A stretch of DNA of 63,434 nucleotides, filler included, from Reticulomyxa filosa (lineage: Eukaryota > Protista > Foraminifera): the NCBI GenBank assembly GCA_000512085.1. It is 16 parts of 16 records of this genome, joined end to end, with 100 filler letters (N's around TTAATTAATTAA, not from the genome) between each part and the next. Parts side by side here need not be neighbours in the genome. Positions count along the whole stretch, not along the records: positions 5,956 to 9,731 come from ASPP01003742.1; 15 more parts are not named here. The stretch is one strand, 5' to 3'. Of this stretch, positions 1 to 63,434 are shown piece by piece (the stretch's first letter is position 1; every line of letters starts with the position of its first letter). The notes below the pieces were generated by a model. That model ran no database searches. It had not been told where the DNA came from and was given only the letters and a program-made list of their open reading frames with translations. The position numbers and the translations under genes were made by a program.

Positions 1-182
1 CTTGTCCTTGTCCTTGTTTTTGTCATTGCGTTTGGAAATCATAGAACGCCTTTTCATCTCGATGAAATTGCTCGATACGCTGCGATACTCTGTTCCGCAA
101 ACTGTACTTCTACTTCGTGTCTTATTCTTGTGTTGAGTCATTTTTATCATATTTTCGTTCCACGTTGATTGTGTGCGAATGT

Positions 183-2548
183 CTATATACACATATATAC
201 ACATATAAAAATCAATAAATGAATGAATTTGTTTTGTACTAAACAAAATGAAGCGAATGCTCGTATATTAGGAGCCAATATTTTGCAAACATTCCAAAAC
301 AGCGGATCGTTGACAATGGGCTGAATGGAGTCGATTTTGGCTTTTTTGTAATGTGACTGGACGACACAAGGATGTTCAGTTGGACGAGTGTGGTTGACCC
401 GTTTGGGGGGAGGTGGACGCGGACGATTTTTTCTGTTGTGCGGACGCGCAGTGATGATACTGGCGTGTTTCTCTTCCGAGGCAGCGCTGGACAAGAGCAG
501 CTTTTGTGGAGGCAGATGATGAGGATTGGCCAACACATGGTCTGGTGTGTGCGACCGCTTCCTGCTGATCGAGTGTTGCTTCAAATGGCGACCACGTCTT
601 TTTATCTCTTTGGAATGGCCAGCGCCTATTGCTGACGAGTCCGCGTGCGAAAGGGGTACACTATTTTGAGTCGCCGTAAAAATCGGGGTACTTGTACCTT
701 TGGCAAGGGCATGACTGAGCGCAAAAATTCTCCGTGCGTTATCTTGTGAGTGGGTGTTGATTTGCTTTTTTTTTTTTTTTTTGGCATCCAATGGGAAAAA
801 AATCATATTGAACTTTTTTAGTCCCCCTTTTTTCTTTTGAAAAAATAAATAATAATAAAAATATTTAAAAAAAAAAAACAAACAAACAAACAAAACTTTG
901 AATAATTGTTATGTGTGGCCAAAGAATTTAAAATAATTTTTGGTTTGATGGAAGGTGTGGTGTTTGCGCTGGAGGCGGAGTTGGATTGAGACCGGGACTG
1001 GCCATGCGAGCACCCGGGCGATGTTCGATTGGGCGAAGAGTGCGTGTCTGATGAACACATGCTCCCGCTCGAGTGAGGAGGGGAACACATCTTCTTCTTT
1101 GTTTGCAACACGTCGCACTGCGTGTTGGCATCGTTGTCTTTGCGCTGCGTCCTCACGGAGGCGTCTCGCGACTCCCTGGTCTTTGTCACGCGCTTTTGCG
1201 ATTCGCCGTTTTCACTTGCACCGGCAATTGGCGCGTTTTCTTCTAATGGGTTCAACGTTTCCAATTGTTTCTCTAATTCCTCTCTTATATACATATATAT
1301 ATATATATATATACATATATGTATATATATAATTTAAAAGATGTTTGTTAGAATGGAACATTGTAATAGAAAGTAAAGGAGTAACTGTGTGTGGTCCTGG
1401 CCGGGGAGGACATTGGATGACGGCACAGCACAAGGAGAAGGTGAGAGGAATGCTGTAGTGAAAGAAGTGGACGAGGAGGACGAGGAGGACGAGGAAGCAG
1501 CAGAGGAAGCGGAAGAGCGCTTGGATTCCAAAGATAACGGCGATGTGGATAAAACAGACAATGAAGATAAAGACACGGAAGGTCTTCTTTGACAACTTGA
1601 ATCAGCTTGCTTTAGTTTGTTATTGCCTTGTTTCTGTTCTATTTGTTCTTGTTCTTGTACTTGCACTTGCACTTGTTCTTGTTTTTGTTTTTGTTTTGGT
1701 GGTTTTTGTTCTTGCACTTGCACTTGCACTTGCACTTGCACTTGCACTTGCATTTGTTGTTGGTATCGCATTTTTGCCTTTTTATTTCCTTTTTCCTTAT
1801 TCAAAAGCAGCACACCATTGGTATGGTGTTTGGCACAAAGATTTCGATTAACAAAGGCGGAATTCATGCCGACGTGAAAGCCGATGGAAAAAAGAGAGTC
1901 ATCTTCCTCGTTGTTGTTGTTGTTGTTGCAATGCTGGTCGAACCACGTAGGGATAACGTGGTCTGCAAACTCGGGACGAGAAGCTGGTTTGAAAAATATT
2001 TGATACGAATGAAGCTCGTCTTTGATGTGGTTGTGCATCTTCGAAGCTACACCATTACTGTCTTCTTCTTCTTCTTCTTCTTCTTCTTCTTCTTCTTCTT
2101 CTTCTTCTTCGTCCTCATCTTGTTCATCATCTTTTTTGGAACATGAACAAGGCAATACTATGTCTCCATTCGCTGAAATAAACTTCTCCGACACGAATTC
2201 ATATAATAGCTCCTCATTTGCAAATCTTTTGCCTTTGGTCATTGGCGCTATAATCTCGTGTTTCGCCAATTCACGGCCAATTGACACTGCCTCGCTGTTT
2301 ATAGTGTAAGCACCATCACAAATAGATACTGCACGTGTATGCACACACACACACATACACACGTATATGTATAACCTTACAGTGGCCACGTGATTCGAGT
2401 CGATCAAATACTTGACAGCCTCATTTGCTAAGAAGCGTGAACGAGACATGTGTGATTGATTCGTCGTCTGAACGTATGAGTAAATGTGTTTTGCAATGGA
2501 ATACAGATGCGCTATGTTTGCATTTGGAAAGGCTGCGTAAGAAGAAGA
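183..2548 (-). CDS. DEP-domain protein, multi-exon, partial, with long low-complexity regions
   Basis: Removing a GT-AG intron (~2376-2295) gives FLANEAVKYLIDSNHVATVSEAVSIGRELAKHEIIAPMTKGKRFANEELLYEF, which fits the DEP consensus (F.G.EAV.WL...EAV.IG..L...I.....F......Y.F). Poly-E, QV and poly-S tracts follow. The downstream exon structure is uncertain. Confidence 0.7.
1711..1752. repeat. (CTTGCA)n hexamer microsatellite encoding a QV dipeptide repeat on the minus strand
   Basis: Directly visible; seven copies. Confidence 0.9.
2061..2109. repeat. (TCT)n microsatellite encoding poly-Glu on the minus strand
   Basis: Directly visible. Confidence 0.9.
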
Positions 2549-2648
2549 NNNNNNNNNNNNNNNNNNNNNNNNNNNNNNNNNNNNNNNNNNNNTTAATTAA
2601 TTAANNNNNNNNNNNNNNNNNNNNNNNNNNNNNNNNNNNNNNNNNNNN
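2549..2648. other. Artificial contig spacer N44-TTAATTAATTAA-N44 (first of 15)
   Basis: The same 100-bp spacer with stops in all six frames occurs at 2549, 5856, 9732, 20583, 22543, 23808, 27336, 32179, 40828, 42317, 48845, 51843, 55891, 58090 and 59405. Confidence 0.98.
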
Positions 2649-3450
2649 TTCATATCCACAGCAGCGAATTTTTTGAGAGGGTTGATAGTAGATAGAGAGA
2701 GAGGGGCTCGACTGCTGATATAAAATATTGCCCACGTATCCACTCAGCAGGGCCCAGCGCCGCCAATACATTTTCAATATCCAAGTTTTTGTTTTGATTG
2801 GAAAATAATGGAGCGATTTTTGAATAGTCGATCCAATTATTGATTAACACGACCTTGTTTGTTTTTGTAATAAATGGCAACAGCATTAACTCTTTTCTGT
2901 GTACACCAACAGCAGCGGCACTTAAATATTGGTGCACACAACACCAGTTCATGGTTTTGGAGTAATTGACAAATTGATAGAGTTGGAACATGGGCTGTGT
3001 TTCATCGTTGTTGTAGTCGTCATCGTTGGTACTACTCTTGGATATTGTCAGACACCATCCAGTAACTTTTATTGATGGGGCGCACTACGTGAAATTAATT
3101 CGTGTTAAGTGCGCGCAAAGTCGCCACTTGGTGTGTGTGTGTGTAGTATGTGAAGAGCAATAATCCAAGTAACATTAACAGTCGATCTTTTTTTTTTTTT
3201 TCTTTTTAAACAAATCCAACGATGATATTGTCCTTGGAATACACTTTTTCTGCATCATCTTCTTTTTTGTTAAATGATATTGACTTGGGTATCACAAAAC
3301 TTGCACATCAAATTGGAGCCACCACATCGGAAGAATACTTCCATGCGAGAGTGTCTTACTCGACCGCCATATGTGATTGTCTCTTGCAATATCTGCACCC
3401 TCTTCCATTTTTTCTTAACAATTCAATCGCTGCTGCTGTTTCGATAACAT
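2649..3450 (-). pseudogene. Decayed gene copy A1, unknown family (paralog of 4762-5560)
   Basis: Shares TCCACTCAGCAGGGCCCAGCGCC (LAALGPAEWI) and TTACTCGACCGC blocks with 4762-5560. Reading frames are broken by stops and frameshifts. Confidence 0.55.
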
Positions 3451-3513
3451 AATGTCAATATCATTTTTTTTTTTTTTTGCACGATATTTTCAAATTTTTC
3501 TTTCTGGCTGTTA

Positions 3514-4030
3514 GTGCTGCCCGATCACGAACGAAAGCAAGAAGAAAGATTGTCCTTGATTGAACTGGGACAACTTTTTGCAACTATTCCAATGCCATCA
3601 TATGGACGGATATTTCTAAATACGAAGTTCTTCCACTCTCATTGCACTTGTGATGAGAGGGATACGTCGGGTAATGGTCGTTTTTGGAATTTCTGTATCA
3701 ATTACCATGGTATCCATTCATAATATTTGGCTTGGCGGTCCGATGATGGAGTTATGGTACAATTCGTGTGTCTTCTTCGTTATTGGACGTATTCGTTCTA
3801 AGTGCAATGGTTCAACGATTTTTGATCAATACACAATTCACAAGTTAAAACCATGTCGATTTGAATCCAAATTAAAAAAAAAACAATTGATGATCTTTAC
3901 TTCTTTTTCCTGGAAAATGCAATTCGTACAAAGTATTATCACATCCAACACGTCATTTATAGTCTATATTCGATCCCAAAGAAATTACAATTGGAAAAAG
4001 ACAAATAGTGTCAATATTTGCAATCAAATA
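3514..4030 (+). pseudogene. Decayed gene copy B1, unknown family (paralog of 48945-49480)
   Basis: Blocks TIPMPSY.G.F.NTK, WYNS and GSTIF are collinear with 48945-49480. The copy is frameshifted. Confidence 0.55.
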
Positions 4031-4761
4031 TGCCACAAATTTTGCCATTATTTGATTTCATTTCACCTTGCTTGCACCACAACCACTACTTTCCAATGTT
4101 TAATGGATATATGCTGTATTCTTTGAGACATATGTTATATATAAGTATGTATTCATCACATATGTTTTAAATATTTTCCAATTACATTATAAAAAAAAAA
4201 TATTGTAACTTGGAACACAAGTTGCGCAGCTCACCCCCTTTCAATCAATCATAAGTACATTACACAGACAAAGGACCTTTCATTTTTTTTTTCCAACTTA
4301 TACTTTATGTAAAGCACAATACCATGATCCATAATCGATTCACGCCGTTGCCATTACCATTACCATTTTTGCTAGAAATTCACTTCAGCATCAACAGCAA
4401 TATTAACAGCAACAACTCATCCACCTCCATTTGCACACCTTCAAATATATATATTCAAAAATTTGAAGCAATACACAATAAATACATGTAAATAAATAAT
4501 AAGTATACGTTATAAAGATGCTATATATTAAATATGTACACATAAAACAAAAACTTTTTCAAGGAATGGACTCAATCACGAATTATAGCATCAGATAGCA
4601 GGAAAGAGACATGCGCACAAATGACCAAATACCTTGAGCCTCTTGTGTTGGAATGCGTTAATTTCAATGATAATGCTTCTCATCAAGTATTCCGTTATTT
4701 GGAACAATTGAACTTGTGACCTAGGAGAAGCTATTATCATTGAAGGGCTCTTTCACTAGCG

Positions 4762-5560
4762 CTACCATTTTTTTGAGTGGCAGTCTTGTAAATAGAAGAT
4801 CCTTCCACTTTTCAATTCAAGTGAGTCAGTTTTTGTAACCTGAAAAATTTGTTCGTGTCCACAGCGCCAATTTCTTTGATATAAGAGAGGATAGACGATG
4901 TTGTTCAATATCCACTCAGCAGGGCCCAGCGCCACCAATACATTGATAATATACAAACTTTTGTTTTGATTTGCCAAATAATAGAACGATTTTTGAGTCG
5001 TCAGTTGATTGACGCGACATTGTTGGTTTTTGTGATAAATGGCACACAGCGACATTAGTTCTCTTCCATGCAAATCAACAATAGCGACACCCAATATTGG
5101 CACACATAACATCAGTCCAACGTATTTGAGTAATTGACAATGAATAGAGGAAAACATGGACTGTGTTTCGTGGTCGCCGTCATCAGCATGGCTGGCACTG
5201 CGTTTGACATTGCCACGTTCATGAGGTAGCTTCCATTGGAGGCGCACCATGTGAAATTGATCTATGTTTAAAAATGCGCAATGTGGCTACTTATGTGTGT
5301 GTGTGTAAAGAGCAATAGCCAAAGTAATAGCGGCAAACTGTCCTTTTTTTTTTTCTTTTTAAAACAAATTTAACAATGGTATAGCCTTGGAATTTGCTTT
5401 TCTTCTTTTTTATTGTCATCTCCATTATCTTCATCTTCTTGTTCGCTGATGGCCTTGCACAAAACTCATCCACCAAATTGGAGCCACAACACCGATTGAG
5501 CGGTTCCATGTGAAAGTGGCTTACTCGACCGCAGTATATGATTATGTACTATAACGTCCG
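4762..5560 (-). pseudogene. Decayed gene copy A2 (direct repeat of 2649-3450)
   Basis: Collinear nucleotide similarity to A1 with different lesions. Confidence 0.55.
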
Positions 5561-6413
5561 CATCCAATCAATCCGAATCCAAAATTGCTAATGTGCAAAC
5601 TCAAAACACAAACAAACATATTCGCATTTATCCACGACACACAAAGACAAAAAATTACTTACTTTATGTTGGTATCCCGCGCGGGAATAATCATTTTAAA
5701 TATATAAAAAAATTAATTATTTTAAATCTCAATTTTTTTCATTTATCATCTTTGTTCTTTTTTCTTTTTTTTTTCTTTTTTTCTTTTTTCTTTTTTCTTT
5801 TTTCTTTTTAGTATCACTTTTTTTTTCTTATTACTACATTTATTTTTTTTTCTTCNNNNNNNNNNNNNNNNNNNNNNNNNNNNNNNNNNNNNNNNNNNNT
5901 TAATTAATTAANNNNNNNNNNNNNNNNNNNNNNNNNNNNNNNNNNNNNNNNNNNNAAATTGTGGCATCAATTTTAATTCATAACGTTCAATTATTATCTC
6001 CTTACCCTCTCCTCCTCTTCTTTCAAAGCCTTGCACAATTTCGCTGCACTAGCTTGTTTCTATATCAGTTTTTTTTTTTTTTTTTTTTTTAATAGTCTAA
6101 TTTCTTTTATTCCTTTCATTAATGCAGGATATTCTCTGCACTATTGGTGTAAATATTTTATTCAATCAAAGAAGGTGCCAAAATATAGCACGTTTTTTTT
6201 TTGGACTTGGAGTATTTATAAATTTGCATTGATTTTAATCTGTTGCTTATCCTTCATTTGTCAATTCAAGCGGTCTCGATCCCAAACAAAAAAGAACCAA
6301 CCTCTTTCAGTTTGTTTTTTTTCTTTTTGCAACGAAAGGAGATACGAAAAACTCCAAATAAAAAAACTTTCCGGGAATTTCGAAGCAAACATATTGAATA
6401 ATTTGAAGAAAAA

Positions 6414-9007
6414 ATGTCATTCAAAGCGTGCCTGAATGATGGAATAAAAGTGCATACACTACTGTTAACAGAATTGACCATTAAAAATTTAAAACAGCAA
6501 GTCACGCAAGCGTCCCGATCAACACAGGTAGACTCCGTGCTGGTAACAATAACAGATGGAAATGGTTGTTATGTTGAAACTGACAAAAGTGTAGCAGATG
6601 TATTTGCAAAGGAGCCAGTGTATTTTATTGCTCACTTTCAACCAAGTTTCTTTCCTTGTTGTAAAGCGATGTGTGTTTGTGTTGTGTTTGAGATTGACTT
6701 GCAACACTTACATAAAACAATCAAGTAGAAGAGACCCAAAAAAAGGACAACATTGTGAAAGAAAAAGAATATGAGAAAGAAACGCCAGCGTCATACAAAA
6801 TAAAAAATCCATTGGTGTTATTGGCAGGAGCAATGAAACAGCAACACTGGTATTTTAAAAGCGTACAGAAAGATCTTGATTTATTGCAAACTTTATTTCA
6901 ATCGAAATTTGGTTATCAAGTGTTTAATGCTTATCGTTTGCCAAATGTATTCAAAGAATCATTCAGTTTGGATGGACTCAATACATTTCTTTTGGAACAT
7001 TGTTTGGACGTGGCGGACTTTGAAAAAGATGGCAGCAATTCCTATGATGGATTGATCTTTGTATGGTATCGTGGACATGAAGAATATGAAAGCGAAGACG
7101 AATCATTGCACATCAACAACATAGACCCGAAAGATATCCAAGACATTTTTGCGGAGCAAACTGCATATTTTGTGGGAAAGCCAAAGATATTTATCAATAT
7201 TGCTTATGTTGAGCAAGAGCAATACAATTACATTGCAACCAATTTGGAAACCCAAAACAACAGCAATAATAATGTGTGGCGACACCATCAGGACAAAGAT
7301 ATATTTACAATTTTTGTCATGTCCACAACGAACAGTTCAGAAAGTGACAGTGACAGTGACAATGACATAAAAGAGAGCTGTTTCACAAAAATGTTTTGTC
7401 AGATTGTTGAAAAAAACATCACCAAACGTCTGAACGTTATTTTGAATCATGCCATTGGGACTACGCTTGAGCAAACATTGAACAGAGAGATTGCACAGAC
7501 TGGTTCGATGGCTCAGTCTGAAATTTATCTCATCTCGTCCAGTCCGGTTCATTCACGTAATCAAGATAATCATGGAGATGCAGAGATTAAATGTGCAGAG
7601 ATGGCAGAAATGAAAGAAGAGGAAAAGGAGAGGGATAACAGCGTCACAGAAACTTTGGATTTCAAAAAATACTGGAACAGAAAGTGGAGAAGATGCAATG
7701 CAGAAGCGACCAAAATAGTTAGACAGATGCTTGACCAACACGAGCAGGGATTGGTGATGGTTGTGTATGGCTCCTTTCGATGGAAAAATCTGAAAGACAA
7801 ATTTGCTGCATTTATTGCATTGGTGAACAATGACAATGTGGAACAAAAACAGTTTGAAGAATACTGGTTATATGTGATCAAAAGAAAAGTGATAGTATTG
7901 GACGCTGTAAATATTGATGGAAATGTATATGCTGTCGATTGTGAAATTCAGTGTAAAGGGAGCGTAAACATAGCCATACAACTCTTTGTGACAAAGAATG
8001 CGATGATCGATCCAGTTTTGAAACGATCCATTGCACCTATTCAATGGAACACTCAAATGCATCACGACATTCCAGTACAATTGCAGGCCTTTGAAGATGA
8101 TGAAGAAAAGTGCTCGGAAAAAAAACAGTTTGATATTGCCATCATTCACTTGCAAAAACATTTGCAAATTGCTATTGACCAATTTGGATTGCATCATCCT
8201 TATGTTGCAATTTCGTACAATATGATTGGAAATGCACATTATTATAATAAGCAATATGACAAGTCAATTGAATTCTATGAAAAGTCATTGAAATCCATCT
8301 TGAGCATCTTTGGTACAAATTATTCGATTGTCGCACAATTGTATCACAACTTGGGAAACACATACAATGACAAATTCCAGTATGAAAAGGCAAACGAATG
8401 TCATGAGAAAGCTTTGAAAATCAGATTGAATATTTTTGGGGAAACTCATGTTGATGTCGCTTGGTCATATATTAGTGTTGGAAATGCATTCTTTAATAAA
8501 AGTCAATATTCGCAGGCCATCGAATTTTATGAAAAGTCCTTAAAGATAAGATTGGATATTTTCGGGATCGACAATGTTGATGTTGCTTGGTCATATCTCA
8601 ATATAGGCAATTCTTATTTTAATAAGGGGCACTACAGCCAAGCCATTGAGTCCTATGACATGCTATTAAAAATTCGATTGTTAATTTTTGGTGTTGATAA
8701 TATCGACGTCGCTTGGGCAAACAACAATTTGGCAAATGCTTATCAAAATGACGGACAGCTCGTCAAAGCGATTGAATATCACCAGAAAGCACTGGAGATA
8801 CGACGAAGGATACTTGGGAAGGTGCACAAAAGTGTTGGAGATTCGTGTTGGCGATTGGCTCTGGCGTTTCAACAAAGGGAAGACAAAGCAACTGCTCGCA
8901 AATATTTTGAAGAGGCATGGAAAGTTAACAGCGTATTGCTGGGAGAATGGCACGAACAAACGTGGGAAGCAAAAAGAAATGTCGAATTGAATAATACATC
9001 CTCATGA
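6414..9007 (+). CDS. Ubiquitin/PB1-like + caspase-fold (peptidase C14-like, Cys->Tyr) + unknown domain + TPR array protein (~836 aa, 2 exons)
   Basis: Exon 1 (6414-6645) splices in frame to exon 2 (intron 6646-6725/6728). Caspase-like motifs are YDGLIFVWYRGHE, FVGKPKIFINIAY and DIFTIF..STT...SCFTKMFCQIV. The C-terminus has 42-aa kinesin-light-chain-type TPRs (VAxSYxxIGN...AIEFYEKSLKIRLDIFG). Confidence 0.85.
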
Positions 9008-9384
9008 CAACAAGGCAAAATGGGGTTGTCCAGTTTGTTTAATACTTGGTGTGGTTATTTTTTTTTTAATAAAAGCATTTGGCTCTGTACGTAATCTATA
9101 AAACCGAAAATAGGCGATTTTTTCAATAAAATAAAATAAAATAGCGAAGTTCTATTACTAACTCGATACAGTCAATTTATTTATATCAAAAGAAAAACTA
9201 TAGACCTATTATAAAAATGGAATAAATGTTCATCTTGTTCTTTAGTGTCCAATTAAATGAAAAATATAATAATGAAGATTAAACATTTGGTACAGACAAA
9301 GGGATAACTACAGATATAGTTTGATTTTCAAAAGTTGAAGTCGGATAATAATAATAATAATAATAAATAAATAAATAAAAAGAA

Positions 9385-9731
9385 ATGCGGCAGACACCAA
9401 CAACACGTTCGTATTCAGTTCGACCATCTTTACAAGTGAAAACACCAGAAGCATTGCTAAAGACGGCCGAGAGTATAAAATCGCTGGGAAGGAAGGGGAC
9501 GGATGGAGCGCCTTCATCTTCGCGAGTGCGTGCAAGTACAGTATCAAAGACCCCGTCTACAACCTATAATAACATGATGAAGAAGGGATCTGTGGAGGAC
9601 AATATACTGTTCGATTACAACGTGTTTATTACGTCATGGCAAGACAAGATACGAATGAAGCATTACCATAAGTGTGAAGAGTATTGTCGCAATAACATCC
9701 AATTGCTATTGAACGCAGAGCAAAAGATGGA
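9385..9731 (+). CDS. Hypothetical protein, 3'-truncated by the contig end
   Basis: ATG-initiated open frame of protein-like composition running into the spacer; no recognised motif. Confidence 0.45.
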
Positions 9732-9831
9732 NNNNNNNNNNNNNNNNNNNNNNNNNNNNNNNNNNNNNNNNNNNNTTAATTAATTAANNNNNNNNNNNNN
9801 NNNNNNNNNNNNNNNNNNNNNNNNNNNNNNN

Positions 9832-9868
<37 letters not shown>

Positions 9869-9875
9869 AGGCCAA

Positions 9876-10930
9876 AACTTGTTGAATTGCATGAAATAAT
9901 CGTTGCATTTGCATTTGTGTTAATGCATTGCATTTGACACAGGGATGTATCCCACTTTGATAGCACACTTCGTCCGCGATCCAATTGCCAACACCGGCTA
10001 TAAATGACTGATCCAAAAGTGCTCCTTTGAGCTGTTAAAAAAGTTGGTCATGGCAGAAGCAATGTGACTGAAAAGCATTTGTCACTCAAAGTTCAAAGCG
10101 AAACAAAACAAACATAAAAAAAAAAATAAAATAAAATAAAAGGGGACGAAAAAGATCAGCAACTGAGCATGCTCGAGTCTCCAATAAACTGCAAAAGGTT
10201 TTGAGATCGCACATGCCGTGCAATGGGTCATATCCCAAACCTGTCACTGGTTTGTCTTGTTTGGGCTATTTCAATCGTTTAATTTTTGTCGTTGTTGTGA
10301 TAATGCAATGCATTATATATACATATATACATATATATGTATATATATGTATATATGTATATATGTATATATGTTTATAATGTTTATAATGTTTATAATG
10401 TTTATAATGTACACGAAACATTAATTTTGTGAATTCGAATGCGACCAAATCGACGAGGATCTGTGAACGCAATTTTGGTTCCATCGTTTAATGTCAATAA
10501 CAACTTGTAATACTTTGGTGGCCATTCGTCACATTTGGTTGCTGGAAATCGATAATAAAAGGTCACTGGCTTTCCGGACACAACTATACGTCCGGTCATT
10601 CCCAAATGAAATGACACGTGAGGCTTTTTCTTCATTTCCAACCAAACCACTTTCCCATGTCGGCCTGTCTTCACTATTTTTTGATGTAACAAACTCGTAA
10701 CCACTTCCGACTGTCTTTGTCCTTCAAAGAGCAATGTGTCCTCCACTGCCTCCACTTTCACTATTGTTTTATTCAATGCACATTCTTCCAATAACTGTCT
10801 TGTTGTTTCTACTTCCGGTAGCTGCCAACAACAACATAAGCACAAGCACAAAGAGAACTCATACTCCTCTTTTATTTTAAAGAGTTTTGTTTTTTTTGAG
10901 AAATGAAAATAAAATCACAACTTCTGGCAT
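9876..10930 (-). CDS. mutM: Formamidopyrimidine-DNA glycosylase (Fpg/MutM, plant/fungal type), 3'-partial
   Basis: A 9-nt exon MPE (10930-10922) plus exon 2 gives MPELPEVE. Further motifs are HLGMTG, FTDPRRFGRI, LGYDPL and the H2TH motif LLDQSFIAGVGNWIADEVCYQSGIHP. Confidence 0.95.
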
Positions 10931-11192
10931 GATTATATATTATAACGCTCATTCATTTATAAAAAAAAAAAGGGTCTCCCGACAAGAAGAATTATAAGTG
11001 CAGATTACACTATCGCAAATTATATTATGACTTTCAATTATAATTGTATCAATTTTTCTTTTGCTTTTTTGAAAAATTAAATTTCCGAAAGAACAACGAT
11101 CACTTTTCTTCATAATTTGACGAAAAGATTAGACTTTATGTTATGTGCCTTTAGAATATGGAAAGAGAGTACGCTCGTCGCACTATTTTTAA

Positions 11193-12458
11193 ATGATGAG
11201 TGAATCCGCTAGAGATAGTACGTGCCATGAGACAGATACAGACTGGGCAATGGCAGATTTTTTCCAAACAACAGCACTGGAGCTTTCAAATGACGACATA
11301 AATTGTGCAATTGTGCAAGACAAAATTGATAATAGTTTCGACAAATTTGAAGAAGCATATCAAGATGGAGCCTCAAAAGCAAGCTCCAAACTTCGATCGT
11401 TTAATTTGTTTAGCGATGCGGAAGGATTGCAAGCGCCGTCAAACAACTTTTACAGACTAAACAATTCATTGGATCTATTTTTGACAAAAGAGAGCATTAA
11501 TCCAGAAATCATTGATAAACAATGGAAAAACTCCTTAAGAGAAATTTGTGATCCTATTCACCATCCAACATCACCACCAAGACACAAATTACCAAAGACT
11601 TCTCGTCTGGGCTCTCAATCAAAAATGTGACTCTTCAACTTTGAATAAGTTTTTTTGTTTTACTTTTTGAAATTAAAAAACAACAACACTACAGTAATGG
11701 AATGATCGCTAGTCAAAGACTCCATGACAACGCATATGAAAGAGAACGGAAATTGCGTCTCAAGCAAGAACAAGCCCGAAGGGAACAAGAACAAAAACAC
11801 CAAACAATGCAACAAATACATCGACGAATTCAAACGAAATTTAAATCTATGCATGAGTCAATAAGAGCACATTCGGTATCTTCAGTTTTTGATAAGTTGT
11901 ATCGACAACATGAAGTGCAACAAAACAAGCTGGCTCGACTGAGACAAAAACAGGAATCATCTTACGACAATCAATCCCATTTGACAAAAATACACAAAAA
12001 GAAGAAGCGCTCACCGATATTATTTAGTAACAAAAGTAATCATAAACTACCTACTGTAGAGGTTCGATTGCAGCAGTGGGACCAACAAAAGCAAATCAAA
12101 TTACAACATGCAAGAGAAAAACACCTGCAAGAGTCATGCACGTTTCAACCTCAAACCAATCGAAGCACATCTAGTTCGCAATTGACCTACCATATGGACC
12201 CACACTCTAAAGTGCGTTGACTTTTTTCCCTCTCCTTTGAAAATTAATCTTCATGTTAATTTGAACCGATTTTTATAGGAAAATTTATATGACCGACTGT
12301 TTAGCTGCCATGAGATTATCCAAAACAAGCTAGAAAGACAACGACAAGAACTGGAGTGTGAGTTCACATTCCGCCCTAATATTCAATTGTCTCAGATTAT
12401 TGTACCTGCACAAAGTTACGAAAAACAAATTGAAAGACATCAACGACATTTTTCATAG
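11193..12458 (+). CDS. Coiled-coil hypothetical protein with repeated RL(H/Y/F) and (C/F)TFxP motifs, about 3 exons
   Basis: ORFs 11193-11630 and 11702-12220 plus a last exon from ~12279 (ENLYDRLF...ECEFTFRPNI...*) are joined by GT-AG introns. Motifs RLHD, FDKLY, YDRLF, CTFQP and FTFRP recur. Confidence 0.6.
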
Positions 12459-13699
12459 CTGCAATTCCAAATTTTTGATACTCAAAACTACTTGGTGTCA
12501 ATGTTTTGAGCATTTTAACACGTCTACTTCGAATTACATGTTTTGTTTAATTTTACACTAAAAATTGAAATATGACCGTTCGAAATTCTCTTTAAATTAG
12601 GTCAAACAGTAAGAATTACTAAGATACAAAAAAATGTATACATATTTCAAATAAGTAGTAACTTTTCAAAAAGAAAAATTCGAACAAATAAAATTAAATA
12701 TAAAACAAAAAGAGAATATGCTTTAGAACAAACAATTCATAATATGGCAATTTCTACAATACATTCTTTAAATAAAGATAATACATATTTGTTCAAGTAA
12801 CGATATGAAGTTAGTGTTAATTGGTATTGATACCAAAAAGAAGATTTGATGATCCATTTTTGGACAATAGTGTATTGATTATTTCATCATTGGTAGTGCT
12901 GTTGGTTTATATCATTCAAATTGTACAAATTTTTACATAATCGATGCTCTTTTCAATGGAATATTAAATATCCCTAGTGTATTCGCAATACAATTTCCAC
13001 AAAATTATAAAATATTATACCACATTAAAAGGTAGAACATTTAAATTGTATACAAAACAGTTAAAATTATGTTGCAGAAAAAACTGACCTTAACAATTAT
13101 TAAAATTTTCAAAGAACTATACAGCTATTTTAGCACAAATTTCATTTTAAAAAATTACAATGCAAATTTCGATCTCCGAAAAGCAACAAAAATCAACTTT
13201 AAATTGCAATCGCACTAAAAAGCAATAAAATTCAAAATTTAAAAAATTTTGTTGTATTTAAAAAAATATGCTTAAGCGTTGCTTTTTGACGAAATCAGTT
13301 ATCATAAAGTGGTGTTTTGCGCCAGCTTTTTAAAAATCCTACATTTCATATCAAAAAAATGTTCAGCATGTTCATACTTATAAATTGAAACGAGATATTA
13401 TTTATGCTGACTTTCAGTTTGAACTTTATCAAAGCCTCTTTTCTGTTAAAAAGATTCAAATTTACTCATTTTGAATGAAAGTTTTGATTTTTTTACAATC
13501 TCTCACATAATTATACCACATGTCTCTTTAAAATGGGAACTACAACAAGTAATGTTACAATGAAAAGTAAGACTTCATGGCAAGACATTTCCTGTAAAAG
13601 TTTATTAATATTTGTTTTTATTTACAAAATACATAATTTTAACAAATTATCTTTTAAGAAAACACATTCAGACTAATTTTGTTTAAAAAATTGACTTCG

Positions 13700-14130
13700 A
13701 TACTTGTTTATTCGAAAGGATGGACCAATTATCTGGTAAAAGCATCACGTGATATGTTGTATATATCTATTTTATGCTATCAATATTTTCACCAGTGGTA
13801 AAAATGGGAAATGATCTCAAAGTGAAATAAAATACATCCCAAAGGCATTCCTATTATGTGATAAATTCTAAACTGTAACCAAATTGAAATATTTGCATAT
13901 AGTTCATAAGACAAAGCTTAATGTGAATTCTGGAGAAAAATTTCAAGAATTGAAAATGCATTTAATCTATAATTGGATTACAATTTTCTCCAGATGGTAT
14001 TCTATTCAACATGTTCAAAGATAAACAAGTCGAATACGTGATATGTAAAATCATGGTCAACAATACATATATTCGAAGGACATGTTATTGAAAATAGAAG
14101 CTCACCAGATGTCAACGATCTTCTATTGAC
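13700..14130 (+). pseudogene. Heavily eroded WD40-repeat relic
   Basis: Fragments NVNSGEKFQELK, QFSPDG (13981), IRD..K...IHIFEGH and SPD match the WD40 consensus (DVxSG...L.GH...FSPDG), but stops and frameshifts are frequent. Confidence 0.5.
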
Positions 14131-14528
14131 TGAACGCTACTTATGAAAATGACATAAAAATATATATAATGATTTTTTCATTGAAATAAACGTTAAGTTG
14201 TTTTATTTAACTAATTGAATTGTTTAATTTTTTAAACATACTCAAAATCAGAGGACTAAAAAGATTACATATCAATTTGGGTTAAGTTGCTTCTGGAGTA
14301 GACCAAACTTACAATTAACAAACGTATAAAGTGGATATAAAAAAAGACAATTTATATTGATCAAAGATTTTTAAAAAATAAATGTTCGTTAAAGTAAAAA
14401 ACAAAAGAGAAAGGGTAGCAAACTTTTTTAAAAACCGTCCTGGAACTAAAAGGAAATCTCAAATCGATTTTTTTTTTCTTACATTGGAGCCCTTAAGCAA
14501 AGCGAAAAACGATTAAAATCAAAAGATA

Positions 14529-15739
14529 ATGCCTTTTTTGAAAAAAATTTTGGCACTTGCTCCACAAAAACGTCAGACAGGATTGACAGCTCTGTCTCAA
14601 AAAGCTTTGGATTTCAAGAAACGTTGGGACAGTGATTGGATAAAAGCAAATGTGCAAGCAGCAACAATGGTTGAACAAATGATGAAAAGTGATGATCATG
14701 GATTGATTGTAGTGGCCAAAAATGGACTTCAATTGCAGAATACAATTAGGCCAAATGTAGTTCAAGCCAATACGGATGTTTCATTTCTCACGCTGGTCAA
14801 CAACGAGAAAGCTGAAAAAAAGAAATTTGGGGAATATTGGTTGTTTGTGATAAAAAGCAATATGATAATATTGGATGAAGTGACTATTGATGGAAATGTA
14901 TATGCAATCGATTGTGAAACTGAATGCCAAAAAGGGGTAAATATTACAACACAATTTTTTATTGCAAAACATGCCATTGTCAATCAAAGGTTGAGTCAAT
15001 GCATTTCAACAATTCAATGGAACACACGCTTACATCATGACATTCCAGTACAAATTCAGATTCTCCAAGACAAAGCAGAGCAGTGTTCAGAAATACAAGA
15101 ATTTGACGATGCAATCGCTCATTTACAAATTGCATTGCGACTTTCAACTGAAACGTTTGGACCTAATCATCCTTATGTTGCTGATTCATACCACAAAATA
15201 GGTAATGTCAATCTTGATAAACAACTATATGATGATGCTATTACATTTTATATGAAATCATTGAAAATCAGATTGGATATTTTTGAAATCAATCATTCCC
15301 GAATTTCTGATTCGTATAACAATTTAGGAGCTGTCTATTATAAAAAAAAGACTATGACAAGGCTATCAGTTTTTATAAAAAATCATTGCAAATCAGATTA
15401 GATATTTTTGGAAACAATCACGTTGATGTTGCTAATTCATATTACAATTTAGGTCTTGCCTATGATGAGAAAGGAGAATATGAAGAAGCAACTGAATGCC
15501 ATGAAAAAGAATTGGAAATAAACAAAAATACATTTGGGAATATAAGTAAAGCTGTTGCTGATTCAAATGCAAATTTGGCATTGATATTAGAAAAACGAGG
15601 GGAGAGTGAAGCTGCATGCAAAATTTATGAAAAAACATGGAAGATATTCAGTGTGGTTTTGGGAGAATGGCATGAAGAAACAATGTATGCCAAACAAAAG
15701 GTGGAAATCTTGAGTATACTAATTTTAAGCAAAAATTAG
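14529..15739 (+). CDS. TPR-array protein, paralog of 6414-9007 lacking the caspase-like domain; one frameshift in an A-run
   Basis: Shares LDFKK.W...W...N..A...V.QM, F.EYWL.VIK...I.LD.V.IDGNVYA.DCE, IQWNT..HHDIPVQ and the terminal LGEWHE.T. A8 at 15342-15349 needs A9 to read YYKKKDYDKAISFYKKSLQIRLDIFG. Confidence 0.85.
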
Positions 15740-16163
15740 AAATTTGCATTGCCACTGATATTGCAATGTCAGGAATTGACTACTGATTTTTTTTGTAAAC
15801 TATCATGATCGTTTTTTCCAACAATTCCGAGTTTGGTGTGGGCATGTTTCATTTATTGTTGTCAATGTTTTACTTTTTTCCTGGTTTTTACAATAATAAA
15901 AAAAATCGTCTTTAATTGGTTCTGAAAGAAGGAAAAAAGTTAGTGTTAAGTGTCAGCACAAAATTAAAAGAGTGTTGGTCAAGACAATAAATCCACCAAA
16001 CGAAATTCATTATCTTTAATTTGTAAAAATACAAATAACTGTGTAGTTATGGTTTGTTTCGACATTTTAGTTGTTTTGGTCTTTAAAAAAAAAACCGAAG
16101 GTAGTATGAGAGGGTTGAGTGAGCCTCATTTTTTATTATTATTTCCTGATTAACAGTTAAAAA

Positions 16164-16848
16164 ATGACTCTTCCAGGAACAAAATTATGGGAAAGAAGCA
16201 AGGATGTAACTGGCCCTGATGTTTATTTTGATGCGGTCAGCCGCAAAAACGACGTGTGGAACTACTTGTGCCGTGTTGAACCAGGCTATTATAACCCAAC
16301 AGCAATGCAAGCAATGGTAATCGGGTGTGGTATGTTCCATGGATATTGGTTTCAGCAAATATTATACCAGTGGACCCCTTCAATGTCCAGACTAAGCCGA
16401 AGTTAAAATCACTGACAACGTATCAGATCAAGAAAGAAAACAGGGTATTTAAAACCATTTTGTTTTAATTTTCTGGAAACTATGAACAAGCGCTTGTAAT
16501 AGAAGAACAAAAAGAAGACTCTTTTAACTTGTTTTTTAGAATTATAGCTTTATTTATTATTTTTTTAATGTCATAACAAATGAAAATAGCCCCCTTTTTT
16601 GCCTTGCCGACGGCATATGTGTGGTGGAAATGTGAGAGAACGTTAGCAGAAAAATACGATGCTGCAAAAAGAGATAAGCACATTCTACAGGAATTGCTGT
16701 TCGAGGCGGCTAATTCGTATGTTTTACTTTATTTTTCTTGCTAAACCGACGAAAGATCATTTGTGCCTTATTTTATCTTTTTAATACACTCCTGCATAGG
16801 GCTCGCTATGAGGCTTGGCAAAAAACAAGCCGAAGGCATTTTTGGTGA
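16164..16848 (+). CDS. Small hypothetical protein (~130 aa, 3 exons, possibly membrane-associated)
   Basis: Exon 1 from ATG 16164; exon 2 PFFALPTAYVWWKCER...EAANS; intron 16717-16799; exon 3 ARYEAWQKTSRRHFW*. Confidence 0.55.
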
Positions 16849-17474
16849 TAATCCGTAATCTCCTTATGAATTCAATTTTGGGGAACTTTCTTCATTTTTT
16901 TTAAAAAATAAGCCAATTGGTTTTATTTGACGTAATAGTGCCCATCATCTGAACAACTTCTTTGAATAGGTTGTAGGGAGGAAAAAATTTGTGCATATTT
17001 TTTTTCCTACCATTTGATCAACTGTCTCCGTTGAAAATTAACGATAAGCAATTTTTTCACACACCCTCTTCTTTCATCTTCAAATTTACTTTATTTCTTG
17101 ATACAGTGTACCTCTTTAGTTTTTTAGAACTTTTTCGGGTGGCCCCTACAGTAAAATTTCGTAGTTTCGCTCAAAGAATTAAAATTGGTAATGATGCATA
17201 ATTTATTTTAAAAATAGTTGTAATGGTTGACCAACCATTTTTATTTGAACAATGCTGAGGATAACGCCTGATTTTCACAAAAAAATAACATTTGTGGAAT
17301 TTGGCACTTGGAAAAAAAAAATACGGGAAAAAACAATTCCGTATTGCAAGATTTTAATTAATTAATGAAAAATCACAAAGTAGATCAAAAGTTGTTTTTT
17401 TGAAAACTTACTAAAAATACGTATGATCAGAGAATACAGACATTTCCATTAAATGGCTTGTGAAAAACGATCCT

Positions 17475-20400
17475 TTATTTTCCAGTTGACATGAAAGACA
17501 AATCCATAACATCGTCAAAGATATTGGCAGTGTTACTTTTTCCGCTTGTTGCTGTCTTTGGGGGTTCAGCTTGTTGAGCAGGGGCTGGCTCTGGCTTGTT
17601 TTCGTTATGAAAGAAAGCCATAAAAGATTCTGAAGTTTGTTCTTGGACTTGATCACCACTCTATTTTTCATCCAAAAACATAAACGAGTTACCCAGCCAT
17701 GTTATATATACTTTTTGACAATTTGTGAGGTTTTTGAAAAAAAAACAAAGAGAAACACTAAACGAGAAAGTCCAATAAATCAGGAGGTTCTTGAGTTTTC
17801 TTGGCCACTTCAGTTTTTTTGTTCTTCTCTTTGTTCTTGGTGAAGTTATTTTTATCTTTTTTGGATTTGCTTCCTTTTGAGGTTTCAGTTTCATCATTGT
17901 TATTATCGTTTCCACTTTTTGTTTTGCCTTGTCTTTTTTTTGATCTTACACCTTGTCTTTTCGATACATTCCTTTCGTCGTCGCTCATCTCTCGAGAAGA
18001 TTCCTTGTCTTCTTCCTCTGCTTCCGCAAGTTTTCCTAATTGCGTTTTTTGTTGCCCTTTTTCTTCTTCTTTTTTATTAACATTCACCAGCACTATATCA
18101 TCCAATTCGTCACTGGACGATGCTTCCGCTTGTCTCTTGCCCCTTCTACTTCCAACATCATCTCTTTCATCATCGCTGCTATAGTCCTCCGATCGCACAC
18201 CTTTGGAGCTGGTTTTGGAGTCTTTACTCTTCATAGGCTCTATTTTTTGAGTTTGTTTTGCCGCCGCTGTTGTCTGTGCTTCTTTTTTAATACTTCCAGT
18301 ACTTTTTGATACTTCATTATTTTTTGTCGCAGTGTTGCTGATAAGTTCCGGTTCCTCACTCTCGGTGTCGGTTTCCTCTTCTTCATCATCTTTTTCTTCA
18401 TCGTCCTCTTCCTCTTCCTCGTCCTCTTCCTCTTCTTCGTTTTCGTCTCTATCCTTTTTTACGTCGCTATCAGTATTGTCAGCATTACTGGCACTTGAAT
18501 CCTCGACATCTTCTTCGTATATCTCACTACTGCTTTCATAGAACTCCACGGGACTTTTGCTACTGCTTTCCGGTTCCACATCAGGAGTTTTAGATGAGGC
18601 ATCTTCAGGTATGCCGTTTGGAGGATTTCGTTTTTCGTGATTATCTGGAGGGATTTTTGGAAAATCTTCCAATGGATCGTAACCGTCACCCGTGTTGTGG
18701 ATGACCATGTGTGACAATGTACCCATCACAAAGCGATCGCGATCCACAAATGGCGACAACACCATTGGGATTTGCTTCGGCGCCAAAAACATTTCTTGCA
18801 TTGTCATGCGAAGCTTTCGTCCAATCTCGCTATTGGCATCGCCTACTGTCACTTTTTCACTCTCATCACTGTCCTTGTCTTTCTTCTTTTGAAAGAATAT
18901 CGCACGTACCAATCGAGCCCCTTTTTTTTTTGTTGTGTTTATTCTTTTGTTGTGGGGAAAAAAAATGTTATATGCATATGCGTGTATATTCTTATTTAAA
19001 ATTTTTTATTGGATAAATACATTGAAGATGTTAAAAAAAAGTAAAAACAAAACAAAAAAAAAAAACAGCAAACAAATAGAAAAACATAGGCACAGTACGG
19101 TCTCGCAAGTCATAATTCATATCATACTTGCAAATGTCCAATATATACTTGAAGAGTTTGTTTACTTGCTGTGGATTGGACAAATATACTTTGACGGCCA
19201 GATTTAATATTTGCATTTTGACATCATCCGACTATTCGAAGATGACATCAATACATTAATGATTTGTTGTTGTCGCTATTTGCTGTGATGGACTTATGAG
19301 GGAGTGTGTACATATGTAGATGTACACACATATTTTTATGTTTATTTTTTTGCAAAACAAAAAAGTAACTTCTCGAATAAAAGTTTTGGCTAATATTCTC
19401 AATGCATCAGGCGCATATTGAACAATGTATTGTCGGTACTCGCCAATAATCCACACAATTGCACAGCGGGCTTCTGGGACATTGGTTTTGTTCAACAAAT
19501 GAAGTAAGCTTATCATTCTGTGGGAATACTTGGACGGATCCCTTTGAATGATCTGTCTGATGACAACAACGGAAGCGGCTACGACTTCAGAGCAATCAGT
19601 TTGAACCATTTTCTAATCAAAGAATAAGTGAGTAAATAAGAGTCCCACACAATGCAACAACTTTTTAAAAAAACTCAACATAGACAAGTCATTAAGCCAA
19701 ACATTGAACACATATGGAGATTATAACCGCACCATCAAAGAGCTCATTGTTTGATCTGCGACTTCAGGAATGGAAGAAGCACATCTACCCATAGCCTAAG
19801 GAAAGTGAAGGATTACCAATCAATATTTACAAACTTTTTCTTTCAAAACAAAACAAAACAAATAAAATAAAATAAAATAAAACAAAACATCAATGGTGGC
19901 ACAACGGAATTTGATATCAGTATCGCGAACGTACGCTTGAAATTCGTTCAAAATACTAGTAATGTTGCTTTCGTTGGCGATTTTGCTAAGAATGTCCAGC
20001 TTCAATTCTTTGATGAACACAGGCTCGATACCGCGAATGAAAAATTCTTTGTAAAAAGAACTAAAGAGATTTCCTCGTTTGGCGCACATTGTTGCGATAT
20101 TTGCCAACAGACAGTAGGAGACTTCTCGTCGGTCATTGAGATGTTCAATCAATGCACGTACAGCCAAGTGGCAATCATCTGCGGGCGCACAGTAATACAT
20201 TAACCGCATAACACCCAAAGCGACAGCTGCATCCATCGAGTGCACCAAGTTGTTCGCGCAAGTGATGAGCAAACGATGATCGGGATCCAGTTCGTTGGGC
20301 TCTTTGTCTTGGCGTTTCTCATCGTCATCACCTTCGAATACGGTTTCTTTTTTGGTTGAAAAAAAGTGTTTCGCACCGTCGTCGTCATCCTCCTTATCGC

Positions 20401-20523
20401 TATGCTTGTCCCCTCCATTCTCGCCCTTGTCCTTGGTCTTGTCATCGCCATCTGTCGTTTTTCCCGCTGTTTTGTCCTTTTCCTCGTCTTTCTCGTTGCC
20501 ATTTGCAGTGATTGATTCATCAT
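17475..20523 (-). CDS. AP3B: AP-3 complex beta subunit (beta3-adaptin), 5'-partial, multi-exon
   Basis: Motifs LDPDHRLLI, VVAASVVVIRQIIQ, ARCAIVWIIGEY..APDALRILAKTF, VKMQILNLAVK, YDMNYDLRDR and GTLSHMV...GYDPLEDFP, followed by the acidic Ser/Glu hinge typical of beta3. Confidence 0.92.
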
Positions 20524-20548
20524 CCTATTTTTTTTTTAAAGATTTATT

Positions 20549-20582
<34 letters not shown>

Positions 20583-20682
20583 NNNNNNNNNNNNNNNNNN
20601 NNNNNNNNNNNNNNNNNNNNNNNNNNTTAATTAATTAANNNNNNNNNNNNNNNNNNNNNNNNNNNNNNNNNNNNNNNNNNNN

Positions 20683-22542
20683 AATAATAATAATAATAAT
20701 AAGTCAATCGCAACAAAGTTACAAGCGATGATGACACAAAAGCAATTGCGAATACTTCAAGAAATGATCTATGGAAAGATGATCCAACCTGCAGATGAAG
20801 TGGAAAAATATCGGCATTTGCTATGGTATAATTTGTTCAGTATACCAATCGCACATCCCAAGATGAATGACCATGTAGCACAAATGCGATCGCAAATGAA
20901 ATCGCTAGTCAAAAGAGATCGCATATTTGAATTTGCGGAAATGGAGCTACAGTTTGTTGCGGCTCTCAACAGACCACTGCCAGCAGAGGAGTTGTATTTG
21001 TCACAGATATTAGACAACCGCAGCGTTGAGCTAGCTCAGATACATGTTTGGCTCGTTGAATGTTTTGTGTTATATATACATATAATATATATATATATAT
21101 ATATATGTACATATATATACTTTTTTTTTCCAATTGCATCTGCATTGCACTTGGATATGCATTCATTCCAAACACACACACACACATACAAATAGTATTC
21201 CAAATGATGAAAAAGTATATGTCGAATTTCTCAGAAAAAGCAGTGGCTCTGTTTGAAAAGTTTAGGGTTGAATTTCTATTATTATCCCGACAGCTCGACG
21301 ACGAGTCCAAACTTGCATTAGTCACACAGCTTCTGGAATGGACAAAAGACGATCCGAAATCAAGTGAGAAAATGGCCAAATTTCTCAATGAATACATTAT
21401 AATCAGAATAATCGACAATGCAAACAGTACAAAGGACTCTGATCTCCTCTTCAAACTCTCACAAATTATGCCTTCCTTTTCCAGTAACAATGTATTCAAA
21501 ATGTTGATGCGTGCATTTTTCGTAAATGAGATCCGATTCTTACCTTTCTTCATTCATGCCATCAAGGTCTGTTACATGTTGTTATTTTTTTATCGCCATT
21601 TTTCATTTTGCGCTTGTTTTGGGTATTAGAGTGAATCATCTCTAGAAACAAAACAAGAATATTGGAGTGCCTTATTTTCAAGTTGGCTACGACTTGAAAA
21701 CGGTTTCTCCGAGTGTGTAAAGCGTATTGTCGACAACGATTTGGATTGGGATACGTTTGTGTCGATTTGTGGCCGGATAAGCACTGAGAAGCTGTTTAAG
21801 CAATGGCAAGCTTCCTTTACAGACAAATTGCACATGCTGTCCATTCCATCCATGCCTATGACATGTTACTCTTTTTGTTTCCATTTACCATCTACATGTT
21901 TATACATACGTTGTGTTTTTGTTTTCAAATACATCAGTGAAAAAACAAATAATCCGATCAATAACGCAAACATGGACGGCAAAGTATTGCCAAAAAAAAG
22001 AGACAACAGGATTGGATGCAGCAGAACGCAGTGAATGCATCAAGATGGTGCGAATATGGATCGATGTCGAGTCTCAGCACAAACTCGTCAATGCGTTGAT
22101 AGAGCAATTATTGGATGATTTCGATGCATTCCATCAAAGGGACTCCAACGAAATTATGAACTTTGTGTCATCTGAGGAAGGTTTGGAATTATTTCAGTTA
22201 ACTTTATTATTATTCTATCAATTAACTATTTTAACATATACAAATATATACATATATTTTTTTTTAACAGTTTTTTGCAGCAAATCAGTCAAAAAATAAA
22301 AGTGAGCGTATTTGACTACTTTTGTCATTGGTTTGAAAAACTATGTGAGAATGTCGCGACATCCAATGTAAGTGTGGCCACCATGGACATGTTGCTAACC
22401 AATGCCAGATTAGAAAAGTTATTGAAATTGTGGGAAGGGATGGCCATTCGTAACGCTACAATTGATATCAACACAGTGAGGGATTTGGCCAAGAAATACG
22501 AGCAAGTCAAAACCAATCGTGAACTCTTGGAAACATTTTTTA
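20683..22542 (+). CDS. Internal fragment of a large alpha-helical hypothetical protein, multi-exon
   Basis: Successive long open frames are separated by TA/T-rich GT-AG introns and run into both spacers; no motif recognised. Confidence 0.55.
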
Positions 22543-22642
22543 NNNNNNNNNNNNNNNNNNNNNNNNNNNNNNNNNNNNNNNNNNNNTTAATTAATTAANN
22601 NNNNNNNNNNNNNNNNNNNNNNNNNNNNNNNNNNNNNNNNNN

Positions 22643-22680
<38 letters not shown>

Positions 22681-22700
22681 TATGTAGTAAAAAAACAAAC

Positions 22701-23690
22701 CTGTGATATCACCGCTCCAAATAGCACCCCCGGTCACTTGTTGACCTGCAAAACTCGATCTCGTCAAGTGGAACACGCGCTTGCTCGGCTGATCAATGTG
22801 CAATTGATTGGTCAACGCACGCGTCACATACAGCGAGTATGTGTTGGCTAGCTGTCGTCCGGTTGTTTGAGACATGTTCAGTGTTTGATTGATTTGAGGA
22901 TATGCTTTGCAATATTTTTTTTTTTTTTGTAATACAAGTTATTATCTCATCATTGGAAATACATACATATGTACATATAAATTTTTTTTTTTTTTTTTTT
23001 TGAAAAGAGAAAGAGAAAGGGGGGACGACACACACACACACACAAAGAGGAATATAAAAGTAAAAAGAAACTTTCAGGTTCGGTGGCGTCCAACCAAATG
23101 GCGTCCACGCCAATGGCATACATCGACGTGTTTACAAAGTCATAGAACTGTGCTGCAGCGTTGAGATTGTATGGATCAAAGCTATCCTCCCCGCCCCCCC
23201 CAAAAAAAAAAAAATTCGACATTTGTGCAAACTCCAAACAAAATAAAATAAAATAATACTTGAGTTGGCCTGGGATCAACTCGCTGTTGTTGTGCATAAT
23301 CTTATAAAACGAAGTTGTATTTTGGAATTTGGACCACACCGACACCATGATTTTGAAGTTCATTGCGTGCAACTCGGTGACCATATCTTGCGGTCTGGGA
23401 TAGATGGACGGATCCCATTGTGGGCCCCAGCCCAGGTTTCCCCAGTAGTGCCAATCTTTCCCCATTTGTGTCACAGTCGCACATATACATATATATATAT
23501 ATATATAAATAAGTATATATATAAATATGTAAATGTATATATGTACATATATGTGTGTGTGTGTTATTGTCAAGCCCAATTTTTTTTTTTTTTAAAAAAA
23601 AAAGACAAAGATAATAGTTCAGTTCACCTTGAACAATGACATCAACAGGCAATTGTTTCTCCCGGAATTTCGAAGCACTTTCTATACAGT
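22701..23690 (-). CDS. Glycoside hydrolase family 31 (alpha-xylosidase/glucosidase-like), internal fragment
   Basis: PVDVIVQ|DWHYW, YPRPQDMVTELH..NFKIMVSVW, catalytic nucleophile motif WLDATEPE, and TRSSFAGQQ..G..IWSGDI containing the acid/base Asp. Confidence 0.93.
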
Positions 23691-23907
23691 TGCATTATGG
23701 CAATAACAATCACAACAGCAATCGCATTGAATTAAAAAAAAAAAAAAAAAAAAAACCGTCGGGTTATTACAAACAAATTTTTTTTTTGGTTTAAAAAAAA
23801 AAAAAAANNNNNNNNNNNNNNNNNNNNNNNNNNNNNNNNNNNNNNNNNNNNTTAATTAATTAANNNNNNNNNNNNNNNNNNNNNNNNNNNNNNNNNNNNN
23901 NNNNNNN

Positions 23908-23946
<39 letters not shown>

Positions 23947-23963
23947 AATATAACAAATGTAGG

Positions 23964-26209
23964 TTGGATGAACTACTTTGGAAAGCACCAAAATTACAAA
24001 TATTATCCATTTACGGTAATTCACATCTGACAGGACATCTTCCAGCCAGTTTGTACAGTGCCAGTATTGTAATGTTTCTTGCACATGGATGTGGTATTGA
24101 TGGAGTATTGCCATGGAGTAGCACTCAAGGAAACATTCAATTCGCCACGTTATTACAAAATCGTTTGTCTGGTGCGATGCCAAGTGGTTTAGTTAAAGCA
24201 AATAGTATTAAAAATAAGGACGATATTGCTACCATTTACAATGATTCAGGTTTACATATATGTATCACATATACATTCATATATTTATATATATTGTGTG
24301 TTTATATTTTATTTTACAACGAGGGAAAAAAATGGGACATTGAATGAAAATGAATTAAAATAGCACTGATGCTATATTTTGATATCAACACCAAATTAAA
24401 GAATGGATTATACTTGTTAGGCAATCGATTTTCAGAAAATAGGGAATGGTATCAAATATTTGCCAATCGGGCATTACCAAAGTATGTATCAAACGATGAA
24501 AGAAATGCAAAAAAATCTATACATTACAAACGGAAGTGACTTTATTGAGACGATGTCAATTGGATTTATCATGGTGACAGTCTTGCTGCTATTGCTGCGA
24601 AAGTCCAGGAGATATCCCTATGTCAAGTGGCTATGTGGCAACAAGTTGGTGTGTTTCAAAATTCGAAAGCTTCCCAATCACGTCGGATTCCAACAAATGA
24701 AGATATTGTTGAAATGGTTAAATAATTGGTTTTCGTCAGTGATCGTCATCTCCTTGGTATTAATCTATATGCTAAATGCTACTTATTATGAAAAAGGATA
24801 TTTATTGTCTCATTTTTCATTGGCTTATCTTGAGAATCCGTCATTGGCTGTTACAGTCTTGTTGATAATCATTGTTTTACTATCCAATGTTGTTGTTTTA
24901 ATATATGCATTCCAATGGATTATGAATCCTCCATTCACGACAACAAGTACCTCCAAGGACGCTTGTGATGATATTGTGGATCCATTTACTTGGCAAAAAG
25001 GAGTGACATTGGCATTGCTATTTCTGGGATGGATTTTAATTGTTATCACTGTGGTGCTATATTTTACATTTGAATCATTTCCAGATAATAATACATTGCA
25101 CATATCCTCGGAGTTGGTTTATACTATTCAAGCAATAATGTCATTGGCATTATCTTTCCATAATTCGTTGATAGCTCCAAATCTTGCCATTTATGCGATT
25201 GAACTTATATTTTATGTTGTCGGTATTAATAATCGCAAATTAGCCCAAAAATGGTACAGTTATATGTCGCTATTCTTGCAAACATTAGTATGCATTATAA
25301 TACCACTTGTTTTTGCTTCGTATTTTTACAATAATTGTGGCCGACACTGGGTACATTATTGGGAGACTTGTTCTGGAAAAGACTCCAATCAAGCTATTGT
25401 CAGCTATAAATGGGCTTATTTCGACTTTGATTTAGAATGGTACATGGACGAAAGTGTGGTGGTATTGAGTTGGGGTGATTTGTGCCAATATCAAGACTTT
25501 CAATTTGGTTATGATTCAACAAACATCTTATAAATGATCACACAACACAATTGTGACAGTCAAAACAATTTTTTTTTTGTGGTATATACATATATGTATA
25601 TATTATATATATATATATATTCATACATATATTCCAGGCTCATGTGCTCGTGAAATTCTGGAGAAATGGGGAAATGTTATGATAATCAAAATGGCAATTA
25701 ATGTATTTTTACCGTGGACTCGCTTGGCCAATATTCGTGCATTTTTATTCCAATGTGAACCATTGAAATTCTTGGCTGGATCAAATGAATTGAATTTTGA
25801 AACGGTGGGATTATTTGTGAATGTAGAGTTGGTGATTTTGCTGGGGTTATTTTGTCCTTTGATTGTACCGTTGTGTGCAATGGCAACAATATCCAATATC
25901 TTGAATTTTCAGTACCTATTGAACAAAAAAACCAAACATGTAACGTCCGGGGAAGAAAATCTCATTGAAAAAAGTAACATTTACAAATTATCTGACGAGG
26001 TTCCCTCATTTCCAATATCGGTGCTGATTGTACCATTTTTATTACAACAGCTCATTTGGGTGTTGTCTGGTGCATTGAGTAGTGTTCATTCCCATCTGAT
26101 CAAGACTGTGTTTGGTTGTGCATTTGCTATTGTCGATATTTGCTTCATAGTGGTTGTTATTGCTGCACGGCGTTTTCATGGAACTCAAATAGCGCAACAA
26201 TACAGTTAA
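23964..26209 (+). CDS. Leucine-rich-repeat, multi-pass membrane protein, 5'-partial
   Basis: Plant-type LRRs (LQILSIYGNSHLTGHLP, LAHGCGIDGVLP, LLQNRLSGAMP, LYLLGNRFS) precede roughly 10 hydrophobic helices. There is an apparent +1 frameshift in A7 at 24509-24515. Confidence 0.75.
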
Positions 26210-26849
26210 TCATTCCATTAACATAAATAAAAGAAATCCGAAAATATATTTCTGCGTTTGCAAAATAAACACAAAAGAAAAATCTGAAAATGAATCGGCG
26301 ACGACCAGTATTGAAGAAAATTCGATATTACGTGAAGCGGGATATCATCGGATGCCAATGGAAACACTAAAAGACAAACTTTGAGTTGAATTTTACCTTA
26401 ATAAAGATCTTTTTTTAGCTTATAAAACTGCTTTTTCAAATTTTTTGTACTTTAAACTTGAAAACATTCACGAAAAATTTTAACTGTCTGTGAAGCGTAT
26501 ATTTTTTTTTCCATTGCTTTAACTCCATTAAATTCAAGTTTTGGAAAACGTACATTTAATTATGCAAAAGAAAAGTCACAATATAATACAAATTGGTCCA
26601 ATCCCTACACATTAAATTTTTATTAGCTCTGACATTTTTACAAGTTTTTGATACAGATTTGTTTACAATTGATCTTTACAAAAATAAATAAATGAAAATT
26701 ATCCAAAACTATCTCTTTGTCAATTCCATAATCGACAAAGGACAAGTAAAAAAAGCTAGGATACGCCAGTGAAGTGGTTCACCAGCTTTTTTTTTTTAAC
26801 TCTTTGACAGTTTAATTTGCTTGTTGTCTTGAACTAAAATGTGTCAATA

Positions 26850-27335
26850 ATGAGCATGTGTCGCTTTTGGAAGTTACTGTTGCTGTGTACGTTGCCGTGC
26901 CTTGCAGTCACCTTCAACGCGTGCGCTTTCGAAGAAAAAAAAATTTGTAAGATTCGTCTCAATTTATTATATTTGTTTATTTGTCCAAGCAATGAGTAAA
27001 AGAAAGTATTTTTGTTGTTAAAGACCGACACGTCATCAAACAGACTTCAAAAAAAAAAACTCAAAAAGGGGCCAATAAAAATGAATACATCTTTTAAAAC
27101 ATGAAAAAATAAAGCTGGGGATATAATTGGTATTGATTTGGGAACAACGTATTCATGTGTAGGAGTGACGCTTAATGGCAAAGTGGAAATTATTCCGAAC
27201 GAAATGGGCGAACGAAAAACACCGTCATATGTTGCTTTTACAGAAAAAGAGCGCTTGATCGGCAATGTGGCCAAAAACCAAGCCACAATCAATCCAAAAA
27301 ACACAATTTTTGATGTGAAACGGTATGTATCAGAA
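26850..27335 (+). CDS. BiP: Hsp70, probably ER BiP/GRP78, 3'-partial
   Basis: [55 protein letters not shown]. An upstream exon at 26850 encodes the signal-peptide-like [26 protein letters not shown]. Confidence 0.88.
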
Positions 27336-27506
27336 NNNNNNNNNNNNNNNNNNNNNNNNNNNNNNNNNNNNNNNNNNNNTTAATTAATTAANNNNNNNNN
27401 NNNNNNNNNNNNNNNNNNNNNNNNNNNNNNNNNNNAAAAAAAATCATTTTGCTGGACAGTCACAATTTTTTTTTTTTTTTTGGTGCAAAGAAGAAAAAAA
27501 AAAAAA

Positions 27507-28871
27507 TCAAAAAAATTTCTTTGTAAACGATTCGCCACTTTCAGTATTTCTCTCATGCAAACTTGTGGTCTCATGTATGCTGTCATGATTTTCAAGACGT
27601 AATTTCAATCGCTTTTCAAATTCATCACAAGCAGCCTGATTGTGCAGTGGATCCCACACCGTGTTTCCATGTGGCTCGGCATATTGCTTCAGTTTAATCC
27701 ACCAACCGCAAATGGTATCATTATTGAACAAAGAATAAACTGAGTGCTTGGTAACATAGTTCGTGGAAAGTGGTGGTACCGACGGTCGATGGATCATCTT
27801 CATGCGTTTGTTGGTAGTCTTTGTCTTTTTCAAACAGATCAAGTTTGTGCGAAGGCTATGAAATAGTTTCAATCGATTATCGTTCTTATCCAAATATTGG
27901 TCACTATAGAGAAACGTCGCGATCTTGAGCATTTCTCTCAGCTGTGCAGTTTCATTATTAAAATTTACCAAGTGTTCAAATTGGACGACAACGTAGTCCT
28001 TTGTTTTTCCAAATGCATCCATTGCCAAAATAAATTTGAACACCCCGACTTGTCGTGGTAATAAATGTTTTTCAATTTGATATTTGAAATTCCCTTGGAG
28101 CTTTGAAGTACTGTGCTGAAATTTTCGCAGCGTTAGTACCTTGGTATGACCGCCATGAAGATATTGGAACCCTGCAAACATTGCATCCCACACGTTTCTC
28201 AGCAATATAATGGCGTGTGTGCGCTCTATCTGCGGTACATGTGCGTTGATGTACGTATAATACTGGGGCATGCGTTCATGAAACGCGGACCAATTTGATA
28301 CACTCGACCATATGGGCTTGGTTAAACTCTCAAAAGGCTTCAAATGAAACTGATGGCGTTCGGACATATTCATGCACACAAGCTCACCGCGGACAATATC
28401 GTCAAAGAGTTCCACAAAGTGCTCGGGATGCATTTTTGTGACAGCTACGGTATATGTACATGCGCTCTCTAATTCAAAATGTCCCTGGTTTTGTAATTTT
28501 TTATCTTGATACAGACTACCGGTTTGATAACCGATCAATGTTTCTATCATCAAGCGAGTAAATGTGTTGCCCGAACCGATTGACGACACTAAGAAAGGAG
28601 GGATCTTGTGTCGAAATATTTGCATATTTAATCGCTGTTTCCAATCAATTAACAAAGGCTTGTCTCTTATGTTACATTTTTCTTTTGAAATATCCTCTGC
28701 ATCATCCGTTTTTACATTAAACATTGTGAGGATATCTTTATTGTCAAAAACTTTGCTGTTGACTAAAAGATTGGACCCAAGTCCAAACATTATAAATATT
28801 ATCAGACCAAAGAAGAAAATCCAAAAATAAAAAGGAAAATATATTAATTTTGTGGCTGGTGCATTGGCCAT
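27507..28871 (-). CDS. Type II membrane sulfotransferase-like protein (WSCD-like)
   Basis: N-terminal TM, PAPS-loop LVSSIGSGNTFTRLMIE..IG..TGSLY.D, V.VTKMHP, and the 3'-phosphate motif AIILLRN.WDA. Confidence 0.8.
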   Translation of the reverse strand: MANAPATKLIYFPFYFWIFFFGLIIFIMFGLGSNLLVNSKVFDNKDILTMFNVKTDDAEDISKEKCNIRDKPLLIDWKQRLNMQIFRHKIPPFLVSSIGSGNTFTRLMIETLIGYQTGSLYQDKKLQNQGHFELESACTYTVAVTKMHPEHFVELFDDIVRGELVCMNMSERHQFHLKPFESLTKPIWSSVSNWSAFHERMPQYYTYINAHVPQIERTHAIILLRNVWDAMFAGFQYLHGGHTKVLTLRKFQHSTSKLQGNFKYQIEKHLLPRQVGVFKFILAMDAFGKTKDYVVVQFEHLVNFNNETAQLREMLKIATFLYSDQYLDKNDNRLKLFHSLRTNLICLKKTKTTNKRMKMIHRPSVPPLSTNYVTKHSVYSLFNNDTICGWWIKLKQYAEPHGNTVWDPLHNQAACDEFEKRLKLRLENHDSIHETTSLHERNTESGESFTKKFF

Positions 28872-29783
28872 CTTCCAACCATAACAATGTTACTTTGGAG
28901 TGTTAATTTTTTTTTTTACGAAGGAACTGTGGAGTTCACTTTAAAGTTCTTTACACTTTTTTGACTGTAATCATATTTCAGCTTGAACTAAACAAGTTCC
29001 AAAACAATGCATTGTTGATAGCCACAACGGACAGTTAAAAGTAGCGAATAAAGGGCATCCAAAAGAAACTAAACACAGCTGTGTTTATTTCTAAGTAAAA
29101 CAAATTGACAAATTAAACGACATCAACAATTACTCCTACAGCCTAGTGTTACAAATAATTAAAAAATTGCAAAAAAACAATAATGTACACAAATATAATC
29201 AAATTAATTTTTTTGGAGCACTTTGGACTCAACTTAAATTTTTGTGCAAAAAAGCGAGGATATAATAGTTTTAAGAAAAAAACAATGTGTCAACGAAAAA
29301 TTAAAAACATATCAACAAGACAAAAGCGCAGTTATATTAGCATTATCAAATCGTCCAGATAAATAACTATAAGCTAGTTGGCTTTTTTGGCTCAGTTACA
29401 AAAATTATAAAAAAAGTAAAGCTGTTTAACTCTAAACCAATATCCACAGACAACTCAAGGCAAGCAAAGACATTCCAATCCTTGAAATATTTACTGTTGC
29501 GAACATGGTTAAAAAAAAGAAAGAAAATCAGATTATTGTCAACGAAACAGAAGTTAACGTGAGGAACAAAACTCCAAAAGTGATAATGAGATCCGTCACC
29601 AACACTAATTACAAAAAAAAATAAATTGGCGCCCCCTTTCGAAAAATTGATAGAAAATTCATTTTATGAACGTCGTTTGAACCATCACAAAACAATGTGT
29701 TCAACACAAGCCGAACTCATTTTTTTTTTTTTTGAATTATAAAATAAAAAAGGGGGTGCAAATCACTACATCCATTTTTTTTT

Positions 29784-30245
29784 TCAAACACCGCTTTCCT
29801 CCACTTTTGCACTGGTACCACAACTCTCTTCATCTTCGCTCGCAGATGTAGAACCCACGGCATGACTATCTTCGTTGTCATGATGACACGTAGACACAAA
29901 AGATTTTGATTTGGGTTGTGCTTCCTGTATCCAATCGGCAAGTTGTGAGTGATAATTTTTGGTTTTTGTTTTGCAGTCAGCTGCATTTGTATATCCTTCG
30001 CTCTTCAACTTGTTCACACAAATAGTACACGTGGATGGATTGGCACATGCTTTCCTTTCCATTTTTGTACTACGTGTGCTATAACGAGTGGAGGCATACA
30101 CTTTTTCTAAGTCGAATTCTCTTCCAAATGTCCTATCATATGCTTTTTTCAATTCTCTATATAGGACAAACGATAATCCCAAAATCATGAATACCATAAA
30201 CACAACTACACCGTCAGGAACTTTGTTCTTGCCATGATCTTTCAA
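29784..30245 (-). CDS. Small single-pass membrane protein (5' end uncertain)
   Basis: One TM (VVVFMVFMILGLSFVLY), a C-x4-C-x2-C cluster and an acidic tail. Confidence 0.5.
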   Translation of the reverse strand: MKDHGKNKVPDGVVVFMVFMILGLSFVLYRELKKAYDRTFGREFDLEKVYASTRYSTRSTKMERKACANPSTCTICVNKLKSEGYTNAADCKTKTKNYHSQLADWIQEAQPKSKSFVSTCHHDNEDSHAVGSTSASEDEESCGTSAKVEESGV

Positions 30246-31031
30246 AGGCTTGTCTGCACATTCAACAATTTTTTTATTTATTTATTGTAATCAACTCCAT
30301 TATTACAAAAATTATATTTGTTTTGTTTTTTTTTTTAATTTCGACTCCCTTGCCAAAAAACGATTTTGGTGTTCTCAAGAGATAGTGTTAATCGCTTGCG
30401 TACTTAGCAAGTGTCGTTGGTTTACGGTATCGAATGGCGACACTGCGCTGTGAACGTGGTTCACAAAAAAGAGCAGCAAAAACACTAAGCCATCATAGAG
30501 CTTCATTCTTTCAATTGCAGGAATTAGACAAAAATGCTCACCTTGAAATTGGGCTGTCCTGTTTAAAAAAAACAAGTTTGTGAAAGGGAAAGTGTTTCCG
30601 TTAAAGTGGCTATGCAAAACAAAGGAGCATATTTTTTGGGAATAAGATTTCTTTTATTTTCTCGCCTTCTTCTGTGCAATGCACTTGCTAACCAAGCCAG
30701 CATAGTGAATTATATTTTATGGCTTTTTCAAGCAAAATTTCCGAATATGAAAACTACGCATTTGGGGGAGTAAGTAAAAAACATCTACTTAGATGGTTGA
30801 GCAAACATTTAATCCATAAACAAGAAGTAGGTCTGCCAATGTGTTCCTTTTTCTTTTTTTGCTTGTACGTCCCCCCATTTCGATGAATAGAACTATTATC
30901 CTCAGTTTATTTTGAAAAGAGTACAAGTTATTCAATAAACAAAGAAAGCGGAATAAGAAAGAATACGTCCAAACATAAGCTACGGAAAAACATCAGCAAA
31001 ATCTTAACGAAAAACTGAGAACAGACATCGA

Positions 31032-31904
31032 ATGTCTGACATAACATATAAAAATATTCCCATTTGCAAACAACTGTATGATGTCCCATATTTTTTCCCG
31101 GAAAACCCAGAACAAGGATTAGTGTTTTATTGTTCATTATTGGGATTGACATTATTTGTATTATGCTATGTGTTATCAAAAATTCATCGGCAAAGATTGT
31201 TATTGCAAAGAGGCGAGATTCGAATGATGAAAGGCTATTTGCTGCCTATTTATATGACATTTTTATATTGTTGTGTAATAGTATATGGGGTCAAAGCAAT
31301 AGATATTGCAATAGCATTTATAGTCTATCGTCACAAATTCCAATCCGGAATGCCAGTTGGATTTGCAATACTGCACGCCGCGAGTTTTTGGACGAGTGAG
31401 TTTTGGCTGTTCGATTTGTTGATTGTGTTTTTAGTGAGCAATAGTCATGGCACATTGATGATTCGAAGAGCTTTTTGGTTTTCCACCGTTGTTTGGATTG
31501 TAAACGTTATTGTCATTGCCATTGGTCAGTATATACATATATACATATATATATACATATATATATACATATATATATACATATATATGTATATGTGTAC
31601 ATATGTGTACACATACATATACATATATATATACATATATATACATATATATGTATATAATACAAATATTACTAAAGCAATTGAAAGTCCACGCGTTGAG
31701 GCATTCCTAAATTTTGTGGGCGTGTACGGGGTCCAATGTTGGATTTCATTGTTAGTGTTATTGTATATGTACATACAAAAATTTCCTCATCATAGCATTC
31801 AGTTGTGGACATTAACGATCCTGTTTTTTGTCGAATGCTTTCTCCGGCTCATTGCCGATTTTTTGAGATATCATCAAGTTTTTTTTTTTTTTTTTGTTGT
31901 CAAT

Positions 31905-31947
<43 letters not shown>

Positions 31948-32136
31948 ATAATCCATACATGCACATATATGCGTCTATGTGCATGGACGCTTCTGATGAT
32001 TTCATTTTTGTTTTGTTTGGGATGGAAATACAGCGTGCAGGATTTTGTTTCATGGACCTAGCGGATATAATCTCGGGTGTGGTTACTCCTTGGCTTATCG
32101 TGTACACATTGCAAAGGGACTCAAAGCATTGGAGGT
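31032..32136 (+). CDS. Seven-TM (GPCR-like) membrane protein, 3'-partial
   Basis: About 7 hydrophobic helices remain after removing the two (TA)n introns (~31524-31677 and ~31878-32033). The last visible exon ends [16 protein letters not shown] at a GT donor before the spacer. Confidence 0.65.
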
Positions 32137-33310
32137 GCTAAATACATATATGTACATATATATATACATATATATATANNNNNNNNNNNNNNNNNNNNNN
32201 NNNNNNNNNNNNNNNNNNNNNNTTAATTAATTAANNNNNNNNNNNNNNNNNNNNNNNNNNNNNNNNNNNNNNNNNNNNAATTGAATTGATTTTTTCATTT
32301 ATTTGCTTTCATAAACTATTGGAAATACCCTGAATCCATACAGTCTCGGCAATTTTCAAAAAATTTATATTCTCAAAGCATTTTCAAAAATTGCTTCTTC
32401 AAACACTTGCAAGTGAATACTGGTCGCGAACAAGCTCATCAATTTATAGTTTGACAAGCCAATTTACTTAATCCAAGTAAATAAAATGACGTACATAAAT
32501 GTACAAGAAGGACGTACAAGTCCAATGACCAGAAAAAAATGTAAATACTAATCTCTATTAGAATGTCATATTATTTTATAAACTTTCAATTTAATTTTCA
32601 GTAGATTTTAAAAAGTTTTGAGCGAAAAAAACGTTTGCATTTTTACGCTATGCTTTTTCAATGAATGTTTTCATTTTGAAACGATCTGCAATGTTATTAG
32701 TAGTTCATACCTTATAGACCCACTAATTCTCTAAAAAATATACACGATTTCAAAATGTTTTTTTTTGAGTAGTTTGTTTTTTGTGTTTGTCAATTTTTAG
32801 TTTTTTTGCGTTTATCAGTCGAGTTTTTGTGTACTGTTATTTTTGTTCTTTTTTTGTGTTAATTTTTTGGCTGGAGTACAGCAAGACGTTCACACTTCTT
32901 TTATTAATTGAAATCATAATAACCAAATTAAAAAGTTTAGATTATTTTAAAGTTTGTTTTTTTTAAATCACAGAAAATCTAGAATCATGAACTACAGAAA
33001 ATTGAAATGCATTTCGACTCTTGAGCATTTGAGATATTTTTAAACAAAAAGTTGAAAATGTTGCGTTTCAAAGAAAAAATTGATTATCTCGATAAGATAC
33101 AATTTTCGTATTTCTAACTGAAAATTTTGGTTACAATGATGTTACACTTCAATGTATGTAAAAGTTGGTGTGTAAAGTTGAAACAAAAGATGTTTAAAGA
33201 CAAAAAAGACACTATCCCCAACCCACAAACGTTTTTCCTCTAAGGACAAAAACGAAAAATAAAAAAGTTACCCAAGTTTTTCCTAATTTGCTGACTACGT
33301 TATTGAAAAT

Positions 33311-34701
33311 ATGGACCGAACATTGTTATTGAATTCAATGGATTTTTCAAATGAAGATGCAGAGGTTCATTCCACTTGGAGTGAGGATAATAGAGAGGAA
33401 CCCTCGAGGTGTGACTGTAAGCAGGTAGTGAAAGCGATGTGCTATGGGACTTTGCATTGCTTCAAAAACTATGTAACACCCAGGTAAAATCCCTAGAAGC
33501 ACCCTTTTCATCAAATGCAGATGATGAACGTGAAAGGAGGGCAACATTGTTTTTGAAGCAACAATCATTGTATGCAATATGGAATATGGTACGATTTTGG
33601 TGTATCGGTTTGTTCTTGCTTTTTGCCTCATTCAAAAAGCAGCAAACGTTAGAAAATTTTTTTGATAGTAGTGATCAATGTTGTTACTGTATGATCAACG
33701 CTTTTGAAAATAACATGAGAATGGAGTGGAGTGTATGTGAAAAAAAGTTTTCGGATAATATATGTTATCCCTATAATATGACTACAATTGGAGACAATTG
33801 TGACAGTTTAGTCTATTTTTTTGACAAAAAGGTATCCTACATATGTACACATGTAATCTGAATATAAAACAATTGGAAAGACTCGAATCACTTTTCTTGC
33901 GATTCCAGCTTGGAAGTGATTACTTGGCATAAAAGCTACGATATCTATGGGTGGACGGCATTTGCGACAGTAACATTTTATGGGATAATATTGTATTTGG
34001 TGACGAGATGTTACTCTCATTTGGGAGTGTACATATTATTTTACAATGTATTAGTGTCATTGGGATGTTTGTATTGGTTTTTGAATATGTTCCAATTCCA
34101 TAAGACATCAGAGAATTTAACAAGCAACGAATATACGAATGTGCCACAACATTGTTTCGTGGATATCTTCTCATTGCGATTGGTTCGATGGCTAAAGATA
34201 TTTCTGGTTGTCGCCTTTGCTTTTGCTCTGTTTCCCCTCTTATTGTTCACCGTCAATGCATTGAGTCGTATGTGTAACCACGGTGATCGGTGGTACCATA
34301 TGGCATGCCAGTGGTTCAATGCAAAATTAGGAAGATATGGAACCGCCGGATATGTTGCATTTGGTGTGATCGCCGGTTTGGGATACATCATTTGTCTGGC
34401 CAAAGGACTGTATCTCCTCTTCAATGAGAAAAATTACCAAACTCCAGTGCATATTAGTTCCTTTGTCCTCGTTATCCTTTTAATCATTATGAGTTGGTTT
34501 GATATTTTTTTGTTTGGACTGTGTCGCTGCTGCTGTCGCCACGACCAATGGTTTTGCTATGTCGAGTCCAAGGGGTTTGCTGTCGCATTGTGGACTTGCG
34601 CCAAAGATTTGCCGTGCTGTTGCAGCTGGTGCATGGAACGTTGCTTCTACTCTCAATCAAGGCAACGCGACTTTGGGATTAGTCTTAGTGATCACAAATA
34701 G
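33311..34701 (+). CDS. Multi-pass membrane protein with Cys-rich N- and C-terminal segments, about 3 exons
   Basis: Exons start at ~33311, ~33643 and 33909. CCYC..C..C..C precedes about 5 TMs, followed by a LCRCCCR...PCCCSWCMERC tail. Confidence 0.6.
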
Positions 34702-34999
34702 GGATCATCATCTTTTTCGCAACTTTTTTTTTAAAGTTAGAACGCTGCAATGATTCAAGAGAAAAAATAGCTATTTTACAATTTTGTTTTCACACTGCTT
34801 TTTTTCAAACCAACCTATCAATTCATACAATTTTATTCTTTTCAGAGTTCGTCTTGCATTGATTGAAAAAATTTTGAAACTATGCTCTAGCTCAGTCCAA
34901 ACTAAAAAGTCCAAAAATGAAATGATAATGCACGTATAGAATCATTTCAAAAATATTGATACTGCTTTGAGAGCAAAAAAAAAAGTCTCGCAGTACTCA

Positions 35000-36270
35000 T
35001 TACAGTTTGCGGTATTTAATAGTCTGTGCGAAATCAGAGTGTAAGTCATTGCCAGACTCAAGACAAGCCCAAGAGGCTAAGAGACACCTTCCAACATTTA
35101 AGACATTCAAGACTAAGGCCACGATAGAGATGGCATCCAATCCTGGTGACCCAGTCAAAATTAAAACTAAGCCTGCGATAATGAAAGGAACATTGAGTAA
35201 AGAACTCCACATCCACGAGCGATAGTATCGATATCCATTGTATTCTTTGTTATCGCCCATTCCAAGTAATTCATACACTCGAATGCTATATGTCAATGAT
35301 GAGATTATTGTCAGAAATGGAAATGTCATCAGTGTTAAATTTCCTCGTGGATAACGATGAATGAACCACAAGCATATGGCGATGCGCAATCCCACATTCA
35401 AGCCCGTCAACAAGACTTGGAATGTCTCTGGTCTATGGTTTTGCCACGGATCACACACATATACGTTACCCAAATGTCGCTTACTTGACTTCAGCAGACT
35501 CCAAAAAAATATACAAAGGACACTCGAAGTTTTAAGTCGGAAAGAGAGTAGAGTGACAAAAAAAAAAAAAAATGATCAAAATTGCGCATGAGTTATTCAA
35601 TTTGTATGTTTTGAATTTTGAAAAATTCCACATATACGAACTTTTGAGTGGAGCTCGAATTGAAAGACAAGCACGGGACCAACATTGAAATACTATCGAC
35701 AATGGCCAGAATAAATGAAAACAGCAAATGCAATACTGCACCTCGTTTCAAATCAGGCCTTGTCATTGTATACATAAACTTGGAGCAGGGAAAAGGTATA
35801 TATACCTCGTGTATGTAAGCAGATAATTTTACACAATATGGCAATGTGTGCTCTTGCATCAACACGGTCGAATAATACTGTTCAAATTGTGCAATTGGCC
35901 ATTTTTGGCTATTATCAATAAACAGTACAACAGATTGCTCACTTTATAAAAAAAAACAACCTTTTCGAAATCTCTTTGCCCTCAAATAACAATTTTCACT
36001 TACGTATGCTCATCACCGTCTATTTCTTCGATAAATCGTACATATTCTGCGGGCACATATCCTTCTTTAGTTCTATTTCCTCCACAAACACATATTCCTT
36101 TGATAAAGTATACGCTCTACATGGAATTCTTACCCTATTTTTGCCAGTGCCCAACCGTTCAAGTCAGGCGAATCATCGATAATTTCGATAATATCTCCTG
36201 GTCTTATTGTCAATTGGTCGGCATCTTGTCCTTCATATTCATACAATACTTGTGCTCGCATTACTGTCAT
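35000..36270 (-). CDS. N-terminal SH3 domain + multi-pass membrane protein
   Basis: Spliced translation MTVMRAQVLYEYEGQDADQLTIRPGDIIEIIDDSPDLNGWALAKIG|TKEGYVPAEYVRFI is a canonical SH3. Further exons on the same strand encode about 5 TMs ending at 35000. The SH3 part is absent from the ORF track. Confidence 0.75.
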
Positions 36271-36674
36271 TGTTCGTTGCGGGTTCCTTTTTCCTTGTTC
36301 TACGTTTCGCTCTGTTCAATCTGGCCATATTGTTGTTTTCTCAAATCAGATAAAAGCATAAAAATATTACAATCTAAGATAACGAATAAAATTAACAGTA
36401 GTGCATACCCAAAAATATCCTTTAAGTAAATTTAAGACGTTAGATTTGGACATTTTGTAAAAGTATAATCCAACTACAAATTTTCATTATGAAAAGGACA
36501 CGTTTCGTGTTGGTTAAACTTTAAAGACTTGTTGAACTTAAAAAAGCCCAAAGCACTGTTTTGTTACGCGAAACTTTAATATTTTAAAATTAAAAATTGT
36601 CCCTTTGTGGCGTGATTTCTGTCTAGTTGCTTATCCTCTTATAAGACAACGCTTTAGTGAAACATTTATGAAAA

Positions 36675-37538
36675 ATGTCCTTCAAAACTTGTACAAAGGA
36701 AGAGGACAGAAACAAAGGCCAAAACGACTCCAAAGAGGAAGAAGCCTGGTCCGACATAAAAACGAACGAATTATCAGTCTCTTCGCTTTTGACAAATGAC
36801 GAAATTGCAGAGGCGGGACAGCAATCCCCATATTTGGTATCACCAACACACAGTCCAAGATCGGAAGCATCAGGGCTGCACTCGACAGCAGAAAGGGAAG
36901 AGAAGTTGGAGGAAGATCAATGGGATATTTACAACATTTACAGCCGAATCGATCATTTACACAGCCAACTTCTGGAAAGGCACAAAAGTGAGAAAAGGTA
37001 TATGCATTGTGTTGTGATTTTTATATGTTGAGCGATACAATAGAAAAGGACACTAACATATGATCAGAGAAACATTAGCGGAAGAAATCGCAGCATTGAA
37101 AGAATCCGGCATGGATATATTGATGTATATAAAACACCATCAGCGTTTCAAACCTGCGCTGACCAACGCACTGCTTTGGATGAAACAATTTTCCAAATGC
37201 ATGTACGGGACGATGACACATTTTGGAATCGACTCAGTTGAACATATGTTATCCGATCTTTGGTCATTTATCAAAGATGGCATGGTGTATTTAGACGAAC
37301 ATCCCAAGTTTTGATGGTTTCTTTTTTTGTTCCTTTCCAAACTTAAAACGATAAACACAAAACACAAAGAAATAATGTGATGAAACTCACTATTGATAAA
37401 ATGAGTGAAGTCATTGAAGCGATACAATCAATGATACTGTTGTCACAATGTGTTTGTGAGCCTTACGTTAGTGATCAGGACGTTCTCTCGGACGATGATG
37501 AGGACAATGACATTAACTCTATTCTCGATGTCGACTAA
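36675..37538 (+). CDS. Hypothetical protein, 3 exons
   Basis: ORFs 36675-~36997 and ~37067-37307 plus a last exon ending DDDEDNDINSILDVD*, separated by GT-AG introns. Confidence 0.55.
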
Positions 37539-38739
37539 CTGATAATCTCATATTTCATCTCATTTCTTTCTTTCTTTCTCTTTCATTAGATTTGCTTCGA
37601 TCTGGTTCCATTTTTGAGTTTCTCAAGACTAAAGAAAAACAAGAGAAACAAAAAAACACCAGTCTTTTCCTCTCTTTTTTATTTGTACATATATCATATT
37701 ATCTTCTTTCTTGGAATTTTAAGTTTTTGTTTTACTTTTTGGTCTTTATGAAACTGTTTTATTTTATTCTGCATTTCTTTTGGAGCGATATCCTTTAATT
37801 ATGGTTTGGATAGGAATTTACCCATATTTTTTCATTTAATTTATTCATTCTGAGTTGTTTGTAATTTTTGTTCTCTTAATAGATATATTGTATTGAATCT
37901 GTACACGAATTCCGCACCAACAGCGTTTTTTGTGAACTATCTTCCAGCCAGGCGTTCGTTTAAATAGTCATTTCATTTGAAATGGTTTCTTTGTTTTGTG
38001 GGAAAGTGCATTGAGCAAACAGATTGCATTTTCTCAGTTTTGATTAAATTAAACGGCTGCTTTTCTATTTTTCTTATCTGGGAATAATCTATTTGAAGTA
38101 ATGTACAATATACTAATATTCATGCTATATGACTTCTCTTTCGAATGAGATATTTTCATTTGTATGTCAAAAACACAAATAATACAATTTCATTTATCAT
38201 TATCACTTTAAGCTTAAGTCTGTGATTTCATCAATTGATATTGACTGAAATCACCAATATTGATGAGTTTTTACAGAAACTGACTTTCATTTTTTTCCAG
38301 ATGGTCTTGTCATTTAATTTTTCCCTTTTCTTTTCTTCATTTTGTGGCGAAAAAATAATGTAGCATTTTCAGTTGACTAATTATGATTGTCCTTGAGATA
38401 TACTAGATGAACATCTTCAACTGTTTGTTATGTTTGCATTTATTATTTATGTCAAATCAATCTTTTAATGTCTTTGTATTGTTTGTTCTTGAGAATGATG
38501 TATTCTTAAATTATATTCGATGTCAATAATGTACTTTTTTGATTATTGTACAACATATCTTTTCTTTATTGCTTGCAACAATTTACTATAAATAAAAAGG
38601 AAAAACAGATTGGAATTTGTTATAACTGGCTGCTTTCACAAAAAATTTAAATATGCTAAATGAAAATTGTAAAATGAACAATCAATTTCAAACAAATTGA
38701 TTAAACAAAAATATTTAAATTACTTCAGTCAATTGATAC

Positions 38740-39075
38740 TGTTAGGGTTCGGCAACTGCTATAAGGGTTTATATCTTTTCTTGATGGTGTGGGACGTCTG
38801 CTGATAGTATTGGTGTACTAACTGTAATACGAGAGATGTTTACTTAGAAGAGAACCGGAGTTCGTAAACGAAAGTAATTTAAATAATAATACAAAATAAC
38901 AAAAGGAAAGTAAAGAAAAGTAACAAAGTAAGAAGTAAGTTGTTGATGAAGTTTAACCTACTGGAGATTTTTCTGTTCCCTTGACGTTCAAATACTTATA
39001 ATAGTAACTTGCACTACAATGGACTGAGTTTCTCCGGATCTATTTTTATCTACAGTGTTGATATTGGCATTAACA
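38740..39075. mobile_element. Candidate solo LTR (TGTTA...TAACA), member of a dispersed repeat family
   Basis: 336 bp bounded by inverted TGTTA/TAACA. The internal part has an inverted homolog at ~60601-60761. No target-site duplication is visible. Confidence 0.5.
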
Positions 39076-39487
39076 ATTTGGGATTCCATTATTGCAAAGA
39101 TCATATCAACATTGACAATACATTAAACAACAAGGTAAAAAAAGGAAAATTGTCAGAAATGATGACATTACCGATATGAATACAAAAGAAAAACAAATAA
39201 ACAAAATTAAGGAAAGAAAACAAGAAATATATAATACTAAACTAAACAAGACGAGTTGTTGATTTTTTTTTGGATGATAAGATAATGTTGTAATATTGAA
39301 ATTCAAAAAAAAAAATCGAAAATGGGAAAAACATAGTAACCAAGCAAATTACTGACAAAAAAAAAAATTTAATATTTGTCAAATTCATCATTAATATTAA
39401 CTTTTCTTAAAAAGTTTTATTTTGAAAGAGATTGTGGTTGAAGTTCAAGATACTTCGACATCTCTTAAGTTTTGAAGGAGATTTTGA

Positions 39488-40260
39488 AAGTCAAGTAAAG
39501 TATTTCAAACGTCGTCCAGTCCAAGAAAGAACTCCAACTAAAAATTTTTAACTCGAAAAATTTTTTTAATAGTAGTTGGATTTTGTGATATTGTGACTGT
39601 AGTGTTGTTTTTAATCTTTTTACTCTTTTGGCAACCTTTTTTGTTGCAGTTCCGTCATCGGTTCTGCATCTTTGTGTAGTTTGTGACTGTGGGAGGTAAG
39701 TGCTTAAGTATGTCGATCATTTTTTAGCCTTAAGAGTATTCGATGCTTTCAGGGCAGAACTCCGATGGTCGGGTGATTTCTACTGAACATCGGGCAAAAC
39801 TGAAACCAAATCGCTGATAACAAGGCTCGTGAAGGCGACCCGGACGGCAGAGGCAAGGTGTATTTACCATAATCGGCTATACTGAAAGCTATGTTTGGAT
39901 AAAATACACCACATGGAATTGGATCAAGAATCCAATCTAATGGTAAGACAGACATGTCAACTACACTTCCGAACATGTCTGCCACTAGTGAACTATTAAA
40001 TGCTGGTATGCATGGTGGCATTGGAAATAATGTTGGAAATGGAATTATTATGGGTATTGACATGCTAAATTCCAGTATATTAAATCCACAAATTCATGAA
40101 ATACTTGCAAGTCGTTGTATCAAGTTTAAATGTACAACATGATTACGAAAAGACAGCTAGATTACATTTGAGAACGTGTGGAAAAAGATATGCAAGTTCG
40201 ACGACAATTCCTGTGTGCAAATACTCCAACTCCAATTAAGTCCAGAGAACTAAAATCAGC
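39488..40260 (+). mobile_element. Dispersed repeat X: probable 5' UTR + decayed ORF1 start of a non-LTR retrotransposon
   Basis: Collinear with the reverse complement of 58190-58810 (AAAGTCAAGT start, GTTGGATTTT, TTAGCCTTAAG, GCTGGTATGCATGGTGGCATTGGAA = AGMHGGIG). Confidence 0.6.
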
Positions 40261-41832
40261 TACTTCGGTGATTAAGTTCCTTGGATTAAAGAACAAAATA
40301 TTATGTCCAGAAAGGTATTAGATCATACATTTTCTGGAAATTTTCGCACACTATTTGTCCATTTTGCGGTTGATATTAGAAGCAGCAGCTTATTCAACTT
40401 GCAAATAATTTTAATAATATCAAGAATGGACAAATGGAACAAAAAGAAAGTAAAGATAAAAATCAACGAATTGTAAAGCAGCCAAGATTTGATATTTATA
40501 GCAAGACATTCGCCTCTGAACAAAAGAAGAAGCATTGGTTAATCCTGAAATAAATAAGCATGTCCTGCTTCAATCCAAGAAAGTGAAAATGGAAATAAAA
40601 GAAAAAAAAAATAAAAAAAAAATCATTTTAATATCATTCATCATGATATAAACTTTTGAAAAAAGTTGCATTTTGAAGGAGGAAGCAAAAAACAACTAGA
40701 TACTGCAACATCTAGCAGTATCTGAACGAAATTCGAAGTTAATCTTCGATTATCAGTAACGATTTTCGCCGTCAACAAGATTACGGAAAACAGAAGCAAA
40801 GACCAAAGAAAAGAAACTTTTCAAACTNNNNNNNNNNNNNNNNNNNNNNNNNNNNNNNNNNNNNNNNNNNNTTAATTAATTAANNNNNNNNNNNNNNNNN
40901 NNNNNNNNNNNNNNNNNNNNNNNNNNNTTTTTTTTTTTTCAATTTCCTCCCTCTCTTCCTCTCTCGTTTTTCATTGTAATAAGCCCTAAAGTTTCTTTTT
41001 TTTTTTTTTTTAATAAACATAAAATATTGTTCGTACCTCTGCTGTATTATGTGATTACTTTTCACTTTGCTTGTTGTACATTATTCGTTTCTATGCTTTG
41101 CTTTTTTTTTTTTTACAATTTGTTCTGTTTTGTTTAATTTGATTTGTTCCGCTTGCTCGCTTACTTGTTTGCTTTGGTCACATTTATGTTTGTTTGTTTT
41201 TTCTGGAACCAACATTTTTGAGATTGACAATAACGTTTGTGAGAAAGTTTTCTTTACCTTCTTTTTCTCTTGTGTTTTCTATACTGTTGTTGTCATATTT
41301 TCGATCTTTTTTTTTCTTCTCTTTTTTTTTTTCTTTTTTGGAATGCGTTTTGCAAATTGTACTAGCAATACAATATGTTACATTGACAATATTAAAACTT
41401 GTTTTTTTTACTACTTCTTGACCGCACATCATTTCTGAAGATGATGTTGCTTTGTATAGTAAATTTGATTTCTCCTTATTTGGCACTTTCGACTCAAGCT
41501 GCTCATTAGGGCAAATAAGCGAACACAAGTAAGAAAAAGAGTGCATACTCTCCTTTTAACATGCAGTCTTGTGATACATGCTGCTATTTCTGTACTCGTT
41601 TGTTTATTTTTTTTTATATCTCTTTCCACTTTCTTCTGAGTAAATTGATTCGAATGCGATGCCACTTACACACTTGCGGTTTGCAACTCGAACGTTGGCC
41701 TTTTTATCTCCCCCTTTTTTTTTTTCCATTCGCAACTCAGCTCCAAATTTGTGTCGGTGTTTGGACGTTTATCCAATTTTTACTTGTTTTCTCTTATATT
41801 CTGTATATCGTGCATTTTAAATCGAAAGAAAA

Positions 41833-42226
41833 ATGACCACTACCGTTCCATTAGAACCTGTAAAATCCGACGTTGCCGAGATAACGGTGACGATGGAAAA
41901 CTGGCGAGAGCATTTCGAACACTCCGAGAAGCTGATTAAACAAAAAGAGTATGAAAAAGCCGCATCAACTCTTTCTCAATTATTGGAATTTATGTTGAGT
42001 CATTCCTCCTCTTTTTTTTTTAAAAAAAAAAATTATTATTATAATAAAAATTGCGGTGTGACGAATTGCGGATAACACAAAAAAAAAAAAAAAAAAGAAA
42101 AACAACGAAACAAACAAAATATAGAGCTTTGCACCCAAACCTCATAAGTCAATATGAATTGAGCAGATACTACATGTTTTATGGCAAAGCATTATTATCG
42201 CTCTCACAAGCGAACAATAATTTGAT
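41833..42226 (+). CDS. NASP: NASP/Sim3-like SHNi-TPR histone chaperone, 3'-partial
   Basis: KEYEKAASTLSQLLE ... ELSRYYMFYGKALLSLSQ matches the first two NASP TPR helices (Y..A...LS.A.E ... E.A..Y..YGKALL.L). Confidence 0.65.
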
Positions 42227-42497
42227 GAGTATGCAAAAAAAAAAAAAAATCCGTTGGAAAATTTATTTAAAAAAATTATATATTATTTTTATGTACATAA
42301 AAATAATATATAATTTNNNNNNNNNNNNNNNNNNNNNNNNNNNNNNNNNNNNNNNNNNNNTTAATTAATTAANNNNNNNNNNNNNNNNNNNNNNNNNNNN
42401 NNNNNNNNNNNNNNNNAATAATAATGACAATAACAATAATAAGAATATAAATGATGACACTGTTCCATTATTAAAATTTTCCTCTCAAAACGGATAT

Positions 42498-45074
42498 TTG
42501 TCCAATCAGCCAAAGAACACAGAGAAGACAGATGTCAAAATAGACTCATCCATCCAGACACAAACACAAATATCGAAGCAAATGATGCAAATGCAAAGGA
42601 TTGAAGACTGGAAGGCAGCGATTGAGAAAAGGCGAAGAAAGGGAAAGGGGAGAAAGTCTGCGAATTCGCGTGACGATGAAAAGACTCTAGAGACAGACGA
42701 AAAGAACAAGATAAAGAATAAGAATAAGAATAAAAATAAGAACAAGGATAAGAATAAGAATAAGAATAAGAATAAGAGCAATGAATGGGGTGAGCATGAG
42801 CACGAAAATAGCAATACCAGTGAAGAAGGAAAGAAGGTGAGTGCGACGATGGCAGGAGGAACGAGTAGTATTGCACATCGATTGGAAATGGTGTGTGCAT
42901 GTGTAGGCGGGATTCCGACGGAGTTTGCATGGTCATTAGGGGAGTCGATCATAGTACCTTATTTGTTAAGTTTGGGAAGTCCGTATTGGATGATATCATT
43001 TGTGTTTATATTGTCACCACCGTTTGATAGTTGGTTGCAGCCGTTGTATGGACAATGGAGTGACCAATTGACGAGAACAAGAAATGCATGTTGCAAATTG
43101 GGAGGAAGAAAGCCATTCATGTTGCTGTTTGGATCGACGGCGACCATTGGCTTTTTCCTTACTCCGTTTACGCGTCAATTGGTCGATGCCATGTTCCACA
43201 TTGCGTTTCGTCATAGTCCATCGACAGACGCCTTTCAATATATCTGTGTGTGTGTGGCCATCTTTGGTTACACACTCGTGGACATGAGTCACGGACTCTT
43301 GCTTATCCCTTCCAAGGCCATTGTTAATGACATTGCCGAAAATGAAAGCGATATCGATTTTGGCACCACATGCTATTCCATCTTCCAATGTCTCGGCAGA
43401 ATCGTCGGCTATTCCATTGTCATCATCGACTGGAAGCATGTGTTTTCAAATTTGGGAGTCAACGATTTTGCTTTCATGTTCTGCATCGCGTCCATCCCAT
43501 TGTGGATCTCCATCGCCTTTGTCGTGCTTGGCACACCCAATCAAAGCGAACGACTCTTGGAAGACACCCTCGCGGGACCCGATACCGGAGATGCCTCACA
43601 TGTATTCCAAAGTCCATTGAGTCTCGACTTTGTGCCCAACTTACCTTCTGAAAATACCTTCTTTCCAACTGAGAACAATGATAACAAAAACAAACATAAG
43701 AAGAGTGAGCCCTTGCAAGAAAAAAAATTCTTTGCTTCGTCCAATCCAAAACGCACCTTTCCGCCTGTCATTATTACCATTACCGCAGATTATCATCCGC
43801 CTTTGCTACCCACTGCTGTCAGCAACAGCACTACGACTTTTAGCACCGCTGTCACTCCTGCGGCCGCTATTATTACTCCCAATACCCACGTCACTACTAA
43901 TCCCAATTCCAATGTCAATTCCAATTCCAATACTACCACTGCTGCTGCAAATGCAAATGCAAATGCAAATGTAAATGCAAATGCAAATGCAAGTGCAAAC
44001 GTCAATTCGAGTGGATATCCCAACTTGAAACGGCAGTCTCAATACCTTTTGAAAGAAATGCCTTTGATGATGTATCGTGGTCGAGGAGATGCCTTTCAGT
44101 ACAGACGAGTTGTCGATGAAGCCGACGATATGACCACCGCTACCGAATTGAGTGATACCACGATTAACAACATGCGAACAAAAACTAAAATTTTGCCAAG
44201 TTTTGTTTTGTTTTGTTTTGTTTTGCTTTGCTTTGCTTTGCTTTGCTTTGACTTTAAAAAAAAAAAAAAAAAAAATTGAAATGAAACATGCAAAAAATTA
44301 GAACGCTCCAAAAAAATCGATTCCGCAGAAGAAGATGATGATGACGACGATGACGATGATGATGAAGATGATGACGATGACGATGATGACCGTGACAATG
44401 TCCCATTGCAAAGGGGGACCAAACGAAGAAAAAGTGTCACTTTATCTCCGCAAGATGAACGATCCAGTATTTTACTTTGTTTTTTTAAATTTATTTAAAA
44501 AAAATATTTTTTGTTTTTTACGCAAGTCTCTTAATAACAATAACAAAGGCAATGACTCAGACGAGGAAGAAGAGATGGAAGATGATGAAGATGATTATAT
44601 CAAACCCTACGACGAACTACCTTATTCCGAGGGCGACGATTACGAAAAAATGGAAATCCAATCGATAACGCCTCCTGATTTGTTCAGTGACAACGATCAG
44701 ACGAAACACCAGCTCAGCTCGAGTGACGTTGTGGTTACTCCAGCACCAGTTGTAACTCTTGTCACGGACGAGAACCCCGCACTGTTGAGTCACAATCACA
44801 CGGTTGACTTCACCGTCCAAAATGAGAACGACGCTGCCGCCAAAATCGAACTCGAAGACGAAGAGGGAAGCCAATACGAAGGAAAGAAACGTCCCAACTC
44901 TCGCAGAAATGATAAAGAAGATGATCCAGAGCATGATCCCGAACATAGCAGTCGTTTTAGTGCTCACACAAAAAAAAGCAAAAACAGTACGACTAGGCCT
45001 GCTGGTCATGATACCAAACATCATCGCTATGTTTCTCGTTACCGATGGAAGCCTAAACGACTTAAATATGGTAT

Positions 45075-45109
<35 letters not shown>

Positions 45110-46203
45110 GTATATATTATGTTTATTTATTTTTTAAATAAAAAGCAAATGGCTCACTTCTCCTTGTTGAACACCTTTTCAAACAATAACTTTGACTTTA
45201 ACTTGGTGGGGATATAAAAAGGTATGCGCCAACGTAAGAAACAAATGGAGCTGGAAAAACAACAACAACAAAATCGACATTTAAAAAAAAGCAGCAAATA
45301 CAAAGAGTACAAAAAAAAATATCAGCAATTGCGAGAATGGAAGTTTCCCAATTTGTTTAAAGTATATTGGATCATCCAATGGTTAGGTTGGCTACAAATA
45401 AGTCTTCAGGCCTTGTTTATCACCAGTTATGGCGGGATCAGCATTTTCAAAGGAGATCCCAATGCTTCTCAAGAAAGTCCTGAGTACAAAGCTTTCATGG
45501 ACGGAGTGCGCTTTATCACTACTGGTCTGGTGTTGCAAGGAGTCGTTTCCATGCTGTTTTCATCTATTTTGCCATATGTCAATACTTATTTTGGTATTTT
45601 TCGTTCATGTTACATATTACGTATTTCTTTTATTTGTTTTATTCACATGATAGCTTTAAACATTTTGTCATCCATGACCCTCCTCAAAAAAAAAAAAAAA
45701 AAGGAACAATGCGAGTGTATGTGGTCGGAGAATTGTCAATGTCACTATGTGGAGTATGTCTATTTGCAACAGAGAATGACGAGTTTGGAATGCGGTTGTA
45801 TGGGCTATTTGCATTATATGGAATATTCTTGCAAATCCATTACAACAATTACTGGATATTAGTAGAAAAAGAGCTACGTGCATTGAAACACGAGGACAAG
45901 CGTGGCTATATCGTTGGAATTTTTAACTTGTCACTGACCTATTCCGCGATCATTGTTTCCTTGTTCGGTGGAGCTGTGCTGAACATTTTCAAAGGGTCGT
46001 TCTTGGCCACTATTGTGGTTTGGTCCCTGGGCACCACTGTTGGAATGTTGATTGCGTACGTGTTTCTGTTTATCGAAGTAAAGAAACGCGAAAAACGAAA
46101 GGAAGAAAAGCGAAACTTGAAATTACTTATCAAAACTGAAAGATTGGAACATTTGATTGAAAAATTAGAACAAAAACAAAAAATAAAAAAAAACAAGAGA
46201 TAA
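42498..46203 (+). CDS. SLC45/sucrose-transporter-like MFS (GPH family) protein with a very large low-complexity central loop
   Basis: N-half: GIPTEFAWSLGESIIVPYLLSLG, LQPLYGQWSD, GGRKPF. C-half: WIIQWLGW...F.T...G..IFKGDP.A.....F.DGVR and RGYIVGIFNLS. Confidence 0.85.
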
Positions 46204-47128
46204 GAATAAAATCTCATCGAACATTAGAGACTATTAGTTTTGTTTTTTTTATCTCTTTGTCTCTATTCTACCACCTCTATTTTTGTCTATGTATGTCATG
46301 GATTGATACAGACGACCAGGTCCAGACAACGGAAGAGCAAAAAGGTGCTCCTCAACGAAAAAGAAAAGGAAGGACAAACCTTCCATAAGTCCATTGACGG
46401 CTCTAGTATCAGTGGATAGTTTTCATTTATGTGAGTGCACTTTTTTTTGTTTCCACTACGAGAATGTTGCTTTTTCAAAAAAAAAAAGCTGTTATTCTTG
46501 GTGTGTGGTTGTGTGTGTTTTTTGTTTGGTTTGTTGTCTTATTCATTTTTTTTATGTTAAGTTTGATCTTTTTTAGTTTTCGTTTAATATTTTTTCCTCT
46601 CCTTATGTTGATTATTGATTGTATGTTTTGACGCGGCTGTGTCTCTATTTCGATTGAATGGTGATGTGTTTTGAGATACCCACATCCAACAAAAACGACT
46701 AACGTTCATCTCGCTCTGTGGATAGTTCACAATTGGCTTATTTTTGTTTATTAATTCAGAACCATTCAATTTTATTGACTTTTTGTGCGTGCTTTGCTTT
46801 TTTTAAATTCTCTTTTGAACTGTGACAAACTATTTGGCAGTGTCATCAACATCCCTTATTGGCATTTTTCTTCACAAAATGACGACAAAATGCTGAGATA
46901 CTATTTTAATTGTGCATTCATATTTCAATCCTTTTTTAAAAAATTTTGCACGAGATATTTACTCTTTTAGATCATATTAAAGAGTCCTTGGCTGTTTTCT
47001 TGTACCTTTTTTCCTGTGCCCCTTGCCAGTATGAAAAGCGCAAAAAAAAAATAAATTGAACCTTTTCCGGTTGTCATTGAAAATATTGTAGTCAGGCTCC
47101 TTTAGAATAACTCAAAACACCAAAAACC

Positions 47129-48129
47129 ATGAGGTGATAGATTCTGTTTTTAAAAAACTAAAAAAAAATAATGATAATAAACATGAACTCCTCACAGGTC
47201 TCTTTTCAACGTAAGACGCTTGCCCAAATCATTACAGCACTCTTTTTACCTAACAAACCAATCATTGAATGGATATGTCTCATTTCCGCTGTTAGCAATG
47301 AAAAAGTGAGCTCTATTCCCATTTTTTTTAACAAAAACAATAATTGTTTTGGGGGGGAAACATAGTTTGGCATCATTCCAAAAAAGAACGTTTGCTGGTA
47401 GTGGGCACAATCACGGAACAACACCACATGGCCATCATAGCGATGACCACCATAAACATGATGTCCATAGTCATGGACATGGTCATGGACATGGACACGA
47501 TCATGGTCATGGCCACGAACATCATGATCATGATCAGATCACGGCCATGGACATGGCCATCATGAACATCAAGATGGTGATGGCCCTGACTTCACACCAA
47601 AACTTTGGACCAAATCAGGAGCAAAAGCACAAGCAGCAGCCGAAGCGGCAGCAGCAGCGGAGGCAGCCAAGCATGGAAAGGAAAAACATGAAGATCATGG
47701 CCCACATATACACGACCCCAATTATGCCCCTTGTCAAGAAAGTGATTTTGATCATGATCCTTTGAATGTTCGATTGCGCGAACCTTTGCCCAAAGAAGCC
47801 TTTATTCCAAAAGAAATTGTTTTGGAACGAATTATCAAACTGTGTCAATCGATGGAACGGGCAAAAATCGAAGGAAAAGTCATCACTGGAGACACACATT
47901 TAGCCAATGACTTGGGATTAGATTCTTTAGATCAGGTTTTTTTTGATATTTTTTTCAAAATCAATACAAAATATTCTTGCTTTGTGCTCGTTTTGATCTG
48001 TAACAGGTCGAGTTTGGATTAGCTCTTGAAGATGAATTTGATATTGAAATTCCTGATGAAGAAGCAGAGCAAATTGTTACTGTTGGAGATGCAGTCGAAT
48101 TGATTGCTGACCATCCCCAAGCACGATAA
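47129..48129 (+). CDS. ACP: Mitochondrial acyl carrier protein with a His-rich/Ala-rich N-terminal insert; one apparent frameshift near 47535
   Basis: Spliced transit peptide [12 protein letters not shown]...FQKRTFA. ACP core [10 protein letters not shown]|[33 protein letters not shown] contains the phosphopantetheine Ser (DSL). Confidence 0.9.
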
Positions 48130-48944
48130 TCCATCTTTCACTCTTCCTATCATCCATTTTGGTGTATAATTTGGGGAGTTTTTTTGTAACATCTTGAGTT
48201 TGCTTTGCTTTCTCACTCACTGGACCATGATTGGTGCAAACAAGTTTTTGGTTTGTAATTTCTAAAAAATGGCAGTACTATTTTTATTGCTGCAGCAATG
48301 AGCAGATGTAATTTCCTACTTTTCTAGAAATGCACTTAATGTAAGTTGGAATTAAAAAAGTACCGACGTCAGTTAACAAAATTATGCGAAACTCCTTTGG
48401 ATAATAAAAATTTCTTTCATTTGCAAATAAATATTCGGGTTGAAGATTTTTTCATCTAATTATCCATAAGTCACAATGTCGACAAAAATGTAACAAGTGT
48501 GAACTTTGGATATAAAAAAGTAAAATTACATTTAAATTATATCACAAATTATACCTAAGGATATAATTAAGCTGACGTCTATATTGTCCTTTTTCTTAAT
48601 TATTGTCGAACAATAGATCGGTTGCGAATGTTTGCAATGGACTGAATTGCGAATAGCTTCTGTTGGGCAAACATACGCTCTAGAGTATACTTTGTTCAAT
48701 ATTTCAAAGTTCTAGATAGCTGGTTGTCTCGCGACTTTTGAATATACTTTGTCAGCTGCAATTGCTGATGTGCAAGAGATTTACCACTCTCATGTCAAAA
48801 CGCTTTTCTTCCATTTGCGAAGGGCCTGAGCAGCGCATTTATAANNNNNNNNNNNNNNNNNNNNNNNNNNNNNNNNNNNNNNNNNNNNTTAATTAATTAA
48901 NNNNNNNNNNNNNNNNNNNNNNNNNNNNNNNNNNNNNNNNNNNN

Positions 48945-49480
48945 CCGACTACGAAAGCAAGTTTACCAAGAAAAAAAATGTCCAAGTTCAATTGAGGACA
49001 TCTTTGTTCAACTATTCCGATGCCATCATATGATGGATATTTTCAAAATACGAAGCTCATCCACTATCGTCGCCCTTATGATGAAGGACACACATTGACA
49101 TTGCATAATGGCCATTCTTAGAAGTTTTTTGCATCAATCACCACGCATTCGTTCGATAACATTTACATGGGCGCTTCAATGATTGAGTGGTGGTACAATT
49201 CGTATTTCTTTCTTCATTATTTGACGTATTCGTTCTTGCTTTTTTGAGTGCCATGGTTCAACGATTTTCGAGCTCACTACTCGATTCACAATTTAAACTG
49301 CTTCGACTAAACTTGACGACCCGCACTTTAATGTTCTCCGAGTACTGTGATAATGCAACGAATACAAAGTATTGCGTCGCATCCAGCACGCCGTCTGTAG
49401 GGCACAGTCGATTTGAAGACCATCACTGCGAGAGTCCAGTGCTTTGCGTCTGTCGAATGAGTGACGATAATCTTTGCCGA
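48945..49480 (+). pseudogene. Decayed gene copy B2 (paralog of 3514-4030)
   Basis: CAACTATTCC.ATGCCATCATATG, TGGTACAATTCGT and ATGGTTCAACGATTTT are shared with B1; the frames are broken. Confidence 0.55.
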
Positions 49481-49569
49481 ACTGAGCCAGTTCTCTCTAT
49501 CTTTTCACAATCATTAGTGCTTATGCCACTCGTGATCTCATCATTTCTCCCATCAGCAGCACACGGACA

Positions 49570-50900
49570 ACTAAAAAGCCAATGTTGCGAATATGCGTAT
49601 GATCACGGCCAGTTTCGGCACTAGTAGTTCGCGCTATTTTTATAACAATCGCGCTTCACTTGCTCGTTGGAACATAGAAATCGCAGGTCGGCTCCCTCTT
49701 TGCGGATGATTGTTGGCATGACACAGCGCCAGAGACTTGCATGCACATATGTCGATGGCAAACAAGTTATTTTTAATTGTTCGGATATCACTGCAAGACA
49801 TTTCCACACATTTATTCATTTTCTTTGATTCGAGCGTTCTATGTGAAGGTAGTGAGCGTCTGGAAACACGCAGTTTCTACTCGTGGGCGTGAAGATCTGG
49901 TGCATAACTACAATCAGTAAATCTGGAGACATTGTTTTTTTTAAATAGGTCCAACGCGATACTGTTTCGATTTTCTCTTTTTATTCATCTTCATCCTTCT
50001 CCTCATACTCATATTTCTCTTCTTGCTTGTCAATATATTAATGGGTTTTCGCACAACCCCTTCACCAAGTTGAACCAATCACACACGGAACATTCTCCAA
50101 ATGTAGTGGTTTTCTCGATTGCTGTGGATATGTTATTCACTAACAACTTACACGTTTTTTTCATTAACTTCCACGTCTTCTTTCCGCTGTTGAGATACCA
50201 CATTGTCGGTATCTTTTCTACTTTGCGCGTATCATCATCTCTTTCTTTTTTTCTTTTTGGCGAGATTTCTTTCGTCGTCTGGCACTAAGATCCAACTTTC
50301 CGGGACTGGTCTGGAGAATCTTGTCAAACTGTCCACGAGAGCGGATGGATTTTGCACTTGAAAAAAATAGTCTCCATTTGATGATAGACATAATTTGCGC
50401 GGGCATTCCCAATGTTTCGATTGGCGATTTGATGATTGAGAATAGCATTTTTATTCTTTTTTTTTCAGTCTTGGGGTATTCGTTGCGAACGATTCATCCC
50501 ATCATCTTATGCGCTGTTTAAAACACAAAGTTGCGAAAGTGCATACGCATACGACCAGTTTCGACACGATTGCTTAGCGTCATTTTTCGAGCTGGAATCT
50601 GTAAATTGCACTACGACGTTCTATTTGCAGATAATTGTCGGCTTGGCAAAGCGCCAGAGATTTGGTGCACATGTATTGATCCCAAGTTTTTTCCATTTGT
50701 TCGCGCTACACTCCACGCACTTATTCTATCTTTGATAACGCGTTCTATTTGAAGTAGTCGTCTGGAAGCACGAAGTCTCCAATGCGGGCGTGAATATTGC
50801 CAATGTCTTGAGGAGTTTCTCACAACTCCTTACTTTTTTCTTGGCGAACTTGCTTTCGTCGACTGGTGACCAAGATCCAGCTTTTCGTGATTGAACTGGA
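49570..50900 (-). pseudogene. Two tandem decayed copies (C1 ~49570-50310, C2 ~50525-50900) of an unknown gene
   Basis: Shared blocks KLDL, IFTP, LWR...PTII.K and CRNW...YA.SQ; both copies have in-frame stops. Confidence 0.5.

Positions 50901-63434: not shown

What the first reader, a model, noticed from the sequence alone, without database searches (positions are those of the whole stretch)
6414..9007. Candidate innate-immune/death-signalling receptor: Ub/PB1-like - caspase fold - novel domain - TPR sensor
Seen: one spliced ~836-aa protein with a ~77-aa N-terminal module (TITDGNGCYVETDKSVADVF, resembling the acidic motif of PB1/CIDE-N beta-grasp domains), a caspase-like p20/p10 fold, a ~145-aa unknown domain and a TPR array. 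Known: effector-adaptor-repeat layouts define NLR-type receptors, and caspase-fold/TPR fusions act in bacterial cell-death systems. Inference: this is an NTPase-free receptor in which TPRs sense a ligand and the N-terminal modules drive oligomerisation and caspase-fold signalling. I know of no characterised system like this in rhizarian protists.
Basis: partly seen in the sequence, partly recalled or inferred. Interest (0 to 1): 0.8.

Follow-up and report, generated by a model that had tools for sequence, protein, structure and literature searches.

The report
Foraminiferal PB1-like pseudo-caspase TPR protein
This is an intact gene of the amoeboid foraminifer Reticulomyxa filosa. Its protein joins a PB1-like oligomerisation module, a caspase-type domain that has lost its catalytic cysteine, a domain with no known relatives and a TPR repeat array, and it belongs to a large family found only in this organism whose function is untested.

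Summary

- **N-terminal module (aa 1-77).** It folds with high confidence (pLDDT 96) as a beta-grasp. The best structural matches are Par3-NTD, NBR1 and Bem1 PB1 domains and CIDE-N.
- **Caspase domain (aa ~86-349).** It is homologous to animal-type caspases: the family profile hits Dronc at 2e-5, and 11 of 35 paralogues hit PF00656. The nucleophile Cys is Tyr237; His194 is kept. Only 3 dyad-intact caspase domains were seen (46 tabulated plus 5 extra paralogues; "ACRG" in all 3). So this protein is predicted to be a pseudo-caspase.
- **Middle domain (aa ~381-530).** It is the best-conserved module and folds well (pLDDT 83). It has no PDB or ESM-Atlas match. In 1.84 billion representative proteins it has 120 relatives. 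Eight of the ten checked are R. filosa; two weak repeat-type hits come from an unnamed sequencing run.
- **TPR array.** Six 42-residue KLC-type units plus a cap.
- **No NTPase domain.**

The modular, NTPase-free, strongly expanded architecture is real. Proteolytic signalling by this member is not supported, and an immune or death role is untested. No RNA run was listed, so the splice rests on paralogue comparison.

The parts
6414..6645 (+). Exon 1: start ATG plus the PB1-like beta-grasp N-module (aa 1-77) and the first base of codon 78
   Evidence: The ORF starts at the first ATG after a stop. It is 77/77 identical to P0001. AF2 pLDDT is 96.1 with beta-grasp topology. Foldseek finds Par3-NTD, NBR1-PB1 and CIDE-N. 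The module is present in 31 of 41 paralogues.
6646..6728 (+). Intron: 83 nt, phase 1, GT...AG. A second in-frame AG at 6724-6725 gives a NAGNAG-type alternative acceptor.
   Evidence: Sequence. Only this intron reproduces P0001's junction ..HFQP-K-ETQKK. A homologous phase-1 donor A|GTTTC lies directly after the N-module in paralogue loci L002 and L001. No RNA reads were available.
6729..9007 (+). Exon 2, through the stop codon at 9005-9007
   Evidence: Open frame. It is 758/759 identical to P0001 residues 78-836.
6752..7543 (+). Caspase-homologous domain (aa 86-349), predicted catalytically inactive
   Evidence: The family profile A1 hits Dronc at 2e-5 and caspase-3 at 4e-3 in PDB. PF00656 is hit by 11 of 35 paralogues. 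Paralogue P0108 scores 63.6 bits against a cutoff of 21.4.
7076..7078 (+). His194, aligned with the catalytic His of caspases (motif VWYRGHEE)
   Evidence: Alignments; translation.
7205..7207 (+). Tyr237 (codon TAT) at the position of the catalytic Cys (GKPKIFINIAYVE against caspase KPK....C(R)G)
7637..8086 (+). Orphan middle domain (aa 381-530). It is the family hallmark and an alpha/beta domain with a conserved IDGNVYAVDCEIQC...QLFVTKN...W motif.
   Evidence: Alignment A3. AF2 pLDDT 82.6 and pTM 0.76. No match in Foldseek PDB (best E 0.37), VIA wide (maximum Z 4.0) or the Atlas (TM at most 0.45). It has 120 relatives in 1.84e9 representatives; 8 of the 10 I looked up are R. filosa and 2 come from an unnamed sequencing run.
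8129..8968 (+). KLC-type TPR array: a capping half unit (aa ~545-572) and six exact 42-residue units (aa 573-824)
   Evidence: Pfam TPR_12 2.4e-49 and TPR_10 2.4e-40.

Best explanation
RFI_04082 is a functional-looking member of a Reticulomyxa-specific multigene family. Its layout is a PB1-like beta-grasp, then a caspase-type domain, then an orphan alpha/beta domain, then KLC-type TPRs.

Shown:
- The four modules and their order.
- True homology of the second module to C14 caspases.
- Tyr in place of the catalytic Cys in this protein and in most paralogues, while a few paralogues keep an intact His/Cys dyad with an 'ACRG' motif.
- Absence of any NTPase domain.
- Restriction of the middle domain to this organism in the databases searched.

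Inferred:
- The protein is a non-catalytic assembly or regulatory subunit.
- The TPR array binds a protein or peptide ligand.
- The PB1-like module drives head-to-tail homo- or hetero-oligomerisation with paralogues, taking the role that CARD/DED prodomains play for animal initiator caspases.
- The dead caspase domain acts as a binding or dimerisation surface. It could pair with, or compete against, the few catalytically intact paralogues, much as cFLIP does with caspase-8.
- The invariant middle domain plus TPR is the core unit of the family. The caspase module is optional, since 27 representatives are PB1-mid-TPR.

The process served is not determined. It could be defence or cell death, self/non-self recognition in a fusing syncytium, or trafficking.
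For: - Identity with RFI_04082 and the exon structure.
- Family-wide conservation of all three non-TPR modules.
- Caspase homology.
- Dyad census. The His column is Y in 26, H in 13 and other residues or a gap in 7; the Cys column is Y in 27, C in 3 and other residues or a gap in 16, of 46 domains. Only P0108 is H+C in that set. P0131 and P0132 are also intact.
- At least 12 state changes at the Cys column on the family tree, with C->Y members nested inside the 100%-supported clade that holds the intact ones.
- Flanking motifs stay conserved despite the loss of catalytic residues. YDGLIFVW and KPK are conserved, with P152 and K153 invariant. Tyr recurs at both catalytic columns. Together these argue for a maintained, repurposed fold rather than decay.
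- The N-module is PB1-, Par3-NTD- or CIDE-N-like by four routes.
- The TPR array.
- An intact 836-aa ORF with a confident fold for both modelled domains.
Against: - There is no expression or splice evidence, because no RNA run was listed.
- Oligomerisation, ligand binding and pairing with active paralogues are inferences from fold similarity only.
- The query alone does not reach any Pfam caspase or PB1 threshold.
- The caspase domain was not modelled structurally here.
- Many family members are partial gene models, so the architecture counts are approximate.
- A conserved Cys just before the His column (VWC-G[HY]G) in most paralogues leaves open a non-canonical activity in them, although the query has Tyr there too.
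Confidence: 0.6

Rival explanations
1. One reading: an active, NTPase-free innate-immune or death receptor. TPR ligand binding triggers N-module oligomerisation, and the protein's own caspase domain then signals by proteolysis.
For: The sensor-like repeat, oligomeriser and caspase layout is real. The family is large, lineage-specific and diversified, as is typical of conflict systems. A few paralogues keep the full dyad and an ACRG motif.
Against: This protein has Tyr237 in place of the nucleophile. Only 3 caspase domains are seen to keep the dyad, out of the 46 tabulated plus the 5 extra paralogues. The caspase module is dispensable in 27 PB1-mid-TPR representatives. No immune context, induction data or hypervariable or homogenised repeats were found.
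Confidence: 0.12
2. A cytoskeletal, trafficking or polarity scaffold. KLC-type TPRs bind cargo or motor-associated proteins and the PB1-like module polymerises as in TFG or Par3. This would serve the very active microtubule-based transport of the reticulopodial network rather than defence.
For: The TPRs are of the kinesin-light-chain type (TPR_12, TPR_10, TPR_NPHP3). The top structural neighbours of the N-module include Par3-NTD, TFG and Par6, which are polarity and trafficking proteins. That R. filosa is known for rapid bidirectional organelle transport is my own background knowledge, not a tool result.
Against: KLC-type TPRs are equally typical of STAND/NLR-like proteins. Nothing links the caspase or middle domain to motors. 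More than 100 diverged paralogues is unusual for a housekeeping scaffold.
Confidence: 0.18
3. A decaying or non-functional copy in a duplication-rich genome. On this view the architecture is inherited but this locus no longer does anything.
For: The catalytic residue is lost. Many paralogue models are partial or fragmentary. No RNA evidence was listed. The query deviates from the family consensus at VWC-G (it reads VWYRG, with a one-residue insertion).
Against: A 2.5-kb reading frame is uninterrupted apart from one canonical, positionally conserved intron. All structural motifs are conserved and both modelled domains fold confidently. Paralogues are only 36-48% identical on average, yet the domain cores are kept, which points to long-term constraint.
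Confidence: 0.08

Closest known systems
Animal initiator caspases and the pseudo-caspase cFLIP (peptidase family C14A)
   Same: The protease domain is homologous: the profile hits Dronc and caspase-3. The GKPK(I/L)F strand leads to the nucleophile position, and a GSYFTE..FC motif matches caspase GSWFIQ..LC. Intact paralogues carry 'ACRG'. An N-terminal homotypic-interaction prodomain precedes the protease domain. Active and catalytically dead paralogues coexist, as caspase-8 and cFLIP do.
   Different: The prodomain is a PB1-like beta-grasp, not a death fold (CARD/DED). An orphan domain and a TPR array follow the protease domain in the same chain. Dead copies are the large majority. The S1 Arg of the small subunit is not evident in the alignments (by eye).
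PB1 domains (p62/SQSTM1, NBR1, Bem1, Par6, TFG), Par3-NTD and CIDE-N
   Same: The fold and size are those of a beta-grasp, with TM 0.72-0.79. There is a weak profile hit to Bem1 PB1 across the ..ITDxxGxxIETDxxL.. segment, which resembles the acidic OPCA region. A Lys in strand 1 (SFKAC/SFKAY) sits where type-B PB1 domains carry their Lys.
   Different: No member reaches the Pfam PB1 model; only weak GRHL1_C, CIDE-N and Ubiquitin_4 hits appear. The acidic motif is only partly acidic. No interaction data exist.
Bacterial caspase-fold/TPR proteins (CHAT-TPR, for example Csx29 of type III-E CRISPR 'Craspase')
   Same: A clan-CD protease fold is fused to TPRs in one polypeptide. This comparison rests on my own knowledge, not on a tool result.
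   Different: The protease family differs: no CHAT hit appears in any scan. The domain order is reversed, TPR being N-terminal in Csx29. Csx29 has no beta-grasp and no middle domain. Most members here are non-catalytic.
STAND/NLR-type receptors with TPR sensors (NB-ARC-TPR, NACHT-TPR, NPHP3)
   Same: The logic is tripartite: N-terminal effector or adaptor, central domain, C-terminal KLC-type TPR array. The TPR_NPHP3 model gives a partial hit. The family shows lineage-specific expansion.
   Different: There is no P-loop NTPase. The central position is held by a domain with no detectable similarity to any known fold.

Membership tests
Peptidase C14 (caspase family) | Sequence or profile homology to the caspase/hemoglobinase-fold protease domain | tested here: met
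   The family profile A1 hits Dronc at 2e-5 and caspase-3 at 4e-3. PF00656 is hit by 11 of 35 paralogues, best 2.9e-10. The query is 29-45% identical to those paralogues. The query alone has no PF00656 hit at E up to 10.
Peptidase C14 (caspase family) | Catalytic histidine | tested here: met
   His194 (VWYRGHEE) falls in the His column, next to a one-residue insertion.
Peptidase C14 (caspase family) | Catalytic (nucleophile) cysteine | tested here: not met
   Tyr237 (NIAYVE) aligns with Dronc's Cys in KPKVLMFPFCRG.
Peptidase C14 (caspase family) | Predicted or solved 3D fold matching a caspase structure | not tested
   Both structure-prediction jobs went to the two unknown modules, so the caspase call rests on profile evidence only.
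PB1 domain (PF00564) / PB1-like beta-grasp | Ubiquitin-like beta-grasp fold of about 80 residues | tested here: met
   AF2 pLDDT 96.1 with E3-8, E13-18, H23-33, E42-48, H57-64, E70-76. TM 0.64-0.75 to Par3-NTD and NBR1 PB1. TM 0.72-0.79 to PB1 proteins in the Atlas.
PB1 domain (PF00564) / PB1-like beta-grasp | Match to the PB1 sequence model | tested here: not met
   None of 29 family N-modules hits PF00564 at E up to 1; the list shows GRHL1_C (7 members), CIDE-N (1) and Ubiquitin_4 (1). The profile against PDB gives Bem1 PB1 at only E=0.0065.
PB1 domain (PF00564) / PB1-like beta-grasp | OPCA acidic motif and/or conserved strand-1 lysine mediating front-to-back pairing | tested here: inconclusive
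   The motif ITDxxGxxIETDxx(L/V) and K4 (SFKAC) are present. The acidic cluster is weaker than canonical OPCA. No interaction test was possible.
NLR/STAND receptors | Central P-loop NTPase (NACHT or NB-ARC) | tested here: not met
   No such Pfam hit appears on the whole protein or on the middle domain of 39 members. The middle-domain model matches no NTPase.
KLC-type TPR repeat proteins | Tandem 42-residue TPR_12/TPR_10 units | tested here: met
   TPR_12 2.4e-49 and TPR_10 2.4e-40. Six gap-free 42-aa units span aa 573-824.
CHAT-TPR proteins | CHAT-type protease domain | tested here: not met
   No CHAT family appears in the listed Pfam hits for the query or for 35 paralogue caspase regions.

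The most novel reading that the evidence does not exclude
Foraminifera may possess a single-chain, NTPase-free 'sensor-polymeriser-caspase' system. TPRs would recognise a ligand. The orphan middle domain would act as the conformational switch or oligomerisation hub that a NOD provides in NLRs and Apaf-1. PB1-like filaments would replace death-fold filaments. The many Tyr-substituted pseudo-caspases, such as RFI_04082, would then recruit, template or restrain the few dyad-intact paralogues (P0108, P0131, P0132). That would be an independently evolved apoptosome- or inflammasome-like death or allorecognition machinery built on true caspase-type proteases outside animals.
Probability: 0.15. Interest if true: 0.85.

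Novelty: new variant of a known kind. Interest (0 to 1): 0.55.

Why it matters
Caspase-type (C14A-like) proteases are usually treated as an animal invention. Their presence in Reticulomyxa has been noted (PMC5982838), but without any account of what the proteins look like.

This work shows three things about them. They sit in a distinctive multidomain architecture, with a beta-grasp prodomain and a TPR tail. The family has expanded to well over a hundred diverged copies. Nearly all copies have replaced the catalytic dyad, typically with tyrosines.

This gives a natural system for asking how caspase scaffolds are activated and regulated without death-fold adaptors or NTPase hubs. It also supplies a confidently folding domain with no known relatives, which is worth solving. 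Finally, it is a caution for phylogenies that use Reticulomyxa 'caspases' as outgroups, because many of them are pseudo-enzymes under different constraints.

Tried and rejected
- **Direct searches with the query.** Pfam scans of the query's N-terminal 470 aa at E up to 10 found nothing. A PDB sequence search with the query found only chance integrin hits.
- **Middle domain.** The profile against PDB and Pfam gave only noise. Foldseek PDB, VIA wide, the Atlas shape search and the Atlas feature search gave no credible match. The weak cluster of deaminase-fold rows (Z at most 4.0) was rejected: it lies below the stated noise level, and the conserved Cys and His residues sit in strands, not at helix N-termini.
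- **RNA evidence for the splice.** No RNA run was listed.
- **A continuous ORF in paralogues.** I looked for a paralogue in which the N-module and the caspase domain lie in one ORF. P0009 looked continuous by tblastn, but the ORF listing showed a stop inside its intron, so this was rejected.
- **TPR repeat homogenisation or hypervariability as a receptor signature.** Unit identity within a protein is barely above that between proteins, so this is not informative.
- **Extra N-terminal regions of some paralogues** (P0003, P0037, P0053, P0059, P0078). No convincing domain was found. Kelch motifs in P0094 and P0068 may be fusions with neighbouring genes.
- **Relatives outside R. filosa.** Two word-index searches returned R. 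filosa only. One exhaustive profile search returned 120 hits; 8 of the 10 looked up were R. filosa and 2 were weak repeat-type hits from an unnamed sequencing run.
- **Joined model.** The joined sequence used in tools is the database record P0001 returned. Otherwise the exons were searched separately, by reference.
Full report
**What the piece is.** The range 5956-9731 is a complete 3,776-bp contig of the freshwater foraminifer Reticulomyxa filosa. A word-index search with the long ORF returned a 100% identical 836-aa protein, "hypothetical protein RFI_04082" (P0001), whose longest contig is 3,776 bp. Coding G+C is about 0.32-0.46, and the flanks fall to 0.24-0.30.

**Gene model.**
- Exon 1 starts at the first ATG after a stop (6414) and runs to 6645, which is 77 codons plus one base.
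- A GT at 6646 and the AG at 6727-6728 define an 83-nt phase-1 intron.
- Exon 2 (6729-9007) is open to the stop codon at 9005-9007.
- This model, and only this one, reproduces P0001's junction ..HFQP-K-ETQKK. Exon 1 matches 77/77 residues and exon 2 matches 758/759.
- An AG three bases upstream (6724-6725) is also in frame, giving a NAGNAG-type alternative acceptor.
Where a joined sequence was needed I used the database record P0001 by reference; otherwise the exons were searched separately.
- No RNA run was listed for this stretch, so read laying was not used and the splice is not confirmed by reads.

Comparative evidence supports the splice.
- 31 of 41 paralogue models carry the same N-module directly ahead of the caspase-like region.
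- In the genomic loci of two paralogues, the same donor context A|GTTTC sits in phase 1 immediately after the last strand of the N-module: L002 at 3232|3233 and L001 at 2213|2214.
- In L002, this donor combined with the annotated acceptor gives an 84-nt intron and a junction parallel to ours.
- The published models of those two paralogues use other donors, giving 51-nt and 26-nt introns, and read T-rich intron-like sequence as protein. They are probably slightly mis-annotated.

**N-terminal module (aa 1-77).**
- A 29-sequence family alignment (A2) gave an AlphaFold2 model with mean pLDDT 96.1 and the strand/helix order of a beta-grasp.
- Foldseek against PDB ranks these on top, all at probability 0.99-1.00: Par3-NTD (4i6p, TM 0.74-0.75), the AtNBR1 PB1 filament (6tgn), ISG15/ubiquitin, DFF40/45 CIDE-N and FSP27 CIDE-N (4mac, TM 0.72, rmsd 1.9).
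- The family profile hits the Bem1 PB1 domain in PDB at E=0.0065, across the segment ..LKQQI..vlvkITDxxGxxIETDxxL.
- Pfam gives only weak beta-grasp hits: GRHL1_C in 7 members, and CIDE-N and Ubiquitin_4 in one each. None hits PB1 itself.
- The ESM-Atlas model of this part matches PB1 proteins (NLP7, TFG, PHOX1-like, Par6, Bem1) at TM 0.72-0.79.
Membership of the PB1 sequence family is not established.
- Nearly all the best neighbours are domains that pair front-to-back into oligomers or filaments. That is the basis, by inference only, for proposing oligomerisation.

**Caspase-like domain (aa ~86-349).**
- The query alone hits nothing.
- A profile of 35 paralogue segments (A1) hits Drosophila Dronc (E=2e-5) and many caspase-3 entries (about 4e-3 and weaker). 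No metacaspase or paracaspase chain is among the 60 rows shown.
- 11 of 35 paralogue segments hit PF00656, best 2.9e-10. Paralogue P0108 scores 63.6 bits against a cutoff of 21.4.
- The HMMER alignment to Dronc places the family's ..GKPKIFIKITY.. over KPKVLMFPFC. The nucleophile Cys therefore corresponds to a consensus Tyr.
- It places ..VWCGYG.. over ..LMTHG.., so the catalytic His also corresponds to a consensus Tyr.
- In RFI_04082 the His column holds His194 (VWYRGHEE, 7076-7078). The Cys column holds Tyr237 (NIAYVE, TAT at 7205-7207).
- Across 46 family caspase domains, the His column is Y in 26 and H in 13. The Cys column is Y in 27 and C in 3. Only P0108 (GHG ... KNACRGN) has both catalytic residues.
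- A follow-up search found two more intact paralogues, P0131 and P0132, both with ..KNACRGN...
- On a quick maximum-likelihood tree the backbone is unresolved. The intact sequences lie in a 100%-supported clade, with C->Y members nested inside it. At least 12 changes are needed at the Cys column and 16 at the His column.
- Despite this, YDGLIFVW, TSD and KPK (P152 and K153 invariant) stay conserved. The fold looks maintained while catalysis has been given up repeatedly.
- RFI_04082 is thus predicted to be a pseudo-caspase.
- I did not model this domain, so a structural match to C14 remains formally untested. The profile evidence makes the homology secure.

**Middle domain (aa ~381-530).**
- It is the best-conserved module, with mean pairwise identity 0.48 against 0.44 for the caspase domain and 0.36 for the N-module.
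- It is present in all 41 first-round paralogues.
- Near-invariant residues include W, N, A and the G of ..EQGL.., the motif IDGNVYAVDC.IQC, Q.F.T, and a late W.
- AlphaFold2 gives pLDDT 82.6 and pTM 0.76, with the core above 90. The layout is a long helix, a strand, two helices and then a six-strand beta meander.
- No search identifies it. Foldseek PDB has a best E of 0.37. VIA wide has a maximum Z of 4.0, below the tool's stated background. The Atlas shape search gives TM at most 0.45. The Atlas feature search had no usable hit. Profile searches against PDB and Pfam gave noise.
- An exhaustive HMMER search of 1.84 billion representatives found only 120 proteins at E up to 0.001.
- Eight of the ten I looked up, including distant ones, are R. 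filosa. The other two are weak, repeat-like matches from a sequencing run (SRR5664279).
- Foraminiferal genomes are scarce in public data, so 'Reticulomyxa only' may mean 'not yet sampled elsewhere'.

**TPR array.**
- Pfam TPR_12 (2.4e-49), TPR_10 (2.4e-40) and a partial TPR_NPHP3 hit mark kinesin-light-chain-type repeats.
- They form a capping half unit and six gap-free 42-residue units (aa 573-824).
- Family members carry 1-17 such units.
- Units within one protein are barely more alike than units from different proteins (0.33 against 0.30). There is therefore no sign of recent unit turnover.
- Variable positions fall on helix-A surface positions and loops. This is what any TPR family shows and does not test ligand sensing.

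**Family architecture.** HMMs of the three modules were run over all 130 proteins collected by that point. Their TPR tails are recorded.

| Architecture | Representatives |
|---|---|
| PB1-like, caspase, mid | 35 |
| PB1-like, mid | 27 |
| caspase, mid | 14 |
| mid only | 44 |

Many of the last two groups are partial models. The invariant core is therefore the middle domain plus TPR. The caspase module is optional. No NTPase, death-fold or TIR domain appeared among the Pfam families listed; the 25 commonest of 48 were shown.

**Literature.**
- Klim et al. 2018 (PMC5982838) reported 'caspase-like proteins of Reticulomyxa' grouping with animal caspases.
- Later papers repeat this and use one of them as an outgroup (PMC10959488, PMC10565124).
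- In the passages I read, none describes the domain architecture, the family size or the dyad loss. Full-text searches for Reticulomyxa with caspase, metacaspase or tetratricopeptide found nothing further.
- The R. filosa genome paper did not turn up in my searches and was not consulted.

**Reading.** The most economical explanation is a non-catalytic assembly or regulatory subunit.
- The TPRs would bind a partner.
- The PB1-like module would mediate front-to-back association with paralogues.
- The Tyr-substituted caspase fold would serve as a binding or dimerisation surface, possibly towards the rare intact paralogues.
- The orphan domain would provide the family-specific core function.
- Which cellular process this serves is open.
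It is not supported for proteolysis by this member, and it has no direct evidence.

Noticed in passing
window 9385-9731 (+): A second gene starts at ATG 9385, after a 377-bp AT-rich spacer that includes (ATA)7 at 9345-9366. It stays open to the contig edge (at least 115 aa) with G+C 0.44-0.46 and no Pfam hit.
   Followed up: partly
window 6724-6728: There is a NAGNAG-type tandem acceptor (caAG|tAG). Both AGs keep the frame. The annotated one (6728) gives ..P-K-E.., and the upstream one would give ..P-I-E-E... The downstream TAG is also the in-frame stop of the unspliced exon-1 ORF (104 aa).
   Followed up: partly
L002:3232-3316 and L001:2213-2295: The paralogue models P0009 and P0002 use 51-nt and 26-nt introns and translate T-rich sequence. 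The donor homologous to ours (A|GTTTC, phase 1) lies upstream in both. In L002 it gives a clean 84-nt intron. In L001 it does not fit the annotated acceptor's frame, which may reflect a frameshift or an assembly error.
   Followed up: partly
P0108, P0131, P0132 (R. filosa RFI_05058, RFI_03073, RFI_30807): These paralogues keep the GHG and KNACRGN motifs, so their caspase dyad is intact. They are the natural candidates for active partners of the pseudo-caspase majority.
   Followed up: partly
P0042 (RFI_16440); 27 PB1-mid representatives such as P0034, P0040, P0044, P0046: One model carries two middle domains and is probably a tandem pair fused by annotation. A whole sub-family lacks the caspase module altogether.
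   Followed up: no
P0099 and P0129 (SRR5664279-derived proteins): The last ~43 positions of the middle-domain profile match 16 and 6 times in tandem in two unnamed proteins from a sequencing run. In my own domain scan of P0129 the matches recur every 55 residues. This hints that the C-terminal beta hairpins resemble a repeat unit used elsewhere.
   Followed up: no
window 7343-7367: An (AGTGAC)4 microsatellite encodes the SDSDSD run in the variable loop between the two halves of the caspase-like domain.
   Followed up: no
L001:3933-5453; L002:1-1170; P0094 and P0068 N-termini: Next to paralogue P0002 lies another ORF with KLC-type TPR similarity (tblastn). Kelch-repeat genes or segments lie next to, or are fused with, several family members.
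   Followed up: no
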